Origin: an uncultured Candidatus Rokubacteria bacterium | Lineage (GTDB): Bacteria > Methylomirabilota > Methylomirabilia > Rokubacteriales > CSP1-6 | Assembly: GCA_963771355.1 (NCBI GenBank) | Contig: CAVYTA010000006.1 | Coordinates: forward strand, 416,001 to 480,000 | DNA: 64,000 nt | Reading direction: 5' to 3' | Shown here: positions 1 to 64,000 of the stretch, one piece after another | Numbering within the stretch: the first letter of the stretch is position 1 | How the letters are laid out: each line of letters opens with the position of its first letter | Made by a program: the position numbers and the translations under genes | The notes under the pieces: model-generated | Seen by the model: the letters and a program-made list of their open reading frames with translations, nothing else | Told to the model about the DNA's origin: nothing | Databases searched by the model: none

Positions 1-39
1 CCGGACGACTCCCGCACTACTCGGCGCGGGCGGCGTCGC

Positions 40-1017
40 CTACCGTCGCGGGCCCGGCCGCCAGGTCGCCACCATTCCCGCGACGCCCGCGGGCATGAAC
101 CGCATCGAGAGCACGAGGAGCGCCCCGAACACCGGGTGCACCAGGTCGCGGGAAATCGTGCCGGCGATGTCGGGCCAGAACTGCAGGAAGAGGCCCCCGA
201 CCACGGCGCCCCAGACCGAGGTCATGCCGCCGAACACCGAGCCCACCAGCAAGAGAATCGAGAGCCAGTAGGTGAAGCTCTCGGGCGCGATGAAGTCGAG
301 GAGCAGCGCGGCGAGGGCACCGGCGATGCCGGCGTAGGCGGCCCCCGCCGCGAAGATGGCGGCGGTGTAGTGGGCGAGGTCGATCCCCACGACCTGGGCG
401 GCGACGGGATCGTCGCGCAGGGCGCGGATCGCGCGGCCGGTGGCGCTTGCGATCAGATTGCGCGCCATCCAGAGCAGCAGGGCGAGGATCCCGAGGGTGA
501 CGAAGTACCACCATTGATCCTGATTCACGGGCAGATCCACCGGTGCGCTCGGCCGATCCAGGTAGAGGCCCTGCACGCCACCCGTCCAGGGGCTCAGATG
601 GCTGGACTTGAGCATCTGTGGCATCGCGAGGGCAAGGGCGAACGTGGCCAGGGCGAGGTAGAAGCGGGCGAGCCGCGCCACCACGCGCCCGAAGAGGTAC
701 CCGGCGGCCAGGCACACCAGCGCGGCGGCGAGGATTCCCGCGTAGGGGGACACCCCCCCGTGGCGCATCAGCACCGCCATGGTGTAGGCGCCCAGCCCGT
801 AGAACGCGCCGTGCCCGAGCGAGATCAGCCCCGCCTGGCCCGTGATGAGGTTGAGCCCGAGGATGGCAATCGCGTGCGTGGCGGCGAAGGCGAGCTGGTA
901 GGTCCGGAAGTCCCACAGCAGGAACGGGAGCGCGAGCGCGCACGCGACGAGGGGCACCAAGGCGAGGCGCGGATCCAGGGCGCGGGCGCCGGGTCCTGTC
1001 GCCGGCACGGTGGTCAT
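40..1017 (-). CDS. Branched-chain amino acid ABC transporter permease (LivM-like)
   Basis: Multi-TM protein with LGLNLITGQAGLISLGHGAFYGLGAY and GRAIRALRDDPVAAQVVGI motifs; start at ATG 1017 inferred. Confidence 0.85.
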   Translation of the reverse strand: MTTVPATGPGARALDPRLALVPLVACALALPFLLWDFRTYQLAFAATHAIAILGLNLITGQAGLISLGHGAFYGLGAYTMAVLMRHGGVSPYAGILAAALVCLAAGYLFGRVVARLARFYLALATFALALAMPQMLKSSHLSPWTGGVQGLYLDRPSAPVDLPVNQDQWWYFVTLGILALLLWMARNLIASATGRAIRALRDDPVAAQVVGIDLAHYTAAIFAAGAAYAGIAGALAALLLDFIAPESFTYWLSILLLVGSVFGGMTSVWGAVVGGLFLQFWPDIAGTISRDLVHPVFGALLVLSMRFMPAGVAGMVATWRPGPRR

Positions 1018-1101
1018 GTCGTCTTGCCGGGAGGATAGCACGTCTGCTACGGTGGCGCGGCGGGGCAGGGACGCGGCTCACCTCGAGCAGGAGGGATCGA
1101 C

Positions 1102-2334
1102 ATGACGCTGGATGCGCGTGAACGGGACGAGAAGGGGAAGATCTCGCGGCGGGGGCTCATCACGGTGATGGGGGCGGCGGGCGCGGCGATGCTGGCGCCC
1201 GGGCTCGCGCGCGGACAGACCCCGCCGGCCGGTCCGATGGCGCCGCCGAGCACGGTGACCACGCCGCCGCGCGATTTCGGGCCCAATGCGCCGCCCAATG
1301 TGTACTTCACCGATCCGGACGTCCTCACCATACAGCCCGCGTTCGACGGGCTCCGCCAGCCGAACGCGCCGATCCAGCGACTGTGGACGGGCGCGCTGTG
1401 GTCGGAGGGGCCGGCGTGGTCGGGCCAGGGCCGCTACCTCGTGTGGAGCGACATCCCCAATAACCGGCAGCTCCGCTGGCTCGAGGACAACGGGAAGGTG
1501 ACCGTGTTCCGCAGCCCGTCGAACAACAGCAACGGCAACACGTTCGACTTCCAGGGCCGCCAGCTCTCCTGCGAGCATCTCACCCGGCGCGTGGTCCGCT
1601 ACGAGCTCGACGGCTCGGTGACCGTGCTCGCGGAGGCGTTCGGCGGCAAGCGTCTCAACTCGCCGAACGACGTGGTGCCCCATCCGGACGGCAGCTACTG
1701 GTTCACCGATCCGCCCTATGGCGGCCAGCTCTACGAGGGCGCGCCGGACGCCCCGGGCGGACCGAGCAACCGGGCGAGCCGCCTCAACCCGCGGCTGGGG
1801 CAGCCGCCCGAGATCGGCCGCACGAGTCGTGAGCTCCCTACCTCCACGTACCGCCTCGACCCGAGCGGCCGCGTGGATCGGGTGGTGGGCGAGGATCAGG
1901 TGCCGGATCCGAACGGGCTCTGCTTCTCGCCCGACTACAAGAAGCTCTACGTGGTCAGCACCGGGAAGGGGCCGGGCGATACCGGGCCGGGCGGCAAGGG
2001 CGAGATGTACGTGTTCGACGTGGGCAGCGATGGGAAGGCCACCAACGGCAAGCTCTTCAGCAACTTCATGGTAGACGGCGTCAAGTGCGGGCCGGACGGC
2101 GTGCGCGCCGACGTGGAGGGGAACCTCTGGTGCTCGAGCAATGCCGGGCGCAGCGTGGGCTATAGCGGGGTGACGGTGTGGTCGCCGCAGGGGCAGCTCA
2201 TCGGGCGCATCCGCCTCCCCGAGATCTGCGGCAATGTCTGCTTCGGCGGCCCCAAGCGCAATCGCCTCTTCATGGCGGCGAGCCAGTCGCTCTACGCGCT
2301 GTACACCGGGACCCAGGGCGCGGCGCCGGGATAG
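1102..2334 (+). CDS. SMP-30/gluconolactonase family protein, Tat-exported
   Basis: SRRGLI twin-arginine signal; WSEGPAW, LNSPNDVV, DPNGLCFSPD and GPDGVRAD motifs. Confidence 0.9.
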   Translation: MTLDARERDEKGKISRRGLITVMGAAGAAMLAPGLARGQTPPAGPMAPPSTVTTPPRDFGPNAPPNVYFTDPDVLTIQPAFDGLRQPNAPIQRLWTGALWSEGPAWSGQGRYLVWSDIPNNRQLRWLEDNGKVTVFRSPSNNSNGNTFDFQGRQLSCEHLTRRVVRYELDGSVTVLAEAFGGKRLNSPNDVVPHPDGSYWFTDPPYGGQLYEGAPDAPGGPSNRASRLNPRLGQPPEIGRTSRELPTSTYRLDPSGRVDRVVGEDQVPDPNGLCFSPDYKKLYVVSTGKGPGDTGPGGKGEMYVFDVGSDGKATNGKLFSNFMVDGVKCGPDGVRADVEGNLWCSSNAGRSVGYSGVTVWSPQGQLIGRIRLPEICGNVCFGGPKRNRLFMAASQSLYALYTGTQGAAPG

Positions 2335-2392
2335 GCGCCGTCGGCCCGGCAACGGACGACATGCGGAAACCCACCCCCACGCGGAGGCCTCC

Positions 2393-3259
2393 ATGAAGCG
2401 ACTCAGCATCATTCTGCTCGCCATCAGTTTCGTCGGAGCGTTTGCCGGATCCGTCGCCGCCCAGGCGCTGGATGGCACGCTCAAGAAGATCCAGAGCACC
2501 GGCGTCATCCGCGTCGGCTACCGCGAGAGCTCCGCCCCGTTCTCGTTCATGGGACCCGAGGGCAAGCCCGTCGGCTACTCGATCGACCTGTGTGACCGCG
2601 TGGTGCGAGCGGTGCAGGCGGAGCTGAAGCTAGCGAGCCTCAAGGTCCAGTACGTGCCGGTGACGGTGTCGAATCGCGCCGACCTGGTCATCAGCGGCGC
2701 AGTGGATATTGAATGCGGTTCCACCACCATCACGTTGGCCCGCCAGGAGCGGGTGGACTTCACCAACCTCACCTTCATCGACGGGGGCGGGTTTATGGTG
2801 GGGCGAGGCTCCGGCATCCAGGGCATCACGGATCTTGCCGGTAAGAAGATCGGGGTGATCCCGGGCACCACCACCGAGCCTGCGATCAAGGAGGAGCTGC
2901 AGCGGAGCGGCGTCACCGCCACCATCGTTCCCGTCACCGATCACGACAAGGGATTCGCCGCGCTTAAGGCGGGCGAGATCGACGCCTATGTCTCCGACCG
3001 GGTCATCCTCGTCGGCTTGCTCATCCGGGAGAACGCGGCGGACAGCTTCGGCATCACCGATGGGCAGTTCTCCTACGAGCCCTATGCGCTCATGCTGAGG
3101 CGGAACGACTCCGCCTTCCGTCTGGTGGCTAACCGGGCCCTCGCGCGGCTGTATCGCTCCGGCGATATCGCGCCAATCTATAGCAAGTGGTTCGGCGCGG
3201 TGGGGCGGCCGTCGGCTCCGCTCCTCATCATGTACCGGCTCTTCGCGCTGCCCGAGTAG
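2393..3259 (+). CDS. Amino acid ABC transporter substrate-binding protein (GltI-like)
   Basis: Signal peptide; IRVGYRESSAPFSF and DIECGSTTIT motifs; GGAGG SD before ATG 2393. Confidence 0.88.
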   Translation: MKRLSIILLAISFVGAFAGSVAAQALDGTLKKIQSTGVIRVGYRESSAPFSFMGPEGKPVGYSIDLCDRVVRAVQAELKLASLKVQYVPVTVSNRADLVISGAVDIECGSTTITLARQERVDFTNLTFIDGGGFMVGRGSGIQGITDLAGKKIGVIPGTTTEPAIKEELQRSGVTATIVPVTDHDKGFAALKAGEIDAYVSDRVILVGLLIRENAADSFGITDGQFSYEPYALMLRRNDSAFRLVANRALARLYRSGDIAPIYSKWFGAVGRPSAPLLIMYRLFALPE

Positions 3260-3292
3260 AGGCGGGCGGACCCACCCGCGAGGCGCGCGGCG

Positions 3293-4295
3293 GTGCCGAA
3301 CGTGCTGGTGACCATGCCCTTCGACGAGGGCCTGCTCGACCGGCTGCGGGCAGTGTCGCCGGACCTCGCGGTGACGCGGGGCGACCCCGCCACCGCCGAC
3401 TACTCGCGCGCCGACGTGCTCTACGCGGGCAATCCGCCGCGGGATCTCGCGCGCGCTCCGCGGCTCACCTGGGCGCAGCTGCACATGGCGGGGGTGAACG
3501 CGCTGCACGATCACCCCATCTTCGCCGCGCGCCAGGTCGCGCTGACCACCTCGAGCGGCGTGCACGCGGCCGCCATCGCGGAGTACGCGGTCACCATGCT
3601 GCTGGCACTCGCGCACCGAGTGCCCCGCATGGTCGAGTGGCAGGGGCGGGGCGGCTGGCCGCCCGACGAGCAGCGCTGGCCGCTGTTCGTGCCCACCGAG
3701 GTGCGGGGCGCCACGCTGGGCATCATCGGCTACGGGAGCATCGGGCGCGAGCTGGGGCGCATCGCCAAGACCGCGTTCGGCATGACCGTGCTCGCGTGCA
3801 AGCGCGACCCCACGCGGCGGGCGGACGACGGGCTACTGTCTGCCGGGGACCGGTGATCCGGAGGGTCGCGTGCCGGACGAGTGGCTGCCGCCCGCGGGGC
3901 TCCCCGGGCTGCTCGCGCGGTCCGACGTCGTGGTCATGTGCGCGCCGCTCACGCGCGAGACCCGCGGCATGCTCGGCGCGCGCGAGCTCGCCGCCATGAA
4001 GCCCACCGCCTACTTCATCAACGTCGGGCGCGGCGACACGGTGGACGAGACGGCGCTGGCCGCCGCGCTCGGAGCCGGGCGCCTGGCGGGGGCGGCGGTG
4101 GACGTCTTTGCCAAGGAGCCGCCTGCCGCGGGCCACCCGCTCTACGGCCTCGACAACGTCATCCTCTCGCCGCACGTGTCCGGGTTCCTGCCGAGCTACG
4201 ACGAGAAATGCGTGACGCTCTTCGCGGAGAACCTGCGCCGCTATCTGGCCGGCGACGTCCTCCTCAACCTGGTGGACCGCGCCCGCGGCTACTAG
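3293..4295 (+). CDS. D-2-hydroxyacid dehydrogenase family protein (apparent +1 frameshift at ~3831)
   Basis: GIIGYGSIG Rossmann motif in 3293-3856; FINVGRG, DVFAKEP and SPHVSG in 3870-4295; removing one G from GGG 3830-3832 joins the two halves. Confidence 0.85.
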
Positions 4296-5500
4296 ACGCG
4301 CCGCGGAAGACCGCCCGCCGCCCGCGACGACGACGTGCCCAGCGCGAAGAGCACCGCGCTCGCGACGACGGCGAAGGGTGCAGCCCCGAAGGCGATCGCG
4401 TAGGAGCCGGTGAAGTCGTGGAGAAAGCCCGCCGCCGCCGGACCCAGCGCGGCGCCGCAGCGCCAGCCCAGGGTGAGGATGCCCATGATGGCGCCGATCG
4501 CGCGCATGCCGAACAGATCGGGCACCACCTTCACCACCATGGTGTCCGTGGCGGCGAAGCCGGCGCCGAAGAGCGCCACCGAGGCCAGGAGAATCTCGCG
4601 CGAGGGAATCCAGCGCAGGGCGAGCAGGGCGACGGCGGTGAGGCCGTAGGCGACGTAGATCGTGGTCCGAGGCCCGAGGCGATCGGAGAAGGCCCCGCCG
4701 GTGAGCCGGCCCAGCGCGGCGCCGAGTCCATAGGTGGTGAGCGCGAGTGATGCCCCCGCCAGGCCGATGCCCTGGTCCCGCGCGAAGGGCACGATGTGGA
4801 CGGACACCATGAGGGCCAGCGCGCCCTGGAGCAGCCAGGATCCATTGAGGTACCAGTGCCGCGGATCCGCCAGCGCCTCGCGCAAGGTGGCGCCGGGCCC
4901 GACGCCCAGCGCCGAGCCGCGGGACCCGGCGGAGCCGTCGCGGAGCGCGGCTCCTTCGGTCCCGCGCGGGAGCCGCACGGACAGCGCGGCCGCGAGCGTG
5001 ACGAGCCCGGCGCCTCCGGCCAGCCACGCGTAGGCATGGCGCCAGCCCACCGCCTCGATCAGCCAGGCCGCGAGCGGCCCCCCGGTGATGTACCCCAGGT
5101 TGAACCCGACGAAGACGACGGCGAGGGCGAGACCACGGTGCGCGACGAACCAGTGGGCCACGGTGGAGGCGCCCAGCAGATAGAAGCCCGACATCCCCAC
5201 TCCGGCCAGCACGCCCACGAAGAGATAGAGCTGCCAGAGGCTGTGCACCGTGGCGACGAGCATGAACCCCGCCGTGGCCAGGATCACGGTGACGACGAGC
5301 AGGAGCCGCGGCCCGTGGCGGTCCGCCAGCGCGCCGACCACGAACCCGGCCACGCCGCCCAGGATCAGATTCAGCGACAGTGCGGCGGAGATGGCGCCCC
5401 GGCTCCAGCCGAAGGTCTCGGCGAGCACGGGCAGGAAGACGCCGTAGGCGGCGAGCGGGGTCGAGATCCCGTAGGTGACCGCGAAGAGCGCGGCCACCAC
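4292..5500 (-). CDS. MFS transporter
   Basis: About 12 TM segments; MFS motif A GALADRHGPR and GAFSDRLGPR; start uncertain. Confidence 0.85.
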   Translation of the reverse strand: MVAALFAVTYGISTPLAAYGVFLPVLAETFGWSRGAISAALSLNLILGGVAGFVVGALADRHGPRLLLVVTVILATAGFMLVATVHSLWQLYLFVGVLAGVGMSGFYLLGASTVAHWFVAHRGLALAVVFVGFNLGYITGGPLAAWLIEAVGWRHAYAWLAGGAGLVTLAAALSVRLPRGTEGAALRDGSAGSRGSALGVGPGATLREALADPRHWYLNGSWLLQGALALMVSVHIVPFARDQGIGLAGASLALTTYGLGAALGRLTGGAFSDRLGPRTTIYVAYGLTAVALLALRWIPSREILLASVALFGAGFAATDTMVVKVVPDLFGMRAIGAIMGILTLGWRCGAALGPAAAGFLHDFTGSYAIAFGAAPFAVVASAVLFALGTSSSRAAGGLPRRV

Positions 5501-5686
5501 GAGCCAGCGGCGGGCGTGCGGGCGCAGGGGGCGCTAGCCGAGATCCCGCTCGGTCGGCTCGCGCCGCGCGCGCGTCACCGTGCCCCGTCTCTTCAGCATC
5601 GGCGGCTATGTTAGCCCAAGCCCGTGTACAATGCCGTGACGCATTGAGGGAGTGACGCGGTGCCCCCGGTTCTCAGGAGAGCGGAC

Positions 5687-7042
5687 ATGGCCGACGCCCG
5701 GACGATCGAGCATCTGTGGACGCACAAGACGCAGGACCACCCCTGGCTGGCCGACGAGGATCTCGTCATCGACCATGCCGAGGGCGTGTGGGTGTGGACG
5801 GAGAAGGGCAAGAAGCTCCTGGACGGCTTCGCCGGGCTCGCGGTGGTGAACGTGGGCCACGGCCGCCGCGAGATCGCGGAGGCCATCGCGGAGCAGACGG
5901 TGCGGCTCGCCTACTACCCCACCACGCGCCAGTTCTCCAATCGGCCCGCGGCGGAGCTTGCCGCCCGACTGGCCAGCCTCACGCCGGGCGACCTCCGCTA
6001 CTCCTTCTTCGCGGTGAGCGGCTCCGAAGCCAACGAGCGGTCCATGCAGATCGCCCGGCAGTACTGGCTCGCCAAGGGCAAGACCGCCAAGCACAAGGTC
6101 ATCTCGTTCGAGGGCGGCTATCACGGCGCCACCATGGGCACCTTCGCGGTCTGCGGGCTGCCCCAGCTCGCGGCGCCCTATGCCCCGCTGCAGGTCCCGG
6201 GCTTCGCCAAGGTGAAGCCGCCGCATCCCTTCCGCGACCGCGGCACCGGCACCGACGCGGAGCTGATCGCGCGCCGCGCGGCCGAGCTGCGGGAGGCCAT
6301 CCTCCGCGAGGGGCCGGACACGGTGTCGGCGGTGATCCTCGAGCCCGTGCTCTCGTCGGGTGGCTTCATCATGCCGCCCATCGGCTGGCTGCGCGCGGTG
6401 CGCGCGATCTGCGACGAGCTGGACGTGCTCATGATCGCGGACGAGGTCATCACCGGCTTCGGACGCACCGGGCGCTGGTTCGCGTGCGAGCACGACGGCG
6501 TGGTGCCCGATCTCATGTCGGTGGCCAAGGGCATCACCTCGGGCTATATCCCGCTGTCCGCCAGCATCGCCCGCCCGCATCTGGCCGACGCCTTCCCCGC
6601 CGGCTCCACCCAGGAGAACGTGCACCCGAACACCTATGCCGCCCATCCCGTCGCCTGCGCGGCGGCGCTGGCCACCATTCGCATCATGGAGCAGGACAAG
6701 CTGGTGGAGAACGCGGAGGCCATGGGGCAGCGCCTGCTCGCGGGGCTGCAGGGGGCGCTCGGCCGCTCGCCCATCGTGGGTGAGGTGCGGGGCCGCGGCC
6801 TGCTGGTCTGCGTGGACCTGGTCGAGCCGGACGGATCCGGGAAGTCCTTGGATCCCAAGACCGTGGCCGAGCTGGACCGGAAGGCGTGGGACCGGGGCGC
6901 GATCGTCTACGCGCGGGGAAACGTGCTCCGGCTCGCGCCGCCCCTGTGCATCACCAGCCACGAGGTGGACGAGCTGGTCGGCGTGGTGGCGGACAGCGTG
7001 AACGAGCTGGCCCGCGACCTCAGCAGCGGGCGGGGTCGGTGA
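5687..7042 (+). CDS. Class III PLP-dependent aminotransferase
   Basis: SGSEANE, YHGAT, IADEVITGFGRTG and SVAKGITSGY motifs; AGGAG SD. Confidence 0.92.
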   Translation: MADARTIEHLWTHKTQDHPWLADEDLVIDHAEGVWVWTEKGKKLLDGFAGLAVVNVGHGRREIAEAIAEQTVRLAYYPTTRQFSNRPAAELAARLASLTPGDLRYSFFAVSGSEANERSMQIARQYWLAKGKTAKHKVISFEGGYHGATMGTFAVCGLPQLAAPYAPLQVPGFAKVKPPHPFRDRGTGTDAELIARRAAELREAILREGPDTVSAVILEPVLSSGGFIMPPIGWLRAVRAICDELDVLMIADEVITGFGRTGRWFACEHDGVVPDLMSVAKGITSGYIPLSASIARPHLADAFPAGSTQENVHPNTYAAHPVACAAALATIRIMEQDKLVENAEAMGQRLLAGLQGALGRSPIVGEVRGRGLLVCVDLVEPDGSGKSLDPKTVAELDRKAWDRGAIVYARGNVLRLAPPLCITSHEVDELVGVVADSVNELARDLSSGRGR

Positions 7043-7397
7043 CCGTCAGCCGCACCGCGCCGGACGCCGCGTCGTAGTCGAAGTCTCCGCCCGCGCACTG
7101 GAACCGCGGCGGACCGGCCAGGAGCGCGACCACCGCGCTCTTGTCGGGCGGCCATTTCCCCTCGTTCGTGGCCTGGTAGGTCCGGAGGGCGCCGACCAGA
7201 GCGGCCAGGGTCGCCTGGTCGGCGGCCAGCCGGGCATGCGCGAGCGGGCGCTCCTCCTGGAATTTCTCCACCGTCTTGGCGGTCGAGCCCACGTACTTGT
7301 AGACCAAGGCGCCCGCCACCGCCACCACCACCAGCACCACCGCGATCTCGATGAGGCCGAGGCCGCGCTGATTCCCCACCAGCCTGCGGAGCCGCAT
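7020..7397 (-). CDS. Prepilin-type N-terminal cleavage/methylation domain protein (pilin/pseudopilin-like)
   Basis: NQRG|LGLIEIAVVLVVVAV: class III signal with Glu at +5, followed by a short Cys-pair domain. Confidence 0.7.
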   Translation of the reverse strand: MRLRRLVGNQRGLGLIEIAVVLVVVAVAGALVYKYVGSTAKTVEKFQEERPLAHARLAADQATLAALVGALRTYQATNEGKWPPDKSAVVALLAGPPRFQCAGGDFDYDAASGAVRLTVTDPARC

Positions 7398-7444
7398 GCC
7401 GTGTCCCCCTCGCGGCGAGTGTATAGCGGCGGTATCATCGGGGC

Positions 7445-7708
7445 GTGAAACATTCGCTGGCGCGCGCCCTCGACTTCCTGGCCGCCGGGGCCTGGCAGGA
7501 CGCCCACGGCATCGTGCAGGCCGAGGACTCTCCGCTCGCGGCGTGGCTCCACGGCATCGTGCACACGCTGGAGGGCGACCTCGACAACGCCCGCTACTGG
7601 TACCGCAAGGCGAACCGCGCCTTTCCGGGGCCCGAGGCCGTCCAGGGCGAGATCGCGGCCGCGCGCGCCGAGGTCCGGGGTGGGGAGACCGGCCGTCTCC
7701 CGGAATGA
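7445..7708 (+). CDS. Small conserved hypothetical helical protein
   Basis: WQDAHGIVQ...WLHGIVHTLEGDLDNARYWY pattern; GC3-biased codons. Confidence 0.7.
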   Translation: MKHSLARALDFLAAGAWQDAHGIVQAEDSPLAAWLHGIVHTLEGDLDNARYWYRKANRAFPGPEAVQGEIAAARAEVRGGETGRLPE

Positions 7709-7887
7709 AGCTGACGACCCGGCTCTCCGCGTGGGCGTTGTACCAGTTTCAGAACGGCATGATCTACGGGATCGGCTGGTTTCTCCGGCCGCGCTTCATC
7801 ATCGGCACCTTCCTGGTCCTGGCCCTGCTGTACGCGGCCGGAATCCTGTTGACGCGTCTGGTCGGCTACGTCCGGGGCGCCGGGTAG
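7705..7887 (+). CDS. Small membrane protein (60 aa)
   Basis: ATGA overlap with the upstream gene; MKLTTRLSAW... followed by a hydrophobic TM segment. Confidence 0.55.
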   Translation: MKLTTRLSAWALYQFQNGMIYGIGWFLRPRFIIGTFLVLALLYAAGILLTRLVGYVRGAG

Positions 7888-7980
7888 ATTGACGAGGGCC
7901 GGCCAACGGTGCCATCCTGCGCGGGTGCGCGGGATACCGCGCCTGTCTCTCAGGGGAACCCGCAGTGGAGGTCGCCGCAC

Positions 7981-9042
7981 ATGGCCACCATGACCGCGCA
8001 GCCGCTCGAGGGTCCCGCCGCCTGGCGGGGAGCCGACCTCGCCCGAACCACCGACTGGATCTGGCCCATCTCCGCCGCGGCGGCAGGGGAGCTGGACGCC
8101 GCGCTGCAGGGGGTGAAGCGGCGCGGTCTCGCCTGGCGCGACATCCGTCGTGAGGATTTCCCCATTCCCGACTTCGCGCGGACGCTGGCCGAGGTCCAGC
8201 GCGAGCTGGAGGACGGCCGAGGCGTCGTCCTCCTCCGGGGCCTGCCGGTGGAAGGCTACACCGAGGACGAGCTGCGGCAGCTCTACTTCGGCATCGGCGC
8301 CCATCTGGGCTCGGCGCGCTATCAGAACTCGCGAGGCGAGCTGATCGGAGAGGTGCGCGACGAGGTCCGGGTGTACGGCGCGGTGAGCCAGCCCGCCATG
8401 CCCGACCGGGACGCGAGCGCTCCGCCCACCTCGCGCTACAAGGCGCGCTCGAGCGGGCCCCTGCGCTTCCATACCGATCGCACCGACGTGGTGGCCCTGC
8501 TCTGCGTGCGCCAGGCGCGGGCGGGCGGACAGAGCAAGGTGGTCAGCTCGGTGGCCATTCACGACGCCATCCTCGCGCGCCGCCCCGACTTGCACGCGCT
8601 GCTCCTCCAGGACTATCACCGGAGCCGCGAGGGCGAGGAGGCCGGCGGAGAACGTCGCACCTTCGCGCTCCCCGTCTGGGGAATTCGCGACGGACGGTTC
8701 ACGAGCCAGTACTCGCGCACCTTCGTCGAGGCCGCCCAGCGCCTGCCCGGCGTGCCGCCGCTCACCGCGGCCCAGGACGAGGCGCTCGATCTCCTCGCCG
8801 AGGTGGCGGAGGAGCTCTGCTACGAGATGACGCTCGAGCCGGGGGACATCCAGCTCCTCAACAGCCACGTCACCTACCACGCGCGCACCGCCTACGAGGA
8901 CGACGCGGCGCGGAAGCAGGACCGTCTGCTCTACCGCCTGTGGCTCTCCGTGCCGAACAGCCGGGCGCTACCGCCCGGCTTCGAGGTGCTCTGGGGTCGC
9001 ATCGAGGCCGGCGCGCTCCGCGGCGGGATCGACCAGCGATGA
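7981..9042 (+). CDS. TauD/TfdA family Fe(II)/2-oxoglutarate dioxygenase
   Basis: FHTD and YHAR facial triad; LEPGDIQLLN and RLLYRLWL motifs. Confidence 0.88.
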   Translation: MATMTAQPLEGPAAWRGADLARTTDWIWPISAAAAGELDAALQGVKRRGLAWRDIRREDFPIPDFARTLAEVQRELEDGRGVVLLRGLPVEGYTEDELRQLYFGIGAHLGSARYQNSRGELIGEVRDEVRVYGAVSQPAMPDRDASAPPTSRYKARSSGPLRFHTDRTDVVALLCVRQARAGGQSKVVSSVAIHDAILARRPDLHALLLQDYHRSREGEEAGGERRTFALPVWGIRDGRFTSQYSRTFVEAAQRLPGVPPLTAAQDEALDLLAEVAEELCYEMTLEPGDIQLLNSHVTYHARTAYEDDAARKQDRLLYRLWLSVPNSRALPPGFEVLWGRIEAGALRGGIDQR

Positions 9043-10584
9043 CACGCGGAGGCCGGCGGTTCGCGCTGGGCGTCGCGCTCCTGGCGGCGGCGCTGACGCT
9101 CGCGCCCGCGCCCGAGCCCGCGCGGGCGCAGGCCAAGCCCGAGGGCGAGATGCGCTGGGCGCTCTACGTCACCGTCCCGCCGGCCTGGTTCGATCCCGGC
9201 GACGTGGTGGGGGTCATCACGCCGTTCTGGATCCTCTATGCCCTGCACGACGCGCTGGTGAAGCCGATGCCCGGCAATCACCTGACGCCGAGCCTGGCCG
9301 AGTCCTGGACGGTGAGCCCGGACCAGAAGGTCTACGAGTTCAAGCTGCGCCAGGGCGTGAAGTTCCACAACGGCGACCCATTCACCGCCGAGGACGTGAA
9401 GTTCAGCTTCCACCGCGCCAAGGCCAAGCTCCTCCACGAGAAGGTCAAGGACGTGGTGATCGCCGATCCCGCACCGCGTGCGCTTCGTGCTGCACGAGCC
9501 GTGGCCCGACTTCATGACCTTTTACGGCACCTTCGTGTCCGGGGCCGGCTGGGTCGTGCCCAAGAAATACATCGAGCAGGTGGGCGTGGAGGGCTTCCGC
9601 AAGCACCCCATCGGGCTCGGGCCCTACAAGTTCGTGAGCATCAACCCAGGCATCGAGCTGGTCATGGAGGCCTACGAGGGCTACTGGCGCAAGATGCCGT
9701 CGGTGAAGCGTCTCGTCTACAAGAGCGTGCCCGACGCCACCACGCGGCTGGCCATGCTCAAGCGGGGCGAGGTGGACCTCGCGTATCTCATCGACGTCCC
9801 GATGGCCGAGGACATCAAGCGGGATCCCACCCTCAAGCTGGCGTTTTCCGGCGGCATCGGGACCACCTATCTCGACTTCCTGGACATGTGGGATCCCAAG
9901 TCGCCCTGGCACGACAAGCGCGTGCGGCAGGCGGCGAGCCTGGCCATCGACCGCCGAGGCCTCAGCGACGCGGAGACGGTGGGGGCCTCCATTCCCACCG
10001 GCAATGTGGTGCCGAAGGGCTTCGAGTTCGCCATCCCCATCGAGCCGGACCCCTACAATCCCGCGCGGGCCAAGCAGCTCCTCGCCGAGGCGGGCTATCC
10101 AAAGGGGTTCGACGCGGGCGATCTGTATCCCTGGCCGCCCTACTTCTCGACGGGGGAGACGGTGACCAACTACCTCGCCGCCATCGGCATCAAGACGCGA
10201 GTGCGCACCATGGAGCGCGCGGCCTTCTACTCGGCCCTGTCCTCGAAGAAGCTCAAGGGGCTCTGCGTGTGCGTCAACGCCGTGTACGGCAATGCGGCCT
10301 CGCGCCTGTCCGAGACCGTGCCCGCCGAGGGCAACTACGCCTACGGCGCCTGGCCGGACATCGAGGCGCTCTACGCCCAGCAGGGGCGCGAGACCGATCG
10401 GAAGAAGCGCGAGGCCATGCTCCGGCAGATCCAGCAGCAGCTCAGCGAGCGCGTGCGCTTTGCGCCCATCTACGACTATATCTGGCCGAGCGCGGTGGGG
10501 CCGCGGGTGGCGGAACCGGCGCTCATGCTGATCAATCCCTATCCCTGGTCGGCTCCCCTCGAGGACGTCCGCCTCAAGAAATAG
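9039..10584 (+). CDS. ABC transporter substrate-binding protein, family 5 (apparent +1 frameshift at ~9469)
   Basis: LAESWTVS..FKLRQGVKFHNGDPFTAEDVKFS then PIGLGPYKF and VRQAASLAIDR; deleting one C at 9468-9470 restores the frame. Confidence 0.88.
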
Positions 10585-10608
10585 TCCCCAGGACACAAGG
10601 AGATCTCG

Positions 10609-10926
10609 ATGCTCGCGATGTGGGTGAAGGTGCGGATCAAGCCGGATCAGCGGAAGCGCTTTCTCGAGGCCATCGAGGCGGACGCCCTGGGCTCGGAGCG
10701 GGACGAGCCCGGCTGTCTTCGCTTCAACGTGCTGCAGGACGAGAAGGACGCCAACGTCTACTACTTCTTCGAGGTGTACAAGGACCAGGCGGCGCTGGAG
10801 GCCCATCGCCTCACCCCGCACTACGCGACGTGGCGGGCGGCGGCCGATACGCTCGATGGTCCCACCGAGCCCACCCGCTGCGCGACGGTCTTCCCCGCCG
10901 CGCGGCCCTACTGGGGCAAGGTCTAG
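10609..10926 (+). CDS. Antibiotic biosynthesis monooxygenase (ABM)/quinol monooxygenase family protein
   Basis: EPGCLRFNV and FEVYKDQAALEAHRLTPHY motifs. Confidence 0.88.
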   Translation: MLAMWVKVRIKPDQRKRFLEAIEADALGSERDEPGCLRFNVLQDEKDANVYYFFEVYKDQAALEAHRLTPHYATWRAAADTLDGPTEPTRCATVFPAARPYWGKV

Positions 10927-10933
10927 CCGCCGC

Positions 10934-11494
10934 TCAGCGCTGGCCCATCGCCCGGTTCGCGACCTCGACCGTCTTCTTCGCCACGTCGAAGCGATTGGTC
11001 TCCTTGGTCTCGACATCGCCCCCGGTGACCCGGATGAAGAAGGTGTCGTCGCCGAACTCGATCGAGTGGATGTCGCCCTTCGCGAACACGGCGGCCTTGC
11101 CCGGCTCGTTGAGGAACTCCCGCTGGAGCTCGAGCTCTGCGTGGCCGGGCCGGCTCCCGTCGTCGAGGCGGCGCCACCGGCGCATCCGGGTGGGATTCTT
11201 GTAGTTGCCGTAGATCACCCAGCAGGGCCCGTGGTCGTGCACCGAGGACGTCGCGCCCTTGGCGCGGCCGTGGACCAGCACGTGCACGTCCGTCTCCGGA
11301 TCGTGGCCGATGGTGGTGCGCTCGGCGTGCGGGACGGGGTCGCCCAGATGCTTGGTGAGGAGCTCCGGGTTGGCGAGGAGCTTCTCGAGATGGTCGCGGA
11401 TCTCGGCCAGCCCCGACGGGATCCCCTTGGTCTTGATGGTGGCGCGCGTGTCGGCGAGGAACTGGTCGAGCGAGTAGAGCGCGGTCACGGCCAT
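10934..11494 (-). CDS. Cupin-fold metalloprotein (cysteine dioxygenase-like)
   Basis: VHDHGPCWVIYG and GDIHSI three-His motif. Confidence 0.75.
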   Translation of the reverse strand: MAVTALYSLDQFLADTRATIKTKGIPSGLAEIRDHLEKLLANPELLTKHLGDPVPHAERTTIGHDPETDVHVLVHGRAKGATSSVHDHGPCWVIYGNYKNPTRMRRWRRLDDGSRPGHAELELQREFLNEPGKAAVFAKGDIHSIEFGDDTFFIRVTGGDVETKETNRFDVAKKTVEVANRAMGQR

Positions 11495-11504
11495 GGGACC
11501 TCCT

Positions 11505-11975
11505 TCACGCAGTGGGCACCGCGATCCCGCGGCGCGTGAGCTCGCCCATGAGATCGAGCGCGCGGGTGGGGACGGGCCGGCCTTCGGGCACCGTCCAGAA
11601 GATCTCGAACTCGAGCCCGTCCGGATCCTTGGCGTAGAGCGAGAGGCTGACCCCGTGATCGGACTGACCCACCAGGGCCCCCACCTCCACCAGGCGGCGC
11701 TGGGCGCGCACCAGATCCGTCAGCTCCGCCACCTCCCAGGCGGAGTGGTACATGCGCGCCACGCCCTCGTGCGGCGGCGCCACGCCCGCTTGCTCGAAGA
11801 GGCCCAGGTGATGGTCGTCGGGGCTGCCGGGGATACGCAGGAAGGCCGCGCGCGGGTACCGCGTCTTCACCTCGAAGCCCAGGACCTCCACGTAGAAGCG
11901 CACGCTGCGCTCCACGTCCGAGATCCAGAGCACGAGGTGCTGGAGCCGCTTGAGCCCGATACCGCCGTCGCTCAT
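11505..11975 (-). CDS. VOC/glyoxalase family protein
   Basis: LQHLVLWISDVERSVRFY, HHLGLF, YHSAW and YAKDPDGLEFE motifs. Confidence 0.88.
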   Translation of the reverse strand: MSDGGIGLKRLQHLVLWISDVERSVRFYVEVLGFEVKTRYPRAAFLRIPGSPDDHHLGLFEQAGVAPPHEGVARMYHSAWEVAELTDLVRAQRRLVEVGALVGQSDHGVSLSLYAKDPDGLEFEIFWTVPEGRPVPTRALDLMGELTRRGIAVPTA

Positions 11976-12325
11976 CGGGAAGCCTCCGGCGCTCCGGCCG
12001 GATACTCGGCCCGCACGGTGATGACCACGCAGGCGAGGAGCGCGTCGCCGGTGGGCGCGCGCAGGCCGCCCGGCACCGCGTGCACCGTCACCTCGCCGTG
12101 CGGGAGCTCTTTGCGGACCCGCTCGACGTCCACCGACCCCGGCTCCGGCACGCCCACGGTGACGTCCACCAGCATGCGGCCGCCGCGAGCGCGGATGTCC
12201 TGGAGGAGGGGCAGGCTGGAATGGCGGATGGCGTCCGAGACGGCGCGGCAGGCGGCCTTGGTGCCGTCGCCGCCATGCACGTCCACGCCCATGCCGAACT
12301 CGAAGACGAGGGGATTCGCGCTCAT
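11972..12325 (-). CDS. Lin0512 family protein
   Basis: EFGMGVDVHGGDGTKAACRAVSDAIRHSSL and VTVGVPEP motifs. Confidence 0.8.
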   Translation of the reverse strand: MSANPLVFEFGMGVDVHGGDGTKAACRAVSDAIRHSSLPLLQDIRARGGRMLVDVTVGVPEPGSVDVERVRKELPHGEVTVHAVPGGLRAPTGDALLACVVITVRAEYPAGAPEASR

Positions 12326-12417
12326 GTGGCTGCATGGTTCCCGATGCGGTCTCCGCTGTCAAGCCGTCCGTTGTATAGTCGGGCCCTGACCCGCACCTTC
12401 ACCAGAGGGAGGACGCC

Positions 12418-13353
12418 GTGAAGCTTCTCTTTTTCGACGAGTTCCGGCTGGGCGTGCTCGAGGGTGACACCGTGCACGACGTCACCGCGGCGGTGCAGGA
12501 CCTGCCGCATACCGGGCCCCACGATCTCATCAATGCGCTCATCGCGCGGTTCGCCGAGCGTCGCGCGGCGCTCACCGAGGCGGTCCGGCGCGGGAAGGGC
12601 GTCCCGCTCACGCAGGTCCGGATCCGGCCGCCGCTGCCGCGGCCCGTCACCATCGTGTGCATGGCGGTGAACTACATGGAGGACGGCACGCGGACGGAGC
12701 CGGCGCCCATCAACGCCTTCCAGAAGTCGCCCCTCTGCGTCATCGGGCAAGGTGACACCATGGTGCTGCCCGACGTTCCCGCCACCATCTTCGAGGGCGA
12801 GGCGGAGGTGGCGGTGATCATCGGCAAGCGCGCGTCGAATGTCCGGGCCGCCGACGCCATGAGCTATATCTTCGGCTACACGAACTTCATCGACGGCTCC
12901 GCGCGGGGATTGCCGCCCGCGGGCAATACCTTCTACCAGATGAAGTCGCGCGACACCTTTGCGCCCATGGGGCCCTACCTGGTCACCGCCGACGAGGTGC
13001 CCGACCCGCATAAGCTCGCGGTGAAGCTCTGGGTGAACGGGACCCTCATGCAGAACTTCAACACCAGCGACATGGCCCACAATATCCCGCGCTGCATCGA
13101 GTGGGTGACCTCCATCCATCCCCTCGAAGTGGGCGATGTCCTGGCCACCGGGACCAACCACCGGGGGCTCTCCGGCTTCCAGAACGGGGACCGGGTCGAG
13201 CTGGAGACGGAGGGGCTAGGGCGGCTGCACTTCGGAATCCGCGACGACCTCAAGCGCACGTGGTCGCGCGAGACGCGGCTGAACCGGCAGGAGAAGGGGC
13301 TCGAGGGCACCACGCCCCAGCTCAGCGGGAAGCACGCGCCGCCCGCGCGATAA
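12418..13353 (+). CDS. Fumarylacetoacetate hydrolase family protein
   Basis: FEGEAEVAVIIGK, KSRDTFAPMGP and GDVLATGT motifs. Confidence 0.9.
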   Translation: MKLLFFDEFRLGVLEGDTVHDVTAAVQDLPHTGPHDLINALIARFAERRAALTEAVRRGKGVPLTQVRIRPPLPRPVTIVCMAVNYMEDGTRTEPAPINAFQKSPLCVIGQGDTMVLPDVPATIFEGEAEVAVIIGKRASNVRAADAMSYIFGYTNFIDGSARGLPPAGNTFYQMKSRDTFAPMGPYLVTADEVPDPHKLAVKLWVNGTLMQNFNTSDMAHNIPRCIEWVTSIHPLEVGDVLATGTNHRGLSGFQNGDRVELETEGLGRLHFGIRDDLKRTWSRETRLNRQEKGLEGTTPQLSGKHAPPAR

Positions 13354-13367
13354 GGCGTTGCGCGCGG

Positions 13368-14591
13368 CTAGGGCGTCTCGACGAAGCCGGCCCGCGCGAG
13401 CTCGTCCACGCGGGCAGGGGCATAGCCGAGCAGGCCCTCGAGGACGGGCCGCGTGTGCTCGCCCACGCGATAGGGCGCGGGGTGGCGTGGGCCCAGCGGC
13501 TGGCCGTCGAGGTGATACGGGCTCGCGGTGACGCGCACGTCGCCCCGCGCGGGATGCGGCACTGCGGGAAAGAATCCCCGCTCCGCCAGGTGGGGGGAGG
13601 CGATCACCTCGGCCGGGCGCAGCACCGGCGCGCATGGAATGCGGGCCTCGGCCAGCGCGGCGAGCGCGGCGTCCACGCTGGGGAACGTCTCGAGCCACGC
13701 GGTGACGATCTCGCGCAGCGGCCGCCAGTTCACGCGCCGCTTCTCCGTGGTGTCGAATCGCGGATCGCCATCCAGCTCGGGCCGCCCCATGAGGCCGAGC
13801 ATGCGCGGCCAGAGCTCGGCGGAGCCCACGAACTGCATGGCGAGGCTCCGGTCCCCGATGGCGGCCACCACCATGCCCGGGCGCGGGTTGCCGTGTTCCT
13901 GCCCGCCGTTCAGGACCGCGGCGTAGGTGACGCTGTCGGCGGCGACGAGCGCCTCGAGCATGGACACGTCCAGGTACGCGCCGCGTCCGGTCCGTCCGCG
14001 CCGGAGAAGGGCGCCCATGATGGCGCCGGCGGCATGGGTGCCGGCGAGGACGTCCGCGGCCTGGAGGTTCGAGGCGCGCGGGGCCGCCTCGTCGCCCTGC
14101 TCGAGGTGCATGAGGCCGGACTGCGCGTTGATGATGTGGGCGAACGCGGGCCGCGCGCGCCAGGGCCCGGTCTGGCCGAAGCCGGAGATGGAGCAGTAGA
14201 CGAGGTCGGGCTTGAGCGCCCGCAGGGTCTTCTCGTCGCAGCCAAGCCGGCCCACCACCCCGGGCATGAAGTTCTCCACGAATACGTCCGCGTGTCGCGC
14301 GAGATCGTGGATGACCGCGCGCCCCTCGGGGCGCGACATGTCCACCGCCACGCTTTCCTTGCCCGCGTTGACGCGGTGGAAGTAGCTGCTCTGGTCGGCG
14401 CGCCCCGGCTCGAGCTGGAGATAGTTGCGACGGGTCTCGTCGCCGTCGCCGGGCCGTTCGATCTTGATGACGCGGGCGCCCAGGTCGCAGAGGAGGCGGG
14501 TGCAATAGGGACCGGCGAGCACCCGGGTGAGGTCGAGGATGGTGTAGCCGGCGAGGGGTAGCTCGTCGGCGGCGGAGGGCGTGGGCGACAC
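13368..14591 (-). CDS. Family III CoA-transferase (CaiB/BaiF)
   Basis: LDLTRVLAGPYCTRLLCDLGARVIKIE, DVFVENF and SISGFGQTGP motifs; GTG start at 14591 inferred. Confidence 0.9.
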   Translation of the reverse strand: MSPTPSAADELPLAGYTILDLTRVLAGPYCTRLLCDLGARVIKIERPGDGDETRRNYLQLEPGRADQSSYFHRVNAGKESVAVDMSRPEGRAVIHDLARHADVFVENFMPGVVGRLGCDEKTLRALKPDLVYCSISGFGQTGPWRARPAFAHIINAQSGLMHLEQGDEAAPRASNLQAADVLAGTHAAGAIMGALLRRGRTGRGAYLDVSMLEALVAADSVTYAAVLNGGQEHGNPRPGMVVAAIGDRSLAMQFVGSAELWPRMLGLMGRPELDGDPRFDTTEKRRVNWRPLREIVTAWLETFPSVDAALAALAEARIPCAPVLRPAEVIASPHLAERGFFPAVPHPARGDVRVTASPYHLDGQPLGPRHPAPYRVGEHTRPVLEGLLGYAPARVDELARAGFVETP

Positions 14592-14592
14592 G

Positions 14593-15660
14593 TCAGGCGA
14601 CGTGGGCGGCGGACTCCGCGCGCGGGAGCCCCAGCGTCTCACCCGCCGCGAGCAGCTCCTCCCAGGTGGTGGGGTCCACGTAGATGCCGTCGCGCGTGCG
14701 CTCGGCATGCGCGATCCGCTCCGGATCGCCCGGCACCAGCACGGGCAGGGCGGGATCGGCCGCCGGCGAAGCCTTCACGTAGTCCACGAAGCCGTCGATC
14801 TCCCGGCGCAGCCAGTCCACGCCGGCCAGGCGGGCAGGGTCGACCAGCACCGCGAACATGTTGTTGATGATGCCGCCCAGCCGCGCATTGCCGGGCTGGA
14901 TGGTGGGGCCGCCCGACAGCGCGCCGGCGAGGAGCTCCGCCACCACCGCGAGCCCGTAGCCCTTGTGCCCGCCGAAGGGGAGCATGGCGCCCTGCGGCTC
15001 GCTGTACATCACGTTGGGGTCGCGCGTGGGCCGGCCCTGGGCGTCGATGAGGGTGCCGTCGGGGGCGGGCTTGCCCTCGTTCTTCGCCACCCGGACCTTG
15101 CCCATGGCCACCGCGCTGGTGGCCATGTCGAGGAGCACGGCGGGCTGACGCTCGGTCGGGGGCAGGCCGATGCAGACGGGATTGGTGGAGAAGCGCGCGT
15201 CGCCCCCCCGGAAGGGCGCCACCAGCGCCCGGTGATCGGCCACGTTCACGAAGTGCAGGGAGACGAGCCCGGCGGCGGTGGCCATCTCGCCGTAGACGCC
15301 CACGCGCCCGATATGATGCGCGTTGGCGAGGGTGGCCACCGTGACGCCGGTCTGGCGACAACGGGCGATGGCGGCGGACATCATCTCGCCCGCCACCGCG
15401 CGCCCGTAGCCGCGGTTACCGTCGAACATCAGGAAGGGGCCGTCGTCCTTGACCACCTTGGCCGGCGTGTTGGGGACGACGAGACCCGCGCGCAGATGAC
15501 GGACATAGGTCGGGATCATCCCGATCCCATGGCTGTCGTGGCCCTTGAGATTGGCCTCGACCAGGTGACCCGCGACGAGGTCCGCCTCGCCGGCGGCGCT
15601 GCCGCCGGCACGTAGAATGGCGCCTCCGAGCTGTCGCAGTCCCTTCGCCGTCGCGCGCAC
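14593..15660 (-). CDS. Ldh_2 family (malate/L-lactate/ureidoglycolate) dehydrogenase
   Basis: GHDSHGIG, HHIGRVG, STNPVC, LLDMATS and GGHKGYGL motifs; start inferred. Confidence 0.88.
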   Translation of the reverse strand: MRATAKGLRQLGGAILRAGGSAAGEADLVAGHLVEANLKGHDSHGIGMIPTYVRHLRAGLVVPNTPAKVVKDDGPFLMFDGNRGYGRAVAGEMMSAAIARCRQTGVTVATLANAHHIGRVGVYGEMATAAGLVSLHFVNVADHRALVAPFRGGDARFSTNPVCIGLPPTERQPAVLLDMATSAVAMGKVRVAKNEGKPAPDGTLIDAQGRPTRDPNVMYSEPQGAMLPFGGHKGYGLAVVAELLAGALSGGPTIQPGNARLGGIINNMFAVLVDPARLAGVDWLRREIDGFVDYVKASPAADPALPVLVPGDPERIAHAERTRDGIYVDPTTWEELLAAGETLGLPRAESAAHVA

Positions 15661-15677
15661 GGGTGCCCCGCCCCGCG

Positions 15678-16289
15678 TTACTTCTTGACCTCGGCGGGAA
15701 GCAGACCCAGCCGGGTGGCCAGCACCTGCTGCACTTCCTTGGCCGCCTCGCGCCACAGGCTATTGGGCCCGTCGTGCAGCGCCTGGTACTGCTTCCGGAA
15801 CTCGGCCAGGGCCGCGTCCTGCTGGTCGGCGGGGGCCACGTCCACGGTCTTCGCGCGCAGGCCGATCATCTTCTGGGTGGCCGCGCCGGAGCGCTCGATC
15901 CAGTGGCCGATCTCGTTCCAGTTGGCGTCGAAGAAGACGATGACCGGGATGGAGCGGTAGCCGTTGTTGAGGTAGAGATCGGTGATGTCGAGATTCTGGT
16001 CGCGGAAGAAGACGCGCAGCTCGCAGTTGGGCATGGCCTCGCAGATATGGGCCAGCAACGGCGAGTTCCGGTGCACGTCGCCGCACCAGTTCTCGGCCAG
16101 CATGACGGCATACTTGACCTTGCCGAGCGCGTTCCCGCTGAAGAACTTGCGCTCCTCGTCGGTGAGCTTGGTCTTGCCGTAGTTGTCCTCGGTGCGGGCC
16201 TGGGTGTCGCCCATCTGGGCCATGTAGTCCTTCCAGCTGAGACCCTTGGCGAAGCGGGCGGCGTCGAGCGGAACGGTGAGCTGGGCCAT
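15678..16289 (-). CDS. Thioredoxin-fold protein (WCGDV active site)
   Basis: AENWCGDV and RSIPVIVFFD motifs; AAGGAG SD. Confidence 0.85.
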   Translation of the reverse strand: MAQLTVPLDAARFAKGLSWKDYMAQMGDTQARTEDNYGKTKLTDEERKFFSGNALGKVKYAVMLAENWCGDVHRNSPLLAHICEAMPNCELRVFFRDQNLDITDLYLNNGYRSIPVIVFFDANWNEIGHWIERSGAATQKMIGLRAKTVDVAPADQQDAALAEFRKQYQALHDGPNSLWREAAKEVQQVLATRLGLLPAEVKK

Positions 16290-16318
16290 GTCTGATTCTC
16301 CTTGCTCGAGGTGAGGGT

Positions 16319-16478
16319 CGATGATCCGGGGCCAACGAAGTCGTCGTTAGCATACAGGAATCGCGGCCCGAAGGGGAGCCGCTCTCCGGTGGTGATCCAC
16401 CCAGGCGCAGACGCACCAATGGCGGCTCGAAGGCCGCCGGTGCAGCCGGTTGCCGCCGGACCGGGGTTCGGGTCATCG
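16319..16478. ncRNA. Candidate structured RNA / cis-regulatory leader of the thioredoxin gene
   Basis: Closing helix CGATGATCCGGG/TTCGGGTCATCG enclosing several hairpins; no known family recognised. Confidence 0.35.
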
Positions 16479-16670
16479 CACTTGGAGAAGTCGATGGCAA
16501 TTCGGGCCCGAGATTCGACTGTAGTGTAGGCGGACATTTACACCCCGTAAGCCATGACGGGATTCATGCCCTGCAAGCTATTGAAAGTCCGCGGTCGCCG
16601 GGGTGGCAAGCGGGGTGCATACCCTCATCGAGGCGCCGTCGCGGTAAAGCCGCCACGCTGACGGGCTTCA

Positions 16671-16705
16671 ACGGGCGGTGCTCCGCGTGAGCGGGCACCG
16701 CCCGT
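16671..16705 (-). terminator. GC-rich hairpin downstream of TRAP SBP gene (possible terminator)
   Basis: Perfect 11-bp inverted repeat ACGGGCGGTGC/GCACCGCCCGT; no clear U-tract. Confidence 0.45.
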
Positions 16706-16730
16706 CGTCTTGCTGTCGGCGGGCCCGACG

Positions 16731-17849
16731 CTACCGCTTCTGCCAGTAGTGGCGGACCGCGATGTCCATCGGAGGCGTCATCCTCTGCGCGTGGGCCACC
16801 GTCTTCCGGGCGTACTCCTTCTGCGCGGCCAGCACCTTGGCGAAGAACGGGTTCTTCTGCGCCTCGGCGTCGAAGGTCTTGTCGATGGCGTCCAGCTCGG
16901 CGCGGAGGATCTCGTCGGGCGTGCGCAGGATCTGGACGCCATGCTTGGTGACCAGCTCGTCCGCGGCCTGGCTGTCATGGTCCACCGTGTAGGCGCTCAG
17001 CCGGGTGATCTCGGCCATGGCGGCGTACTTGACGATGGCCTGGAGATCCGGAGGCAGCTCCGCCCACTTCTTCCGGTTGACGATCAGCTCGTGGAAGGTG
17101 GGCGGCTGCCGGAAGCTCGGCATGTAGTAGAACTTGGCCGCTTGCTGGAAGCCGATGACCATGTCGCGGCTCGGGATCGCCCACTCGGCGCCGTCGATGA
17201 CCCCGCGCTCGAGCGAGGGGACGATGTCGCCGCCGGCCATTCCCACCGTCGAGACGCCCATCCGCCGGAACATCTCGAGTCCGATCCCCGAGGACCGGAA
17301 CTTCAGCTTGCGCAGGTCCTCGAGGTTGTTCATGGGCTTCTTGACCCACCCGAAGGCCTCCCAGAACGGCTGGATCGTCGTGAAGTGGGCCACGACGTCC
17401 ATCTTCAGCTCCTTCTGGAGCAGCTCGTTGTAGAGCTCCTGCCCGCCCCCCGCGTACAGCCAGGCGGTGAACTCGTTCTGCCCCATTCCGAATGTCCCGC
17501 CGAGCGGGGAGCCGAAGAGCCCGGCGGCGGAGTTCTTGCCCGCCCAGAGGCCCGGCCACGTGAGGCCGCCGTCCAGCGCGCCGCGGTTCACGGCATCCAG
17601 CACCTCGAAGAATCCGACCACGGCGCCCACCGGAAGCGTCTCGATCTTGAGGCGGCCGCCCGACATCTGCTCGATCGACTTGGCCAGCTCGACCAGGGAG
17701 CGATGCGGATAGTCGGTGACGGGAAACGAGCTCTGGACCTTCCAGACGAACGTCCGCGGCTGGGCGGGCGCCGGGGTCTGGGCCAGCGACGCGAGGACGA
17801 GGAGCGCGACGATCGCCGTGGTCAGCGCGAACCAGGTGCGTGCTCTCAT
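16731..17849 (-). CDS. TRAP transporter substrate-binding protein (DctP/TakP-like)
   Basis: Signal peptide; WKVQSSF, MSGGRLKIE, LKFRSSG and LERGVIDGAEW motifs. Confidence 0.9.
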   Translation of the reverse strand: MRARTWFALTTAIVALLVLASLAQTPAPAQPRTFVWKVQSSFPVTDYPHRSLVELAKSIEQMSGGRLKIETLPVGAVVGFFEVLDAVNRGALDGGLTWPGLWAGKNSAAGLFGSPLGGTFGMGQNEFTAWLYAGGGQELYNELLQKELKMDVVAHFTTIQPFWEAFGWVKKPMNNLEDLRKLKFRSSGIGLEMFRRMGVSTVGMAGGDIVPSLERGVIDGAEWAIPSRDMVIGFQQAAKFYYMPSFRQPPTFHELIVNRKKWAELPPDLQAIVKYAAMAEITRLSAYTVDHDSQAADELVTKHGVQILRTPDEILRAELDAIDKTFDAEAQKNPFFAKVLAAQKEYARKTVAHAQRMTPPMDIAVRHYWQKR

Positions 17850-17875
17850 CTTCTTCTCCTTTGTGGGCTTCGGGT

Positions 17876-18754
17876 TCAGGCCAGGAACTCGCGCACCGTC
17901 TTCAGGAAGACCTCCAGCTTGTCGTGGTGGAGCCAGTGGCCGGCGCCGTCCACGCCGATCACGCGCGCGTTCGGGAAGTGCCGCGCGCGTCCGTCCGCGC
18001 CGGGATCCCCGGAGCGGCTCTCCTTGCCGTACAGGAGCAGGGTGGGGCAGGTCACGCGCGACCAGAGATGCGCGATGTCCCGCCCGCGCATGTCGTAGGG
18101 GAACCACGCCCGCACGTAGTTGTCGAACTTCCAGCTATACGTCCCGTCCTCGTTCTGGTTGACGCCGTGCACGGTGAGGTGGCGCGCCTGCTCGGCGGTG
18201 AGGTGGGGGTTTTCCTCCTGCATGCGCTTGAAGGCGTCCTCGATGGAGGCGTAGCGGCGGGGTAGCCGCCCGGCCAGCATCCGCTGCTCGTGAATCCACT
18301 CGATCATCCGCTGGTCGATGGTCTTCTCGCGCTCGGCGCGGACCTCGGGCGAGGGACCGAGCCCCTCGATGGCCACCAGCCGCGACACCGTCTCCGGATA
18401 GATGCCGGCGTAGCGCAGGGCGATGTTGCCGCCCAGCGAGTGCGCGACGATGGTCACGGGCGCCAGCCGTTGCTGGTGGATGAGCTGGGCAAGATCGTAG
18501 AGGTAGCCCGCCATGGTATAGCTGCCGTCCGGCGACCACTGGCTGTCACCGTGGCCGCGCAGGTCCGGCGCGATGACATGCCACCGGTCGCGGAAGGCGG
18601 CGGCGGTCCAGTCCCAGTTCCGGCAGTGGTCGCGGCCGCCGTGGACAAGCAGCAGCGGCGGCGCTCCGGGATTTCCCCAATCGACATAGTGCAGGCGCAG
18701 GCGCTGGGAGAAGTACGAGTGGGAGGCCGGGCCCGGCGCTCGATCGTTGCTCAT
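17876..18754 (-). CDS. Alpha/beta hydrolase
   Basis: LVHGG, PDLRGHGDS, AHSLGG nucleophile elbow and GAGHWLHHD. Confidence 0.9.
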   Translation of the reverse strand: MSNDRAPGPASHSYFSQRLRLHYVDWGNPGAPPLLLVHGGRDHCRNWDWTAAAFRDRWHVIAPDLRGHGDSQWSPDGSYTMAGYLYDLAQLIHQQRLAPVTIVAHSLGGNIALRYAGIYPETVSRLVAIEGLGPSPEVRAEREKTIDQRMIEWIHEQRMLAGRLPRRYASIEDAFKRMQEENPHLTAEQARHLTVHGVNQNEDGTYSWKFDNYVRAWFPYDMRGRDIAHLWSRVTCPTLLLYGKESRSGDPGADGRARHFPNARVIGVDGAGHWLHHDKLEVFLKTVREFLA

Positions 18755-18765
18755 CAGCGAGGAGG

Positions 18766-19581
18766 TCAGAAGCCGAGAAAGTCCCGGAGCGCCGCCAGCA
18801 CCGCGTCGGGATTGTCCTCGTGCAGCGTGTGGACGGCCCGCGGGATCTCCACGAAGCGTCCCCGCGGCAGCGTCGTCGCCATGCGCTCTGCCACGTCGCG
18901 GTCGAGCACGGTGCTCTCCGCGCCGCGCAGCACCAGGGTCGGCGGGGTGACCGTCTTCAGCAGCCCCCACCAGTCGATCTCGCCGGTGAAGCGCCGCTCC
19001 TTGACGCTCGGATGCCAGGTCCAGATGAGCCGGCCGTCGGGGCGCGTCTTGAGGCTGGTGGTGGCGACCCAGCGGTAGTAGTGGATGCCGGGATAGGGAT
19101 TGCCGCGGTAGAGATGCTGGGCCGCCTGCTCCACGCTGTCCCAGCTCTCGGGCTCCGGCGGGCCGGATGACGGCTGGCTGGCGCGCTTGCTGATCTCGGG
19201 GCCGATGTCCACGATGACCAGCTTCTGCACCGCCTCCGGCCGCTTCGCGGTGAAGTAGATCGCGTTGCGCCCGCCCATGGAGAGCCCCACCAGGACGAGC
19301 GACGCGAGGCCGAGCTGCGCGGTCACGCCGGTGAGATCGTCGAAGGCGGTGATGGGGCCGTAGGTCTCGGCGGGATCGCTCTCGCCGTGACCACGCTGGT
19401 CCAGCGCATAGACGTGGAAGTGCGGCTGCAGCGCGAGGCTCAGCGTGTCCCAGGCATGGGCGTGTCCGGTGAAGCCGTGCAGGAGGAGGAGCGGCGTGCG
19501 CCCTTCCCCGCCCCAGTCCAGGCAGTGCAGGCGCAGGCCATTGACGGTCAGATAGCGATCGGCCGGCCGGAGGAGGTTCAT
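18766..19581 (-). CDS. Alpha/beta hydrolase
   Basis: LLHGF, DQRGHGES, GLSMGG and HTLHEDNP motifs. Confidence 0.9.
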   Translation of the reverse strand: MNLLRPADRYLTVNGLRLHCLDWGGEGRTPLLLLHGFTGHAHAWDTLSLALQPHFHVYALDQRGHGESDPAETYGPITAFDDLTGVTAQLGLASLVLVGLSMGGRNAIYFTAKRPEAVQKLVIVDIGPEISKRASQPSSGPPEPESWDSVEQAAQHLYRGNPYPGIHYYRWVATTSLKTRPDGRLIWTWHPSVKERRFTGEIDWWGLLKTVTPPTLVLRGAESTVLDRDVAERMATTLPRGRFVEIPRAVHTLHEDNPDAVLAALRDFLGF

Positions 19582-19705
19582 GCGCTGGGCCAAGAGTAGC
19601 GGGGCGGGGAGGAGGAATCAAGGGTGCGATTGGCCTCCCGCGCGTCGCGTGCTAGACTCCCGCGCGTCGGGTTTGCCGCGGCCCGCGCCGCGAGGGGAGG
19701 ACGCC

Positions 19706-21211
19706 ATGAGGCTCCTGAGCGACGACGAGCTGCGGGCTCTCGAACCGGCCGAGACGGCGGCCTTTGCGGGGCCGGTTCCCACCCAGATCGTGTCGAGCGA
19801 CGAGTATTTTCCCTCGCCCCAGAGCGCCGAGCAGCGGCGCGTCCAGACGCGCGTCGAGGCGCTGGGCGACGAGCTCGGTCGCAGGCGGGGACTCTCCCGC
19901 CGCGCCTTCTTCCGCACCGCCGGCGGGATGGCGGCGGCCTACGTGGCCATGAACGAGGTGTTCGGGCCCTTCTTCGACGCGAGCCTGGCCGAGGCCGCCG
20001 ACAAGGACCTGGCGGCGGAGCGCGCCAGGGGGCTCGCCGGACAGTTCGTGATGGACACCCACACGCATTTCCTCCGCGACGACACGCGCCTCGAGGGCTT
20101 CGTGCGCCAGCGCGAGGCGGTCGGACGGGCCGGGTGGAATCCCGGCCTCGCCACTAAGCCGCAGACACTTGAGGATCTGAAGTTCGACAATTACTTCAAG
20201 GAGATATTCCTCGACTCGGACACCAAGGTCGCGCTCGTCTCGGGCGCGCCCTCCGAGGTGCCGCAGGACTGGTTCCTCACCAATGACATGGCGGTGGAAG
20301 CGCGCGCCAAGGTGAACGCGCGGCTCGGCGCGCGGCGACTCATGGCGCATGCGATCTTCACGCCCGGCTATCCCGGCTGGCTGGAGGAAGTGGACCGCGC
20401 GATCACCCAGCTCAAGCCCGACTCTTTCAAGGGCTACACCATCGGCGACAACACCCACAAGGACAAGAGCCAGCACCCGTGGCGGATGGACGACGAGAAG
20501 CTCGTCTACCCGGCCTACGAGAAGATGCTGAAGGCGGGCCTCGTCAACGTCTGCGTCCACAAGGGGCTCTTCCCGCCGTCGCTGGACCAGCGCTTCCCGA
20601 GCCTCCGGCCCTTCTGCGATGTGCGGGACGTGGGCAAGGCGGCGAAGGACTGGCCCGGGCTCAACTTCATCATCTACCACGGCGCCTATCGGTTCCCGGG
20701 AGGCGGCAACCCGGCGGACGCCCTCGCCCAGTTCGACCGCGAGGGCCGCGTGGACTGGGTCACCGATCTCGCCGAGATCCCCGCGAAGCATGGGGTCGGC
20801 AATGTCTACGCCGATCTGGGCCAGCTCTTCGCCCAGACCACGGTGGCGCAGCCACGCCTGGCCGCCGCCCTCATGGGCACGCTGGTCCGCGGCATGGGCG
20901 CGGATCACGTCATCTGGGGCACGGACGCCGTGTGGACGGGGGCGCCCCAGTGGCAGATCGAGGGGCTGCGGCGCCTGGAGATCCCGGAGGACATGCGAAA
21001 GGCCCACGGCTTCGCGCCGCTGGGCGCCGCCGACGGGCCGGTCAAGCGGGCGATCCTGGGCGAGAACGTCGCGCGCCTCTACGGGTTCCGGCGCGAGGCC
21101 GAGCTGGGCCAGCCCGGCGACCGGCTCGCCGCGCTCAAGGCCGACTACGAGGCGGCGGGCGGCGGACGCTCGAACCTCCGCTACGGGTACGTCCTGCCCT
21201 CACGCGCCTGA
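19706..21211 (+). CDS. Amidohydrolase family protein
   Basis: DTHTH metal motif; CVHKG, IIYHG and WGTD motifs; GGAGG SD. Confidence 0.85.
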   Translation: MRLLSDDELRALEPAETAAFAGPVPTQIVSSDEYFPSPQSAEQRRVQTRVEALGDELGRRRGLSRRAFFRTAGGMAAAYVAMNEVFGPFFDASLAEAADKDLAAERARGLAGQFVMDTHTHFLRDDTRLEGFVRQREAVGRAGWNPGLATKPQTLEDLKFDNYFKEIFLDSDTKVALVSGAPSEVPQDWFLTNDMAVEARAKVNARLGARRLMAHAIFTPGYPGWLEEVDRAITQLKPDSFKGYTIGDNTHKDKSQHPWRMDDEKLVYPAYEKMLKAGLVNVCVHKGLFPPSLDQRFPSLRPFCDVRDVGKAAKDWPGLNFIIYHGAYRFPGGGNPADALAQFDREGRVDWVTDLAEIPAKHGVGNVYADLGQLFAQTTVAQPRLAAALMGTLVRGMGADHVIWGTDAVWTGAPQWQIEGLRRLEIPEDMRKAHGFAPLGAADGPVKRAILGENVARLYGFRREAELGQPGDRLAALKADYEAAGGGRSNLRYGYVLPSRA

Positions 21212-22882
21212 GCGGCGCGCGGCCGTCGCGGGGGTGGGGAGCTCGTCGGGATCGATGGGGATCTCGATGACCGCGGGCTTGCCCGCGGCGAAGGCCGCGC
21301 GGACCGCGTCGCCGATCTGATCCGGCTTCTCGACGTAGTAGCCCTCCGCCCCGAACAGTCGCGCGAGCTGGTCATAGCGCGGGTTGCCGATATCGCAGCC
21401 GATGTAGCGCCCGCCGTAGAACGCCCGCTGATAGGCCTTCTCCGAGCCCCAGCAGTTGTTGTTCATGACGAGCGTCACCGCGTTGATGTGGTGGCGCACC
21501 GCCGTCTCCAGCTCCTGGACGTTCATGAGAAAGCCCCCGTCGCCGTGGATGGCGAGGACCGGCGCCTCGGGCCGCCCGAGCTTGGCGCCCAGCGCCACCG
21601 GGAAGGCGAAGCCGAGGCCGCCGAGATCCAGGGGGGTGAGGAAGGTGCGGGGCCGCGCGAAGGCCAGGCGGTCATAGCCGTAGGCGGGGGCCGCGCCCGC
21701 GTCGAGCGTGACGATGGTGTCGGGCGGCAGCGCCCTCCGCAGCTCCGCGTAGACGCGCTGGGGCTTGAGCGGTTGCGTGTCGAGGCGGCCTTCCGCCTCG
21801 AGCCGAGCCTGGCGCTGGCGCCGCAGGGCGTCCACGTCTTCCCGCCAGCGCGCGCGGTCGGCCGAGCCGCCGTCGCGGGCGAGGCGGTCCGCCAGCGCGA
21901 CGCAGGTGAGGCGGGCGTCCGCCTGCATGCCGACCGCGACCGGATAGTGGCGGCCGATCTCCCGCGCGTCGAGGTCGACGTGGATGAGGGCGGTCTCGGG
22001 ACGAATGGCGCGGTCGTCGAAGTGGCTCGTGAACTGACCGAGCCGCGTGCCGATGGCGAGGAGGACGTCGGCGTGACGGCAGGCGGAGGCGGCCTCCGGC
22101 GCGCCCGCGCGGCCGAGTGGCCCCAGGTAGAGCGGATGCGCGTTCGGCACCGCGTCGTTCCGCCCATAGGCGGTGATCATCGGAATGCCGTGGCGCTCGG
22201 CGAGCTGGACCACCAGGTCGCCGGCTTCCGCGCGCGTGACGCCGCCGCCCACGAGGAGCAGCGGCCGCTCCGCCCGGCGCAGGAAACCCGCCGCCGCCTC
22301 CACCGCGTCCGGATGCGGCGGCAGAGGCGCGGTGACGCGATACGCCGCGGGCGCTATCAGCGAAAGATCCAGCGTCTGGTCGTTGAGCACGTCGCGCGGG
22401 ATCTCGACCAGGACGGGACCGCGGCGCCCGGTCATGGCCGCGCGCAGCGCGGTGCGGAGCAGCTCGGGAATGCGTGCGGCCCGCGTCACCTGCAAGGCGA
22501 GCTTGGTGACGGGTCGAAACATGCCGACGAGATCGTATTCCTGGAAGGCGTCCTTGCCCTGATGGTCGAGGGACACGCCGCCCACCAGCACCACCACCGG
22601 GGAGTGGGCCACGTGCGCGGCGGCCACCCCGGTGAGGAGGTTGGTGGCGCCGGGGCCGCTGGTGACGAGGCAGACGCCGGGGAGATCGGTCACGCGGGCG
22701 AGGCCGTCGGCCATGAAAGCGGCCGCCTGCTCGTGGCGCACGTTGATGTACTCCACGCTCCGGTCGTCGTAGAGGGCGTCGAGCACGTCGAGAAAGGTGG
22801 CGCCGACGATCCCGAAGATGTGGCGGACACCCTCCGCCTTGAGGAGCTCGACGACGGCGCGGCCGCCGGTCATGTCCGCCAT
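21200..22882 (-). CDS. Thiamine diphosphate-dependent enzyme (acetolactate synthase / sulfoacetaldehyde acetyltransferase-like)
   Basis: RHEQAAAFMADG, SGPGATN and GDGGF..NN ThDP motifs; WGSEK segment reminiscent of Xsc. Confidence 0.85.
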   Translation of the reverse strand: MADMTGGRAVVELLKAEGVRHIFGIVGATFLDVLDALYDDRSVEYINVRHEQAAAFMADGLARVTDLPGVCLVTSGPGATNLLTGVAAAHVAHSPVVVLVGGVSLDHQGKDAFQEYDLVGMFRPVTKLALQVTRAARIPELLRTALRAAMTGRRGPVLVEIPRDVLNDQTLDLSLIAPAAYRVTAPLPPHPDAVEAAAGFLRRAERPLLLVGGGVTRAEAGDLVVQLAERHGIPMITAYGRNDAVPNAHPLYLGPLGRAGAPEAASACRHADVLLAIGTRLGQFTSHFDDRAIRPETALIHVDLDAREIGRHYPVAVGMQADARLTCVALADRLARDGGSADRARWREDVDALRRQRQARLEAEGRLDTQPLKPQRVYAELRRALPPDTIVTLDAGAAPAYGYDRLAFARPRTFLTPLDLGGLGFAFPVALGAKLGRPEAPVLAIHGDGGFLMNVQELETAVRHHINAVTLVMNNNCWGSEKAYQRAFYGGRYIGCDIGNPRYDQLARLFGAEGYYVEKPDQIGDAVRAAFAAGKPAVIEIPIDPDELPTPATAARRSGA

Positions 22883-22975
22883 TCGCGAAAGCATACAAGG
22901 AATGCGTCGGCGTGTCATGGGGGCGCCCGCGTTGGACGAAGCATGCGCCTGAAGGATGGTAGAGTGCTGGCGGTG

Positions 22976-23013
22976 TGCAGATCGCCCCAAGAGATGCAGA
23001 TCGCCCCAAGAGA
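22976..23013. repeat. Perfect tandem direct repeat, 19 bp x2 (TGCAGATCGCCCCAAGAGA)
   Basis: Read directly from the sequence in a divergent intergenic region. Confidence 0.9.
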
Positions 23014-23025
23014 AAGGTGGGAGCC

Positions 23026-23949
23026 ATGAGAAGAGCAATCGTGATGACACTCGCGCTGGCGGCGTCTCTCGCGTCTGGATGCGCGGGCAGCGCTCCGACG
23101 CCGGCCATGCAGGACGTGAAGCCGCTCCGGGTGGTCTCGGAGCAGACCGCCACGGGCTTCGCGTTCCCTGAGTCGGTGGCCTACGACCCCCGGGCCAAGG
23201 TCCTCTATGTCAGCGAGTTCGGCTCCGAGCTGAAGCCGGCCGAGAAGGACGGCAAGGGGCGGATCAGCCGGGTGTCGCTGACGGGACAGATCCTGGACAA
23301 GCAGTTCCTTCCCGGCCCCGGCGGAGAGGTCCTCAACAAGCCCAAGGGAATCTGGATCCAGGGCAACCGGCTCTGGGTCACGGATATCGACGTGGTGTGG
23401 ATCTTCGACCTGACGAACCGCCGCAGCAAGAAGCTCGCGCTGCCCGGCGCCCAGTTCGCCAATGACCCCGCCGTCAGCAAGGGAGCGCTCTACGTCAGCG
23501 ATAACCGTGCGGACCAGCTCTTCCGGGTGGAGCCGGCCGACTTCCTCGAGACGAGCACGCCTCCCAAGGTCACCCGCGTCTTTCAGGGCAAGGGGATCAA
23601 TCCCAACGGCGTCTACCCGGCCCGGGACGGCTCCCTCCTGATCGTCGGGATCATGTCGGCCGAGCAACCGCGCGGCATCTACTCGCTCGGCGCCGGCGAC
23701 GAGGTCAAGACCTTGGCCACGGGCCTCGGCCGGCTGGACGGCCTCTATCAGATGGACGACGGGACCCTGCTGGTCACGGACTGGGGCTCGGGGTCGCTCC
23801 TTCGCTGGAGCGCGACGGGCACCGAGACGCTGGCAAAAGGCTTCAAGGGTCCGGCGGACTTCTGCGTGATTCCGGAGGGGAATGGGTTCCTGGTGGTGGT
23901 GCCGGATCTGGTGCAGGGCGAGCTGCGGATGGTGCGGCTCGCGCGGTAG
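23026..23949 (+). CDS. Beta-propeller lipoprotein (SMP-30/gluconolactonase-like)
   Basis: Lipobox-like ASGC; PESVAYD, LNKPKG, FANDPAV and NPNG motifs. Confidence 0.75.
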   Translation: MRRAIVMTLALAASLASGCAGSAPTPAMQDVKPLRVVSEQTATGFAFPESVAYDPRAKVLYVSEFGSELKPAEKDGKGRISRVSLTGQILDKQFLPGPGGEVLNKPKGIWIQGNRLWVTDIDVVWIFDLTNRRSKKLALPGAQFANDPAVSKGALYVSDNRADQLFRVEPADFLETSTPPKVTRVFQGKGINPNGVYPARDGSLLIVGIMSAEQPRGIYSLGAGDEVKTLATGLGRLDGLYQMDDGTLLVTDWGSGSLLRWSATGTETLAKGFKGPADFCVIPEGNGFLVVVPDLVQGELRMVRLAR

Positions 23950-23984
23950 CGCGCCCGCCGAGCGCATCCGCGGGTGCGCGTCCG

Positions 23985-24761
23985 TCAGTGCATGATGACG
24001 CCGCCGGTCACGTTCAGCGCCTGACCGGTCATGTAGCCCGCGCGCGCGGAGGCGAGGAAGCCGATCACGCTGGCCACGTCCTCCGCGCGCTCCATGCGGC
24101 CCAGCGGGATCTGGGCCTCGCGCTGGCGGGTGAACTCCTCGGGCGAGAGGCCGAGGAGCTTGCCCTGCTCGCGCGCCACCATGGTCCACATGTCGGTCTC
24201 GACGAAGCCGGGGCAGACGCAGTTCACCCGGATCCCGTCGGCGGCGTGGGCAAGGGCCAGGCTCTTGGTGATGCTGACCACGGCGGCCTTGCTCGCGTTG
24301 TAGGGCAGGTTCGTCTTGCTGCCGACCTTGCCCGCCAGGGAGGCGAGGTTGACGATGCACCCGCGTTTGCGCTCGATCATGACGGGCAGTACCGCCTGGC
24401 AGGCGAAGAAGAGCGCCCGGGCATTGATGCCGAGGACGGCGTCCCAGTGCTCCTCGGTGACTTCCAGCGTGGCCGCCGCGCGGTAGATCCCGGCATTGTT
24501 GACGAGGATGTCGATCGACCCCAGATCGGCGAGGGTCCGGGCCACCATGGACTCCAGATCCCCGCGGCGGGTCACGTCGGTGGCGAGGGCGACGGCGCGG
24601 CGGCCGGTGGCCTTCACCTCGCCGGCGGTGCGCTCGGCCCCGGCCTTGTCGAGCTCGGCGACCACGATGTCCGCGCCGAGGCGGGCCAGCTCGAGCGCGG
24701 TGGCCCGCCCGATGCCGCGTCCCCCGCCGGTGACGATGGCGACCTGTCCGGCCAGCTCCAT
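23985..24761 (-). CDS. SDR family oxidoreductase
   Basis: TGGGRGIG, NNAG and YNASK motifs. Confidence 0.92.
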   Translation of the reverse strand: MELAGQVAIVTGGGRGIGRATALELARLGADIVVAELDKAGAERTAGEVKATGRRAVALATDVTRRGDLESMVARTLADLGSIDILVNNAGIYRAAATLEVTEEHWDAVLGINARALFFACQAVLPVMIERKRGCIVNLASLAGKVGSKTNLPYNASKAAVVSITKSLALAHAADGIRVNCVCPGFVETDMWTMVAREQGKLLGLSPEEFTRQREAQIPLGRMERAEDVASVIGFLASARAGYMTGQALNVTGGVIMH

Positions 24762-24800
24762 GGCGATTCTCCTCTCGGGGTGTGAGGACGCGGAGAGCGG

Positions 24801-25803
24801 CTAGGCCGCGCCCGGCATGATGACGGTCTTGGCGCCGCGGCCCGCGGTGGCGTGGGCGAAGGCCTCGCTCGATCCGCTCCAGGGGGAAGCGGCCGGTCAC
24901 GAGGCGCTTGAGGCCCAGCTTCGGCAGGAGCGCCAGCGCGCGGCGGAAGGCGGTGCCCCGGCCATAGGCGCCGTGGATGCTGATCTCGCGAAAGTGCACG
25001 TCGAAGAGATCCAGCGGCAGGCGGCTGCCCTTGGGATTGACTCCGACGAGCTGGACGACGCCGGTGGGCCTGACCAGCCGCAACGCCTCGACGACCAGCT
25101 CCGGCTTGCCCACCGCCTCGCAGACCACGTCGACGCCGCGCCCCTTGGTGAGCTCGCGCATCCGCTCGTCCAGGCTCTCGCGGGTGGGATCGATGACTAC
25201 CTGCGCGCCCAGCTTGCGCGCGATGGCGCGCCGCTCCGGGATCGGGTCCGACAGGATCAGGCGCTTCGCCCCGCGCGTCTTGGCCATGGCCATGGTGATG
25301 AGGCCCATGATGCCGCCGCCGATCACCAGCACCGTGGCGTCGCGCGGCATCCGGTACATCTCGAGCCCCGACAGGCAGCAGGCGGCGGGCTCCGCGAGCG
25401 CGGCGGTGACGGGGTCGAGCCCGCGGGGCAGGGGATGCGTGCAGGAGAGCGGCAGCGCCACCCGCTCGGCGAAGCCGCCCACGCGCGTGGCGCGCGGGCA
25501 CTGGGAGATGCGGCGGTTGGCGCAGGCCGGGCATTGGCCGCAGCCGTAGGAGGGCTCGCAGGCGACCGCCTTGCCGATGAGCCGGCGGCTCACGCCCCGG
25601 CCGACGTCGCGGACGATGCCGCTGTACTCATGGCCCATGATGAGCGGCGGCGTCCACGGGAACAGCCCCTGGGTGGCATGGATGTCGGTGCCGCAGATCC
25701 CGGCGGCGTGCACGTCCACCACCACCTGCCCGGGGGCCGCCACGGGCTCGGGCGCATCGTCCACGGTGAAGCGGTCGGCCCCGCGCCAGGTCGCAACTTT
25801 CAT
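24801..25803 (-). CDS. Zinc-dependent alcohol dehydrogenase (apparent +1 frameshift at ~24868)
   Basis: CGTD, GHE and CGQCPAC..C motifs; C-terminus continues EAFAHATAGRGAKTVIMP after the shift. Confidence 0.88.
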
Positions 25804-26075
25804 GGGGCCTCTCCGTGGGTGCCGCCGCCCTCCATGGGAGAGAGAATCATCACCTCGGCGGAGTCGGGGAGCGGCGTGTCCGGGGTGGCGATCTCGCCGT
25901 TCACCGCCACGGTGGCGTCGGCGGCGGCATCGATGCCGATGACGTCGAGGAGGTCGGTCACCCGCGCCCGCGGGGGCAGCGCATAGCGCTGCGGCCCCAC
26001 CGCCCCCGGCGGGAGAAAGCGCCGGAAGCCGGCGAAGAACGTCACGCGGACGGTGACGATGCCCCCCGCCGTCAC
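25800..26075 (-). CDS. MoaD/ThiS family sulfur carrier with a C-terminal extension after GG
   Basis: VRVTFFAGFR, VAVNG and ILSPMEGG, followed by GTHGEAP. Confidence 0.8.
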   Translation of the reverse strand: MTAGGIVTVRVTFFAGFRRFLPPGAVGPQRYALPPRARVTDLLDVIGIDAAADATVAVNGEIATPDTPLPDSAEVMILSPMEGGGTHGEAP

Positions 26076-27688
26076 CGATCCAGCCACACGTCCTGCATGC
26101 GCCCGTAGTTGTAGAGGGCGTTGTGGGGCACGAGGTTCTTCACGTGCGGGTAGTGCGCGAAGTATTCCTTGCGCCAGCCGAGCATGGGCCGGGCCACGTC
26201 GGCCTCGAGCTTCTTCTGGATTTCGAGCACGAGGCGGAGACGCTTGGCGCGGTCCAGCTCCTGGGACTGCTGGTCGATGAGCCGGTCCGTCTCCTCGCTG
26301 CAATAGTCCGTGTAGTTCCGGGAAGATCCGCACTTGTAGTTCTCCACGAAATACGCGTCGGGATCGTCGAAGCCGCCGGCGGTGAGATTGGCCCCGATCT
26401 GGTAGTCCCGCCGGGCCAGGGTCGGGAACCACGCCGCCGAGTCCATCTGCTTCACGGTGGCCTCGATGCCGATCTGGTGGAGCTGGTCGGCCACGAAGGA
26501 CGCCACGTCGAGATAGATGGAGAGGGTGCGGGTGGCCAGCTCCACGCGGAGCGGCTTGCCGCCGGGCCCGAAGCCGGCGGCGGCGAGGAGACGGCGGGCC
26601 TCCGCCTTGTCGGCGGCGCTGTTCCGGTAGCCGGGCAGCGTCTTCAAGTCCGGATCGGAGAGCCCCCAGATCCCCAGGGGCTTCGGCATCAGGCCTGCCC
26701 CCACTACCGCGCCCCCGTGGCGCACGCTCTGGACATAGCCGTGCCGGTCCATGGCGAGGCTCACCGCGCGGCGCACCGCGGGATTGTCGAAGGGCGGGCG
26801 CTTGTGGTTGATCACCACGTTGTCGCTGCCGTTCTGGCCCACCTCGGTGATGACCAGGGACGGCGCGCTCTTCTTCGCCGCCTCGGCCATCGCCTTGGTC
26901 ATCTCCAGCGGCACGAAGGCGTCGAGACGCCCGGCCTGGAGGGCGGCGAGACGGGTGCCGCGCTCGGTGATGACGGTGTAGCGGATGCCGTCGAGATAGG
27001 GCCGGTCGGGGATGAAGTAGTCCGGATTTCGCTCCAGCTCCACGGACTGCCCGCGCAGCCACTCCTTGAACCGGAAGGGCCCGCTACCCAGGCACTTCTG
27101 GCGCAGCTCACCGAGCGCTACATGCGCCGGGTAGACCGGGGAGTAACCCGAGGCGAGCATGAGCAGGAGCGACGGCTGCGGGCGCTTGAGCCGGAACACC
27201 ACCGTATGCGGCTCCGGCGCCTCGATGGCCTCCACATTGGCCCACCAGTCCTTCCGGGGGCTGAGGCGGAACTTCACCGGCGCCTCGGGCGCCTCGCGCG
27301 CCACGTCGAAGGTGTACTTCACGTCGCGCGAGGTGAGCGGCTTGCCGTCGTGCCACTTCACGTTCTTCCGCAGGAAGAAGACGAGATTGCGGTAGTTGTC
27401 CTGCCAGGACCAGCGCTCGGCGAGCTCGGGAATGACGGTGTCGGCGCTCTCCAGCGGCTTGAGCGGGTGGAAGAGGACGAGGTTCGAGTAGCACGGCGAC
27501 ATGGGCCAGACATTGGAGACGGTGGCCGACTCGTGGGCGATGAGCCCCGGCGGGTCCTCGATGAGCACGGCCTGGAGCACGCCGCCTTTCTTCGGGGTCT
27601 GGCTCTCGGCGGACGGGCAGATCCCGGCGAGGAGAGCGAGGACGAAGGAGAGGCCCAGCGCGAGGGAAAGGGGGCGGGGCATGGTCAT
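26072..27688 (-). CDS. ABC transporter substrate-binding protein, family 5
   Basis: PELAERW, LRKNVKWHDGKPLTSRDVKYT and GSGPF motifs. Confidence 0.92.
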   Translation of the reverse strand: MTMPRPLSLALGLSFVLALLAGICPSAESQTPKKGGVLQAVLIEDPPGLIAHESATVSNVWPMSPCYSNLVLFHPLKPLESADTVIPELAERWSWQDNYRNLVFFLRKNVKWHDGKPLTSRDVKYTFDVAREAPEAPVKFRLSPRKDWWANVEAIEAPEPHTVVFRLKRPQPSLLLMLASGYSPVYPAHVALGELRQKCLGSGPFRFKEWLRGQSVELERNPDYFIPDRPYLDGIRYTVITERGTRLAALQAGRLDAFVPLEMTKAMAEAAKKSAPSLVITEVGQNGSDNVVINHKRPPFDNPAVRRAVSLAMDRHGYVQSVRHGGAVVGAGLMPKPLGIWGLSDPDLKTLPGYRNSAADKAEARRLLAAAGFGPGGKPLRVELATRTLSIYLDVASFVADQLHQIGIEATVKQMDSAAWFPTLARRDYQIGANLTAGGFDDPDAYFVENYKCGSSRNYTDYCSEETDRLIDQQSQELDRAKRLRLVLEIQKKLEADVARPMLGWRKEYFAHYPHVKNLVPHNALYNYGRMQDVWLDR

Positions 27689-27692
27689 GGGG

Positions 27693-27908
27693 TCAGATGG
27701 TGAAGCGGCGCCGGAACACGCGCCTGATGAGATACGGGTTGGCGCCGAGCTCGTAGAGCTTGCCGATGTCGCCGGCGCTGAGGGCGGTCCGCTCGGCGTC
27801 GCTGAGCGCGTGGCCGGCCATGTCCTCCTCGGTCAGGCGCTCCTTCATCTGGTGCTGGCGCGCGATCGTGGTGAGCAGCTTGTTGAGCGCATAGGAGATG
27901 GCGATCAC
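27693..27908 (-). CDS. LigA-like small subunit of aromatic ring-opening dioxygenase
   Basis: LSDAERTALSAGDIGKLYELGANPYL pattern; GTGA overlap with the LigB-like gene. Confidence 0.65.
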   Translation of the reverse strand: MIAISYALNKLLTTIARQHQMKERLTEEDMAGHALSDAERTALSAGDIGKLYELGANPYLIRRVFRRRFTI

Positions 27909-28738
27909 GGGTGCACCCACACCGTCGCGCAGCCGGTGATCCACTCCGCCACCGGCTCGTAGGCGAGCACCTCGCCCTTCCACCCGGGCACCGCGCCCAG
28001 CAGCGCGATCCAGTTCCGGATCTCCTGCCCGCCGTTGCCGCCGTCTCGCTCGATCTCCTCCCAGGTGAGGCGGGCCAGAGGCGCCACGTCGCCGCGGGCG
28101 ATGTGGTCGAGCGCCCAGTGGTCCCAGTCGGGGTTGATGCGGCCGGTTTCCGGCGTGCCCACCCAGTGGGATAGTCCGCCGGTGGCGATCAGAGCCACGC
28201 GGCCGGGGGCGGCGCGGCCGCGCACGAAGTCACCCACGAACGCCCCTACCTCGAGGCAGCGGCGGGGCAGGGGGAGCGGCGGCGCCGCGCAGTTGGTGTA
28301 GACGGTCACCACGGGGACGGTGGCTTCCGGCAGCAGGAAGGACAGCGGCACCGACATCTCGTCCCAGCTCTCGATGTCGTGGGAATAGGCGAAGTCGATG
28401 CCGGCGGCGAGCCCCGCCTCGAGGAGCGCCATGGCCCACTCGGGATGGCCGCGCAGCGTGCGCGGCGTGAGGCGCATGAGGCCCGCGCCGCCCGGGCTCG
28501 GCGCCTCGTAGCTGCCGGCCAGGCCCACGCAGAAGGCGGGGAGATTGTCGTAAGCGAAGTTCTGCAGGTGATCGTTGACGAACATGACGAGCAGATCGGG
28601 GCGCGCGGCGGCCAGCCGTCGGCGCAGCTCATGGAAGCCGGCGTAGAGCCGGTCGCGCTGCTCCGGCCGCGAAACCTCCGGCTTCCCGGTGATGAGCGGG
28701 GCGTGTGCAGTCAGCGCGGCGGCGACGATCTCGGCCAT
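27905..28738 (-). CDS. LigB-like extradiol ring-cleavage dioxygenase
   Basis: AHAP, NDH, TGGLSHW, INPDWD and GGQEIRNWI motifs. Confidence 0.85.
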   Translation of the reverse strand: MAEIVAAALTAHAPLITGKPEVSRPEQRDRLYAGFHELRRRLAAARPDLLVMFVNDHLQNFAYDNLPAFCVGLAGSYEAPSPGGAGLMRLTPRTLRGHPEWAMALLEAGLAAGIDFAYSHDIESWDEMSVPLSFLLPEATVPVVTVYTNCAAPPLPLPRRCLEVGAFVGDFVRGRAAPGRVALIATGGLSHWVGTPETGRINPDWDHWALDHIARGDVAPLARLTWEEIERDGGNGGQEIRNWIALLGAVPGWKGEVLAYEPVAEWITGCATVWVHP

Positions 28739-28825
28739 GCGGCCCTCCCGGTGTGACGACGGGGCCCACTTCAACATCGCCGCCGGTGGGTGTCAAGGTG
28801 CACGCCTGCATATATAATGACGCGC

Positions 28826-29953
28826 GTGAAGGGGAACGGCGCGAGCGCCAAGGGACTCCGGCAGGTCGCCTACTTCGACTGTCCCGGCGGCGGGCAGGTG
28901 GTGGTGGACGGCCACCTCGCCTGTATCGCGCACATGAAGGCCCCCCACGGCACGACCTTGGTCGATATTCGCGATCCTGCCTCTCCAAAGCGCGTGGCAA
29001 CACTAGATGTTCCGCCGGGCACGCACTCCCACAAGGTGCGCGCCGCCAACGGTCTCATGCTCGTGAACCGCGAGGGCCACGGCGCGGGCGCGACGGGACC
29101 CGGCGGGGCGGGCGGGCTCCTCATCTACGACGTGTCCACGCCGGCGCGGCCACGCGAGCTCGCGTTCTGGCGCTGCGGCGGCCTGGGCGTCCATCGCTTC
29201 ACCTTCGACGGCCGCTACGCCTATATCTCGCCCGAGATGGACGGGTACGTGGGCAACATCGTCATGATCCTGGACCTCGCCGATCCCGCGCGGCCGGTCG
29301 AGGTGGGACGCTGGTGGATGCCCGGTCAGTGGACGGGCGGCGGCGAGACGCCGGGCTGGAAGGGACGCCAGCATCGCTGTCACCATCCCATTCGCCTCGG
29401 CGATCGGCTCTACGTGAGCTACTGGCACGGCGGCTTCGTCATCCTCGACGTCGCCGATCTGGCCAAGCCGCGCTTCGTGTCCGGGCTGGACTGGAGCCCC
29501 CCGTTCCTCACGCCCACCCACACCGCGCTGCCGGTGCCGTTTCCGATCGCCGGCCGTCGGATCCTGATCGTCGCCGACGAGGACGTGGCCAAGCTGGAGC
29601 CGGGCCCGCCCTCCTTCCTGTGGCTGGTGGACATCACCGACGAGCGCCGGCCGGTACCGTTCGCGAGCTTCCAGGTCGACGGCATCGACGGAGGTCCGCA
29701 GCCGGAGTTCACCGGCTGTCACCAGCCCTCCGAGCGAGTGACCGGCACCGAGATCCCGGTGGCCTGGTTCGCCCACGGGCTGCGGATTGTCGACATCGCG
29801 AAGCCCCACGCGCCGCTAGAGGTCGCGCATTTCCTTCCCCCCGTCCCCGAGGGCCACGACCGCGTCTCCAGCAACGACGTGTGCGTGGACGATCGCGGGC
29901 TCATCTACCTGATCGACCGGGGCCGCGGACTGCACATTCTCGAGCGGGTGTGA
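28826..29953 (+). CDS. LVIVD-repeat beta-propeller protein
   Basis: HSHKV, GVHR, ILDLADPARPVEVGRWW and GLRIVDI motifs; GTG 7 nt after TATAAT (alternative start ATG 28817). Confidence 0.8.
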   Translation: MKGNGASAKGLRQVAYFDCPGGGQVVVDGHLACIAHMKAPHGTTLVDIRDPASPKRVATLDVPPGTHSHKVRAANGLMLVNREGHGAGATGPGGAGGLLIYDVSTPARPRELAFWRCGGLGVHRFTFDGRYAYISPEMDGYVGNIVMILDLADPARPVEVGRWWMPGQWTGGGETPGWKGRQHRCHHPIRLGDRLYVSYWHGGFVILDVADLAKPRFVSGLDWSPPFLTPTHTALPVPFPIAGRRILIVADEDVAKLEPGPPSFLWLVDITDERRPVPFASFQVDGIDGGPQPEFTGCHQPSERVTGTEIPVAWFAHGLRIVDIAKPHAPLEVAHFLPPVPEGHDRVSSNDVCVDDRGLIYLIDRGRGLHILERV

Positions 29954-31572
29954 GCGCCGCGCCGTCGGACACCGCCGCGCCGCCCGACGAGGCCCCGATC
30001 GGGTCGGCCCGGAAATGGGCCATCACGGCCTCGGTGATGGTCGTCACGGTGATGCAGGTGCTCGACGTCACCGTGACCAATGTCGCGCTCCCGCATATCC
30101 AGGGCTCGCTCTCCGCGGGCGTGGACGAGGTGTCGTGGGTGCTCACGTCCTATCTCGCCGCCAACGCGGTGGTGCTGCCCGCCACCGGCTGGCTGGCGGG
30201 TGCGCTCGGCCGCAAGCGCCTCTTCCTCGGCTGCACCGTCATGTTCACCGCCGCCTCCGTGCTCTGCGGGCTGGCGCCGAACATCACCTGGCTCCTGGTG
30301 GCGCGTCTGCTCCAGGGCATCGGCGGGGGGCCGCTGATGCCGCTGTCGCAGGCCATCATGTGGGAGATCTTCCCGCTGCGGCAGCGCGGCATGGCGATGG
30401 CGGCGTGGGGGGTGGGCATCATGATGGCGCCCATCTTCGGCCCCACCCTGGGCGGCTGGATCTCGGACAACTGGTCCTGGCGCTGGATCTTCTACATCAA
30501 CGTGCCGATCGGCGTGCTGGGTCTGTTCGCGGCCAGCGCGGTGCTCTTCGATCCTCCGTATCTCAAGCGGCCCGGGCGGGTGGACGTGCTGGGCCTCGTC
30601 CTCATGGCGGTGGGCTTTCTCTCGTTGCAGCTCTTCCTGGATCAGGGTGAGCGCAACGAATGGTTCGAGTCCTATGCCATCATCGGGCTCGCCCTCCTTG
30701 CCTCCTCCACCCTGATCGGGTTCCTCCTGCGGTCGCTCACCGTGGACGAGCCCATCCTCGACCTCACCGTATACGCCGACCGCAACTTCGCCGCGTCCAG
30801 CCTCATCATGCTGGTGGTCATGATGGGCTTCTTCTCCAGCATGGTGCTGCTGGCGCTGTTCACCCAGCGCGTGCTCGGCTACGACGCCTGGACGTCCGGC
30901 CTGGTGCTGGCGCCGGGCGGGGTCGGCAACCTCCTTTCCCTGGTCATCGCGGGGCGGCTCATCACGAGAATCGACCAGCGCTGGCTGCTGGCACTGGGCT
31001 GCATTCTCAACGCCTATGCCGTCTACGTCATGTCCGAGGTCACGCTGGGGATGGACTACTGGTCGCTCGCCTGGCCGCGCTTCATCCAGGGCGCGGGCGT
31101 GGGCTTCATCTTCGTGCCGCTGAACACGGTGGCGCTCGCCACCATCGCGCGGGAGAAGATGGGCAATGCCACCGCCGCGCTCAATGTCGTCCGCAACCTC
31201 GGGGGGGCCATCGGAGTGGCGGTGATGACCACGCTTCTGGCCCGGCGGAGCCAGGAGCACCAGTCCACCCTCGTGGGCCACGTCAATATCTACGATCCCG
31301 AGACCGCGGAGCGCTTGCGCGTCTGGGCCCGGCACTTCACCGCCGCCGGCGCCGACGCCTTCACCGCCCAGAAGCAGGCGGTGGGCATGCTGTACCGCGA
31401 GGTCACCCGCCAGTCCGAGCTGCTCGCCTTTGCCGACGATTTCTGGATCCTGTTCGTGCTGTTCTGCGGGTCGCTCCTGCTCCTGCCGCTCCTCGAGCGG
31501 GTGCGGATCGATGCGCCCTCGAAGAAGCGCGGGGATCCGGCGGCGGAGCCGGCCCCCCTGATCGTGGAGTAG
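29950..31572 (+). CDS. DHA2 family (EmrB/QacA) MFS efflux permease
   Basis: LDVTVTNVALP, WVLTSYLAAN, GPTLGGW and WRWIFYINVP motifs. Confidence 0.92.
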   Translation: MSAAPSDTAAPPDEAPIGSARKWAITASVMVVTVMQVLDVTVTNVALPHIQGSLSAGVDEVSWVLTSYLAANAVVLPATGWLAGALGRKRLFLGCTVMFTAASVLCGLAPNITWLLVARLLQGIGGGPLMPLSQAIMWEIFPLRQRGMAMAAWGVGIMMAPIFGPTLGGWISDNWSWRWIFYINVPIGVLGLFAASAVLFDPPYLKRPGRVDVLGLVLMAVGFLSLQLFLDQGERNEWFESYAIIGLALLASSTLIGFLLRSLTVDEPILDLTVYADRNFAASSLIMLVVMMGFFSSMVLLALFTQRVLGYDAWTSGLVLAPGGVGNLLSLVIAGRLITRIDQRWLLALGCILNAYAVYVMSEVTLGMDYWSLAWPRFIQGAGVGFIFVPLNTVALATIAREKMGNATAALNVVRNLGGAIGVAVMTTLLARRSQEHQSTLVGHVNIYDPETAERLRVWARHFTAAGADAFTAQKQAVGMLYREVTRQSELLAFADDFWILFVLFCGSLLLLPLLERVRIDAPSKKRGDPAAEPAPLIVE

Positions 31573-31583
31573 GCTGGAGCCGC

Positions 31584-32471
31584 CTAGAGGTTCGGGAGCA
31601 CGCTGGCCGCGAAGAGCCAGGTGCCCTCGGGGCGGGGCGCGTCGGCGAAGTTCACGGTGAGCCGCTGCGCGCCCTGGGCGAGGATGCCCTGCAGGGCATC
31701 CGTCACCTGCGCCGGCGTGCCGGCCAGGCGAATGTCCCGCATGGGCCGGACATGGGGCGCGCTCTTGAGCCGCTCCACCTCGCGCTCGGTCTCGGCGATG
31801 AGGATGCCCACCCGCACCACCTGGGTGATGGTGTCGTAGTCGCGCCCGACCTCGCGGCAGTGCGCCTTCAGCACCTCCTGCTTGTGGGCATAGGTCGGCG
31901 CGTCCCGGAAGCTGTAGTTCCACCAGTCCGCGTGCTGGGCCACCGCCCGCAGCAGGTACTTCTCGCCGTGACCGCCCACCAGGATGGGGGGCACCGGGTC
32001 GGGGCGCGGCTCGCAGTAGGCGCCGGTGATCTGATAGTGCTCACCCTGGTAGCTGGCGGGGGCGTCGCGCCACATCCGGCGGATGAGCTCGATGGCCTCG
32101 CCGAGCTGGGCGATGCGCACGCGGGTGGGAGGAAACGGCCAGCCGTAGGCGCGGTATTCCTCCTCGTTCCAGCCCGCCCCGATGCCCAGGACGACGCGCC
32201 CGCCCGACAGCGCCTGGGCGGTCGCCGCCATCTTGGCGAGGTGCGCGGGATTGCGGAAGCTGTTGCACAGCACCTCGTGGCTGCAGAGCTTGTCCGGATA
32301 GCGGGCCAGCGCGTAGGCGAAGAGCGTCCAGCCCTCCGCGACCGGGTGCGCCGCATACTGGACGTGATCCGGGAACCAGAGGGAGTCGAACGGGTGCGCG
32401 GTCTGGTCCAGGTACGGGAAGGTGGCGGCGACGAGGCGCGACCAGACATTGAGACCGACAGGGACGGGCAA
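31584..32471 (-). CDS. LLM class flavin-dependent oxidoreductase
   Basis: WFPDH, RNPAHLAKMAAT..LSGGR..LGIGAGW and ILVGGHG motifs. Confidence 0.9.
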   Translation of the reverse strand: MPVPVGLNVWSRLVAATFPYLDQTAHPFDSLWFPDHVQYAAHPVAEGWTLFAYALARYPDKLCSHEVLCNSFRNPAHLAKMAATAQALSGGRVVLGIGAGWNEEEYRAYGWPFPPTRVRIAQLGEAIELIRRMWRDAPASYQGEHYQITGAYCEPRPDPVPPILVGGHGEKYLLRAVAQHADWWNYSFRDAPTYAHKQEVLKAHCREVGRDYDTITQVVRVGILIAETEREVERLKSAPHVRPMRDIRLAGTPAQVTDALQGILAQGAQRLTVNFADAPRPEGTWLFAASVLPNL

Positions 32472-32498
32472 GGGCGCTCTCCGTGAGGCCGGCCGGCG

Positions 32499-33464
32499 TT
32501 AGAACCAGCTGGCCTTGTCGACGACATTGCGCAGCGGCTCGCCGGCGAGGAAGCGGCGGCAGTTGTCCATGACGATGGCGAAGCGCCGCTCGTCGAGGTG
32601 GGGACCGTAGCCCGCGGTGTGCGGGGTGATGAGCACGCCGGGCATGGTCCAGAGGGGATGGGCGGCGGGCAGCGGCTCCTCCTCGAAGACGTCGAGCGCC
32701 GCGCCCGCGATCTCGCCCGCCCGGAGCGCCGCCACCAGGTCGTCCAGGCGCGTGGTCAGGCCGCGCCCGATATTGATGAAGAAGGCGCTGCGCTTCATGC
32801 GCTGGAAGCGGGCGCGGCCCATGAAGCCCTGGGTGGCGGGCGTATGGGGCACGGTGAGGATGACGAAGTCCGCCTCGCCGAGCAGCGAGTCCAGCGCCTC
32901 CGGCCCGTCGAGCTTGAGCACGCCCGGCGGCGCGTCGCGGCGCCTCGCGTCCACGCCGATCACCCGCATCCCGAAGGCGGCGGCCACCCGCGCGGTCTCG
33001 GCCCCGATTCCGCCGACTCCCACGATGAGCGCGGTGGACCCGGGGAGGTGGACGACGGCCTCGTCCAGCGGCGCCGGGCGCCACTCGCGGCGAAGCTGCT
33101 GGGGCAGGTAGCGATGCAGCCCGCGCGCGAAGGCCAGCACGAAGGCCATGATGTGGGCCGCGATGTGATCGTTGTAGATCTCGCGGAAGTTCGTCACCAC
33201 CACGGGATGCGTCACGAGCCCCTCGTGATAGTAGCCGGCGGGCGGCGCCGCCTGGGGCGCCTGCAGCCAGCGGAGCCGCGTGGCATGGGCCAGGAGCGCG
33301 GGCGTGAGCGTGCCGAACGCGGCCTCCGCTCCCGGCAGCGCCTGCGCCGCGACGGCCTCGTCCTCGGCGATCACCACCTTCAGAGCGGGCAGCGCGGCGG
33401 CGATCCGGGCCCCCCAGTCGCGGGTCTTGTCCGACTGGGGCGGCAGCATGACCAGGGTGGGCAT
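32499..33464 (-). CDS. D-2-hydroxyacid dehydrogenase family protein
   Basis: GVGGIG, FINIGRG, LDVFEEEP and TPHTAG motifs. Confidence 0.9.
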   Translation of the reverse strand: MPTLVMLPPQSDKTRDWGARIAAALPALKVVIAEDEAVAAQALPGAEAAFGTLTPALLAHATRLRWLQAPQAAPPAGYYHEGLVTHPVVVTNFREIYNDHIAAHIMAFVLAFARGLHRYLPQQLRREWRPAPLDEAVVHLPGSTALIVGVGGIGAETARVAAAFGMRVIGVDARRRDAPPGVLKLDGPEALDSLLGEADFVILTVPHTPATQGFMGRARFQRMKRSAFFINIGRGLTTRLDDLVAALRAGEIAGAALDVFEEEPLPAAHPLWTMPGVLITPHTAGYGPHLDERRFAIVMDNCRRFLAGEPLRNVVDKASWF

Positions 33465-33575
33465 AGGGCTCGACCCTACGCCATGCCGCCGCCCAGCGTC
33501 AACGCGGCGAGTCCCCAACGCAGGCATGGGATGATGCGCTGACGCGCACCCCCGACGGATCAAGGAGGATCCCGA

Positions 33576-34388
33576 ATGCTCATCGACCTCAAGGGAAAGG
33601 TCGCCCTCGTCACCGGGGCCGGCCGCGGCATCGGCCGTGAGATCGCCACCACGCTGGCCGCCGAGGGCGCCATCACCGTGGTCACCGACGTACGGCCGGA
33701 GTACCTGGACGCGCTCACTGCGGAGTGGAAGGCCCGCGGGTGGCGCGGCGAGCATCAGCGCTGTGACGTCCGCGACGCGGCGCGCATCGCGGAGGTGGTG
33801 GGCGCGGTGGTGGCGGCCCACGGCCGGATCGACATCCTCGTCAACAATGCCGGCGTCGCGCCGGGCGGTCCCATCGAGACCTTGTCCGAGGAGGTGTGGG
33901 ACCTCAACCAGGACGTGAACCTGAAGGGGACCTTCCTCATGTGCCGGGCGGTGGCGCCGGTGATGAAGCGGCAGCGCGGGGGCCGGATCATCAATGCCGC
34001 GTCCTACGCCGCCATCACGCCCATCGTGGGCGGCGCCGCCTATGCCGCGTCCAAGGCGGGCGTGCACTACTTCACCCGCGTGCTGGCAGGGGAGCTCGGC
34101 CCCTGGAACGTCACCGTGAACTGCTATGCCCCGGGCATGATCCCCACCGAGATGAACCACTTCGACGAAGCGCCGGCCGAGCGGCAGCGCCGGCTCCTCG
34201 ACACGCTGACCATACGCCATTGGGGGAGAGCGCGGGACGTGGCCAATCTCGTCTGCTTCCTGGCCTCGGACCACGCCGCCTACATCACGGGGACGCTCAT
34301 CGACGTGAGCGGGGGCAAGCTCGCGACCCAGATCCCGCGCCTGGCCTGGGAGGCTGCGGCGGAGGCGGGCGAGGTGACCTTGGAGTAG
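33576..34388 (+). CDS. SDR family oxidoreductase
   Basis: TGAGRGIG, NNAG and YAASK motifs; AGGAGG SD. Confidence 0.92.
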   Translation: MLIDLKGKVALVTGAGRGIGREIATTLAAEGAITVVTDVRPEYLDALTAEWKARGWRGEHQRCDVRDAARIAEVVGAVVAAHGRIDILVNNAGVAPGGPIETLSEEVWDLNQDVNLKGTFLMCRAVAPVMKRQRGGRIINAASYAAITPIVGGAAYAASKAGVHYFTRVLAGELGPWNVTVNCYAPGMIPTEMNHFDEAPAERQRRLLDTLTIRHWGRARDVANLVCFLASDHAAYITGTLIDVSGGKLATQIPRLAWEAAAEAGEVTLE

Positions 34389-34401
34389 TTGCAGTTGGGG
34401 A

Positions 34402-35352
34402 CTAGCCCCCCAGCACGCCCTGGGCGTTGACGTAGATCGAGTAGATCGACTGGCTGCCCGCGAGGAAGAGCCGGTTGCGCTTGGCTCCGCCGAAGCAGAG
34501 GTTGGCGCACCGCTCCGGCGTGAGGATGCGCCCGATGAGCTGACCCTCCGGGTTGAACACCGCCACGCCGTCGTGGCCCTCGCCCCCGCCCCAGCCGCAC
34601 CAGAGATTGCCCTCGGTATCGCAGCGCATGCCGTCCGGAATGCCGGCGCCCGTATTGATGAAGACGCGCTCGTTGGCCAGCCGGGTGCCGCCGTCCACCA
34701 CGTCGAAGACGCGGATCTCGCGGGGCATGGCGCCGCTCACCACCACGTAGAGGCGCGACTCGTCGGGAGAGAAGCAGAGCCCGTTGGGCCGGGGGATGGC
34801 GTCGGTGACCACGGCGGCGCGGCCGGTACGGCCGTCGAGACGATAGACGCTCGTCGGCAATTCTGGCTCGGCCACGTGGCCTTCGTAGTTGCCGAGAATG
34901 CCGAAGGGCGGGTCGGTGAACCAGATGGAGTCGTCGGACTTCACCACCACGTCGTTGGGAGAGTTGAGGCGGCGGCCGTCGAAGCGGTCGAGCAGCACGG
35001 TGATGGTTCCGTCGTACTCGGTGCGGGTGACGCGCCGGCTGTCGTGCTCGCAGGTGACGAGCCGGCCCTGGCGGTCCCGCGTATTGCCGTTGGCGAAGTT
35101 CGACGGCTTGCGGAACACGCTCACGCGCCCCGTCTCCTCCTCCCAGCGGAGGATGCGGTCGTTCGGGATGTCGCTCCAGAGGAGGTAGCGGCCGTCGCCG
35201 AACCAGACGGGCCCCTCCGCCCAGCGAAAGCCGGTGGCGAGGCGCTCCAGCGCCGACTGGAAGATCCGGAACTTGGCGAACGAGGGATCGAGGATCTGGA
35301 CGGCGGGATCGGGATAGCGCACCGGGTTCCGCTCCGCGGGCTCCTGCTCCAT
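34402..35352 (-). CDS. SMP-30/gluconolactonase family protein
   Basis: WAEGPVW, LNSPND, PNGLCFSPD and PDGMRCD motifs; paralog of 1102-2334 without the Tat signal. Confidence 0.9.
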   Translation of the reverse strand: MEQEPAERNPVRYPDPAVQILDPSFAKFRIFQSALERLATGFRWAEGPVWFGDGRYLLWSDIPNDRILRWEEETGRVSVFRKPSNFANGNTRDRQGRLVTCEHDSRRVTRTEYDGTITVLLDRFDGRRLNSPNDVVVKSDDSIWFTDPPFGILGNYEGHVAEPELPTSVYRLDGRTGRAAVVTDAIPRPNGLCFSPDESRLYVVVSGAMPREIRVFDVVDGGTRLANERVFINTGAGIPDGMRCDTEGNLWCGWGGGEGHDGVAVFNPEGQLIGRILTPERCANLCFGGAKRNRLFLAGSQSIYSIYVNAQGVLGG

Positions 35353-35476
35353 GAGTGGCTCCTTGTGTGGGCCGCGCACGGGACAGGTGGCGACCGGCCC
35401 GACCTTAGCCCGCCGCCGGGCAGGGGGTCAAGGGAGGCTCCGTGCGTGCTAGTCTAGGCGCCGGAGGTGGCGAGCG

Positions 35477-36802
35477 ATGCTGAGCGCGGAAGACAATGAG
35501 CTGCTGACGCGGACAGGTCCCGGCACCGCGATGGGCGCCCTCCTTCGCCACTACTGGATTCCCGTGGTGCAGTCGGCGGAGCTGCCCCCGGGCGGCCGGG
35601 TCAAGCGGGTCGCGCTGCTCGGCGAGCGGCTGATCGCGCATCGCACCCCCGAAGGCCGGCCCGGCCTGGTCGCCGAGGTCTGCCCGCACCGCGGGGCCTC
35701 GCTCTACTTCGGGCGGAACGAGGACGGCGGCATGCGCTGCCCGTATCACGGCTGGAAGTTCGGGCTGGACGGGCAGTGCGTGGACATGCCGAGCGAGCCG
35801 GCGGAGTCGGGCTTCGCGGCCAAGGTGCGCACCGCGGCCTACCCGTGCGCGGAGGCCGGCGGAGTGATCTGGGCCTACATGGGCCCGGCGAGCCCGCCGC
35901 CGCCCTTGCCCGAGCTCGAGTGGACGCTCCTGCCGGAGCGCCACCTCTTCATCTCCAAGCGTGTCCAGGACTGTAACTGGTTCCAGGCCCTGGAAGGCGG
36001 TATCGATTCCAGCCATATCTCGTTCCTCCACGCGCCCATCCGGCACACCGACAGCGCGGTCACGCAGGACATGGACCGCGCGAGCTTCGGGGTGGGGGCG
36101 GCGGTGGAGACGGGAGACAAGGCGCCGCGCTTCGAGGTGGTGGACACCGACTACGGTGTCCTCATCGGCGCCCAGCGCCGCCAGCCCGACGGGCAGGCGT
36201 ACTGGCGCATCTCGCAGTACCTGCTGCCCTTCCACACCATGCCGCCCGCGGATGTCGACGACCACATCGTGCAGTCGCATATCTGGGTGCCGATGGACGA
36301 CACCCACGTCGTCAACTGGATGGTGACCTGGCATACCGAGCGGCCGCTCACCGAGGAGGAGATCGCGGTGCACGCCGCCGGCAAGGGCGCGCATGTGTGC
36401 GAGTTCGCGCCGCCCACGCCCGAGCCCTACGGGGACATCCGCACCGCCGCCACCCGCGACAACGACTACCACATGGACTGGGAGGTGCACCGGACGCGGA
36501 TGTACTGCGGCATCCCCGGCTTCGGGGTCCAGGACCAGGCCATACAGGAAAGTCAGGGGCCCATCGTCGATCGCGCGCAGGAGCGGCTCGGCACCAGCGA
36601 CACCGCGATCATCCAGGTGCGCCGGCTCCTCATGGCGGCGGCGCGCGCGCTTCGCGAGCGCGGGACCCCGCCGCCGGGGCTGAATCCCGCGTCCTATCTG
36701 GTTCGCTCGGCCTCGGCGGTGCTGCCTCCCGGCGCGAGCTGGGTGGAGGGCACGCGGGACCGCATCGTCGTGAAGCCGGATCGTCCCCTCACCTTCGCCT
36801 GA
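35477..36802 (+). CDS. Rieske non-heme iron oxygenase alpha subunit (phthalate 4,5-dioxygenase-like)
   Basis: CPHRG..CPYHGW Rieske motif; DSSHISFLH mononuclear iron motif. Confidence 0.9.
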   Translation: MLSAEDNELLTRTGPGTAMGALLRHYWIPVVQSAELPPGGRVKRVALLGERLIAHRTPEGRPGLVAEVCPHRGASLYFGRNEDGGMRCPYHGWKFGLDGQCVDMPSEPAESGFAAKVRTAAYPCAEAGGVIWAYMGPASPPPPLPELEWTLLPERHLFISKRVQDCNWFQALEGGIDSSHISFLHAPIRHTDSAVTQDMDRASFGVGAAVETGDKAPRFEVVDTDYGVLIGAQRRQPDGQAYWRISQYLLPFHTMPPADVDDHIVQSHIWVPMDDTHVVNWMVTWHTERPLTEEEIAVHAAGKGAHVCEFAPPTPEPYGDIRTAATRDNDYHMDWEVHRTRMYCGIPGFGVQDQAIQESQGPIVDRAQERLGTSDTAIIQVRRLLMAAARALRERGTPPPGLNPASYLVRSASAVLPPGASWVEGTRDRIVVKPDRPLTFA

Positions 36803-36809
36803 GCCGCCC

Positions 36810-37586
36810 GTGCCCGGACGCATGGCCGGCCGCGTCGCCCTCGTCACGGGCGGCGGCGGCGGTATCGGGGAAGCCACCGCTCGCCTGTTCGCCGAGGAAG
36901 GTGCCGCGGTCGCTCTGGTCGATGCCGATGGGAAGGCGGTGGAGGCGGCAGCGGCCGCCATTGCCCGCGATGTCCCGGGCGCCACCGTGATGGCCCTGGC
37001 CGCCGACCTCGCCCGCGAGGCGGAGGCCGGACGCGCGGTGGAGGCGGCGGTCACCCGGCTCGGCGCACTCCACACGCTCGTCAATGTGGCGGGCGTACGC
37101 GTCTACGCCGCCCTGGCCGACGCGGCGCCCGCCGACTGGGAGCGCATCATCGGCGTCAACGTGCTGGCCACCGCCTACTGCTGCCGGGCCGGCCTGCCCG
37201 CGCTCCGGGCCTCGAGGCGCGGGACCATCGTCAACGTCTCGTCGGTGTACGGGGTGATGGGACGCGCCGGCATGGGCCAGTACGACACCACCAAGGCAGC
37301 GGTGCTCGGATACACGCGGGCCCTGGCCGTCGAAGAGGCCCCGCATGGACTGCGGGTGAACGCCGTGTGTCCGGGGGGTACCATCACGCCCTACCACGTC
37401 CGCCGCGCCGCCAGCCAGGGCGTGTCGGAGGCCGTGCTGCGCACGCAGCGCGCCGACGCCAATCTCCTCGGCCGCTGGGCGGAGCCGCGGGAGGTCGCCT
37501 ATCCGATCCTGTTCCTCGCCGGGGACGAGTCGTCGTTCGTGACCGGCACCACCCTGATGGTCGACGGCGGCCGGTCGATATCCTGA
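36810..37586 (+). CDS. SDR family oxidoreductase
   Basis: TGGGGGIG and YDTTK motifs; alternative start ATG 36822. Confidence 0.9.
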   Translation: MPGRMAGRVALVTGGGGGIGEATARLFAEEGAAVALVDADGKAVEAAAAAIARDVPGATVMALAADLAREAEAGRAVEAAVTRLGALHTLVNVAGVRVYAALADAAPADWERIIGVNVLATAYCCRAGLPALRASRRGTIVNVSSVYGVMGRAGMGQYDTTKAAVLGYTRALAVEEAPHGLRVNAVCPGGTITPYHVRRAASQGVSEAVLRTQRADANLLGRWAEPREVAYPILFLAGDESSFVTGTTLMVDGGRSIS

Positions 37587-37626
37587 CCGGCCGCCGTGGG
37601 TGCGACGTCGCGCCGAGGCGTTGCGC

Positions 37627-38958
37627 CTAGGCTTCGTAGATCTTCTTCAGCTCGCCTTCGGCCCACTTCACGGCGTCCTCGGCCTTCATGCCCTGGACGG
37701 CCTTGGCGTACATGTCGGTGACGATGTACTTGGTGAAGGCCTCGGTGGCCTTGGCGGTGGAGGGCCCCGCATGGCCGAAGAGGCGCGTGTTCCGCGCCGC
37801 CGTCCGGAACATCTTGAGCGGCTCGTCCAGCTTGCCCCACATGGGCTCGTTCTCCCACTTCTTGGTGGAGCCGACCGAGTAGCCTTCCTGGGTGCCGAAC
37901 CACTTGCCGTAGTTCTCGGGCTTGTGGAGCCAGGTAAGGAGGTCCTTGGCGAGCTTCTGGTTCTTGCCGTACTTCATGACCGCGTGCGACTGGTTGAGGA
38001 AGAGGAGATAGGATCCGGCGGGCCCGGCGGGGAGCGGCGCGTGGTCGATGTCCGTCCACAGCGGCTCACCCTTGTCGTCCTTGATCTTCTCCTTCTGCCG
38101 CTTGGCCACGATGTAGATGGAGGCGCCGTTCAGGGTGGCGGAGAGCTCGCCGGCGTGGAAGGCGCGGTTGTTGTTGGTGTCGTCCCAGGCCAGGCCGCCC
38201 TCGTCGCAGCACTCCTTCCAGAACGCCTGCATGAACTTCACCGACTCCAGCGCGCCCTTGCTCTCGAGGACGACCTTCTTGCCGGTCTTGTCGGTCTCGG
38301 CCCCGCCGAAGGCCCACAGCATGGGATAGGTGAAGGTGGGGGCGTCGCCGAAGGTGTGACCGAGGGTCTGGCCGTAGGGCTTGCCCTTCTTCTTGAGGAC
38401 AGCGAAGAGCTTGCGGGTGTCGTCCCACGTCTTGGGATACTGACTGGCGCCGGCCTCTTTGAGCCACGACTTGCGGTAGGCCACCGCGTTGCCCACGATC
38501 GAGTGCGGCACCGAGAGCCACTTGCCGTTGACCTGGCAGGACGGCCCCCAGACCTCGTAGAAGCCGCCCTCGGCCTTGGCGAGGGCGTTGGCGACGTCGG
38601 ACACGTCGACCACGGCGTTCTGGTAAAGGTGCGCCCAGTTGTACTGGAAGTTGAAGATGTCGGCGCCGGAGCCGGACTGGACGGCGGCGGTGATGCGGGG
38701 CTGGAGGTCGTTGGCGTTGATGGTCTCCAGCGTGACCTCGGCGCCGAGCGCCTTGGAGGCTTCCGGCATCTGGCGCTTGAGCTCGACGTCGGACTCGGGG
38801 ATGAAGTCCACCCAGCGCACCCAGTGGAGCTTGGTGCCCTGGGCGAAGGCGGGCGCGCGGCGCGCGGCGAGGATGCCTTCGATTCCGCCCGCCGCCGCGG
38901 CGGCGGCCCCCGCCGTCTTGACGAAGGTGCGGCGGTTCATCGATCCGGGAGCGCTCAT
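37627..38958 (-). CDS. Tat-exported extracellular solute-binding protein (carbohydrate ABC type)
   Basis: NRRTFVK twin-arginine signal; YPKTWDD and WDDTNNNRAF motifs. Confidence 0.85.
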   Translation of the reverse strand: MSAPGSMNRRTFVKTAGAAAAAAGGIEGILAARRAPAFAQGTKLHWVRWVDFIPESDVELKRQMPEASKALGAEVTLETINANDLQPRITAAVQSGSGADIFNFQYNWAHLYQNAVVDVSDVANALAKAEGGFYEVWGPSCQVNGKWLSVPHSIVGNAVAYRKSWLKEAGASQYPKTWDDTRKLFAVLKKKGKPYGQTLGHTFGDAPTFTYPMLWAFGGAETDKTGKKVVLESKGALESVKFMQAFWKECCDEGGLAWDDTNNNRAFHAGELSATLNGASIYIVAKRQKEKIKDDKGEPLWTDIDHAPLPAGPAGSYLLFLNQSHAVMKYGKNQKLAKDLLTWLHKPENYGKWFGTQEGYSVGSTKKWENEPMWGKLDEPLKMFRTAARNTRLFGHAGPSTAKATEAFTKYIVTDMYAKAVQGMKAEDAVKWAEGELKKIYEA

Positions 38959-39057
38959 GATGTCCTCCTTGACGTGGGACAGCCTTGACGGGTGCACAGC
39001 TCGCCGCTAGGCTACTACTTCCGAAAACAGGAAGCAAAGGACAAAGGAGAAGCGCGC

Positions 39058-40077
39058 ATGCGAGCGATCGTCCTGCGCAAGCCCGGCGCCCCCGAGCACC
39101 TCACCCTCGAGGAGGTGGAGGATCCCACCCCCGCCGCGGACGAGGTCGTCGTCCGGCTGAGGGCGGCGGCGCTGAACCACCGCGACGTGTGGATTCGCAG
39201 CGGCACCGGCGCCTATGCCGCGGGCTTCGAGCGCCGGGTCATACTGGGCTCGGACGGCGCGGGGGAGGTGATCGCGGCGGGCGGCGACGCCGGGGCGGGC
39301 CTGGTGGGGCGCGCCGTGGTCATCGACCCGAGCCTCGACTGGGGCGAGGACGACCTCGCGCAGGGTCCGAAGTTCCGCATCCTGGGGCTGCCCGACGACG
39401 GGACCTATGCCGAGCGGATCCGCGTGCCCGCGCGGAACGTGCACCCGAAGCCCTCCGCCCTCTCGTTCGAGGAGGCCGCCGCCATTCCGCTCGCCGCGCT
39501 CACCGCCTATCGCGCGGTGGTGGCGCGCGCCCGCGTGCGGGCGGGAGAGACGGTGCTGGTCACCGGCGTGGGCGGCGGTGTCTCGACCTTCGCCGTCCAG
39601 ATCGCGGCGCGGCTGGGCGCGCGGGTGCTGGTCACCTCGGGCAGCGACGCCAAGCTCGCCCGCGCGCAGGAGCTGGGCGCCGCCGGCGGCGCCAACTATC
39701 GCACCCAGGACTGGGGGCGCGAGATCCTGGCGCAGACGGGCGGGGCGGGACCCGACGTGGCGATCGACAGCGTGGGCGGCGCGACCTTCGCCCGCGCGGT
39801 GGAGATCCTCAAGCCGGGTGGGCGCATCGCCACCTACGGCGGCACCACCGGCCCGCTCAAGGACTTCGCGCTCCGCAACGTCTTCTGGCGGCAGATCACC
39901 GTGCTCGGGACCACCATGGGAAGCCCGCGCGAGTTCGCGGCCATGCTCGCGCTGTTCGGCGATGGCGGCTTGCGTCCGGTGGTGGACCGGGTGTTTCCCC
40001 TCGCGGAGGCGGCGGCGGCGCACCGCCGGATGGAAGAGGCCGGGCAATTCGGCAAGATCGTGCTCGGCACCGGCTAG
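39058..40077 (+). CDS. NADPH:quinone reductase-like zinc-binding dehydrogenase (MDR)
   Basis: LNHRD, GSDGAG, TGVGGGV and QFGKIVL motifs. Confidence 0.9.
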   Translation: MRAIVLRKPGAPEHLTLEEVEDPTPAADEVVVRLRAAALNHRDVWIRSGTGAYAAGFERRVILGSDGAGEVIAAGGDAGAGLVGRAVVIDPSLDWGEDDLAQGPKFRILGLPDDGTYAERIRVPARNVHPKPSALSFEEAAAIPLAALTAYRAVVARARVRAGETVLVTGVGGGVSTFAVQIAARLGARVLVTSGSDAKLARAQELGAAGGANYRTQDWGREILAQTGGAGPDVAIDSVGGATFARAVEILKPGGRIATYGGTTGPLKDFALRNVFWRQITVLGTTMGSPREFAAMLALFGDGGLRPVVDRVFPLAEAAAAHRRMEEAGQFGKIVLGTG

Positions 40078-40117
40078 AACCACCCGTCCTCCGGACCGCG
40101 TGTTGTACCGTAGAGAG

Positions 40118-41215
40118 GTGGCGCGGCTCCTCTCGCTCGACGCCCTGCGCGGGATCACGGTGGCGGCCATGGTGCTGGTGAACAACCCGGGCACCTGGCG
40201 CGCCGTCTATCCGCCGTTGCGCCACGCCGACTGGCATGGCTGGACGCCCACCGATCTCGTCTTCCCCTTCTTCCTGTTCATCGTGGGCGCCGCGATTCCC
40301 CTGTCCTTGGGCCCACGCGCGGGAGGCGGGGTGAGCCGGTCCGTGCTTGTGCGCGTGCTGCGCCGCTCGGCGGTGATCTTCGCGCTGGGCATCGTGCTCA
40401 ACGGGTTTCCGTGGTTCGACTGGGCGACCCTACGCATCCCGGGCGTGCTCCAGCGCATCGCCCTCTGCTATCTCGCCGCCGCGCTGATCTACCTGGCCAC
40501 CGGCTGGCGGGGTCAGGCGGCGGCCGCCGCGGTGCTGCTGCTCGGCTACTGGGGCTTGATGACGCTGGTGCCGGTGCCCGGCTACGGCGCGGGCGATCTC
40601 GGCAAGGCGGGGAGTCTCGCCGCCTACATCGACCGCGCGGTGCTGGGCCCGTCGCATCTCTGGTCGCAGGCCAAGGTCTATGATCCCGAGGGGCTGCTCA
40701 GCACGCTGCCCGCGGTCGCCACCACGCTCCTCGGGGTGCTGGCCGGCCACTGGCTGGCGAGGGGGCCCACGCCGAGGGCGGTCGCGGCGGGCCTGGCCGG
40801 CGCGGGCGTGGCGGCGACCGCGCTGGGCGCGCTCTGGGGACTCTGGTTCCCGATCAACAAGGCGCTGTGGACCAGCTCGTACGCCCTCTTCACCGGGGGG
40901 CTGGCCGCGCTCGCGCTTGCCGCTTGCTACTGGCTCATCGAGGCGCGGGGCGTCCGCCGCTGGGCCGAGCCCTTCGCCTGGTTCGGCGTGAACGCTCTCG
41001 CGCTCTTCTTCCTGTCCACCCTGGCCGCCAAGCTCCTGATCCTGATCCGCGTGGGCCCCGAGGCCACCCGGCTCCACGCCTGGCTGTTCGAGCGCCTCTT
41101 CGCGCCCTGGGCCGCCCCCCTGGATGCGTCCCTCGCGTGGGCGCTCGCCTACGTGCTGGTCTGGTGGGCCGCGATGTGGCTCATGTTCCGGCTCGGGCTG
41201 AAGCTGCGCGCGTGA
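40118..41215 (+). CDS. Heparan-alpha-glucosaminide N-acetyltransferase-like membrane acyltransferase
   Basis: SLDALRG, HADWHGWTPTDLVFPFFLF, GVLQRIA, DPEGLLS and PINKALWTSSY motifs. Confidence 0.88.
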   Translation: MARLLSLDALRGITVAAMVLVNNPGTWRAVYPPLRHADWHGWTPTDLVFPFFLFIVGAAIPLSLGPRAGGGVSRSVLVRVLRRSAVIFALGIVLNGFPWFDWATLRIPGVLQRIALCYLAAALIYLATGWRGQAAAAAVLLLGYWGLMTLVPVPGYGAGDLGKAGSLAAYIDRAVLGPSHLWSQAKVYDPEGLLSTLPAVATTLLGVLAGHWLARGPTPRAVAAGLAGAGVAATALGALWGLWFPINKALWTSSYALFTGGLAALALAACYWLIEARGVRRWAEPFAWFGVNALALFFLSTLAAKLLILIRVGPEATRLHAWLFERLFAPWAAPLDASLAWALAYVLVWWAAMWLMFRLGLKLRA

Positions 41216-41269
41216 CGCGCGGAGCGGTGGGGGATGCGGGCGCGGTGAGGGCCGCGCCCGCTCTCCGCG

Positions 41270-42412
41270 CTACTTGATCAGGCCGTAGAACTTCCCCGCG
41301 TTCTCGCAGACGATCTTCCGGGTCACCTCGGGCGGCAGGTGCCCGAACTGCTCGTCGATGTACCGCGTGGATTCCGGCCAGACGCCGTCGCCATGCGGGT
41401 AGTCCGAGCCCCACATGAGTGTCTCCACGCCCATGTCGTCGATGAGCTTGGTGCCGATGCGGTCGAACTGGAAGGTGGCCTTGCACTGACGGCGCCAGTA
41501 GTCGCTGGGCTTCATCTTGAGGCCGAGGTCGTGGAAGCGGTCCTCCCACTCGAAGTCCATGCGGTCGAGCGCGTAGGGAATCCAGCCGATGCCGCTCTCG
41601 CCGAAGGCGATGCGGACATTCGGGTAGCGCTCGAGCACGGCGGCACCGACGATGGCGGCGAGGATGTTGACGAGGTTCATCTGGAAGCCGGACACGATGG
41701 TGAAGAAGGCGGCGCGTCGGGTCAGTCCCGTCTGCTTCTCCATCACCCCCGGCGGCATGGCGGGGAAGGTGTGGAAGTGCAGGGGCAGGCTGACGTCGTT
41801 GACCGCCTTCCAGATCGGCTCCCACACCGGGTGCCACATCGGCTCCATGTCCCAGGAGCAGGACAGCTCCAGCCCGCGCAGCCCGAGCTTGGCCACGCGG
41901 TAGATCTCCTTCACCGCGGCGTCGATGTCGCCGTAGGGCAGGCAGGCCAGCCCGATCTCACGCTCGGGGTAGTGGCCGCAGAAGTCCACCAGCCAGTCGT
42001 TGTAGATGTGGAACATCTCGGTGGCCGCCTCATGGTCGTTCAGCCGGGTGGCGGCGCCGAGGATGCCGTACATCACCTCCGCGTCCACGCCGTCACGATC
42101 CATGTCCTTGATGCGCAGATGCGGCTCGGACACCCGCCGGATGCCCTTCTTCCCGTCGTCGTAGAGCCCGGTCTTGGCCATGATGTCCACGCGGTGGTGC
42201 TGGCCGGGCACGTACTTGTGGCCGGCGGGACCCACGCCGTTGACGAGGCCGAAGGAGCCGCCGTTCCGCGCCGTCCAGTACGGCCCGTCGGGCCCGTCCT
42301 TCACGAAGGGCATGCGGTCCTTGAGCGCCGCCGAGGCATTGGCGGTGAAGAGATCCGTCGGCATCCAGGGCAGGTCGAGGTGGCAGTCGGCGGAGATGCG
42401 CGTGTATTTCAT
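41270..42412 (-). CDS. Amidohydrolase family protein
   Basis: SADCH, DMDRDGVD and WGSDYPH motifs. Confidence 0.9.
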   Translation of the reverse strand: MKYTRISADCHLDLPWMPTDLFTANASAALKDRMPFVKDGPDGPYWTARNGGSFGLVNGVGPAGHKYVPGQHHRVDIMAKTGLYDDGKKGIRRVSEPHLRIKDMDRDGVDAEVMYGILGAATRLNDHEAATEMFHIYNDWLVDFCGHYPEREIGLACLPYGDIDAAVKEIYRVAKLGLRGLELSCSWDMEPMWHPVWEPIWKAVNDVSLPLHFHTFPAMPPGVMEKQTGLTRRAAFFTIVSGFQMNLVNILAAIVGAAVLERYPNVRIAFGESGIGWIPYALDRMDFEWEDRFHDLGLKMKPSDYWRRQCKATFQFDRIGTKLIDDMGVETLMWGSDYPHGDGVWPESTRYIDEQFGHLPPEVTRKIVCENAGKFYGLIK

Positions 42413-42422
42413 GGATGGCTCC

Positions 42423-44324
42423 TCACCGTCCCGCGGGGATCTTGTCGGCGACCCAGTCCAGACCGAGATCGGCCAGCTTGGCGCGCGTCGGATAACCGGT
42501 GGCGGGATCGCAGCCGGCCATCTGGTAGTAGCTTGTTCGCGCGCGCTCGAACTCCTCGCCCGTCAGCGCCACGCCCGCGGTGGGCCCGGTACCGGCGAGC
42601 GGCTTGAAGAGCTTCTTCGGCAGCACGTCCGAGTCCTTGCCGATGCCCTCGCGCGCGTTCAGCGCGCGGAGCAGGTGTATGCGCCGCTCGCCCACCTGGA
42701 TCAGCTCCTCGATGGTGGCGTCCCAGCCGGTGCCCGACTTGACCAGCTCCACCGTCTCGGACGGGCCGTAGAGCTGCCACGAGGGCCCCCACACGAACTG
42801 GCAGAGCCCGAGGGTGTCGAGCGCAGAGTAGAAGGCCTGCGAGCGATAGGCGAAGCGGACCTTGGCGTCGGAGAGGTCGCGAAGGTCGAGGTTCTCGGCC
42901 ACTCCGATCTCGCCCAAGCGCCGGTGCTGGAGGCTGCCGGGCTTGGCCCGCAGCGCGGAGTCGTGCTCGGAGGACTGATGGTCGGCGCCGAAGGGGTTCA
43001 CCGCATAGATCAGGCCGAGAGAGCGCTTGTGCTGGGGCATGTGGGCCGGCAGCTCCTGGCCCTTGACGGTGACGGTGAGATCCACCGCCGCGGGGCCCAG
43101 GCTCTGCGCCGCACGGAGGCTGCCCTCGGCGAGGAGATCGCCCACCCCGCGGCGGAGCGCGATGGCCTCGATGGCCCGGAGCACGGACTGGCCGTCGCCG
43201 TAGGCGAGGCCGAGCCCCTGGTCGTCCAGCAGGCCTTTCTCCTTGGCTTCGATGGCCCACGCGATGGTGGCGCCGGCCGAGATGGTGTCCATCCCGTACA
43301 TGTTGGCGTCGGCGGAGGCCTTGGAGAGGAGCTTGAGATCACCCACGCCGCACATGGAGCCGAAGAAGGTGAGGGTTTCGTACTCGGGGCCGCCGTAGAT
43401 CGGATCCACCGTGAGGTCCGGGTCCCGGACCTCCACCGTCCGCTTGCACTTCACCACGCAGGCGTAGCAGGTGTCGCGCTCCTTGAGAATGGTCTTGGCG
43501 AGCACGGCGCCGTCGATGTCCTTGGACTGGGCGAAGGTGCCCTCGGTGTAGTTCCGCGTGGGCTGGCCGCCCATCTTGTCCTGGATGGCGAGCACGCCGG
43601 CGGTGCCGTACTGGCCGAACCACACGATGCCGGGATTCGCCTCCTGCAGCTCCTTCAGCCGCTTCACCAGCCCGCGGAATTCCTCCTGGTGCACCGGCTT
43701 CGGAGGCTTGGTGCCGCGCACCACCACCGCCTTGAGCCGCTTGGCGCCCATCACCGCGCCGAGACCCGTCCGGCCGTTGGCGCGATTGACCATGTTCATG
43801 ATGGCGGCGAAGCGCACGCGGTTCTCGCCCGCCGGGCCGATCTGGGCCACCTCGGCCTTCGGGTCGCCGACCTCATCCTTGAGGAGCTGGTCCACCTCGG
43901 CGGTGACCTTGCCCCAGAGATGTCCGGCCGGTCGCAGCTCCGCATGCCCGTCGTTCAGATAGAGATACACCGGCTGCTTCGACTCGCCCGTGAACACGAT
44001 GGCGTCGGCGCCTGCCGCCCGCATCTCGGCGGGAAAGAAGCCGCCGCACTGGCTGTCGCCGATGGCGCCGGTGAGGGGCGAGCGGGCGCAGGCGGTCATG
44101 CGACTCTGCCCGGAGATGGCCAGCCCGGTGAGCGGGCTCACCGCCATCACCAGGACATTGTCTGGCCCGAGCGGGTCGGCCCCGGCGGGCATGGACTGCA
44201 GCACGAGATAGGCGGCGAGCGCGCTGCCACCGGGATATTTCCGGTACACGTCCTCGGGGAGGATCTTGGTCTCGATGGTGCCGCGGCTGAGGTCGACGTG
44301 GTATACGGTGGCGGTCAGTGACAC
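42423..44324 (-). CDS. Aldehyde:ferredoxin oxidoreductase family (W/Mo) protein
   Basis: GRTGLGAVMGAKRLKA, CYACVVKC, GPEYET and GMDTIS motifs; GTG start inferred. Confidence 0.92.
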   Translation of the reverse strand: MSLTATVYHVDLSRGTIETKILPEDVYRKYPGGSALAAYLVLQSMPAGADPLGPDNVLVMAVSPLTGLAISGQSRMTACARSPLTGAIGDSQCGGFFPAEMRAAGADAIVFTGESKQPVYLYLNDGHAELRPAGHLWGKVTAEVDQLLKDEVGDPKAEVAQIGPAGENRVRFAAIMNMVNRANGRTGLGAVMGAKRLKAVVVRGTKPPKPVHQEEFRGLVKRLKELQEANPGIVWFGQYGTAGVLAIQDKMGGQPTRNYTEGTFAQSKDIDGAVLAKTILKERDTCYACVVKCKRTVEVRDPDLTVDPIYGGPEYETLTFFGSMCGVGDLKLLSKASADANMYGMDTISAGATIAWAIEAKEKGLLDDQGLGLAYGDGQSVLRAIEAIALRRGVGDLLAEGSLRAAQSLGPAAVDLTVTVKGQELPAHMPQHKRSLGLIYAVNPFGADHQSSEHDSALRAKPGSLQHRRLGEIGVAENLDLRDLSDAKVRFAYRSQAFYSALDTLGLCQFVWGPSWQLYGPSETVELVKSGTGWDATIEELIQVGERRIHLLRALNAREGIGKDSDVLPKKLFKPLAGTGPTAGVALTGEEFERARTSYYQMAGCDPATGYPTRAKLADLGLDWVADKIPAGR

Positions 44325-44427
44325 TCCGAATCTCCTCTCTCCAGCGGCGCGCATCGGCGGCCGTTCCTGGCATGCCAACCCTGGGGTGGATAGTACCCCG
44401 CGGCGGCGCCGAAGGGCAGGGGGATTG

Positions 44428-44724
44428 ATGGGCGGCCGTCGCCTCGCCGCGCGGATGCTGCTGGTGGGCTCGCTCGTCGCCGCGCCGGCGAGCGCTGCGT
44501 CGGCGCAGACGCCCGACCGGCCGCCTCCACGGCCGGGAATCGCGCCGGAGACGCCCTGGGCTTGCCCGGCCAGCCATCCGATCAAGGGCTATCTCACCGA
44601 CGAATCGGGGCGGGTCTATCACCGGCCGGGATCGCGCTACTACGAGGAGACGAGCCCGGACCGCTGCTACGCCACCGAGGAGGAGGCGAGAGACGATGGC
44701 ACTCGCCGCGCGCCCGACGGCTAG
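44428..44724 (+). CDS. Small secreted protein with HPIKG..YH.PG..YY domain
   Basis: Signal peptide; CPASHPIKG..GRVYHRPGSRYY..RCYATEEEA pattern. Confidence 0.65.
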   Translation: MGGRRLAARMLLVGSLVAAPASAASAQTPDRPPPRPGIAPETPWACPASHPIKGYLTDESGRVYHRPGSRYYEETSPDRCYATEEEARDDGTRRAPDG

Positions 44725-44771
44725 CCGGCGGCCCATAAAAGCCGCCGGCGGGTTTTGCGGCAGCCGGCTAG
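44721..44771. terminator. Inverted repeat between convergent genes (possible bidirectional terminator)
   Basis: CTAGCCGGC/GCCGGCTAG outer arms and inner AAAAGCCGC-CG-GCGGGTTTT. Confidence 0.5.
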
Positions 44772-45697
44772 GCGCGCTCGAGGGCGGGCAGCGTGGCCGG
44801 GTCCGCGAGGGGCGGGTTCGCGGTGGGGCCCTCGCCCGCCACCGTGGTGCGCCGCATGATGCGCGGGTACCGAGCGGAGTCCCAGGGCCGGCCGCGGTGC
44901 AGCACGCAGCGGTTGTCCCACATCACGAGGTCCCACTGCTTCCACACGTGCCGGTAGACGCGCTCCGGCGCGGTGGTCAGGGCGAGCAGCTCGTCGAGGA
45001 GGCGCCGGCTCTCGCCGTAGGGCAGCCCCTCGATGAACCAGGCGTGCGAGCCGATGTAGAACGTCTTCCGGCCATTGGCGGGATTGGCGCGCACGAGCGC
45101 GTGGCGCACCGCGGGCAGCGCGGCGGCCTGCGCGGGATCGAAGAGATCCTTGGCGATGAGGTTGCGGGAGTAGATGATGCTGTGCACCGCCACCTTGCCT
45201 TCGAGCCGTGCCTTGACGTCGTCGGGGAGGTCCGCCCAGGCGTGGCGCATGCTCGCGAACTCCGTCTCGCCGCCCACCGGGGGCACCTCGCGGCCCGACA
45301 GCGCGGAGGAATGCGCGGGCACCGGCTTGAAGGAGCTGTCGGTGTGCCAGAGCTGGTTGCCGGAATGGTAGAGCATCCGGCGGTCGCTCCAGTCCATGAG
45401 GCCGCCGTGATCGGGGTCGGTGTTGGAGAGGTCCACCAGCTTCGGATCGTAGCGGGCCTCCTGGCCCGGCGACACGATGGTGTTCTCGAGGGGACCCCAG
45501 CGCTCGCTGAAGATCTTCTGCTGGGCGTCGGTGAGCTGCTGGTCGTGGAAGACCAGCACCGAGAATTCGTCGAAGGCCTCGGCGATGCGACGGAAGGTCC
45601 CGTCGGACAGCGGCCGGGTCAGATCCACGCCGTCCACCCGGGCGGCCAGACACGCATGGAGCGGGACGATGGAGAGTGCTTCCGTGGAGATGGCCAT
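44768..45697 (-). CDS. TauD/TfdA family dioxygenase (TfdA-like)
   Basis: NQLWHTDSSF, GGETEFA and WDNRCVLHRG motifs; AGGAGG SD. Confidence 0.92.
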   Translation of the reverse strand: MAISTEALSIVPLHACLAARVDGVDLTRPLSDGTFRRIAEAFDEFSVLVFHDQQLTDAQQKIFSERWGPLENTIVSPGQEARYDPKLVDLSNTDPDHGGLMDWSDRRMLYHSGNQLWHTDSSFKPVPAHSSALSGREVPPVGGETEFASMRHAWADLPDDVKARLEGKVAVHSIIYSRNLIAKDLFDPAQAAALPAVRHALVRANPANGRKTFYIGSHAWFIEGLPYGESRRLLDELLALTTAPERVYRHVWKQWDLVMWDNRCVLHRGRPWDSARYPRIMRRTTVAGEGPTANPPLADPATLPALERA

Positions 45698-45761
45698 GAC
45701 CGTCCTCCTTGGTCGCGATGATAAAGAAGCATAGACTCTCTGGCAAGGAGGAGGGGACCCC

Positions 45762-45977
45762 GTGGAATATCTCATCGTGCACTTTCCGCGGTCGCGCCGG
45801 GTGAAGGTGGACGACGAGTTCAACGGCCGCACCGACGAGCTGATCGAGCTCGAGCCCGGCAGCCACGTCGTCACCCTGGGGCCACCCGACAACTTCACCC
45901 CCTACGAGCGGCGCCTCGTGCTCAAGGAGACCTCCGAGCTCGAGCCCCGGGAGATCAGCTTTGACCTCGACGAGTAG
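45762..45977 (+). CDS. Small hypothetical beta-rich (PEGA-like) protein
   Basis: Strong SD; VKVDDEFNGRT..IELEPGSHVVTL pattern. Confidence 0.55.
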   Translation: MEYLIVHFPRSRRVKVDDEFNGRTDELIELEPGSHVVTLGPPDNFTPYERRLVLKETSELEPREISFDLDE

Positions 45978-47373
45978 GCGCGCGCGGCCGCTGCTCGCCG
46001 GTCTGCTCCTGACCCTGGCCGGCTGCGCGCACTGGGTGGTCAACGATCCCCTGGTGGCGGGCCGTCCCGCGCCCGACTACCGCTTCGAGCGGGCGGCGGC
46101 CACGGGGAAGAACACCAACTCGCTGTTCGTCTGCCTCGCCTTTTCCGGCGGGGGCACCCGCGCCGCCGCGCTGTCCTACGGCGTGCTGGACAAGCTCCGC
46201 CAGACGCGTATCACGTGGAAGGGCGAGGAGAAGAGCCTGCTCGACGAGGTGGACTGCATCTCCTCCATCTCGGGGGGCTCCTTCACCGCCGCCTACTACG
46301 GGCTCTTCGGAGCGCGGATCTTCCAGGAGTTCCGCCCCCGGTTCCTCGACGTGAACGTGGAGCGCGCGCTGGCCGCCCGCGTCGCCAACCCGCTGAACTG
46401 GTTCCGGCTCCTCTCGCCCAACTTCGACCGCATCGACCTCGCCGCCGAGTACTACACCGAGGCGATCTTCGAGGGCAAGCGCTTCGACGCCCTCGCGGAG
46501 CCCGGACGCCGGCCCTTCGTCATCCTCAATGCCACCAATCTCGCCAACGGCGAGCGGTTCGAGTTCACCCAGGACCAGTTCGACGTGCTGGTGTCCGACC
46601 TCTCCACCTTCCCGGTGGGGCGGGCGGTGGCGGCCTCCTCCGCCTTTCCCTTCCTCTTGAGCCCGGTCTCGCTGAAGAACCACCCGCACCCGGCGGGCTT
46701 CGCGCTGCCGCGCGACATCCGCGAGGGGCTCAACGACTACGAGGCCAACCGGCGCCGCTACTACTGGGCGCGGAACCGGGCCCTGTACGTCGACGACGCC
46801 ACCCGTCCCTACCTCCACCTGATGGACGGCGGCCTCGCCGACAATATCGGTCTCCGGCCCATCGAGTCGGCCTACCGGCGCAGCAGCGGTTTCATCCGGC
46901 GCCTCATGAACGAGGGCGAGATCGAGAAGCTGGTGATCATCGTGGTGAACGCGGGAACGCAGAGCGTGGACACCATCAGCAGCAAAGGGAGCCCGCCCGG
47001 AGTGGACGTGGTGGCGGTCAAGACCGCCACCGTGGCCATGGGCAACTACAGCACCGAGACGGTGGAGGTGATGAAGGAGCTGCGCGAGACTCGCGAGCGC
47101 GCCCAGCGCAATCTGGCGGCCTGCCAGCGCCGCCTGGCGGACTGTCCGGGAGCGCCCGCCCTGCCGCGGCTGGCCAGCGAGATCGATCCCTATGTGGTGG
47201 AGGTCAACTTCGAGGCCATCGCCGACCCTGCCCGCCGGGACTGGTTCTGGCATTTGCCCACGAGCTTCAAGCTGACCGTGGAGCAGGTGGACGCGCTGCT
47301 GGCGGTGGGCCCGGAGCTGCTGGGGGCCGCGCCCGAGTTCAAGGAGCTGCTGGAGTCGCTGGGCGCGCGCTGA
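45961..47373 (+). CDS. Patatin-like phospholipase lipoprotein
   Basis: Lipobox LAGC; SGGGTRA, SISGG and DGG motifs. Confidence 0.88.
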   Translation: MTSTSRRARPLLAGLLLTLAGCAHWVVNDPLVAGRPAPDYRFERAAATGKNTNSLFVCLAFSGGGTRAAALSYGVLDKLRQTRITWKGEEKSLLDEVDCISSISGGSFTAAYYGLFGARIFQEFRPRFLDVNVERALAARVANPLNWFRLLSPNFDRIDLAAEYYTEAIFEGKRFDALAEPGRRPFVILNATNLANGERFEFTQDQFDVLVSDLSTFPVGRAVAASSAFPFLLSPVSLKNHPHPAGFALPRDIREGLNDYEANRRRYYWARNRALYVDDATRPYLHLMDGGLADNIGLRPIESAYRRSSGFIRRLMNEGEIEKLVIIVVNAGTQSVDTISSKGSPPGVDVVAVKTATVAMGNYSTETVEVMKELRETRERAQRNLAACQRRLADCPGAPALPRLASEIDPYVVEVNFEAIADPARRDWFWHLPTSFKLTVEQVDALLAVGPELLGAAPEFKELLESLGAR

Positions 47374-47376
47374 CGG

Positions 47377-48267
47377 TCAGGCGCCGGGCGCGGCGGCGGA
47401 GAACGTGTCGCAGCGGCGCGGATCGCCGCTCTCGAGGCCGGTGCGGAACCAGCGCACGCGCTGCTCCGAGGAGCCGTGGGTGAAGGACTCGGGCGCCACC
47501 TGGCCCCGCGTCTGACGCTGGAGGCGGTCATCGCCGATGGCGGCGGCGGCGCCCAGCCCGGACTCCACGTCACCGGCCTCGAGCAGCCCGCGCTGCTTCG
47601 CGTAGGAGCCCCACACCCCGGCCAGACAGTCCGCCTGGAGCTCCAGCCGTACCGACAGCTGATTGCCCCGCGCGCCTCCCGCCCGCTGCCGCTCCTGGGC
47701 CACCTTGTCCGTGATGCCCATGAGGTTCTGCACGTGGTGGCCGATCTCGTGGGCGATCACGTAGGCGCGGGCGAACTCGCCGGGAGCGCCGAAGCGCTTG
47801 GAGAGATCCTCGAAGAAGGCGCGGTCGAGATAGACGCGCTCGTCCGCCGGGCAGTAAAAGGGGCCCACCGCGGAGCTGGCCATCCCGCAGGCCGATTCCA
47901 CTGCGCCGCGGAAGAGCACCAGGCGCGGGGCCCGGTACTGGCTCTGCAGGTCACGGAACAACTTGCTCCAGGTGTCCTCGGTGTCGCCGAGCACGCGCGC
48001 CACGAATTCCTTGGTCTCGTCGCGCGCGCCGGAGGGCGTGGACGAGGACGGCGGGGCGACCTCCGGTGCGGGCGCGGTGGGCACCCCGCCGCCCTGCATC
48101 GAGACGATGACGTCCAGGGGATTGAGGCCGAGGAGGAGGCTGATGGCGACCACCGCGATCAGCCCGAAGCCGCCGAGCTTGAAGCCGGCGCCGCCAAAGC
48201 CGCGAGGCGGTCCCGCGCCCTCGCGATCCTCGACATTGCCGCTGCCCCGCATGTCTCGCCAGCGCAT
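47377..48267 (-). CDS. Neutral zinc metallopeptidase (YpfJ-like)
   Basis: SGNVEDR, GPFYCP, AHEIGHH, ELQADC and FTHGSSEQR motifs. Confidence 0.9.
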   Translation of the reverse strand: MRWRDMRGSGNVEDREGAGPPRGFGGAGFKLGGFGLIAVVAISLLLGLNPLDVIVSMQGGGVPTAPAPEVAPPSSSTPSGARDETKEFVARVLGDTEDTWSKLFRDLQSQYRAPRLVLFRGAVESACGMASSAVGPFYCPADERVYLDRAFFEDLSKRFGAPGEFARAYVIAHEIGHHVQNLMGITDKVAQERQRAGGARGNQLSVRLELQADCLAGVWGSYAKQRGLLEAGDVESGLGAAAAIGDDRLQRQTRGQVAPESFTHGSSEQRVRWFRTGLESGDPRRCDTFSAAAPGA

Positions 48268-48305
48268 AATGATGCTCCCATTCAACCTAGCACAGGAGTA
48301 AAGCC

Positions 48306-49313
48306 ATGTCCGATCCGTCCCCCGAGCTGTTCTTCGAGACCGTCTGGGGCTACCAGCGCACCGCCGCGCTCAAGGGCGCCCTCGAGCTCGACCTGTTCAC
48401 CGCGGTGGGGGAGGGGAATGTCACCGCGGCGGCGGCGGCCGCGCGCTGCGGCGCCTCGACCCGCGGCGTGCGGATCCTCTGCGACTACCTCACCGTGGTC
48501 GGGTTCCTCGTGAAGGACGGCGATCGCTATGCGCTGACACCCGACTCCGCCGCCTTCCTCGACCGGCGCTCTCCCGCGTACCTGGGCGGCACCGTCGAGT
48601 TCACGCTCTCTCCCACCCTCGAGGAGGCCTTCCGCGACGTCGCGGGCGCGGTGCGGCGAGGGGGCACGGTGGCCGCCACCGGCGGCACGGTGGCCCCGGA
48701 CCATCCGGTATGGGTGCGATTCGCCCGCGCCATGATGCCCATGATGCGCGGGCCCGCCGAGGCGCTGGTGGACCTCGTGCCCGCGGATCCCGGGCGACCG
48801 CTGCGCGTCCTCGACATCGCGGCGGGGCACGGCCTCTTCGGGATCGCCTTCGCCCGGCGCTATCCGCTCGCCGAGGTGACCGCGGTGGACTGGGCGGGTG
48901 TGCTGGAGGTGGCGCGCGACAATGCCGTCGCGGCGGGTGTTGCGGAGCGCTACCGCGTCATCGCGGGCAGCGCCTTCGACGTGGAGTGGGGCGGGGGATA
49001 CGACGTGGCGCTCCTCACCAATTTCCTCCACCACTTCGATCCCGCCACCTGCGAGGGGCTCCTGGCGAAGGTCTACCGGGCGCTGACGCCGGGCGGGCAC
49101 GCGATCACGCTGGAGTTCGTGCCCAATGCGGACCGTGTCTCGCCCGCGCCAGCAGCGAGCTTCAGCTTCGTGATGCTCTGCTCGACTCCGGCGGGGGACG
49201 CCTACACCTTCGCCGAGCTGGACGCTATGCTCCGGCGGGCAGGCTTCGCGCGGAGCAGGCTGCACTCGCTGACGGAGGGGCCGCCGCAGCAGGCGATTGT
49301 CTCCGTGACGTAG
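48306..49313 (+). CDS. SAM-dependent O-methyltransferase with dimerisation domain
   Basis: ALELDLFT N-terminal domain; LDIAAGHG and NFLHHF motifs. Confidence 0.88.
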   Translation: MSDPSPELFFETVWGYQRTAALKGALELDLFTAVGEGNVTAAAAAARCGASTRGVRILCDYLTVVGFLVKDGDRYALTPDSAAFLDRRSPAYLGGTVEFTLSPTLEEAFRDVAGAVRRGGTVAATGGTVAPDHPVWVRFARAMMPMMRGPAEALVDLVPADPGRPLRVLDIAAGHGLFGIAFARRYPLAEVTAVDWAGVLEVARDNAVAAGVAERYRVIAGSAFDVEWGGGYDVALLTNFLHHFDPATCEGLLAKVYRALTPGGHAITLEFVPNADRVSPAPAASFSFVMLCSTPAGDAYTFAELDAMLRRAGFARSRLHSLTEGPPQQAIVSVT

Positions 49314-49330
49314 CGGGTCGCGCGGGGGCG

Positions 49331-50197
49331 CTAGCCGGGCGCGGGCGGGCGGCGCTCGAGGAGCCGCCGGGCGGCTTCCTCGACGGGAGGCGCAGCGGCG
49401 GTGTCCTTGTAGCTCTCGAGGCGGCGGTAGATGTCGGCGGCAGCGTCGTGGAAGCCCGACGGGAGCCCCACCGCGGCGAAGGCCTGCGCGATCTCCTCCA
49501 TCTCGCCCACGAAGCGCCAGGCCTTCCGCGCATTGTCGTGAACGGCCCGCTCGGAGCGCGCGGGCACGTCGGGCATGGAGATCTTCCACTCCGCCAGGAG
49601 CGCCGCGTCCACGCCCTCGGCGATGGCATAGGCGCGGATGGCGGCGAGCAGCCCCTGGCTGGCCTTGTTCCATCCGGCGAAGGCCACCTTGAGCGCGGAG
49701 GCCGCGCCCGGGGGCCCGGTCAGCACGTGCGCGTCGATGGGGCCGGAGGCGAAGAGCGGCGCGACCTCGGCGGCGGCGGGACCGGAGAGGTAGATGCGTG
49801 CCGCGCCGGGCTTCCGGTTGGCGGGGCCGATGATCCCGCCGTCCACGAAGCGCGCGCCCGCCGCCTCGACCACCTCACCGATGGCGCGGGACGTGGCGGG
49901 GGCCACCGCGTTCGCGTCCACGTAGATCCCACGGAAGCCGAGCGCGGCCACCGCGCGGGCCTGCGCCAGCGCCGCGTGTGGCGGGGTCACCGAGACCACC
50001 ACGCCGGCGGCGGCCGTCACGCGGGCGAGGGAGCCGCCGTCCTCGAGGCCGAGCTCCATCGCGCGGGTCCGGGTCGCGGGGCTGCGCCCCTCGGACGACC
50101 AGAGCACGCGCCCGCCGCCCGCCACGAGGGTGGCGCCCACCGCCGAGCCCATCTCACCCGGGTGCAGCAGGCCTACCGTGGAATTCGTTCGCGCCAT
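49331..50197 (-). CDS. NAD(P)-dependent 6-phosphogluconate/3-hydroxyisobutyrate dehydrogenase-like protein (DUF1932-type C-terminus)
   Basis: HPGEMGS, YVDANA, VDGGIIG and KAWRFVGEMEEIA motifs. Confidence 0.85.
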   Translation of the reverse strand: MARTNSTVGLLHPGEMGSAVGATLVAGGGRVLWSSEGRSPATRTRAMELGLEDGGSLARVTAAAGVVVSVTPPHAALAQARAVAALGFRGIYVDANAVAPATSRAIGEVVEAAGARFVDGGIIGPANRKPGAARIYLSGPAAAEVAPLFASGPIDAHVLTGPPGAASALKVAFAGWNKASQGLLAAIRAYAIAEGVDAALLAEWKISMPDVPARSERAVHDNARKAWRFVGEMEEIAQAFAAVGLPSGFHDAAADIYRRLESYKDTAAAPPVEEAARRLLERRPPAPG

Positions 50198-50288
50198 GAT
50201 CCCCTCTCCTCGATTGCGTTGGCCCCGATCCTGGTGCCGATCATACACCGTCGGCGGGACCCCGAGATTGCGGTAGGATCGGGCCGTC

Positions 50289-51665
50289 ATGAGCGAGCGC
50301 GCGGCGGAGGTCGTCATCTGCGGGGCCGGGATCGCGGGGGTGGCGCTGGCGTATCACCTCGCGGTGCGACGGGGCATGGCCGGGGTGGTGCTCGTGGACG
50401 AGCGGCCGCCGCTCTCCCTCACCAGCGACAAATCCACCGAGTCGTACCGGAACTGGTGGCCGGGTCCCGGCAACGACATGGTGGCGGTGATGAACCGCAG
50501 CATCGATCTCCTCGAGGAGCTGGCGCGCGAGAGCGGCAATGTCTTTCGCATGAACCGGCGCGGCTACCTCTTCGCCACCGCCGATCCCGCCCGGGTGCCG
50601 GACTTCGTGCGCGCCGCCGAGGAGGCGACCGGGCGCGGGGCGGGAGCCACCCGCCTGCACGCTACTCCGTCGAGCGACTATCGTCCGGCGCCCGCGGACG
50701 GCTTCGAGGAGCAGCCGGTGGGGGCCGACGTCATCACCGACCGGAGCCTGATCCGGCGGCATTTCCCCTACCTGGCGGAGGATACGGTGGCGCTGCTCCA
50801 CGCGCGCCGCTGCGGCTGGTTCAGCGGGCAGCAGCTCGGCATGTATCTGCTCGAGCGCGCGCGCGAGAAGGGCGCGCGCCTGGTCGAGGGGCGAGTGGAG
50901 ACGGTGGACGTCGCCGGAGGACGCGTGCGCGGCGTCACCCTGGCGGGACCGGGCGGGACCCGGCACATCGCCACGCCACGCTTCGTGAACGCGGCGGGCC
51001 CCTTCGCCAAGGCGGTCGGCCGTCTTCTCGGAGTGGAGCTGCCCGTGTTCTGCGAGCGCCATTGCAAGGTCGCCTTCAACGACACGCTGCGCGCGGTGCC
51101 CCGCGAGGCGCCCATGATGATCTGGACCGATCCGGTGCGGCTGCCCTGGACCGCGGACGAGCGCGAGGAGCTGCGGGAGTCCGACGCCATCCGCCATCTC
51201 CTCGAGGAATTACCCGCCGGCGTGCACGGCCGGCCCGAGGGCGCGGGCGAGAGCCCGGTGGTGCTCGGCATCTGGACCTATGACGTCGAGCCGGTGGAGC
51301 CGGAGTTCCCCATCGCGTTCGATCCGGCCTCCGCGGAAATTGTGATCCGCGGGCTCTCGCGGATGATCCCGGCGCTGGGCGGCTATGCGCAGCGCCTGCC
51401 CCGGTCTTTCGTGGACGGCGGCTACTACACCAAGACGGAGGAGAACCGCTTCCTTGCCTGCCCGCTCCCGGTGGAGGGGGCCTATCTCCTCGGGGGACTC
51501 TCCGGCTACGGCCTCATGTCCTCCAATGGTGCCGCCGATCTCCTGGCCGACCATATCGTCGGGCGCCCGCTGCCCGACTATGCGGGCGCCTTCCACCTGG
51601 ACCGCTACGCCGACCCCGCCTACCGGGCCCTCCTCACGAGCTGGGGGGACTCGGGCCAGCTCTAG
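50289..51665 (+). CDS. FAD-dependent oxidoreductase (DAO/sarcosine oxidase beta-like)
   Basis: GAGIAG FAD-binding motif; VNAAGP and GLSGYG motifs. Confidence 0.88.
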   Translation: MSERAAEVVICGAGIAGVALAYHLAVRRGMAGVVLVDERPPLSLTSDKSTESYRNWWPGPGNDMVAVMNRSIDLLEELARESGNVFRMNRRGYLFATADPARVPDFVRAAEEATGRGAGATRLHATPSSDYRPAPADGFEEQPVGADVITDRSLIRRHFPYLAEDTVALLHARRCGWFSGQQLGMYLLERAREKGARLVEGRVETVDVAGGRVRGVTLAGPGGTRHIATPRFVNAAGPFAKAVGRLLGVELPVFCERHCKVAFNDTLRAVPREAPMMIWTDPVRLPWTADEREELRESDAIRHLLEELPAGVHGRPEGAGESPVVLGIWTYDVEPVEPEFPIAFDPASAEIVIRGLSRMIPALGGYAQRLPRSFVDGGYYTKTEENRFLACPLPVEGAYLLGGLSGYGLMSSNGAADLLADHIVGRPLPDYAGAFHLDRYADPAYRALLTSWGDSGQL

Positions 51666-51742
51666 GAAGAGATGAGACGTAGCCTTTTAAGTTACTAGAA
51701 ACATGATCAAAATGGATACTTCATGTGGTCTCGATCCCGGCG

Positions 51743-51772
51743 TTTCACATCTGCACGGTCGCGGTGTCTCAT
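51743..51772 (+). promoter_or_regulatory. Putative ECF-type promoter, copy 1 (TTTCAC-N13-CGGTGTCTCAT)
   Basis: Same boxes and spacing as the copy at 53317-53346; lies 10 nt upstream of the sigma ATG. Confidence 0.6.
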
Positions 51773-51782
51773 GAGTAGAGTG

Positions 51783-52310
51783 ATGGCTGACGAGGCATTC
51801 GAGATCGTGGTGGCCGCCCACCACGCCGAGATACACCGGTACCTCGTGCGCGTGACTCGACGCCCGGGGGATGCCGATGATCTGTCTCAGGAGACCTTCA
51901 TCCGGGCCTTCCGTGCGCACTCGGCCTTGCCGGCAGGGTCGAATGTCCGCGCCTGGCTCTTCACCATCGCGACGAATCTGTGTCGAAACTACTGGCGCTC
52001 GGAGTCGCGGCGTCGCCGGGCTTACGAGGCCGCCGGCGAGACCGCGGCGCACCACGAAGAAGCCGAAGGGGAGGGCGCGATGGTCATGGAGCAGGCGAGT
52101 GAGGAGATCGGGCGCATCGTCGCCGCGCTGCCGCTCCGCCAGCGACTGGCCTTCACGCTCCGCAAGGTCCACGAGCTCGAGTACGAGGCCATCGGCCGGA
52201 GCCTCGACTGCTCTCCCGATACCGCGCGGGCGCATGTCTTCCAGGCGCTGCGCAAGATCCGACGCGGGCTCGATGCCCCGGCCGGGGCCCGCACGGAGTC
52301 CAAGCGATGA
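51783..52310 (+). CDS. ECF RNA polymerase sigma factor
   Basis: Region 2 DADDLSQETFIRA..RAWLFTIATNLCRN; region 4 LPLRQRLAF..YEAIG..TARAHVFQA. Confidence 0.92.
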   Translation: MADEAFEIVVAAHHAEIHRYLVRVTRRPGDADDLSQETFIRAFRAHSALPAGSNVRAWLFTIATNLCRNYWRSESRRRRAYEAAGETAAHHEEAEGEGAMVMEQASEEIGRIVAALPLRQRLAFTLRKVHELEYEAIGRSLDCSPDTARAHVFQALRKIRRGLDAPAGARTESKR

Positions 52311-53272
52311 CCAGAGAGCCCCGATCCTGTCGTGAGATCGAGCCGGACCTGATCGCGGTGGCGACCGCCGAGGCGCCGCCCGCCGCCGCCCGCCGCGTGG
52401 AGAGCCACGTGGCGGAGTGCGCGTCCTGCCGGAGCGAGCTCGCGCAGTATCAGACGGTCGACGGGCTCGTGACCGCGTACCGAGACACGCGCGCGCTCGA
52501 GGCCGACCCCACGCTGGCCCGCGCGCAGCTCGAGAGCCGGCTCGCGGACCTGCGCAGCCGCATCATGCGCTACGGCGTGTTCGACTCTCCGCTCGGGCCC
52601 ATCGCCATCGGCGTCTCGGAGCACGGGGTGTCCATGGTGGAGTACGTACGCCCGGCCGAGCGGACGGGCGGCGGGTTGGCGCGGCGGGCGGGCGGAGAAG
52701 CGGTGGAGGACCCCCGCCGGACGGAAGGGCTCTATCGCGAGCTGGCCGACTATCTCGACGGGCGGCGCACGCGGCTGGACTGGCCGCTCGATCTCCGGCG
52801 GACCCGGAGCGACTTCCAGCGGCGCGTCCTCGAGGCCACCGCGCGTCTTCCCTATGGGGCGGTGACCTCCTATGCGGGCATCGCGCGCGAGATCGGCGCG
52901 CCGCGCGCGACCCGCGCGGTGGCCCAGGCGCTCCGCCACAATCCACTCCCCATCGTGGTCCCGTGCCACCGCGTGATCGGCAGCAGCGGCGACCTCACCG
53001 GCTATGCGGGGACGCGCATCGGGCTCAAGCGAGATCTGCTGGCGGTGGAAGGCGTTCACACCATGCCCGGTCATGGCGACTTTCACATCGAGCGGCGCGC
53101 CGTCTACTACAAGTACCTCGATGGGGGTGAGTATTGCCTGCCGACCTGTGGTGGCATTCTCGAGAAGCCACTGGGTGACTTCACGGTATTCGGCTCGCGC
53201 GACCGCGCGGAAGCGGTGGGGCTCCAGCCCTGCACGGACTGCCGGCCCGATCTGCATCCGCTCCCCGCCTGA
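52307..53272 (+). CDS. Fusion: ZAS (zf-HC2) anti-sigma domain + O6-methylguanine-DNA methyltransferase + Ada-type Zn-binding domain
   Basis: HVAECASC; SPLG..FQRRV..RAVAQAL.HNP..PCHRVI; YCLPTC..AEAVGLQPCTDCRP. Confidence 0.85.
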   Translation: MTREPRSCREIEPDLIAVATAEAPPAAARRVESHVAECASCRSELAQYQTVDGLVTAYRDTRALEADPTLARAQLESRLADLRSRIMRYGVFDSPLGPIAIGVSEHGVSMVEYVRPAERTGGGLARRAGGEAVEDPRRTEGLYRELADYLDGRRTRLDWPLDLRRTRSDFQRRVLEATARLPYGAVTSYAGIAREIGAPRATRAVAQALRHNPLPIVVPCHRVIGSSGDLTGYAGTRIGLKRDLLAVEGVHTMPGHGDFHIERRAVYYKYLDGGEYCLPTCGGILEKPLGDFTVFGSRDRAEAVGLQPCTDCRPDLHPLPA

Positions 53273-53316
53273 CCGCTCGTACGTTTCCCGTTTTCACGCC
53301 CTTCACGGCTTTCGCC

Positions 53317-53346
53317 TTTCACGTTGCCTGCGCGCCGGTGTCTCAT
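53317..53346 (+). promoter_or_regulatory. Putative ECF-type promoter, copy 2 (TTTCAC-N13-CGGTGTCTCAT)
   Basis: Matches 51743-51772; precedes SD AAAGGAG and ATG 53375. Confidence 0.6.
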
Positions 53347-53374
53347 CTGTGAAGGCACGAGAAAGGAGCGCGCG

Positions 53375-53785
53375 ATGCACATCATCGGGACACTCATCGT
53401 GGTGGCGATACCCCTGGTCGGAATCTTCGGACTCCTGTGGCTCAGCGAGCGCTGGCAGGCGCGCCGCGAGGTCGGGCGGCACCTCCAGATCGCGGTCACC
53501 GACGCGGTGCACGGGGCGCTCGGCGCGGTGGCGGCACCGGTAGTGACGCGGCGCCCGGGCGGCGGCTGGCGGATCCAGATGCGGGTCACGCCGGGCCGGT
53601 CCGATCTGGCCGCGGCGCTCGTGCGTGTGACGGAAGATGTGATGGACCGTGCGACGGGCGAGATGCGGCGCCCCTTCGAGATCGTCCTGCTCCCGACGGA
53701 GGGGATCGGCGCCGCCGGGCACGGTCCGCGCGCCCTGGGCCAACGCAGCAAGAGCGCCGCGCCGCTGGCCGCGGCCGCGCGCTGA
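53375..53785 (+). CDS. Hypothetical protein with N-terminal TM helix
   Basis: SD AAAGGAG; hydrophobic N-terminus MHIIGTLIVVAIPLVGIFGLLWL. Confidence 0.65.
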   Translation: MHIIGTLIVVAIPLVGIFGLLWLSERWQARREVGRHLQIAVTDAVHGALGAVAAPVVTRRPGGGWRIQMRVTPGRSDLAAALVRVTEDVMDRATGEMRRPFEIVLLPTEGIGAAGHGPRALGQRSKSAAPLAAAAR

Positions 53786-53797
53786 GAGGAGGCCGCC

Positions 53798-53959
53798 ATG
53801 CTCAGCTACTACGCGCTGGAGAAAGTCGTGGAGATGCGGCTCGCCGAGCTTCGTGAGGAGGCGGCGCGGGCCCGGGCGGTGGCGTCTCCCGAGCCGGCTG
53901 CTCGGCCGGCTCCCGCCCGACCCCTTCGCTGGTTCCAGGTCCAGATCTTCGGTCGTTGA
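53798..53959 (+). CDS. Small protein, 53 aa (not in the ORF track)
   Basis: AGGAGG SD; translates as MLSYYALEKVVEMRLAELREEAARARAVASPEPAARPAPARPLRWFQVQIFGR. Confidence 0.6.
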   Translation: MLSYYALEKVVEMRLAELREEAARARAVASPEPAARPAPARPLRWFQVQIFGR

Positions 53960-53966
53960 GGGCCGA

Positions 53967-55256
53967 CTACCAGTACTGCATCGAGTCGCGCAGGATCCAC
54001 TCGAGGTCGGCGGCGCCGACCGGACGCGGCGCGCCGGCGAGAAGGCGCGGCTGCCTGAGCGTACCCTCGACGAGCGCGGGAATATCGTGCTCGCCATAGC
54101 CCACCGCGGTGAGCCCATTGGGGATGCCGGTGTCGCGCATGAGGGCGATGAGCGCGCCGGGCAGGGCCTCGCGGCGCTCGCGCTCGCCGAGCCCTTCGAC
54201 GGGAGCGCCCATCAGGGCGGCCGCGCGGAGGTGGCGGTCGGGGGCGGTGGCATAGGTGAAGCGGAAGGCCGCGGGCGCAGTGAGGATCACCGCCATGCCG
54301 TGCGGCACCATGGCATGGCGGGTGCGGTAGCCGCTGGGCACGTAATCCCGCACGAGCCCGGCGATGGGATACGCGAGCGCGTGGGGAATGTGCACGCCGG
54401 CGTTGCCGAAGCCGATGCCGGCATAGTTGGCGGCCAGTGCGAGGTTCACCCGTGCCTCGAGATCGAGCCCGTTGAGCACGGCCCGCCGCAGGTAGCGCGC
54501 GACGTGCTCCATGGCCTTCTCGCACCAGACGTCGCTGGCGGGATTGGCGCCGATATAGGCGGGCCGGTCCGGCGGATGATGCTTGGCGCGGGCATTGTAC
54601 GGGCGCGTCGTGTACGACTCGATGGCGTGGGTGAGGATGTCGGCGCCCGCCGCCGCCGTCACTTCCGGTGGGACGGTGAGGGTGTTGAGCGGATCCACCA
54701 CGCCGAGGGTGGGGCGCAGCAGCCGATGCGACACCCCCGCCTTGATGTTCTGGTCCAGCACATGGGTCACCGCCACCGCGGTGGTCTCGCTGCCGGTGCC
54801 GGCGGTGGTGGGCACCGCGATCAGGGGCTTGAGCGGCCCCGGCACCGGGACACCCTTGCCCACCGGCTTGTTGAGGTAGTCGAGTAGCGGCGCGGGATGG
54901 CAGGTGAGGAGGTTGGCGGCCTTGCACGTGTCGATGGTGCTCCCGCCGCCTACCGCGATGAGGCCGTCGAACTCCTTGGTACGCGCGTACTCCGCGGCCT
55001 CCTCCATGGACCGGTCGGTCGGCTCGACCTCGACACCGTCATAGACCTCCGCCTTGATCCCCTGCTCCTCGAGGAGCCCGCGCACGCGGTCGGGCAGGCC
55101 CGCAGCGGCGAGATTGCGATCGGTGAAGATCAGGGCCTTGGCCAGTCCCAGCCGGGCGGCGTCGAAGCCGATCTCCTCCATGGCGCCCAGCCCGAACTTG
55201 ATGGGCGACATCTCCATCACGAAGACGGTTTCCGTCGGCAGCGTCACGCCCTTCAT
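53967..55256 (-). CDS. Hydroxyacid-oxoacid transhydrogenase (iron-containing ADH family)
   Basis: GGGSTIDTCK, PTTAGTGSE, DILTHAIESYT and GNAGVHIPH motifs. Confidence 0.9.
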   Translation of the reverse strand: MKGVTLPTETVFVMEMSPIKFGLGAMEEIGFDAARLGLAKALIFTDRNLAAAGLPDRVRGLLEEQGIKAEVYDGVEVEPTDRSMEEAAEYARTKEFDGLIAVGGGSTIDTCKAANLLTCHPAPLLDYLNKPVGKGVPVPGPLKPLIAVPTTAGTGSETTAVAVTHVLDQNIKAGVSHRLLRPTLGVVDPLNTLTVPPEVTAAAGADILTHAIESYTTRPYNARAKHHPPDRPAYIGANPASDVWCEKAMEHVARYLRRAVLNGLDLEARVNLALAANYAGIGFGNAGVHIPHALAYPIAGLVRDYVPSGYRTRHAMVPHGMAVILTAPAAFRFTYATAPDRHLRAAALMGAPVEGLGERERREALPGALIALMRDTGIPNGLTAVGYGEHDIPALVEGTLRQPRLLAGAPRPVGAADLEWILRDSMQYW

Positions 55257-55720
55257 GCGGCGCCTCCCTTGAGCTGCTCCTCCGCGACGCGCTTGACGTC
55301 GCCGGCCTCCACCTGTCCCTTGTGAGTCTTCATGACGTCGCCGACCAGGCGCCCCACCTGCTTGGCGTCCGCGATGCCGAGCGCGGCGAGGCGCTCGCGC
55401 ACCAGGGCGCGCAGCGTGGTTTCGTCCATCCCGCGCGGCAGCCACCGCTCGCAGAACTCGATCTCGAAGCGGAGCTGAGCGGCCTGCTCCGCGCCCCGCT
55501 CGCCTACCTTCTCGAACTCCGCGAGCGCCTTCTGCAGCTGCTTGCGATAGGCGCCGATGACGTCGACGAGGAGGGCGTCGTCCACGGTGCCGGAGAAGCC
55601 CTTGGCCGTCCGCCGCTCCTGGAGCTTGGTCTTGAGCATGCGGACCACGTTGGCGGTGGGGGCGTCCTTGTCCTTGATGGCCCGGGTCAGAGTGTCGGAG
55701 AGCTCTTGCTCGATTCCCAT
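55253..55720 (-). CDS. GatB/YqeY domain protein
   Basis: AIKDKD..VRMLK..EIEFCERWLP..VGRLVGDVMK pattern. Confidence 0.85.
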   Translation of the reverse strand: MGIEQELSDTLTRAIKDKDAPTANVVRMLKTKLQERRTAKGFSGTVDDALLVDVIGAYRKQLQKALAEFEKVGERGAEQAAQLRFEIEFCERWLPRGMDETTLRALVRERLAALGIADAKQVGRLVGDVMKTHKGQVEAGDVKRVAEEQLKGGAA

Positions 55721-55828
55721 GCGCGCCATCCTATCATCGTCCGGCGCCGGCCATCCGGGGGCGAGAGCCAGCGACCCGCGCGGGCGCGCCGCTTGCGTGC
55801 GTCGAGGCCGCGTGCTTTGATCGTCGCC

Positions 55829-56878
55829 ATGCGCGCCACTCTCGTCCTTCTTCTCGTCACGCTCGGGCTCGCTCCCGCCGCCCTGGCCGCTCCGCCCACC
55901 CTGCCGCCGGGCTTCACCAGTGAGGTGTACGTGACCGGCGACGGTTACACGTCGGATGCCTGGCGCGGTCTGCCGGGGATTCCCTCCACGCCCACGATGG
56001 CGGTGGACGCCGATGGGGTGCTCTATCTCGCGCGGAGCGGCCGCCGCTATTCCGGCGGCGAGGCCGAGGATCTCTGGCGCGTCTACCGGATCCCGCCGGG
56101 CGGGGCACGGCTCTCGCCGCAGTCGGAATCGCGCTATCTCATCGGCCCGCCGCTGTCGAATCCCCAGGTGGCGTCGGTGCGGGGCGGGCGCGAGCTGCTC
56201 GTCACCACCTTCGACCGCGACCGTGTGGTCGGGGTGCTGTACCGCATGCTGGCGGGCCGGGCGGAGCTGCTCGCAGGCGGCACACCGCCGCGCGGGACTC
56301 CGCCCCTGCTCAAGCAGCCGGAGGGCGCGGTCGCCGACACCGCCGGCAACATCTATGTCGCCGACCGCGCGCAGGGGGTCGTGCTCCGGCTGAGTCCGCA
56401 GGGCGACGTGCTCGATCCCCGGATGGTCAGCGTGGGCCGGCCCCGCCTGCTCGCGCTGGGCCCCGAGCAGCTCTGGGTGGCGGCGGATGGGACGGCGGAG
56501 GCGCCGTGGCAGCGCGGGCCGGGCGAGATCTGGCAGGTGAACCCAGAGGGCAAGGCCACCCTGATACTTACCGGGCCGGTGGTGGCGGGGATGTCGGTGG
56601 GCCCGGCCGGCCGACTCTTCGTGGCGGATCGTCAAGGGGCCGAGATCTTCGTGCTGGGACCAGACGGGACGAAGATGGGGTTCGCGCGCTTCGGCGAGGG
56701 CGACGCGCCACGCACCCTGGCCTTCGTTCCGGTGACGCCGGAAACCCTCCGGGCGGGCATCGCCGGGGATCTCCTCGTGGTCACGGTGAGCCGCGGCGCC
56801 TGGCCCGTGAACGAGGTGATGCGTGTCTCCGGCCCCTTCGAGCGCTTCGTCCAGGATGGCGCGGCGGCGCCGCGCTGA
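55829..56878 (+). CDS. Secreted NHL/beta-propeller protein
   Basis: Signal peptide; PEGAVADTAGNIYVAD and GRLFVAD repeats. Confidence 0.7.
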   Translation: MRATLVLLLVTLGLAPAALAAPPTLPPGFTSEVYVTGDGYTSDAWRGLPGIPSTPTMAVDADGVLYLARSGRRYSGGEAEDLWRVYRIPPGGARLSPQSESRYLIGPPLSNPQVASVRGGRELLVTTFDRDRVVGVLYRMLAGRAELLAGGTPPRGTPPLLKQPEGAVADTAGNIYVADRAQGVVLRLSPQGDVLDPRMVSVGRPRLLALGPEQLWVAADGTAEAPWQRGPGEIWQVNPEGKATLILTGPVVAGMSVGPAGRLFVADRQGAEIFVLGPDGTKMGFARFGEGDAPRTLAFVPVTPETLRAGIAGDLLVVTVSRGAWPVNEVMRVSGPFERFVQDGAAAPR

Positions 56879-56893
56879 CGGAGCCACCGCCCC

Positions 56894-58408
56894 TCAGCGC
56901 CGCGGCGTCGAGCCTTCCTGCAACAGCCAGTCGATGATGGCGCCGCCGTCGTCGGCCTCGCGCGCCGGTGGCGGTGACGCCGGTGTACGCGGCGGCGGTA
57001 CCGCCCGCGTCTCCACCGAGGACGACGGCGCCTCCACCGCCGCTGGTCTCGGCAGACTCTCGGCCGCTGAGCGAGGCACTGTCGCCCTCGGGGGCGGGGA
57101 CACCGGGCTGGGCACCACGTCACGCGCGACCGGGCGCGAGGGCGGCCTCGAGGCCGGGGTTGCCGCCGGGGGGAGCGTCACCACGGGGGGCGGCGCGGGC
57201 GCGGGAGGCAGCGCGGCCGGGGGAGGCAGCGCGGGCGCGGAAGGCGGCACGGACGCGGTAGGCAATGCGGCCGGGGGAGACGGCGCGGGAGCGGGGGGCA
57301 GCGCGGCCGGGGGAGGCAGCGCGGGCGCAGACGGTAACGGCGCCTCGGCCACGGGCGGCGGCGGCGAGGCGACCTGGGTGGGTGTCGGAGCCGGCGGCGC
57401 GAGGAGCGGAACCGGGTCGGGTGCGCCGAGCCACGATCCGCCCAGTACGATCGCCACGCCGCCCACGACCACGAGCACGCCGGCGGCCAGCCAGACTCGC
57501 TTCCCGACTCCAGCACGCCCCCGATGATCCGCGCCCCGCCCCTGCCGGCCGGTCCTGTTGAATGGGCTGATCTCGCTCCAGAGATCGTTGAAGAGATCGG
57601 TGACGTCGCGGTGGCGCCGGGACGGCTCCGGTGCCAGCGCCCGCATGACGATCCGTTCGAGGGTCCGCGTGACTTCGGGCCGGAGCTTGCGAACCGCCAG
57701 GGTACCGCCGCGTCGCCGCCTCGCCAGATGCGTGCCCGGCGGCCGGCCCGTCAGCATCTCGTAGAGCAGCGCGCCCACCGCGAATACATCGCTCTGATTC
57801 GTGGCCTCGCCGGTGAGGGATTGCTCCGGCGCCTGATAGGGCGTGGTGAGTCCCCCCACCGTGCGTGCCCCCCGGCGGCTCAGCCAGCGTGCTGTCCGCA
57901 CCCAGTCGAGGCCGAACTGGGTGAGCTTGACGGTCTCCTCCCCTCCCACCAGCGCGACGTTCTGCGGGCTGAGACAGCCGTGAATCACGCCCAGCATGTG
58001 GGCGACTTCGAGGGGCTCGGCGATGCCGATGGCGAGGCGTACCGCGCGCTCCGGCCGGAAGGGCCCGTCGCGCCGCAAGGCTTCCGCGAGCGTCACCCCT
58101 TCGGGCGGCTCGAGCGCGAGGTAGAGCGCGCCGCCGGGCGTGACGCCGCACTCGTACACCGCGGCGATCGAGGGACAGCGGGCGGAGAGCGCGACGAGCC
58201 GGCCCGCGTGCTCGCGCATGGACCGGACAAGCTCCTCGTCGCGGGCGGCATCGTGAGCGAGGACGCGCAGAGTCACCCGCGCGCGGGTGTCGGCGCGCTC
58301 GGCGAGGTACAGGGCATCCTGGACCCCGGGCACGAGCGTCTCGATTGTCCGGTACGGGCCGTAGCCCGTGGGCGTGGGCTCGGTCGTAGGTACGGAGGGA
58401 AGCGTCAC
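56894..58408 (-). CDS. Membrane-anchored Ser/Thr kinase-like protein with degenerate catalytic motifs and a Pro-rich tail
   Basis: YQAPEQ and SDVFAVGALLYEMLTG conserved; VTLR, HGC and QFG replace VAxK, HRD and DFG; TM helix followed by Pro/Ala repeats. Confidence 0.85.
   Translation of the reverse strand: MTLPSVPTTEPTPTGYGPYRTIETLVPGVQDALYLAERADTRARVTLRVLAHDAARDEELVRSMREHAGRLVALSARCPSIAAVYECGVTPGGALYLALEPPEGVTLAEALRRDGPFRPERAVRLAIGIAEPLEVAHMLGVIHGCLSPQNVALVGGEETVKLTQFGLDWVRTARWLSRRGARTVGGLTTPYQAPEQSLTGEATNQSDVFAVGALLYEMLTGRPPGTHLARRRRGGTLAVRKLRPEVTRTLERIVMRALAPEPSRRHRDVTDLFNDLWSEISPFNRTGRQGRGADHRGRAGVGKRVWLAAGVLVVVGGVAIVLGGSWLGAPDPVPLLAPPAPTPTQVASPPPPVAEAPLPSAPALPPPAALPPAPAPSPPAALPTASVPPSAPALPPPAALPPAPAPPPVVTLPPAATPASRPPSRPVARDVVPSPVSPPPRATVPRSAAESLPRPAAVEAPSSSVETRAVPPPRTPASPPPAREADDGGAIIDWLLQEGSTPRR
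57191..57334 (-). repeat. Intragenic repeat, 90-bp period, encoding PSAPALPPPAALPPAPAP twice
   Basis: GGCAGCGCGGCCGGGGGAGGCAGCGCGGGCGC occurs at 57207 and 57297. Confidence 0.8.
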
Positions 58409-58418
58409 CGGCGGTCCG

Positions 58419-59447
58419 TCACTCGTTGAGGAGGTCCTTGATCGCGTCCATCACCGGATTGGCGCCCGAGGGCTTCGGCGTGGCGGCGGGCTGGCCGCCC
58501 GGCTTGCGCAGGTACTTCGCGACGCAGTCGTACTGTTCCCAGCCCTTGAGGGGGGCGTCCAGGTCCACCGACTTCCACTTCGGGTGGCCGTTCCTCACCA
58601 GCCACGCGAGGTTGGTCGAGATGGACTGCGCGAATTGCCCGATGACATCGCAGTCCTTCCGCCGGAAGTCGAACGAGATCATCACCGCCTTCACCGCCAC
58701 CGTGCTCAGCACCTGCGGCTGCCACGGGTAGGTGCGGGCCGGAATCTCGGCGCGGGTGTAGAACTCGGTGATGCTCTTGTTCGTGATCGGGAGCAGGGCG
58801 AGCCCGTCCGCCTCGGTCACTCCCTCGCTGAGCAGCTTCACGGGATAGCCGGCCACGTAGAACATGGCGTCGATGCGTCCGGCCTTCAGCTCGGCCAGCG
58901 CCTCATCGGTGTCGATGAGGACCATCTCCTTCGGCACCACGTCGGACACCTTGAACAGGAGCCGCGCGGTCAGGTAGGTCCCGCTCCCTTCCCGGCCGAT
59001 GGCCACACGCCGGTCGGTGAGGTCGTCGAAGTCGGTGATCTCCTTCCGCCCGAGCAGGTGGATCTCCTCGTTGTAGAGGGGAAACACCATCTTGGTCTTC
59101 TTGGCGATGCGCTTGAGCACCGGATCCGACTGGACGCGGGCCACGAAGGCGAGCACGTCCGACTGGACGATGCCCAGCTGGGTATTGGGCTTCTGATATA
59201 CCGCGAACACGTTTTCGATGGAGCCCTTGGAGGTGACGACGGAGAGGTCGACTCCCGTCTGCTTGCCGAGTCGCTGGAGATTCAGACCGAACTGGTAGTA
59301 GGTACCCCGCTCGCCTCCGGTGGTGATGCCGAGCTCGTTCGCGGCGCCCGCGGAGCCGGTCGCGACCAGGATCAGGGTGAGGCAGGCCAGGGTGATGCGG
59401 CTCAAGACGATGACGCAGCAATACTGTGCTGTCACTCGGTGAATCAT
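58419..59447 (-). CDS. TAXI family TRAP transporter solute-binding subunit
   Basis: TGGERGTYY, SKGSIEN, GIVQSDV, LYNEEIHL and GSGT motifs. Confidence 0.88.
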   Translation of the reverse strand: MIHRVTAQYCCVIVLSRITLACLTLILVATGSAGAANELGITTGGERGTYYQFGLNLQRLGKQTGVDLSVVTSKGSIENVFAVYQKPNTQLGIVQSDVLAFVARVQSDPVLKRIAKKTKMVFPLYNEEIHLLGRKEITDFDDLTDRRVAIGREGSGTYLTARLLFKVSDVVPKEMVLIDTDEALAELKAGRIDAMFYVAGYPVKLLSEGVTEADGLALLPITNKSITEFYTRAEIPARTYPWQPQVLSTVAVKAVMISFDFRRKDCDVIGQFAQSISTNLAWLVRNGHPKWKSVDLDAPLKGWEQYDCVAKYLRKPGGQPAATPKPSGANPVMDAIKDLLNE

Positions 59448-59702
59448 GACATCCTCCTCGTTGCGACGGGACTTACCTCCCGCGGGTGCGGTGGCGCAGG
59501 ATAGGAGGATAGATGTGAGACTGTCAAGGGGGCCTTACATCAAGAACTGTCGGAAACATTGCCTTTTTGAGGGATGCGCAGGACTTACCGTCAGATAACT
59601 AGCTGAATTAATTGACAAGTTATAATCAGCACGGAACGTGCATATAACCCGTCCGAGCCGACCGACCGATGACTCTCATGCGAATTACCTGTCGGCAGAA
59701 GA

Positions 59703-59732
59703 TTGACATCAAAACCCCCTGCAGATTAGGGT
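59703..59732 (+). promoter_or_regulatory. Putative sigma70 promoter for the peptide operon
   Basis: TTGACA (59703) - 18 nt - TAGGGT (59727), then AGGAG and ATG 59750. Confidence 0.45.
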
Positions 59733-59749
59733 GGTAGGAGCCGAAGGAC

Positions 59750-59971
59750 ATGAGCGAGCACAAGCCAGAGTCAAACGAGATTCGACGCGTCGCCGCCGAC
59801 AAGACGGGCGACAAGGCGTCCTCGCCCAGCCGCCGGCGGGCCCTCAAGGCCGCGCTGGCTGCGACCCCCATCATCATGTCGATCAAGAGTCGGCCCGCCT
59901 TCGCGGGCCCCGCCTGCGATCAGGCTACGACCAGCTGCCAGCAATCCTCCCGTCTGTCCAGTGTCCACTAG
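59750..59971 (+). CDS. Putative RiPP precursor / Tat-like small peptide (73 aa)
   Basis: SD; SRRRALK..PAFA|GPACDQATTSCQQSSRLSSVH; lies immediately upstream of PqqD/RRE and kinase genes. Confidence 0.7.
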   Translation: MSEHKPESNEIRRVAADKTGDKASSPSRRRALKAALAATPIIMSIKSRPAFAGPACDQATTSCQQSSRLSSVH

Positions 59972-60023
59972 GCCGTAAGAAGAAGTAAGCGAAGGTCGCC
60001 CCGTCCCACCCTCCTCACCCCGG

Positions 60024-60332
60024 ATTCTCTCGGCTCCACCCGATTCCTCCGAAACGAGCTGGCAGCTGGCCGAGGGCTGTCGTCTGCACTGGAAGGCCTG
60101 GGACGACGAGTTCGTGATCTTCGACGAAGGCTCGGGTGATACGCACCTGCTCGACCCGCTGGCCGCCGAGTTCCTGAAGGTCCTCGAAGAGTCGCCGGGG
60201 GAGGTGCCCGGCCTCGCCCGTCGGCTCGGGGCGCGGCTCGATCTTGCGCGCGACGCCGATCTCACCCGGCGCGTGCGCGAGCTGGTGGAGCGGTTCGTCG
60301 CCGTCGGCCTGGTGGAAGCCGCGCATCCGTGA
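60024..60332 (+). CDS. PqqD family / RiPP recognition element protein (HPr-rel-A system type); start uncertain
   Basis: In-frame WQLAEGCRLHWKAWDDEFVIFDEGSGDTHLLDPLAAEFL..RELVERFVAVGLV; frame open from 59979, first canonical start only at 60114. Confidence 0.8.
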   Translation: MLSAPPDSSETSWQLAEGCRLHWKAWDDEFVIFDEGSGDTHLLDPLAAEFLKVLEESPGEVPGLARRLGARLDLARDADLTRRVRELVERFVAVGLVEAAHP

Positions 60333-61247
60333 AGCTGGGTGCGCTGACCCTCCCCGAGCTCACCGCGCGGCTCGCGCGCGGCGGCCTCGACATGGACACC
60401 GGGCCGTTCGTGGTGCGCATCGAGACGGAGATCCCCGCGCTCGCCGAGGAGATCCATCTCCTCTACGGCGATTTCTCCGTGGACGAGGGCGGTGGCCTGG
60501 CCGACTTCCACGTGTCGGTCCGCCGCCCGGCGGGACCGCTCGGGTTACGCCGGTGGTGGCGTCAACAGGTCAAGGTCTATCTCGATGAGGCGCGTCCCTT
60601 CGAGCCCCTGCCCATTGACATGGCGGTGCCGGTGCTGGAGTGGAGCATCAACTGGTGCGCCGCCACCCAGGCCAATCAGTACGTGATGATCCACGCCGCG
60701 GTGCTCGAGCGCGACCGGCGGGTCCTCGTGTTGCCCGGCGTCAGCGGAGCTGGCAAGAGCACGTTGTGCGCGGGCCTGGCCCTGCGAGGCTGGCGGCTCT
60801 TCTCGGACGAGTTCGCCCTGATTCGTCCGGCCGACGGGCAGGTAGATCCATGGCCGCGGCCCATCAGCCTCAAGAACGACTCCATCGAGGTGATCCGACG
60901 ATGGGCTCCCGACTCGCGCCTGAGCACGCTCGTGCCCAATACCAAGAAGGGCACGATGGCGCACCTGCGCCCGCCCGCCGGGAGTGTCGAGCGGGTGGGG
61001 GAGCCGGCGATGCCGGCGTGGATCGTGTTCCCCACCTTCGCGCGCGAGGCGGCGCCGCAGCTCGACTCGCCTGCCGCGCGCCCGCGCCTTCTTCAAGCTC
61101 GCTGACTGCTCGTTCAACTACGAGTCCCTCGGCCTTCGAGGCTTCACCACGCTTTCGCGTATGATCGACGGGTGCGACGCCTACGAGTTCACCTACTCGA
61201 GCCTCGAGGACGCCCAGAGCCTGCTCGGCGCGCTGCCGCTGCCCTAG
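60329..61247 (+). CDS. HPr kinase-related kinase (HprK-related kinase A type); apparent +1 frameshift at ~61064
   Basis: IHAAVL, Walker A GVSGAGKST, FSDEFAL and PRPISLKN; C-terminus RARAFFKLADCSFNY..YSSLEDA in the next frame. Confidence 0.85.
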
Positions 61248-61260
61248 GGTCGGCCTCCTG

Positions 61261-62331
61261 ATGGACCGCGCGTTGCTTCTCCGCGCGCTCCGCGAGCCCG
61301 CGTCGATGGGCGGCCTGGCGCCCGCCGAGTGGGACGTCCTCCTCCGCCAGGGCCGGCACATGGGCGCGCTCGGCCGTCTCTGCGCCCTCGCCGCGGCGGC
61401 CGGCGTGCTGCCCGCGGTGCCGTCCCGGGTGCGCGTGCGCCTGGAGGCGGCGCTGGAAGACGTGGAGCAGCAGCACCGGCTCATCCGGTGGGAAGTCATC
61501 CGCCTCCGCCGAGCGCTGGTCGGGACCGGCGTGCCCCTCGTGCTGCTCAAGGGCGCCGCGTATCTCCACGCCGGGCTGCCAGCCTCACGCGGCCGCCAGT
61601 TCTCGGATGTCGACATCCTGGTGCCGCGCGCGAGCCTCCACGAGGTCGAGGCTGCCCTGCTCCGCGAAGGCTGGAAAATGGAAGAGATCAGCGCGTACGA
61701 CGAGCGCTACTACCGGGAATGGTCACACGAGCTTCCGCCGCTGGTGCACCCGAAGCGGCACGTGATGCTGGACGTGCATCACAATATCCTGCCGCCGACC
61801 GGGCGGCTGCGACCGGATCCGCGGCGGCTGCTGGAGGCGACGGTCCCCGTCGCGGCGGACGGACTCCGGGTGCTCGGGCCCGCGGACATGGTGCTGCACA
61901 GCGCCTGCCACCTCCTCCAGTCGGGCGAGCACGACAAGAGCCTGCGCGACCTCGGGGACCTGGACGCGCTGATACGGCAGTTCGCCGCCGCACCGCGCTT
62001 CGGTGACGAGCTGGCCGCGCGCGCGGCCGCCCTCGACCTCGAGCGGCCGCTCTACTACGCGCTGCGCTTCGCCGCGCAGCTGATCGGCACGCCGATTCCC
62101 GAGGCCAGTGCCCGCGCCGTCCGACACGCGGCGCCCCCCGCCCCCGTTCGCGCGGCCATGGACCGTCTCTTCGCAGCCACCATCCAGCCCGCACCTCCAC
62201 TGGATCCGCCGGGTCGCGTCAGGCTGGCGCGGGCGGTGCTGACGGCTCGTTACCACTGGCTGCGCATGCCCCCCTCGCTCCTTGTCCGTCATCTCGCGCA
62301 CAAGATCGGAGGAAGGAGGAAACGCGGGTGA
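61261..62331 (+). CDS. Nucleotidyltransferase family protein (NTP_transf_5-like)
   Basis: LLKGAAY, RQFSDVDILV, DVHH and LRDLGDLD motifs. Confidence 0.88.
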   Translation: MDRALLLRALREPASMGGLAPAEWDVLLRQGRHMGALGRLCALAAAAGVLPAVPSRVRVRLEAALEDVEQQHRLIRWEVIRLRRALVGTGVPLVLLKGAAYLHAGLPASRGRQFSDVDILVPRASLHEVEAALLREGWKMEEISAYDERYYREWSHELPPLVHPKRHVMLDVHHNILPPTGRLRPDPRRLLEATVPVAADGLRVLGPADMVLHSACHLLQSGEHDKSLRDLGDLDALIRQFAAAPRFGDELAARAAALDLERPLYYALRFAAQLIGTPIPEASARAVRHAAPPAPVRAAMDRLFAATIQPAPPLDPPGRVRLARAVLTARYHWLRMPPSLLVRHLAHKIGGRRKRG

Positions 62332-63392
62332 GGAGGCGCCGGCCCCGTCCGTGGCGCCGCGGGCTGCCGGGGCTGGTGGCGCTGGGCGCGGCGATGGCAC
62401 TGACCGCGTGCAGCGGGCTTCCCTGCCGCCTCGGCGCGCCCGCGGAGTTCGTCTCCCTCGGCAAGAATCCCTTCGCCGCCGCGCAGCCCACGCCGGTGGG
62501 CCGATACCTCCATACCCTCGAGGGCTGGCAAGGCGAGCTCTACATGGGCTATGGCGACTACGACGAGAATACCGGGCCCATCGAGGTGTCCGCATACAAC
62601 CCGCGGTGGAGCTCCTACGGCACCAAGCTCCGCTTTCCCACGGAGGCGATCGAGCTCTTTCGCCCCATCGGTGACCGTCTCTACGCGCCCGCCATCGATC
62701 CCCGCGGCGATGGGCCTTCCGCCGCCGTCGCCGTCGGCGAGCCGGACGGCCGCTGGTCCAACAACAAGGACGTGTGGATGACACACGTCTTCGATGTCGC
62801 CACCTTCGACGGGACTGACCTCTGGCTCGTCGGCTCGCGCAAGACTCAGGCGATCGCGGTGCGCAGCCGGGACGGCGGGCGCACATGGGAAACGGCGCTC
62901 GCGCTCGAGCCCCGGGGCGCCGACGGTGACTTTGCCCGCTTTCATTTCGTGTTCGTGCACGGCGGCCGCCTCTACGTCCAGGCGCAGGACCGGCGGGGCG
63001 GGATGTTCCCTCGCTCGAACGCCTTCGACGGCAACGGCTGGACGGACGGGCCCAATCTCCGGCCCATCCCGAACACGGGGGCCAAGCCCCTGGCCGTCGC
63101 GGGCGAGACCGTCTACTTCGGCGCCCGCGGCATCATGGCCTTCGATGGGCGCGCCGTCCGGCTCGCGCGGCCGCCCCAGACCCGCATCCACGATCTCGTC
63201 GTCGCCGAGGGGATCCTCTACGTGCTCGATGGGCGAGAAGTGCTCGGCACTCAGGATCTCGCGTGGTGGATCCCGGTGGCCACCGCGCCCGCCGGGACCA
63301 CGAGCATCGGCGTCCTGGACGGGTATCTCTACGCGGGCACCGTGGAGTCCGAGCTCTTTCGCTACTGCCGGCCGGTCCGCCCCCTTCGGTGA
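62328..63392 (+). CDS. Putative lipoprotein, beta-propeller-like
   Basis: GTGA overlap with the nucleotidyltransferase gene; lipobox LTAC; Asp-box SRDGGRTW; repeated G.LY strands. Confidence 0.65.
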   Translation: MRRRRPRPWRRGLPGLVALGAAMALTACSGLPCRLGAPAEFVSLGKNPFAAAQPTPVGRYLHTLEGWQGELYMGYGDYDENTGPIEVSAYNPRWSSYGTKLRFPTEAIELFRPIGDRLYAPAIDPRGDGPSAAVAVGEPDGRWSNNKDVWMTHVFDVATFDGTDLWLVGSRKTQAIAVRSRDGGRTWETALALEPRGADGDFARFHFVFVHGGRLYVQAQDRRGGMFPRSNAFDGNGWTDGPNLRPIPNTGAKPLAVAGETVYFGARGIMAFDGRAVRLARPPQTRIHDLVVAEGILYVLDGREVLGTQDLAWWIPVATAPAGTTSIGVLDGYLYAGTVESELFRYCRPVRPLR

Positions 63393-63432
63393 GGCGGAGG
63401 CGCCGAGAGGGCGGGGCCGGGAGCCGGCGCGA

Positions 63433-64000
63433 TCACCGCCGGTGGCCGGCGAACGGGTGCGTGCTGGACAGCCCGCCGTCCACCGCGAAGGCCTGGCCGT
63501 TGACGTAGGAGGACTCGTCGCCGGCCAGGAACAGCGCGGCGGCCGCGATCTCGTCGGGACGGCCGTGTCGCTGCAGGGGATTGAGCTGGCCGATCCGTGC
63601 CTCGGTGCCGCGCGCGCGGGCCCGATCGAAGATGAGGCGGGTCATGCCCGTCTCGATGAGCCCGGGGCAGATGGCGTTGACCCGGACGCCGGTGCCACTG
63701 AGCGCGTTGGCGGCGGTCTGAACGAGACTCACCACCCCCGCCTTGCTCGCCGAGTACGGGCTGCCGCCCGCGTTGGCGCGCAGCGCCGCCACCGACGCGG
63801 TGCACACGATGGAGCCGCCGCCCTGGGCGATCATGGCGGGCGCCGCGTGCTTGATCATGAGCCAGGGCCCGATGAGGTTGACGCGCAGGATCTCGTGCCA
63901 CTGCTCCACCGTCTGCTCGAGGAGCGGGATGCGCCCGCCGCTCACCCCGGCATTGGCGAACACCGCGTCCACGCCGCCCCACTCCGCCACGCAGCGTCCG
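63433..64000 (-). CDS. SDR family oxidoreductase (5' end outside the window)
   Basis: [17 protein letters not shown] and VDGG motifs. Confidence 0.9.

Follow-up and report, generated by a model that had tools for sequence, protein, structure and literature searches.

A conserved two-part motif, a probable promoter, at a Rokubacteria ECF sigma factor locus and a candidate switch combining anti-sigma and alkyltransferase domains

Introduction

The locus described here raises the question of what a two-part motif, repeated ahead of an ECF sigma factor gene and again behind its partner gene, stands for: is it the promoter that this sigma recognizes, and if so, which genes and which signal does it serve? 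The window (the whole stretch of DNA analysed, 64,000 nucleotides, C6:416001-480000) comes from a genome of 5.53 Mb and 70% GC (G000), that of a soil bacterium whose closest named relatives are Candidatus Rokubacteria/Methylomirabilota. The original prediction took TTTCAC-N13-CGGTGTCTCAT, seen with identical spacing before the sigma gene and before the gene at 53375, as the target promoter of the sigma. Both occurrences and their common spacing were verified in the sequence (Table 1).

An autoregulated ECF promoter is by itself ordinary; PMC7776599 presents it as the normal case that ECF promoters are discovered through autoregulation and that a regulon has no more than three promoters. The promoter described here matters as the read-out of a candidate switch in which an anti-sigma domain is combined with both Ada alkyl-accepting modules.

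Table 1. Features of the sigma locus and regulon sites of the source genome. Positions refer to the window unless a contig or protein residues are named.
Feature	Position	Strand	Details
Degenerate minus-strand copy	51672..51701	-	chance resemblance in an AT-rich intergenic patch; outside the system
Promoter site 1 (predicted autoregulatory)	51743..51772	+	-35 TTTCACA 51743-51749; extended -10 CGGTGTC 51762-51768; score 37.8
ECF sigma factor, 175 aa	51783..52310	+	PF04542 and PF08281; sigma2 and sigma4 only
Soluble fusion protein, 321 aa	52307..53272	+	three domains; start overlaps sigma stop (ATGA)
Zinc anti-sigma domain (zf-HC2)	fusion residues 1-88		C8, H34, C38, C41
O6-alkylguanine alkyltransferase domain	fusion residues 87-250		PCHR, C220
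Ada-like Cys4 domain	fusion residues 273-316		C277, C281, C309, C312
Two extra TTCAC boxes	53292..53306	+	imperfect repeats of local sequence, lacking a partner -10; no conservation
Promoter site 2 (predicted)	53317..53346	+	-35 TTTCACG 53317-53323; -10 CGGTGTC 53336-53342; score 30.7
136-aa protein	53375..53785	+	hydrophobic N-terminal stretch; usual first gene behind site 2
53-aa small protein	53798..53959	+	follows the 136-aa gene in the site-2 operon; comparable small ORFs in relatives
Unlinked regulon site	C4:208955		score 37.3; precedes a DinB-superfamily protein of 154 aa
Unlinked regulon site	C1:244187		score 18.4; precedes a DinB-superfamily protein of 150 aa

Conservation of the motif ahead of the sigma gene

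The two copies are the only exact occurrences of TTTCAC-N13-CGGTGTCTCAT in the whole genome, and about 1e-4 such pairs at a fixed spacing are expected by chance. A GTG at 51780 and an ATG at 51783 lie 11 and 14 nt, respectively, behind the extended -10 box of site 1, and the gene behind site 2 exhibits a Shine-Dalgarno sequence. The fusion protein gave a near full-length match in 49 of 61 related genomes (E<1e-90), and 50 orthologous loci were examined, 49 of which contain the sigma start. When one mismatch per box and an inner gap of 13-14 nt were allowed, the motif was present within 150 nt 5' of the sigma gene in all 49. A second site is found 3' of the fusion gene in 45 of the 50 loci, mostly ahead of a homologue of the 53375 gene. 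Across 48 non-self site copies, the boxes are near-invariant and the spacer is free, giving TTTCACR-N12-YGGKGTY as the consensus, with a weakly conserved T-Y-A behind it. The bipartite -35/-10 element first proposed is borne out, but not the exact wording of its -10 box, as the GTCTCAT tail occurs in 13 of 49 site-1 copies and 3 of 45 site-2 copies.

A motif matrix was built from 98 orthologous sites, with a training minimum of 23.0. As the training sites had been picked with a pattern, held-out genomes were tested, and the strict pattern was found 10-14 nt before the sigma start in 11/11 held-out loci. In the source genome, four sites exhibit the pattern at spacing 12, whereas any of the other spacings between 8 and 17 gives none or one (0.22 expected). 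The first in-frame ATG or GTG lies 7-12 nt after GTY in 39 of the 49 training loci, which suggests that the sigma mRNA starting at site 1 is leaderless.

Neither a sigma70-like promoter, nor a plus-strand terminator, nor an Rfam match was found in 51500-54200. Metatranscriptome contigs (four runs of one study) cover the sigma locus piecewise and, being assembled contigs, carry no start or strand; one of them spans site 2, as DNA carry-over or read-through would also give.

Two elements that had been added to the motif were rejected. The string TTTCTA...CGTCTCAT, considered a minus-strand copy of the same geometry, is present but scores -29.4, compared with the training minimum of 23.0, and no minus-strand site was found in the 130 nt before site 1 in the orthologues (best score -10.3, n=49). 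The extra TTCAC boxes do exist, at 53293 and 53302, but such boxes precede site 2 in just 5 of 45 loci and do not belong to the motif. The intergenic patch 5' of site 1 (51670-51730) is AT-rich and exhibits no sigma70 consensus match; the matching patch is AT-rich in two congeners too, and its sequence is not conserved.

Assignment of the motif to the adjacent sigma

Within a phylum sample of 121 genomes, the sigma was detected in 76. Every one of these has the strict pattern (1-8 sites, with a median of 4; 312 in total), compared with 13 of the 45 sigma-negative genomes (17 sites, 1-2 per genome); the 121 genomes are kin rather than independent samples, and they are incomplete, so this co-occurrence counts as support and not as a statistic. 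In at least one of these 13 sigma-negative genomes, G009, the cassette lies near a contig end. A control with the reversed motif gave 6 matches across all 121 genomes. In the set of 61 genomes, the six motif-less ones are all without this sigma, and two incomplete genomes (67% and 88%) have motif sites with no sigma found. Based on conservation upstream of the sigma gene, fixed spacing, position before the start, and co-occurrence with the sigma, the reading as an autoregulatory ECF-type bipartite promoter is upheld: from the comparative sequence data, TTTCACR-N12-YGGKGTY is very probably the -35/-10 promoter of the adjacent ECF sigma.

It is improbable that the motif serves instead as an operator or promoter for another factor, be it a different sigma or the Ada-like domain itself. 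The source genome does contain at least eight other ECF-like genes, among them a second sigma whose partner is an Ogt-Ada protein, but no motif lies upstream of eight such genes, and four of the six motif-less genomes (G014, G019, G032, and G037) carry an apparent second sigma/Ogt system. Moreover, the fusion protein exhibits neither a helix-turn-helix nor the Ada residues R45 and R71, and the geometry and position of the motif fit an ECF core promoter. The two copies flank the 1.5 kb sigma/anti-sigma cassette in the same orientation, but the proposal that its duplication or site-specific integration left them behind as direct repeats, or that they are a product of chance, can be dismissed. 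The site 1 and site 2 spacers are equally unlike within and between genomes (likeness of 0.38 in both cases over 40 loci; 0.25 in the window), the same motif is found ahead of unlinked genes, and site 2 remains in front of its gene in loci where other DNA has been inserted between them and the cassette.

In four loci (L018, L020, L025, and L029), a further motif copy is observed about 120-900 nt 5' of the sigma promoter, pointing to a possible extra regulon gene 5' of the sigma.

The sigma factor and its fusion partner

The sigma scores 79.5 bits against TIGR02937 (cut-off 42.9) and, as a short sigma70-family protein comprising regions 2 and 4 alone, belongs to group 4 (ECF). The sigma/fusion pair is found in most Rokubacteriales genomes searched, and the ATGA overlap is present in 44 of the 47 loci having both genes. 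At E<=0.01, Pfam detects the zinc anti-sigma domain (PF13490) in 28, the methyltransferase in 45, and the Ada domain (PF02805) in 43 of the 45 orthologues of the fusion protein. At the residue level, all 45 orthologues keep C8/H34/C38/C41, C220, and the four cysteines of the Ada type, and the zinc anti-sigma signature (Hx3Cx2C plus an upstream Cys) is likewise present in every orthologue. Y189, R203, C220, H221, and E248 of the alkyltransferase are also kept in 45/45; as in the human enzyme, C220 is the active-site cysteine and the other four are its supporting residues. Split matches at L002 (G002) and L007 (G006) indicate a frameshift close to the 5' end of the fusion gene, which could be an assembly error or a loss of the inhibitor.

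The AlphaFold model of the fusion protein (mean pLDDT of 86.5) matches the alkyltransferase 1wrj (Z 17.7, rmsd 1.8, 150 aligned), in keeping with the two-domain fold of this enzyme. The best non-alkyltransferase match is a weak one, of the N-terminal part to the anti-sigma RslA (Z 6.3, rmsd 4.3, 59 aligned); MucA, RsiW, RskA, and ChrR are also listed, amid unrelated helical rows. With the whole model as query, no match to the Ada N-domain fold appeared among the best 50 rows. When sigma residues 1-166 were modelled together with fusion residues 1-88, the complex scored 0.78, compared with 0.06 for the best control, with a contact agreement between runs of at least 88% and a partner pLDDT of at least 83. 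Of 157 solved complexes, 116 reach the mark used for this score, as do 2 of 215 mismatched pairs, and the score obtained may stem from likeness to solved zinc anti-sigma pairs. In the predicted contacts, anti-sigma helices 1 and 3 lie against sigma4, and a placement of helix 4 on sigma2 agrees with them; this matches the class I pattern. A dual interface to sigma2 and sigma4 is described for anti-sigma factors of class I in the portion of PMC7406223 available. From the model, we consider with good confidence that the fusion protein would bind the sigma as a class I zinc anti-sigma factor.

The Cys4 domain aligns to C38/C42/C69/C72 of N-Ada and exhibits no basic residues at Ada positions 39, 43, 45, and 71, its mean net charge being about -0.8. 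At positions 45 and 71, the five residues seen most often in the fusion orthologues include neither Arg nor Lys, and none of the 45 members contains a helix-turn-helix family. As the basic contact residues are lost, the Cys4 domain is unlikely to grip DNA in the manner of Ada, and its sequence makes Ada-like phosphotriester sensing doubtful. The same loss makes C220, or a direct attack on the zinc thiolates, the likelier trigger.

Genes behind the motif

Besides the two local sites, the regulon takes in two unlinked ones. In the matrix scan of the source genome, four gene-preceding sites exceed the null maximum of 12.0 (Table 1), the site at C1:244187 scoring below the training minimum. A weak hit of 16.4 at C6:1013766 was dropped as it lies inside a coding frame, and the other hits, of 13.8 and lower, were dropped as being near the null maximum. 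Scans with the spacer changed by +/-1 gave 0 and 2 weak hits. The expectation that a genome scan would return DNA-repair genes mostly fails, with DinB-superfamily genes dominating. Of the 22 DinB_2 matches in the source genome, only the two genes behind the unlinked sites have a site, and none was found before the alkA-like gene of this genome, its stand-alone ogt, or another gene that weakly resembles ogt.

At the locus itself, the 53375 protein matches no Pfam or NCBIfam family. In L015, L019, L026, and L038, the site-2 operon contains an inserted ORF family of 107-147 aa, which we take to be universal stress protein-like.

A search of the 61 genomes gave 224 pattern matches. Among the 150 matches listed, 79 sites outside the known loci, from 37 genomes, were examined, yielding 78 first ORFs; one listed site was left out. 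DinB-type proteins account for 38 of these 78 (one cluster of 37 and one further DinB_2), and a DUF2652 cluster for 9, again among the matches listed. All eight sampled members of the DinB-like cluster match DinB_2, DUF1706, or MDMPI_N, and both sampled members of the second cluster match DUF2652. An ogt gene lies behind the motif in at least five operons of relatives, as the first ORF in three and as the second gene in two. The remaining first ORFs stand alone or form small groups, and fragments of the sigma locus and uncertain start calls are among them. The DUF2652 targets are found at L051, L074, L078, L083-L085, L109, L121, and L128, and several are apparently leaderless. At L119 (G020:C2), a motif copy is located ahead of a TetR gene followed by another sigma-like gene, an arrangement that could be a regulatory cascade.

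In the DinB targets, a site of three histidines is conserved (35, 36, and 36 of 36). For the B. subtilis thiol S-transferases of the same superfamily, the available text of PMC5815605 gives three histidines as the only conserved residues, and by this analogy the DinB-type targets are putative thiol transferases. The regulon, a small and likely detoxifying gene set, would point two DinB-superfamily subfamilies and DUF2652 towards defence against alkylators or electrophiles.

A candidate alkylation switch

Our overall reading, to which we assign a probability of about 60%, is that the motif is the promoter of a sigma held by a zinc anti-sigma/alkyltransferase/Ada-like inhibitor and released by alkylating or thiol-reactive chemicals. 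In the resting state, the fusion protein would hold the ECF sigma off, with helices 1 and 3 of its anti-sigma domain predicted to cover sigma4 and helix 4 to cover sigma2. A one-way alkylation, either of C220 during O6-alkylguanine repair or of the Cys4 domain, would then unfold or destabilise the anti-sigma domain. The freed sigma would direct the synthesis of more sigma and of more repair-capable inhibitor, providing both feedback and reset, and would induce the DinB-type putative thiol transferases. In PMC4437013, irreversible alkylation is described as inactivating both Ada modules. We favour alkylation or an electrophile as the signal, with some reserve. More tentatively, the system could be a sigma-factor version of the Ada response, in which the suicide alkyltransferase is itself the anti-sigma factor and its spent cysteines release an ECF sigma towards thiol-transferase detoxification genes, acting through a promoter whose bases are now defined.

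The main rival retains the same promoter and the same protein pair but makes redox change or zinc loss at the zinc anti-sigma domain the switch, as in RsrA and ChrR, the other domains being co-expressed repair passengers. It would suit the loss of the DNA-binding residues from the Ada-like domain and the targets, which are mostly putative thiol transferases and not repair enzymes; cytoplasmic redox sensing is also described as frequent among soluble zinc anti-sigma factors in the available part of PMC7406223. We nevertheless consider it rather unlikely, as the fusion and C220 are retained in 45/45 orthologues, and related sigmas of Actinobacteria and Chloroflexi exhibit an alkyltransferase at +1 while the zinc domain is absent. 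Because these relatives keep just the alkyltransferase, its link to the sigma is broader than that of the zinc domain.

Release by alkylation, if correct, would imply that the 'orphan' methyltransferases adjacent to ECF122 sigmas in Actinobacteria and Chloroflexi are unrecognised anti-sigma factors of the same kind. Reconstruction of the switch in E. coli is feasible, since its sigma, inhibitor, promoter consensus, and targets are all defined, even though metagenome assemblies are the sole source for the host lineage here. Such a rebuilt switch would bear on possible alkylation signalling through sigma release and on a possible control of the ECF122 group by its methyltransferase neighbour.

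Comparison with known systems

The closest described group is ECF122. The available sections of PMC7826278 (Casas-Pastor et al. 2021) present it as restricted to Actinobacteria, with a methyltransferase at +1, no putative anti-sigma factor, and a low-information predicted promoter, CTCAC (-35)/CGTCTAC (-10); in the portion of PMC8999054 available, its mechanism is entered as unknown. In both systems, the gene at +1 of the ECF sigma encodes an O6-methylguanine methyltransferase, and the ECF122 promoter resembles TTTCACR/YGGKGTY without being identical. In contrast to ECF122, the motif described here is sharp, the host belongs to Methylomirabilota, and the +1 protein bears a zinc anti-sigma domain at its N-terminus and an Ada-like one at its C-terminus.

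Five actinobacterial sigma+ogt loci, which are only presumed to be ECF122, exhibit CTCAC-N18-GTT upstream, and one Chloroflexi locus exhibits TTTCAC-N17-GTT; the inter-box gap is 1 nt shorter here than in the five actinobacterial loci. The +1 proteins of these six loci contain neither the zinc nor the Ada domain. A FastTree phylogeny was built from 148 sigmas, the majority selected because they resemble this sigma family. In it, the actinobacterial/Chloroflexi sigma+ogt sequences and the Rokubacteria sigmas form one clade (support 0.99), separate from the other ECFs of the source genome. By sequence, the sigma is probably a relative of ECF122 that departs from two of its descriptors, the lack of an anti-sigma factor and the restriction to Actinobacteria, and the system is likely a sigma-based alkylator or electrophile response related to that group. 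In L159-L162 and L165 (Actinobacteria) and L163 (Chloroflexi), the Ogt exhibits an extra N-terminal segment of about 20-65 aa replacing the zinc domain, possibly an unrecognised anti-sigma element. For the short extension of L159, homology to anti-sigma helix 4 did not emerge, as the alignment begins only at residue 87.

ECF203, also actinobacterial, is described in the available sections of PMC7826278 with a methyltransferase, an Ada zinc domain, and a TetR neighbour, and with no anti-sigma factor and no conserved promoter. It shares with our locus the methyltransferase at +1 and a nearby Ada zinc domain, whereas an anti-sigma domain and a sharp motif are present here and the flanking genes encode an FAD oxidoreductase and an Fe-alcohol dehydrogenase. 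The source genome contains a second system at C5, about 930080-932040, which resembles ECF203 more than the 51783 sigma locus does; here an ECF sigma precedes an Ogt-Ada fusion that lacks the zinc anti-sigma motif. Its Ada domain, the only PF02805 match above the cut-off in this genome, keeps the basic residues (charge of +3 to +7 in the source genome and 12 similar loci), and its upstream sequence differs. This second system may be a true phosphotriester sensor. The ORF after its Ogt-Ada gene is presumably 2OG-Fe(II) oxygenase-like.

With SigL-RslA, SigW-RsiW, and SigE-ChrR, the pair described here shares the Hx3Cx2C signature, a four-helix domain, a predicted dual contact to sigma2 and sigma4, translational coupling, and probable autoregulation. 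Where those pairs append a membrane/extracytoplasmic or a cupin domain, the fusion protein here carries a suicide alkyltransferase together with an Ada-like Cys4 module. The fusion also resembles E. coli Ada, as far as the available part of PMC4437013 describes it, in having both alkyl-accepting modules in one regulator and an apparent positive feedback on itself. Unlike Ada, it lacks the AraC-type helix-turn-helix and the basic DNA-binding residues and has the reverse domain order; the predicted output is sigma release rather than activator binding, and the targets are mainly DinB-type rather than alkA/alkB/aidB. The literature searched contains no description of the fusion or of the promoter, and the motif tables in the supplement of PMC7826278 may bear on novelty.

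Elsewhere in the window, 58419-62331 comprises one minus-strand ORF and several plus-strand ORFs unrelated to the sigma locus. We take the former to be a TAXI-like substrate-binding protein and the latter to include an HprK-related kinase, a PqqD-like protein, and a nucleotidyltransferase-like protein.

Follow-up and report, generated by a model that had tools for sequence, protein, structure and literature searches.

The textbook bacterial response to alkylation damage runs through Ada. The locus described here raises the question of whether a suicide repair enzyme can also control transcription by holding and releasing a sigma factor. It lies in a window of 64,000 nucleotides, the whole stretch of DNA analysed (G000:C6:416001-480000), from an uncultured soil bacterium (Candidatus Rokubacteria) whose genome is 99.8% complete. 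In our best reading, to which we give an even chance, self-alkylation of an O6-alkylguanine alkyltransferase (MGMT) domain destabilises the putative anti-sigma fusion in which it resides and frees the ECF sigma encoded by the overlapping gene.

An ECF sigma gene and its three-domain partner

The ECF sigma gene (51783..52310, + strand) encodes 175 residues made up of sigma2 and sigma4 with no extension: Pfam finds Sigma70_r2 (PF04542) and r4_2 (PF08281) only, with no sigma3, and the NCBIfam model TIGR02937 scores above its cut-off. Judging from the position of the predicted promoter, the true start may be the GTG at 51780, and the mRNA is probably leaderless. The sigma ORF (51783-52310) overlaps the fusion ORF (52307-53272, 321 aa) through an ATGA, and the fusion is soluble, with a top 19-residue hydropathy of 0.92 and no membrane helix. 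Its Pfam matches are zf-HC2 at residues 8-42 (22.0 bits, just under the cut-off of 22.2), Methyltransf_1N at 87-163, DNA_binding_1 at 169-250 (E 2e-29) and Ada_Zn_binding at 274-315 (18.3 bits, below the cut-off of 23). Among the best 120 of 2,971 homologues, C8, H34, C38, C41, C220, C277, C281, C309 and C312 are conserved in 119-120/120, and Y189, R203, N212, PCHR, K241 and E248 are invariant (120/120). Pfam, hydropathy and conservation thus bear out what a sequence-only reading had noticed, namely a sigma gene overlapping a soluble protein with a ZAS domain, a methyltransferase with intact PCHR and an Ada-like zinc domain. Its contrast with Ada is also confirmed, as the zinc domain is C-terminal, in reversed order, and the fusion has no HTH_AraC match. 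An AlphaFold model of the fusion (pLDDT 85.7, pTM 0.71) gives strong matches to alkyltransferases and weak ones to N-Ada. One record in the plasmid collection spans at least 80% of the query.

Residues 1-86 (52307..52564, +) are predicted to form a four-helix domain of the ZAS anti-sigma type (model pLDDT 89). ZAS domains follow the spacing rule C/H-x23-26 before HxxxCxxC, and the full motif is present as C8, H34, C38 and C41 in 119/120 (best 120 of 2,971 homologues). HX3CX2C is the motif of ZAS anti-sigma factors in the available text of PMC3177212. Comparisons of fold point in the same direction at low scores: a profile search of the domain against the PDB places DdvA, RsiW, RslA and RsrA among 14 weak matches, anti-sigma chains (MucA, RslA, DdvA and RsiW) fill the first 11 Foldseek rows (weak, E above 1), and the VIA list, weak as well, is headed by RslA and MucA (best Z 6.3 for RslA, rmsd 4.7 over 62 residues). 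Conservation among homologues is strong both at the ZAS residues and in the fourth helix. Taken together, motif, fold and position make an anti-sigma role likely.

Such a domain might itself be the sensor. In this reading, which we regard as quite unlikely, the ZAS cysteines, like those of RsrA or RshA, respond to electrophiles, oxidation of thiols or loss of zinc, and the MGMT and Ada-like domains are co-expressed cargo. The invariance of C8, H34, C38 and C41 is in keeping with it, and the thiol-transferase-like DinB targets described below would suit thiol stress (PMC10693628, consulted in part). In the portion of PMC3177212 available, the redox sensitivity of RsrA is tied to acidic residues before the first Cys and a Leu after the second. 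This pattern (acidic-acidic-C..C-Leu) was sought among the best 120 of 2,971 homologues and found in 0/120; an Arg follows the last ZAS Cys in 114 of them, and a Leu occupies position 42 in one. A further argument against ZAS sensing is that ECF-MGMT pairs occur with no ZAS at all, in type B and in loci of Actinomycetota and Chloroflexota, so that the pairing is independent of ZAS chemistry.

The central part of the fusion (residues 87-250; 52565..53056, +) is a complete O6-alkylguanine alkyltransferase by its Pfam and TIGR00589 matches and a PDB match to 4bhb (E 7e-29), with support from Foldseek and VIA. It has the two-domain Ogt/MGMT fold and, matched by motif, the PCHR with C220, the Tyr (Y189), the Arg finger (R203), the Asn hinge (N212), the Lys (K241) and the Glu (E248). 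Lys and Glu have established roles in O6-alkylguanine alkyltransferases. The roles of Tyr, Arg and Asn are given in PMC10814553, available in part. With its catalytic set intact, the domain is predicted to be an enzyme competent for methyl transfer, and PCHR is retained by 42/43 distant ZAS-MGMT representatives.

The C-terminal part (residues ~258-321; 53078..53272, +) is an Ada-like Cys4 zinc domain followed by a short tail ending LPA. Alignment to N-Ada (1adn) equates C277, C281, C309 and C312 with Ada C38, C42, C69 and C72, and Foldseek matches the domain to 1u8b (probability 0.96, E 0.16). In N-Ada, T34, R43, R45 and R71 contact DNA. These four positions hold G, G, I and D in the fusion clade (G282, I284 and D311 at R43, R45 and R71), and the domain has a mean net charge of -1.8 in the best 120 of 2,971 homologues versus +5.2 in ZAS-less relatives (n=13). 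The proposal that this domain accepts methyl groups from phosphotriesters therefore becomes doubtful for the fusion clade: the four Cys are kept, but the basic residues are absent and the domain is net acidic. Phosphotriester sensing is plausible in the type B proteins, which have a basic Ada-like domain. Our literature search on N-Ada DNA-contact residues and direct alkylation of Ada found no usable paper.

The tail carries a signal of its own. Proteins end in (A/P/S)A in 70/120 of the best 120 of 2,971 homologues versus 5% of 4,043 background ORFs, and in AA in 12/13 ZAS-less relatives versus 2% of background, counts in which relatives share tails by kinship. The signal is not universal, as proteins of genus g23 end in EVN and ZAS-MGMT tails vary. 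Ala-ending tails of this kind can serve as ClpX degrons, and clpX is present in the genome, a hint that proteolysis is involved.

Distribution and relatives of the pair

A near full-length fusion occurs in 32/41 related genomes, with one more split across two contigs, and the N-terminal domain scores strongly in 76/121 genomes of the phylum, counts in which related genomes are non-independent samples. The system is found in about three-quarters of sampled Rokubacteriales-type genomes. Two genomes carry two fusion copies, G016 (C119:22439 and C167:11713) and G063 (C8 and C24). The sigma gene lies upstream of the fusion in 47/48 loci, some of them duplicated, and the 4-nt overlap is found in 42 of the 48; the others comprise one short gap, one contig end and four frameshifted cases from two long-read genomes. 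The frameshifts fall in the 5′ part of the fusion gene, near residues 61 and 40 (L001:4001-4967 and L007:4001-4946), and may be assembly errors.

The same loci bear on whether there is a damage-triggered switch at all. The N-terminal domain might serve a structural purpose, or be an anti-sigma that is weak or vestigial; the activity of the sigma would then answer to some other input, such as the membrane protein or the 53-aa ORF described below, and the fusion would simply be one of its targets. The sub-threshold zf-HC2 score, the weak fold scores, the two conserved uncharacterised genes after the operon and the frameshifts of the two long-read genomes are all compatible with this reading. We nonetheless consider it very unlikely, given the strong conservation of the ZAS residues and fourth helix and the overlap retained in 42/48 loci, and since frameshifts in long-read assemblies may be errors.

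A canonical N-Ada was sought in the 99.8% complete genome, and none was found. Among the 41 related genomes, seven match PF02805 over its full length in the manner of canonical N-Ada, as judged by PF02805 alone, and six of the seven also carry the fusion. This coexistence in 6/41 genomes means that there is no strict replacement of Ada.

More distant relatives are modular. Among the best 150 representatives, clustered at 50%, we count 30 ZAS-MGMT, 12 ZAS-MGMT-Ada and 14 MGMT-Ada proteins, many of the others being fragments or plain MGMT. For metagenome loci, we took the best 80 of at least 597 and counted the 60 whose upstream sequence reaches at least 1 kb, leaving out 20 short ones. An ECF gene lies directly upstream in 5/5 ZAS-MGMT-Ada, 3/3 ZAS-MGMT, 10/10 MGMT-Ada, 14/40 plain MGMT and 0/2 N-Ada-type loci, counts in which the query and the sigma profile favour ECF-MGMT pairs and ‘plain’ MGMT includes broken frames. 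With an ECF upstream across all MGMT architectures, MGMT is the constant partner of the ECF-linked relatives, and the ZAS and Ada-like domains are optional.

These counts also weigh on the idea that the C-terminal Cys4-Zn site is the trigger. Here C277 would be alkylated from methylphosphotriesters or, more likely in this clade, by small electrophiles; loss of the fold would expose the tail and free the sigma, and MGMT would be mainly a repair output. Retention of the four Cys in 119-120/120 (best 120 of 2,971 homologues), the alignment of C277 with Ada C38, the upstream ECF at every MGMT-Ada (10/10) and ZAS-MGMT-Ada (5/5) locus with room among the best 80 of at least 597, the basic domain kept by ZAS-less type B proteins (mean +5.2, n=13) and a detoxification-like regulon are consistent with such a trigger. 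However, the domain is absent from the ECF-linked ZAS-MGMT (3/3 loci) and plain MGMT (14/40) of the same set, and G, G, I and D at Ada T34, R43, R45 and R71, with a mean charge of -1.8, argue against repair of the DNA backbone. We judge a C-terminal trigger to be unlikely.

In our tree, the fusion-linked (type A) sigmas form a clade of their own (support 99/99). The type B sigmas make up a separate clade (100/100), and MGMT proteins are thus the partners of two distinct sigma clades. Sigmas linked to MGMT in Actinomycetota and Chloroflexota join type A in a loose grouping (85/89, not starred, with long-branch warnings).

A type B pair, an ECF gene with an MGMT-Ada gene lacking the ZAS, is found in the same genome (L046:3642-5329; G000:C5 ~930000-931330). 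Its protein has a basic Ada-like domain and an AA tail. A different conserved motif (TTCCACCC...CGTATA) lies upstream of type B pairs, recognised by eye in the majority of L028-L040, and the only other site of this motif in the genome lies upstream of an MFS-like transporter, named by eye (C5:441246, - strand). In loci of Gaiellales-type, Frankiaceae and Chloroflexota genomes (L019-L023, L025 and L026), an ECF gene is directly upstream of an MGMT that has only an N-terminal helical extension, which may be a reduced anti-sigma helix.

Predicted promoter and regulon

The genome's top PWM site lies at 51743..51771 (+) as a predicted autoregulatory promoter of the ECF sigma (TTTCAC, a 13-nt spacer and CGGTGTCTCA), and the second PWM site of the genome is a further copy at 53317..53345 (+). 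The motif, TTTCAC-N13-CGG(T/G)GTCTCA, thus stands before the sigma gene and before the downstream membrane-protein gene. In 18/18 loci, one copy precedes the sigma gene, another follows the fusion and there are no others, a count that is not independent because the pattern was drawn from these same loci; in further loci, it lies within 120 nt of the sigma gene in 27/29. Across the phylum, the motif occurs in 72/76 genomes with the N-terminal domain (208 sites) versus 13/45 without it (18 sites), and a reversed-pattern control gave 7 matches. Among the 13, one genome has its sigma at the end of a contig; four fairly complete genomes (G050, G066, G118 and G121) hold 1-2 sites without having the sigma. 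We infer that the motif is the promoter of the fusion-linked sigma. Scanning the locus for a sigma-70 promoter and a + strand terminator found neither. Contigs of RNA runs span parts of the locus and carry no start, strand or level.

The second copy precedes a small membrane-protein gene that is a predicted regulon member (53375..53785, +), encoding 136 aa with an N-terminal membrane helix (hydropathy 2.71). A Pfam search of this protein gave no match, and an atlas search returned hypothetical Methylomirabilota clusters only; by eye, similar genes lie downstream of the fusion in most of the 32 loci. It is followed by a 53-aa ORF of no known family, called from sequence (53798..53959, +), which is probably co-transcribed. 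The atlas contains its exact sequence, with matches below 0.9, and ORFs resembling it by eye are present at L003, L004, L012, L080, L086 and L090. In some loci, the pair at 53375-53959 is extended by more short membrane peptides.

Of the genome's four strict motif sites, one is at the sigma gene and one at the membrane-protein gene; the two distal ones both precede DinB genes, although the genome has only 22 DinB_2 matches in all. We collected 40 further stretches around motif sites, with 42 sites, 6 of them before the sigma gene and 36 distal. The distal sites precede 22 DinB-superfamily, 4 DUF2652 and 2 BNR-repeat genes, 2 genes of an uncharacterised family, and 1 each of an alpha/beta hydrolase, an arginase-family gene and a small peptide, with 3 intragenic or unclear (30 calls by Pfam, 6 by eye). 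A separate set of 31 sites comprises 11 before sigma genes, 8 before membrane-protein genes, 4 before DinB, 4 before DUF2652 and 1 before EamA, and 3 others (9 by Pfam). DUF2652 proteins with a conserved CxCxxC-type stretch recur behind the motif (L067:1529-2182, L077:854-1495, L111, L112, L137 and L141).

By eye, the DinB targets fall into four subfamilies, and several score with DUF1706, DinB_2 or MDMPI_N. We aligned 19 from three subfamilies (~20-27% alike); all keep the His triad H46, H134 and H138, and their closest solved structure is YfiT. The DinB superfamily includes thiol S-transferases, as well as ClbS, which is without the metal motif (PMC10693628, in the part available). A reading of the targets as ClbS-like cyclopropane hydrolases was set aside because the His triad is kept and the PDB match is YfiT, not ClbS. 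Genomes without the N-terminal domain yielded three DinB orthologues, too few to weigh, two without a site and one with a degenerate site. A hydrolase gene lies directly behind the fusion in 5/32 loci, four of the five from one genus; the one searched matches a fluoroacetate dehalogenase (E 6e-96), and probable epoxide hydrolases likewise (~E 1e-95).

The alkA-like, ogt, ATL-like and type B genes of the genome were checked and have no motif site upstream. No DNA-repair gene was seen behind any of the distal sites that we examined, and the output would thus suit small-molecule electrophiles no less than DNA damage. In place of alkA or ogt, the predicted regulon holds DinB/dehalogenase-type enzymes and the operon itself. 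These enzymes are likely to detoxify alkylating chemicals. The promoter motif also hints at what four DinB subfamilies and DUF2652 probably do.

A putative switch among known systems

In the mechanism that we favour, sigma and fusion would be made one-to-one, and the ZAS domain would bind the sigma and keep it inactive, as its fold and position suggest. Alkyl transfer to C220 would then destabilise the fusion; C220 is proposed as the trigger because MGMT is the sole domain common to all ECF-linked relatives, and three other cysteine sites could equally serve. Alkylation is described as destabilising human MGMT in the accessible part of PMC10814553. The destabilised fusion would be unfolded or degraded, perhaps with the Ala-ending tail as a ClpX-type degron, and the freed sigma would transcribe its own operon, the small membrane protein and the DinB/dehalogenase-type enzymes. 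The output would be more of the fusion, the sole DNA-repair gene found in the predicted regulon, together with detoxification of small alkylating electrophiles. Such a loop would be self-limiting, because fresh unalkylated fusion, in 1:1 ratio with the sigma, would re-bind it. Comparative evidence thus supports an anti-sigma-type domain, an intact alkyltransferase, tight coupling to one ECF clade, predicted autoregulation and the lack of a canonical N-Ada in this genome. On three points the switch initially proposed needs revision: phosphotriester acceptance is doubtful, the predicted regulon is without alkA or ogt, and the ECF-MGMT pairing is already listed.

That pairing is represented by ECF122, a group in the 2021 classification of Casas-Pastor et al. 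that, as given in the part of PMC8999054 available, lies beside a 6-O-methylguanine DNA methyltransferase, with no anti-sigma listed and the mechanism listed as unknown. The neighbouring MGMT gene is shared with our locus, but here the MGMT is fused both to a ZAS-type, putatively anti-sigma domain and to an Ada-like zinc domain, and we can predict a promoter and a regulon. ECF122 is not named in the main text of PMC7826278 or in the preprint, as far as the available portions go. ECF203 was considered as the sigma group and dropped, being described with TetR neighbours in the part of the preprint consulted. No characterised ECF/anti-sigma/MGMT system was found in the literature covered, with most subscription papers outside the search, and Ogt and YlaD are treated separately in the available text of PMC1976550. 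The gene pairing itself is already catalogued as ECF122 in the available part of PMC8999054; new here are the promoter-like motif and the predicted regulon.

Like E. coli Ada, as described in the portion of PMC10814553 available, the system combines a suicide alkyltransferase and a Cys4-Zn site in one regulator, with autoregulation (predicted here). Unlike Ada, the fusion has the reverse order, no AraC HTH and no basic N-Ada residues; its output would be sigma release, whereas that of Ada is activation by a methylated DNA binder; and its predicted regulon is without alkA, alkB or aidB-type genes. The Ada model PRK15435 scores the fusion at 83 against a cut-off of 345, so that the system is Ada-like in logic and falls outside the Ada family.

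The cytoplasmic HxxxCxxC anti-sigma domain encoded behind its ECF recalls RsrA/RshA (ECF12), ChrR (ECF11) and ECF270/271, and ChrR also has a fused C-terminal domain (PMC3177212 and PMC8999054, both in part). In contrast to these soluble ZAS factors, the RsrA redox signature is absent here and the fused domains are those of DNA-repair enzymes. DinB genes under a dedicated stress regulator have parallels among the DinB/YfiT thiol S-transferases, ClbS (DUF1706) and the mycobacterial SiwR-controlled dinB; however, the targets here keep the His triad that ClbS reportedly lacks and thus resemble YfiT/BstA, and the regulator is an ECF whereas SiwR is a WYL activator (PMC10693628, available text).

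A broader reading would be a widespread modular anti-sigma class with a suicide alkyltransferase as its sensor, in which consumption of the enzyme frees an ECF sigma that rebuilds the pool and induces thiol-transferase/dehalogenase-type detoxification. The result would be an Ada-free adaptive response recruited by at least two ECF lineages, with two examples in this genome, and it would account for the orphan ECF122 group; we put this wider picture at somewhat under an even chance. If true, a suicide repair enzyme that gates a sigma/anti-sigma switch would give bacteria a second logic beside that of Ada, and ECFs so far catalogued only as neighbours of an MGMT gene would gain the regulator that they lack.

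Two other ORFs of the window may be mentioned. The ORF at 60329-61105 resembles, by eye, what we take to be an HprK-related kinase as in exosortase loci, and a small secreted-looking ORF at 44266-44724 has a Cys-containing end domain (WACPASHPIKG...).

Follow-up and report, generated by a model that had tools for sequence, protein, structure and literature searches.

Which molecule do an RRE, an HprK-related kinase and a nucleotidyltransferase act on when they are encoded together without a cyclase, a peptidase or an exporter, and how does the product reach its place? This question is raised by a five-gene operon in the window, a stretch of 64,000 nucleotides from the genome of an uncultured Rokubacterial bacterium from soil. 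The answer that we consider reasonably probable is RRE-guided serine modification of a Tat-exported precursor, as an accessory of the exopolysaccharide programme. The features on which the argument draws are, in order of position:

59522-59539: looser second copy of the enhancer
59548..59564, + strand: enhancer resembling the PEP-CTERM box (motif 1, likely bound by PrsR), with conservation across the 12 Rokubacterial upstream regions aligned
59628..59642, + strand: sigma-54-like -24/-12 element, conserved in 5/5 and 12/12 aligned loci
59750..59971, + strand: putative precursor P0001, 73 aa, with a 52-aa Tat-like/RRE-type leader and a 21-aa core
59828..59905, + strand: conserved leader block, residues 27-52, with twin Arg, hydrophobic stretch with Pro40, basic residues and A-x-A
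59933..59959, + strand: core motif S-x3-S-x2-[LM]-S (Ser62, Ser66, Ser70), candidate modification sites from homolog comparison
60003..60332, + strand: RRE/PqqD-family chaperone (TIGR04353) by profile match, start inferred
60329..61247, + strand: HprK-related kinase A (TIGR04352), a single gene in nature that occupies two frames in the window
61261..62331, + strand: NTP_transf_5 (PF14907) nucleotidyltransferase, D-x-D at Asp116 and Asp118
62328..63392, + strand: lipoprotein (lipobox present), beta-propeller by prediction, a fifth gene restricted to the clade

The operon and its reading frames

The five genes are co-oriented on the + strand between 59750 and 63392, flanked by a divergent TAXI-family gene and a convergent SDR-like ORF. 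The RRE scored 59.4 bits against TIGR04353 (cut-off 35) and also matched PF05402; its profile also picks up TbiB1 and TfuB1, RREs of lasso systems, with E about 0.002. The kinase reached 305.8 bits against TIGR04352 (cut-off 200) and the nucleotidyltransferase 190.8 bits against PF14907. The gene count and orientation, the affiliation of the PqqD/kinase pair with the HPr-rel-A system and the NTP_transf_5 identity of the transferase were all as the original prediction had them. Its list of missing functions was likewise borne out, profile scans of the operon finding no cyclase, B2 peptidase, YcaO, radical SAM, Lan enzyme or exporter. A PF13471 (B2) match was absent from the whole genome, which is 99.8% complete. 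A lasso pathway operating in trans was rejected on this ground and on the scores of the cyclase-like proteins, two amidotransferases from a distant exopolysaccharide locus: they scored 259 and 262, far short of the lasso-cyclase cut-off (525), and are better described by TIGR03108/TIGR01536. Searches of PDB sequences with the kinase or the transferase gave no useful match.

In the window, the kinase reading frame is interrupted: profile positions 2-225 are read in frame 1 and positions 223-279 in another. The contigs of three of four runs lack one base at 61064/61066, one of these contigs matching the window at all but 2 letters across 3193 bases, and a metagenomic relative of 305 aa is encoded in an unbroken frame. 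The frameshift is hence an assembly error, one extra base near 61064-61066, and the same evidence rules out a pseudogene. His122, the Walker A motif (137-145) and Asp160-Glu161 are all intact. For the RRE, no ATG, GTG or TTG lies upstream of the conserved first strands and the first canonical start is at 60114; translation probably begins at a non-canonical GTC at 60003, after an SD-like site. A fusion of precursor and RRE by read-through, in frame in several relatives and out of frame in the window, was not adopted. The contigs of one RNA run cover the RRE, kinase, transferase and lipoprotein genes, with none of the pieces listed reaching over the precursor; contigs as such cannot show transcription.

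The upstream reading frame, its leader and its core

The ORF at 59750 showed no indels against the contigs of two runs, and a C-terminus in another frame, as seen in one close relative, was ruled out by their match to the window. Among 12 relatives, the leader had undergone 77 synonymous and 38 non-synonymous codon changes, third positions taking 94 of 144 base changes. NCBIfam and Pfam hold no family that covers the protein, and atlas searches returned hypothetical clusters only. A leader profile matched P0001 alone in the genome (E 3e-12; next match 0.096). Of 75 kinase loci, 72 have a leader-bearing ORF ahead of the RRE (69 by profile, 3 by eye) and the three others are truncated by contig ends; the nucleotidyltransferase accompanies the kinase in all 75. 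Cultured environmental strains of Chromatium, Thiorhodococcus and Denitrobaculum are among the hosts of these loci (L021, L048, L073). Both inspected plasmid cassettes carry the leader ORF. Order-wide, among 151 genomes, all eight with a strong TIGR04352 match encode the leader directly upstream; four of the eight were new to the leader profile. On the strength of the 72 loci, the upstream ORF is very likely the substrate of the RRE/kinase/transferase set. This role had been proposed in the original prediction, together with a search for small ORFs upstream of homologous clusters, and the conserved family tied to the HPr-rel-A cassette is what that search returned. The notion of a small-peptide substrate did not extend to the family, whose members are mostly larger (cores of 16-194 aa, median 113). 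Because the profile matches 2358 database clusters at 50% identity (E up to 0.001), the weaker of which may include ordinary Tat proteins, the precursor class is probably large.

The leader resembles a Tat signal in which an invariant RRE-type proline motif is embedded. Twin arginine, hydrophobic region and A-x-A site, features of Tat substrates that had been overlooked in the original prediction, are present, and tatC is found in the genome. R, R and P were invariant in 70 of 70 rows, the RR invariance being partly built into the profile. The Pro motif occurs in 56 of the 70 leaders, as against none of 75 ordinary Tat-like signals from the same genome. With respect to Tat profiles at E up to 1, PF10518 matched 25 of 70 leaders and TIGR01409 13 of 70. 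The window's own leader matches neither, has Ala where Phe is usual and is without the aromatic residue with which the [YW]xxP motif begins. A Tat-like leader would be the simplest explanation for the missing cluster protease and exporter.

The core of P0001 contains the motif S-x3-S-x2-[LM]-S flanked by Cys56 and Cys63. Among close homologs, 38 of 39 distinct cores keep this motif, against a mean of 0.2 in shuffles. Among 146 proteins found with the leader only, Ser stood at +3 in 108 and [ST][CA]xxS within the last 30 aa in 96 (control 6.6); at least two Cys were present in 135 cores and a TM-like segment in five. Of 65 distant members, 56 keep a Ser at +2/+3; the window core has no Ser at +2 to +4, and a few short distant cores (e.g. 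L008, L020, L062) carry no clear Ser motif. These comparisons support the view that the conserved core serines fit a kinase of the lasso-peptide type.

The same data bear on an alternative in which the precursor is modified and stays cytoplasmic or membrane-bound, the twin arginine and hydrophobic stretch serving recognition only and the phosphopeptide acting as a regulator or primer of polysaccharide synthesis. It would accommodate a window leader that no Tat profile matches, the mere 25 of 70 leaders matched elsewhere and a Pro motif foreign to ordinary Tat-like signals. Nonetheless, we regard it as improbable: RR is invariant, the hydrophobic stretch (mean hydropathy 1.3) and A-x-A are kept, at least two cysteines in 135 of 146 cores are typical of exported proteins, and no dedicated peptidase or exporter was found among the 62 (of 141) representatives of recurring neighbours that were scanned.

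Related phosphopeptide systems and the exopolysaccharide regulon

In NCBIfam, HPr-rel-A is a name for TIGR04352 and TIGR04353 proteins; the window pair lies above both cut-offs, and RefSeq records list the genes in this order too, calling the upstream one hypothetical. No substrate, product or experimental study of HPr-rel-A, TIGR04352 or TIGR04353 was found among open-access main texts; supplements and subscription papers may bear on this, since TIGR04352 appeared in a supplement that the main-text search had missed. Open-access main texts likewise yielded no report of a twin-arginine leader with RRE, precursor and kinase, no study of PEP-CTERM with PqqD and kinase and no Tat signal peptide serving as a RiPP leader; for PF14907 they held nothing relevant, and the RiPP literature on Rokubacteria found there consisted of surveys.

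The closest described system is that of the linear polyphosphorylated peptides (LPPs), a non-lasso class whose kinase LppK is annotated as TIGR04352 and whose LppN is annotated as PF14907 (Popov et al. 2026, PMC13381572). According to the main text, LppK polyphosphorylates Ser3 of the core, LppN gave no product in a heterologous host and LppB needs a [YW]xxP motif. LPPs, whose leader reads YxxPxVLxHQxIxFETxxS, are described as restricted to Bacillota, the clusters encode a SpI-like peptidase and an MsbA-like pump, and the main text mentions neither Tat nor Proteobacteria nor PEP-CTERM (PMC13381572). Both systems have a discrete RRE, a TIGR04352 kinase, a PF14907 transferase and no cyclase, and the LPP precursors as described there (35-200 aa, conserved N-terminus, variable C-terminus, link to polysaccharide loci) resemble ours; Ser3 matches the +3 Ser of most distant members. 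The published LPPs differ from the window system, which has twin arginines in its leader, lacks peptidase and pump genes, occurs in Gram-negative hosts and, within its clade, has a triple-Ser core. Its leader shares only the P-x-[IV]-[LM] part, a small residue replacing Y, and a second Rokubacterial leader subfamily has F/Y near the position of the LPP Tyr. Neither a SpI-like peptidase nor an MsbA-like exporter was encoded in the operon, its flanks or the 62 of 141 neighbour representatives, where one ABC ATPase was of the sugar-import type. The window system would be a Tat-type variant of this published non-lasso phosphopeptide class. The original prediction of such a class stood as to the HPr-rel-A system and not as to an undescribed one, LPPs using TIGR04352/PF14907 enzymes.

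Phosphorylated lasso peptides share the HprK-like kinase acting on a precursor Ser. In the Bsf system the RRE boosts BsfK (PMC10368454), and pseudomycoidin adds a nucleotidyltransferase-like gene, its PsmN being reported as needed for a hexose on the phosphoserine (PMC6993621). Unlike lasso systems, that of the window has no macrolactam cyclase, B2 peptidase or ABC exporter.

The PrsK-PrsR-PrsT regulon is described by a 17-nt motif 1, a spacer of ~63 nt and a sigma-54-like motif 2, an element reported only in Proteobacteria in that account (Haft et al. 2006, PMC1569441). Upstream of P0001, a motif 1 of 17 nt is separated by about 63 nt from a sigma-54-like site; the motif was compared with the published text (17 nt, 3' TTTACA) rather than the logo. 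The window's sigma-54-like site is a perfect palindrome in which the first G of the GG pair is missing. That G is replaced in the window's clade; GG is present in two more distant Rokubacterial cassettes and, at -24, in 11 of 67 loci. A loose version of the sigma-54 pattern is nearly its own reverse complement, matching 20 of 67 loci forward and 11 in reverse, and for this reason only the strict count was used. The composite of enhancer and promoter in the window is one of 11 such sites in the genome (0-3 in 10 shuffles), and motif 1 precedes 30 of 65 precursor genes (shuffles 0.42). The genome encodes rpoN, PrsK, PrsR and exosortases, together with PEP-CTERM proteins of which an HMM found four and a regular expression none. 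Based on the PEP-CTERM-box-like enhancer and the sigma-54-like site, the operon is likely tied to the exopolysaccharide regulon. Motif 1, spacer, sigma-54-like site, regulators and exosortases are shared with the PEP-CTERM/exosortase regulon; in contrast to PEP-CTERM proteins, the precursor has neither a PEP-CTERM tail nor a membrane anchor, and the cassette is accessory. PrsK was absent from two of eight cassette genomes (81% and 89% complete), and 23 of 29 PrsK genomes had no cassette. PEP-CTERM/exopolysaccharide markers occur at 41 of 75 kinase loci; the exopolysaccharide locus lies 240 kb away from the window operon.

A kinase paired with a nucleotidyltransferase is the standard logic of sugar activation. 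On this basis the two enzymes could supply the exopolysaccharide with an activated sugar or another small molecule, the RRE being an export chaperone for an unmodified upstream protein, and both the 41 loci with exopolysaccharide context and the inactivity of LppN on its peptide, as reported in the LPP main text, would agree with it. We judge it quite improbable, as the kinases of this type characterised in the papers cited (LppK, BsfK, Psm) act on peptide serines, serines are the only conserved residues of the core, and the cassette stands apart from any exopolysaccharide genes in the window's clade.

The lipoprotein and the proposed pathway

The alignment-based AlphaFold model of the lipoprotein reached a pLDDT of 95.2 (single-sequence fold, 33), and its matches were all generic and Kelch-like, at 10-20% identity. 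A lipobox is present in 42 of 50 close homologs. The gene occurs in 4 of 75 kinase loci and is missing from three Rokubacterial cassettes (G131, G050, G005) whose cores are short as well; it is probably a clade-specific add-on, and this distribution leaves the receptor or immunity role of the original prediction unsupported. It is very doubtful that the peptide diffuses as a toxin or signal and that the lipoprotein is a receptor for it or gives immunity to it. In favour, 20 of 24 metagenomic loci have the lipoprotein gene after that of the transferase, a beta-propeller is able to bind peptides and short, length-variable cores occur in the same clade. Yet the clade shares other flanking genes too, so that the synteny may be inheritance, distant homologs carry PKD, Calx-beta or dockerin fusions and lie in unrelated contexts, and pseudomycoidin and paeninodin are described as not antibacterial.

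Under RRE-guided modification of a Tat-exported precursor, the upstream DNA suggests that the operon would be co-expressed with PEP-CTERM surface proteins under PrsR and sigma-54. By analogy with lasso and LPP structures, the P-x-[IV]-[LM] segment of the leader would dock on the RRE, which may keep the hydrophobic segment of that signal covered until modification ends. The kinase would then (poly)phosphorylate the core, most likely at Ser62, Ser66 and Ser70, as extrapolated from LppK, BsfK and PsmK, and the transferase might add a sugar or nucleotide to the phosphate; PsmN hints faintly at a hexose. Tat export and a cut by the general signal peptidase after Ala52 would release 21 residues, possibly disulfide-closed, into the periplasm or matrix.

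More speculatively, and on balance unlikely, the Tat signal doubles as the RRE-binding leader in a widespread pathway, the RRE proofreading by delaying export until the serines have received phosphate and a sugar cap, and the product, once exported, is a primer or anchor of exopolysaccharide in PEP-CTERM biofilm regulons; the triple-serine core of the window would then be a minimal form of a phosphoglycosylation pathway.

The HPr-rel-A pair, formerly a database label, thus gains a candidate substrate with candidate residues, export route and regulator. If the favoured pathway holds, RRE-guided modification of the RiPP kind feeds into a general export pathway of the cell, which makes a cluster protease or pump unnecessary and would account for the failure of mining tools to detect such clusters. 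The cassette also offers a new handle on the function of PF14907 enzymes and on other contents that the PEP-CTERM regulon contributes to the matrix, and the window's short core is easily synthesised and easily analysed by mass spectrometry.

Operon genes and their conservation

The system encoded by the operon is real and uncharacterised, and represents a variant of an already known kind. All five genes were present in the window as described in the original prediction; close relatives are Rokubacteria MAGs. The relevant features are:

59750-63392, + strand: operon of precursor, RRE, HprK-type kinase, nucleotidyltransferase and lipoprotein genes
59991-60113: region around the RRE start, with no ATG, GTG or TTG ahead of the conserved first strands
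61064-61066: approximate position of the break in the kinase gene
62409-63389: region of the lipoprotein gene with the invariant residues

In profile searches of the window, the RRE and the kinase scored above the cut-offs of TIGR04353 and TIGR04352, respectively, and the fourth gene affiliated with PF14907, while genes one and five matched no family above cut-off. The break in the kinase is one extra base. Since this base is missing from the contigs of three of four runs, the fourth being without cover at the site, the kinase gene is intact in nature. Across 76 aligned homologous ORFs, the kinase retains its His, its Walker A and its acidic pair; the D-x-D of the transferase is likewise retained across 78.

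The lack of a canonical RRE start ahead of these strands recurred in L001-L004, L081, L090, L092 and L106 (homologous loci). Most RRE genes without a canonical start carry a GTC or GTA codon 6-9 nt past an SD-like site, which suggests a non-canonical start that would hold RRE levels low; overall, the start is canonical in 69 of 75 loci. The frameshift correction and this putative start are contributions of the present locus.

All 75 genome loci with the kinase encode both the transferase and the RRE, and four the lipoprotein; the core of three genes is constant and the lipoprotein variable. In 20 of 24 metagenomic loci the lipoprotein gene comes after that of the transferase; of the four exceptions, one lies at the end of a contig and three are distant homologs in different surroundings. 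The protein is predicted to fold as a beta-propeller, with only generic matches, and domains of surface proteins are present in distant homologs. The lipoprotein may itself be a surface protein that is co-expressed with the cassette; the role of receptor or immunity factor proposed in the original prediction is not supported, as only 4 of the 75 loci encode it. Across 95 sequences (24% mean column identity), Asp50, Glu79, Asp97, His126, Asp129 and Arg177 (numbered from 62409) are invariant polar residues, suggestive of a pocket for binding or catalysis.

The precursor family

The ORF upstream of the RRE belongs to a family. Of the 75 kinase loci, 69 gave matches (70 ORFs) to a leader profile iterated from residues 19-55 of the precursor P0001, directly upstream of the RRE; one locus held two, the second further upstream. 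Of the six missed loci, three are truncated at contig ends, and visual inspection showed a clear leader ORF in the other three. P0001 was the only scoring match in its own genome, and a leader ORF was present in both plasmid cassettes examined (Vibrio and Sphingomonas).

TIGR04352 and the leader alignment were each run on their own against 151 genomes of the order. All eight genomes with a strong TIGR04352 match have the leader just upstream. The weight of this test is carried by G051, G131, G050 and G005, because G000, G080, G098 and G140 are identical or nearly identical to training rows. The 23 leader matches comprised these eight, eight short leader ORFs near RRE, more distant kinase or transferase genes (within about 2.5 kb, except about 7 kb in G043), one match with none of these genes nearby (G082) and six weak matches to ordinary long Tat proteins. 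A profile of a second subfamily gave two new matches adjoining distant kinases (G013 and G073) and three other matches.

Like a Tat signal, the leader has twin Arg and a hydrophobic stretch, of mean hydropathy 1.3, together with basic residues and a closing A-x-A. PF10518 was matched by 25 of the 70 leader rows; the window's row matched none of the Tat profiles searched. The leader Pro is invariant, and P-x-[IV]-[LM]-[TS]-[LIF] occurs in 56 of the 70 (profile-selected) rows and is absent from all 75 ordinary Tat-like signals in the same genome. It is similar to Px[LVIFA], a segment of the RRE-binding motif in leaders of lasso peptides and linear polyphosphorylated peptides (LPPs), and the best natural PDB matches of the RRE profile were, weakly, lasso B1 proteins. 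In the second Rokubacterial subfamily, F or Y ahead of the Pro bridges to the published motif. The window's clade has no aromatic residue there, which is evidence against simply carrying over the binding mode of the LPPs.

Apart from its serines, the core is variable. S-x3-S-x2-[LM]-S was found in 38 of 39 distinct cores (45 close homologs), which otherwise vary in length and sequence; the sole exception comes from a relative whose precursor gene carries two additional bases. The 65 distant cores are 16-194 aa long; Ser is found between +2 and +4 in 56 of them, and [ST][CA]xxS falls within the last 30 residues in 47 (control 3.3). Of the 150 best proteins retrieved by the leader alone, 4 were dropped, and the 146 that were parsed showed Ser at +3 in 108, the C-terminal [ST][CA]xxS in 96 (control 6.6) and the triple form in only six. 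Judged from these counts, the family has one or two serine sites, the window's clade keeping the compact triple form; this locus contributes a minimal triple-serine core.

Other Rokubacterial genomes hold a second cassette type (L158-L166, L122, L187 and L192) with distant HprK-like kinases, transferases and short twin-Arg precursors that have F/Y near Pro and G-S directly after the A-x-A site. The L164 cassette is located within an exopolysaccharide (EPS) locus.

Upstream regulation

Conserved in the DNA upstream of 12 Rokubacterial cassettes are a 17-nt motif (motif 1), an A/T-rich block resembling an IHF site and, about 63 nt further on, a sigma-54-like site. The genome contains 11 copies of this composite with spacers of 63-74 nt (0-3 copies in 10 shuffles). 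Eight of the other ten precede ORFs with a signal-like start by eye, four of which have or adjoin a PEP-CTERM-like tail (by eye; one confirmed by TIGR02595). The layout is that given for the PEP-CTERM box in PMC1569441. Of 65 homologous precursor genes, 30 are preceded by motif 1 (0.42 in shuffles), four of these being from the clade used to derive it; the full composite precedes only seven.

The genome also encodes the PEP-CTERM regulators PrsR and PrsK, exosortases, rpoN and tatC, about 240 kb from the operon. PEP-CTERM/EPS markers occur in 41 of the 75 loci (34 of 54 among those of 12 kb or longer). Regulation would link the orphan operon to EPS, and the locus contributes this evidence from enhancer and promoter for a cassette that stands apart from EPS genes. 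PrsK was found in six of the eight cassette genomes and also in 23 that lack the cassette, a distribution that counts against a strict link. In G000, two near-identical PEP-CTERM-box-like promoters (C5:1003018, + strand; C6:696686, - strand) precede short, secreted ORFs with Gly/Ser repeats.

Comparison with known systems and neighbouring genes

A linear, RRE-guided, serine-polyphosphorylated class near polysaccharide loci is already known through the LPPs, whose enzymes are annotated TIGR04352 and PF14907 (PMC13381572). The present system appears to work like an LPP cluster, but falls outside the LPPs because it has no cluster peptidase or pump and differs in leader and host range. We consider it reasonably probable, by analogy, that RRE-guided Ser phosphorylation, with possible sugar or nucleotide addition, is followed by Tat export of the peptide as an EPS accessory. 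The transferase step is the weakest, because the pseudomycoidin enzyme PsmN is the only functional evidence met for this family (PMC6993621) and LppN was inactive (PMC13381572).

A trypsin-like serine protease is encoded near the cassette in 13 of the 75 loci and may have a part in processing the exported product of these lineages:

L006, L007, L009, L014, L015, L021, L022, L033, L041, L057, L062, L074, L075: loci with the protease

Two neighbouring regions of the window were also inspected:

56894-58408, - strand: Ser/Thr kinase-like protein (PF00069, profile match)
51723-53272: ECF-sigma-like ORF, then an anti-sigma zinc-finger-like ORF (by eye)

The PF00069 protein is likely a pseudokinase: in its motifs at residues 44, 143 and 162, other residues seem to stand in place of the Lys, the HRD Asp and the DFG Asp usual in catalysis. 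Its gene lies beyond a TAXI-family gene that diverges from the operon, and the pair is syntenic in close relatives. By eye, the ORF following the ECF-sigma-like ORF is an apparent fusion of the anti-sigma zinc finger with an Ada/Ogt-like methyltransferase.

Follow-up and report, generated by a model that had tools for sequence, protein, structure and literature searches.

The 73-residue protein encoded at 59750-59971 of the window (the whole 64,000-nucleotide stretch of Rokubacteria DNA analysed here) is likely the substrate of an adjacent cassette consisting of an RRE, a kinase and a nucleotidyltransferase. From its sequence and those of its relatives we propose, with moderate confidence, that the RRE guides phosphorylation, possibly followed by hexosylation, of serine in this precursor, and that Tat export and signal-peptidase cleavage after an AFA motif would follow. 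The precursor would supply the missing substrate for the catalogued, unexplained HPr-rel-A enzyme trio. If its leader does both jobs, it would be a Tat counterpart to Sec-exported RiPPs, in which the signal itself recruits the enzymes. The system is directly testable with four small genes, and it would provide a clean setting in which to settle the chemistry of PF14907 enzymes such as PsmN and LppN. Few members of the family are as short as this copy, which thus points to a minimal acceptor motif.

The precursor gene and its cassette

The features of the region are as follows.

59522-59539, no strand assigned: near-palindromic box TGTCAAG-N-CTTACA, loosely like PEP-CTERM motif 1 (tentative)
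59750-59971, + strand: precursor gene, 73 aa, with signal/leader residues 1-52 and a 21-aa core
59828-59848, + strand: twin-arginine motif S27-R-R-R-A-L-K33, with RR at -25/-24 from the predicted cut
59849-59884, + strand: h-region A34-I45, 12 uncharged residues, short but hydrophobic
59867-59890, + strand: predicted RRE-docking segment P40-I-I-M-S-I-K-S47 (putative binding site), with Pro at -13, hydrophobic residues at -11/-10 and S/T at -9
59885-59905, + strand: basic c-region ending in the signal peptidase I motif A50-F-A52
59906-59968, + strand: core, 21 aa, containing 5 Ser, 2 Thr and 2 Cys
60051-60332, + strand: stand-alone RRE (TIGR04353, PF05402), true start uncertain
60329-61247, + strand: HprK-related kinase A (TIGR04352), with an apparent frameshift at 61064-61066
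61261-62331, + strand: NTP_transf_5 (PF14907) nucleotidyltransferase with a DxD motif, predicted to act as PsmN/LppN
62328-63392, + strand: unannotated 354-aa gene with a lipoprotein-like N-terminus, overlapping the nucleotidyltransferase stop

Translation of 59750-59971 recovered each element that the initial annotation had read here (SRRRALK, a short hydrophobic stretch, AFA and a 21-residue core from 59906), and its count of Ser, Thr and Cys in the core was exact. K-S-R-P sits between the uncharged stretch A34-I45 and AFA, and an AGGAG lies 9 nt 5′ of the ATG. The open reading frame is more than a chance occurrence, since 45 homologues were found in the protein collection with E values down to 1e-36; the closest named relatives come from Rokubacteria/Methylomirabilota MAGs. 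In the 46-row alignment of these sequences S25-R30, K33, A35-A37, P40, M43, S44, S47-F51, S62 and S70 are invariant, and mean column identity to the precursor drops from 0.94 in residues 25-52 to 0.65 in the n-region and 0.48 in the core. The precursor had no match in Pfam or NCBIfam, seven of its relatives matched no family model at E≤1e-8, and the ESM Atlas returned only unnamed clusters at ≥0.9. Its leader is present in one copy in the host genome, as are the RRE and the nucleotidyltransferase. A short-read contig of run X1, which may be the source sample, spans the stretch; its 2 substitutions and 1 indel all lie outside the precursor gene. RNA-labelled runs contain 54% and 20% of the sampled words of 59500-62400, which we do not take as expression.

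All three components of the HPr-rel-A system are present over their cut-offs: the kinase TIGR04352 (305.8 bits against a cut-off of 200), the chaperone TIGR04353 (59.4 against 35) and PF14907 (190.8 against 31.2). Judged by these scores, the cassette is a member of that catalogued system, for which no family model covers the upstream precursor. A literature search on the HPr-rel-A model names found no paper naming TIGR04352 or TIGR04353. Walker A of the kinase is kept at 74 of 75 loci and its SDE at all 75, and R-x3-D-[IVL]-D of the nucleotidyltransferase at 74 of 75. PDB sequence searches returned nothing for the nucleotidyltransferase and, with the kinase of a relative, only HprK at E~1. The apparent kinase frameshift is a one-base assembly error, because the extra base at 61064-61066 is absent from all relatives and from the short-read contigs of X1 and of X6, a run from another study; a kinase pseudogene is ruled out on the same grounds. 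The kinase of a sister genome carries a different one-base insertion, 22 nt away.

The AlphaFold model of the RRE (pLDDT 92.7) gave its best Foldseek matches to the lasso B1 proteins TbiB1 and TfuB1, and its strands are acidic. No ATG, GTG or TTG lies upstream of the first strand in the window gene, and across the precursor's lineage (20 loci: L001-L004, L078 and L107-L121; 59972-60062 in the window) no such codon is found in frame upstream of the first conserved Trp at 14 loci; overall, a canonical start in this position is present at 71 of 78. Nine loci have in common an in-frame GTC 19 codons upstream of the Trp (near 60003 in the window), several of these codons standing about 7 nt after AAGG or GAGG, and ATT at 60024 is another candidate. 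This pattern suggests non-canonical initiation and a low ratio of RRE to precursor. A start at GTG 60114 is unlikely, as the conserved strands E3-6 and E12-17 would be lost, and fusion of precursor and RRE by readthrough was ruled out by their relative frame, which is 0, +1 or +2 among the 20 loci.

Upstream of the precursor, and divergent from it, is a gene for a TAXI solute-binding protein. Downstream, the 354-aa gene gave weak matches to propeller families and stands behind the cassette at only 4 loci, all of Rokubacteria type; its lipoprotein-like product could be a periplasmic partner of the short cores.

Linkage of the leader and its putative export and docking features

The genomic setting was surveyed at 78 loci, 75 found in GTDB via the kinase and 3 from relatives. 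RRE, kinase and nucleotidyltransferase occur together at all 78. A leader HMM seeded on 21 of these loci matched 72; the six misses were three divergent leaders recognised by eye, two precursors cut by a contig end and one locus without upstream DNA. A precursor with this leader lies beside the cassette at 77 loci, the 78th being cut off upstream, and the association of a leader HMM with PqqD/kinase genes, put forward earlier as a check, was thereby borne out. In a set of 61 related genomes, TIGR04352 passed its cut-off in 8, and these were the same 8 that had a strong leader match, adjacent in each case; 6 of the 8 leaders were part of the HMM query, and kin are not independent. The cassette is spread over Proteobacteria, Acidobacteria and Rokubacteria. 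Searched against 1.84 billion representatives, the leader profile hit 2,569 clusters at E≤0.001 (about 2,500 at 50% identity), some of which may be ordinary Tat signals; the 120 longer matches listed had neither a Pfam domain nor an informative name.

Gene order varies among the loci. L048 (3093-4603) has two precursors in tandem, L063 (10443-11286) has precursor and RRE downstream of kinase and nucleotidyltransferase, and at L039, L050, L056, L060 and L070 the nucleotidyltransferase lies upstream on the opposite strand.

The neighbourhood survey covered 387 heuristically called genes of ≥90 aa within 4 kb of 75 cassettes, grouped into 182 clusters whose representatives were all scanned against Pfam at E≤1e-10 or 1e-12. 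None of the 182 was an S26, B2 or C39 peptidase, and the exporters among them amounted to one ABC exporter singleton and one 3-member MacB cluster. Within 52000-64000 of the window there is no cluster-encoded SpI-like peptidase or MsbA-like exporter. The proposal that Tat and signal peptidase would stand in for a missing exporter and protease is supported at the level of sequence comparison: no leader peptidase recurs nearby, and few loci have an ABC exporter. Of the 75 loci, 12 have a trypsin-like protease close by and 33 have genes of EPS/PEP-CTERM type inside the 4-kb limit; in this window no EPS genes are near the precursor.

For the comparison of leaders we used 70 distinct sequences anchored on the Pro, three of them from loci with assembly faults. 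RR is present in 70/70, a count that, like that of Pro, is somewhat inflated because the collection patterns contained both. SRRR is invariant in all 46 close homologue rows, and the conservation of RR that an export role calls for was thus upheld at both ranges. The TatP pattern RR.[FGAVML][LITMVF] (PMC6085387) fits 64 of 70 leaders, including SRRRALK of the precursor, which has Ala where Tat has Phe; RRxx-hydrophobic-K/R occurs in 65 and the canonical RRxFL[KR] in 6. Strict AxA at -3/-1 is found in 56 and small-x-small in 61, while the 45 parsed close homologues have AFA (30), AFG (14) or AFS (1). The host genome encodes TatC and LepB (signal peptidase I). PF10518 matched 21 and TIGR01409 11 of 66 leaders, weakly (E≤1), and neither matched the 73-aa precursor itself.

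The host genome's own Tat signals were represented by 44 TIGR01409 matches (45 over cut-off, 1 dropped by pattern). The uncharged run of the precursor is 12 residues against a median of 17.5, and 2 of the 44 are as short; its hydrophobicity is at the high end, 41 of 44 being no more hydrophobic. A basic c-region is usual (33/44). In the AlphaFold model of a 163-aa relative the chain is disordered to residue 42 and forms a confident beta-rich domain from 43, matching the predicted cut; this model had no PDB fold match at E≤0.001. Long passengers mostly have even numbers of Cys (2 in 38 and 4 in 13 of 70). Tat tolerates small unfolded hydrophilic substrates, and most Tat signals are also able to serve Sec, as described in PMC13673990. 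The initial reading of the leader as a Tat signal is thus supported by RR and AxA conserved across phyla and by TatC and LepB, but the precursor itself is without a Tat HMM match.

A second set of constraints overlaps the export signal. P-13, hydrophobic residues at -11/-10 and T/S at -9 (the last in 96%) recur in the 70 leaders. Ordinary Tat signals often have a Pro somewhere in their h/c-region (36/44), but the P-x-hydrophobic-x-T/S motif, or a Pro at RR+12, was found in 0/44. On this comparison, export would call for far less constraint than P-x-[IV]-[LM]-[TS]-[LIF] shows, since the segment is absent from all 44 Tat signals of the genome. RR and Pro are 12 residues apart in 61 of 70 leaders and 15-16 apart in 3, and RR shifts as a unit in leaders with insertions. 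Ser at +2/+3 is present in 53 of 70 (shuffled mean 17, maximum 27).

These positions correspond to those of the LPP leader, which has Y-16, P-13, V-11 and L-10 and for which an RRE complex has been crystallised (PMC13381572). There, LppB covers K-18 to Q-7 of LppA and needs the aromatic residue at -16 for binding, phosphorylation is confined to S3, and an enzyme of the signal-peptidase type cleaves after -1 (PMC13381572). RR at -25/-24 of the Tat-type leaders falls outside the LppB footprint, and the -16 residue is Ala in 51%, not aromatic. The suggestion that the leader doubles as an RRE docking site therefore gains from the Pro motif in LPP register and from linkage to RRE, kinase and nucleotidyltransferase at 77 of 78 loci, but loses from the missing aromatic residue; on balance the segment remains a candidate site. 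At L088 and L096 (G036, G060), related twin-arginine leaders with basic cores have a Tyr ahead of the Pro motif (AYxxPxVL-type) and adjoin more distant HprK-like kinases. They are possible intermediates between LPP-type YxxP leaders and the Tat-type family.

The core, a proposed pathway and its rivals

Within the core, S62 (59933) and S70 (59957) are invariant in the 46 close homologues and S66 (59945) is kept in 45. The motif S-x3-S-x-[NRHK]-[LM]-S is found in 45 of 46, the exception being a copy in a sister genome, which looks frameshifted. Ser at +2/+3 occurs in only 2 of 45 members of the precursor's lineage and is absent from the precursor. S62, S66 and S70 are taken as candidates because of that absence, and are likely phospho-acceptors; for the same reason the acceptor site in this lineage is a guess. 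The expectation of conserved core hydroxyls was correct for these three serines but not for the Thr residues, which vary. The suggested disulfide loop did not survive as a family feature: C56 and C63 are both kept in just 21 of 46 close homologues, one is kept in 1 and neither in 24, which rules it out as a defining trait.

In the wider family passengers range from 9 to 194 aa, most relatives having 40-190. Long passengers end in (C/A)-hydrophobic-x-S in 44 of 54 cases (shuffled 2.8) and, in a second set, in 68 of 107 (shuffled 4.2). T60-S66 of the precursor fits [ST]-x-[SAT]-[CAS]-x-x-S, a pattern shared by 28 of the 46 close members and by 36 of the 70 distant ones (shuffled ~3). Both patterns were written after viewing the sequences. 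The precursor core thus looks like a minimal passenger in which only the C-terminal serine motif is retained. Passengers of the P0047 family (L027, L029, L031-L033, L036, L038 and others) are ~120 aa long and share an RSSN behind the cut and a pair of Cys, both features being invariant, as well as an S-x-x-A-x-x-S helix at the C-terminus; the model is confident and beta-rich, with no PDB match.

The pathway we propose starts from the gene linkage and leader conservation shown in this analysis. By the LPP register, the RRE would grip P40-S47 in the cytoplasm, and this grip would also mask the h-region, holding back export until modification is done. Following the precedent of PsmK and LppK, the kinase would add one or more phosphates, with S62, S66 and S70 as candidates. 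The PF14907 enzyme might then cap the phosphate with a hexose or a nucleotide, for which PsmN is the weaker precedent. As the motif and the genome content suggest, TatC would read SRRRALK and LepB would free the 21-aa core on the periplasmic side; there, members with both cysteines could form an oxidised C56-C63 pair. Finally, the product might act in the cell envelope or the exopolysaccharide matrix; here the gene neighbourhood is the guide, and this step is the most speculative of the series.

A bolder form of this proposal, which we advance only tentatively and would not wager on, is that a Tat signal and an RRE leader of LPP/lasso type have become one, the RRE serving as both enzyme adaptor and export gatekeeper. 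In some 2,500 clusters, passengers of 9 to ~190 residues would be phospho-glycosylated on serine in the cytoplasm, then exported by Tat/LepB without a dedicated exporter or protease. If true, the leader would be a portable 28-residue modify-then-export tag, and the system a new bacterial route to protein phosphoglycosylation, one linked with exopolysaccharide loci.

Other readings of the same data must be weighed against leader-guided modification followed by Tat export. The leader might be only an enzyme-recognition handle, with RR kept by the acidic RRE or the kinase and the peptide staying in the cytoplasm or leaving otherwise. The short h-region, the precursor's failure to match a Tat HMM, the rigid RR-to-Pro spacing (12 in 61/70) and the acidic RRE strands would fit such a handle. 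We nevertheless regard it as unlikely, given an AxA that keeps its position in 56 of 70 leaders with no peptidase encoded nearby, a canonical RRxFLK in 6, an RR outside the known RRE footprint and the mostly even Cys counts of long passengers. Alternatively, the peptide is modified and exported by Tat with the signal serving export only, and the RRE and the enzymes read the core, for example a C-terminal S-(C/A)-x-x-S. This would be as in bufferins, whose signal peptide is dispensable for modification (10.1101/2024.03.18.585515), and the C-terminal motif of 44 of 54 long passengers (shuffled mean 2.8) points the same way. Set against it, P-x-hydrophobic-x-T-L-x-S in LPP register is far more constrained than in ordinary Tat signals (0/44), and the cores are too diverse for a single RRE site beyond a short motif, which makes core reading quite improbable.

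A different objection is that the peptide is co-transcribed without being a substrate, acting as a regulator or carrier while the kinase and nucleotidyltransferase work on another protein or on polysaccharide intermediates. EPS/PEP-CTERM-type genes near 33 of 75 loci and the unsettled nucleotidyltransferase chemistry could be cited for it. But RRE, kinase, nucleotidyltransferase and leader occur once each in the host genome and all adjacent, the serines are invariant in an otherwise variable core and LPP is a direct precedent, so that we see little chance of its being right. A last reading, to which we give the least credence, has the signal read by Tat or Sec yet left uncleaved, or export proceeding through Sec, and the product membrane-anchored or Sec-exported. 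Sec is a possible route for most Tat signals as well (PMC13673990), a 21-aa core is too short to fold and AFG replaces AFA in 14 of 45; on the other hand, -3/-1 are small in 61 of 70 leaders, RR is invariant and a 12-residue stretch with a central Pro would make a poor membrane anchor.

Known systems and upstream DNA

LPP clusters are similar in having a stand-alone RRE, a kinase of HprK-like type and an NTP transferase with no cyclase; in a signal-peptidase-type cut that separates a conserved leader from a variable C-terminus; and in Pro-13, hydrophobic -11/-10, the Ser near +3 of the wider family and an often seen polysaccharide-locus context (PMC13381572). A YxxPxVL...FETxxS leader, a cluster-owned SpI-like peptidase, LppS, and an MsbA-like exporter are peculiar to LPP (PMC13381572). 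Here, in contrast, there is no Tyr-16 and no cluster peptidase or conserved exporter; RR, an h-region and AxA are found instead. Membership in LPP fails on YxxP, LppS and the exporter. Deletion of LppN changed nothing, and the terms 'Tat', 'twin-arginine' and 'signal peptide' are absent from the main text of that report (PMC13381572).

The lasso peptides paeninodin and pseudomycoidin likewise combine an HprK-type Ser kinase with an uncharacterised NTP transferase; the Ser of pseudomycoidin is phosphorylated by PsmK, and hexose on the phospho-Ser requires PsmN (PMC6993621). Unlike lasso systems, the present one has no macrolactam cyclase, no B2 peptidase and no Asp/Glu pattern of a ring acceptor, and its conserved serines are internal rather than C-terminal. 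Lasso membership was rejected: neither cyclase nor B2 is present in the window, and the Asn-synthase neighbour, when tested, proved to be the PEP-CTERM amidotransferase TIGR03108.

RiPPs that leave by a general export pathway are known with Sec signals and with lipoprotein signals. Bufferins and lipoprotein-pathway RiPPs resemble the present system in that a general export signal replaces exporter and protease and in their protein-sized cores, and differ in their Sec/SPII signals and MNIO enzymes (10.1101/2024.03.18.585515; PMC13056109). The signal here is of Tat type and seems to contain the RRE motif. 'Tat' and 'twin-arginine' are absent from the main texts of PMC12452194 and PMC13056109, as is 'Tat' from the accessible text of the bufferin preprint (10.1101/2024.03.18.585515). 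In the main texts of the largely open-access literature covered, we found no description of this Tat-leader system; LPP or RRE-mining supplements could list its clusters.

The box at 59522-59539 is the sole match to its pattern in the genome and is missing, on a rough scan, before the 4 PEP-CTERM genes. Related boxes precede 7 of 65 loci against 0.5 expected. PEP-CTERM motif 1 is a 17-nt motif ending in TTTACA (PMC1569441), and elsewhere in the host genome PrsR, exosortases and four PEP-CTERM proteins are encoded. The divergent TAXI gene may be the one to which the box belongs. No sigma-54 site was found, and a sigma-54 promoter was rejected for want of enrichment (2 of 65 loci against 1.2 expected). 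Between the TAXI gene and the precursor, a palindrome, GCACG-GAA-CGTGC, at 59629-59641 is identical in L001-L004, L109, L111 and L115 and is likely an operator. Elsewhere in the window, at 55322-56878 on the - strand, the frame of an NHL-like protein continues downstream into a YqeY-family C-terminus, which may reflect a fusion, a missed stop or an error in the long reads.
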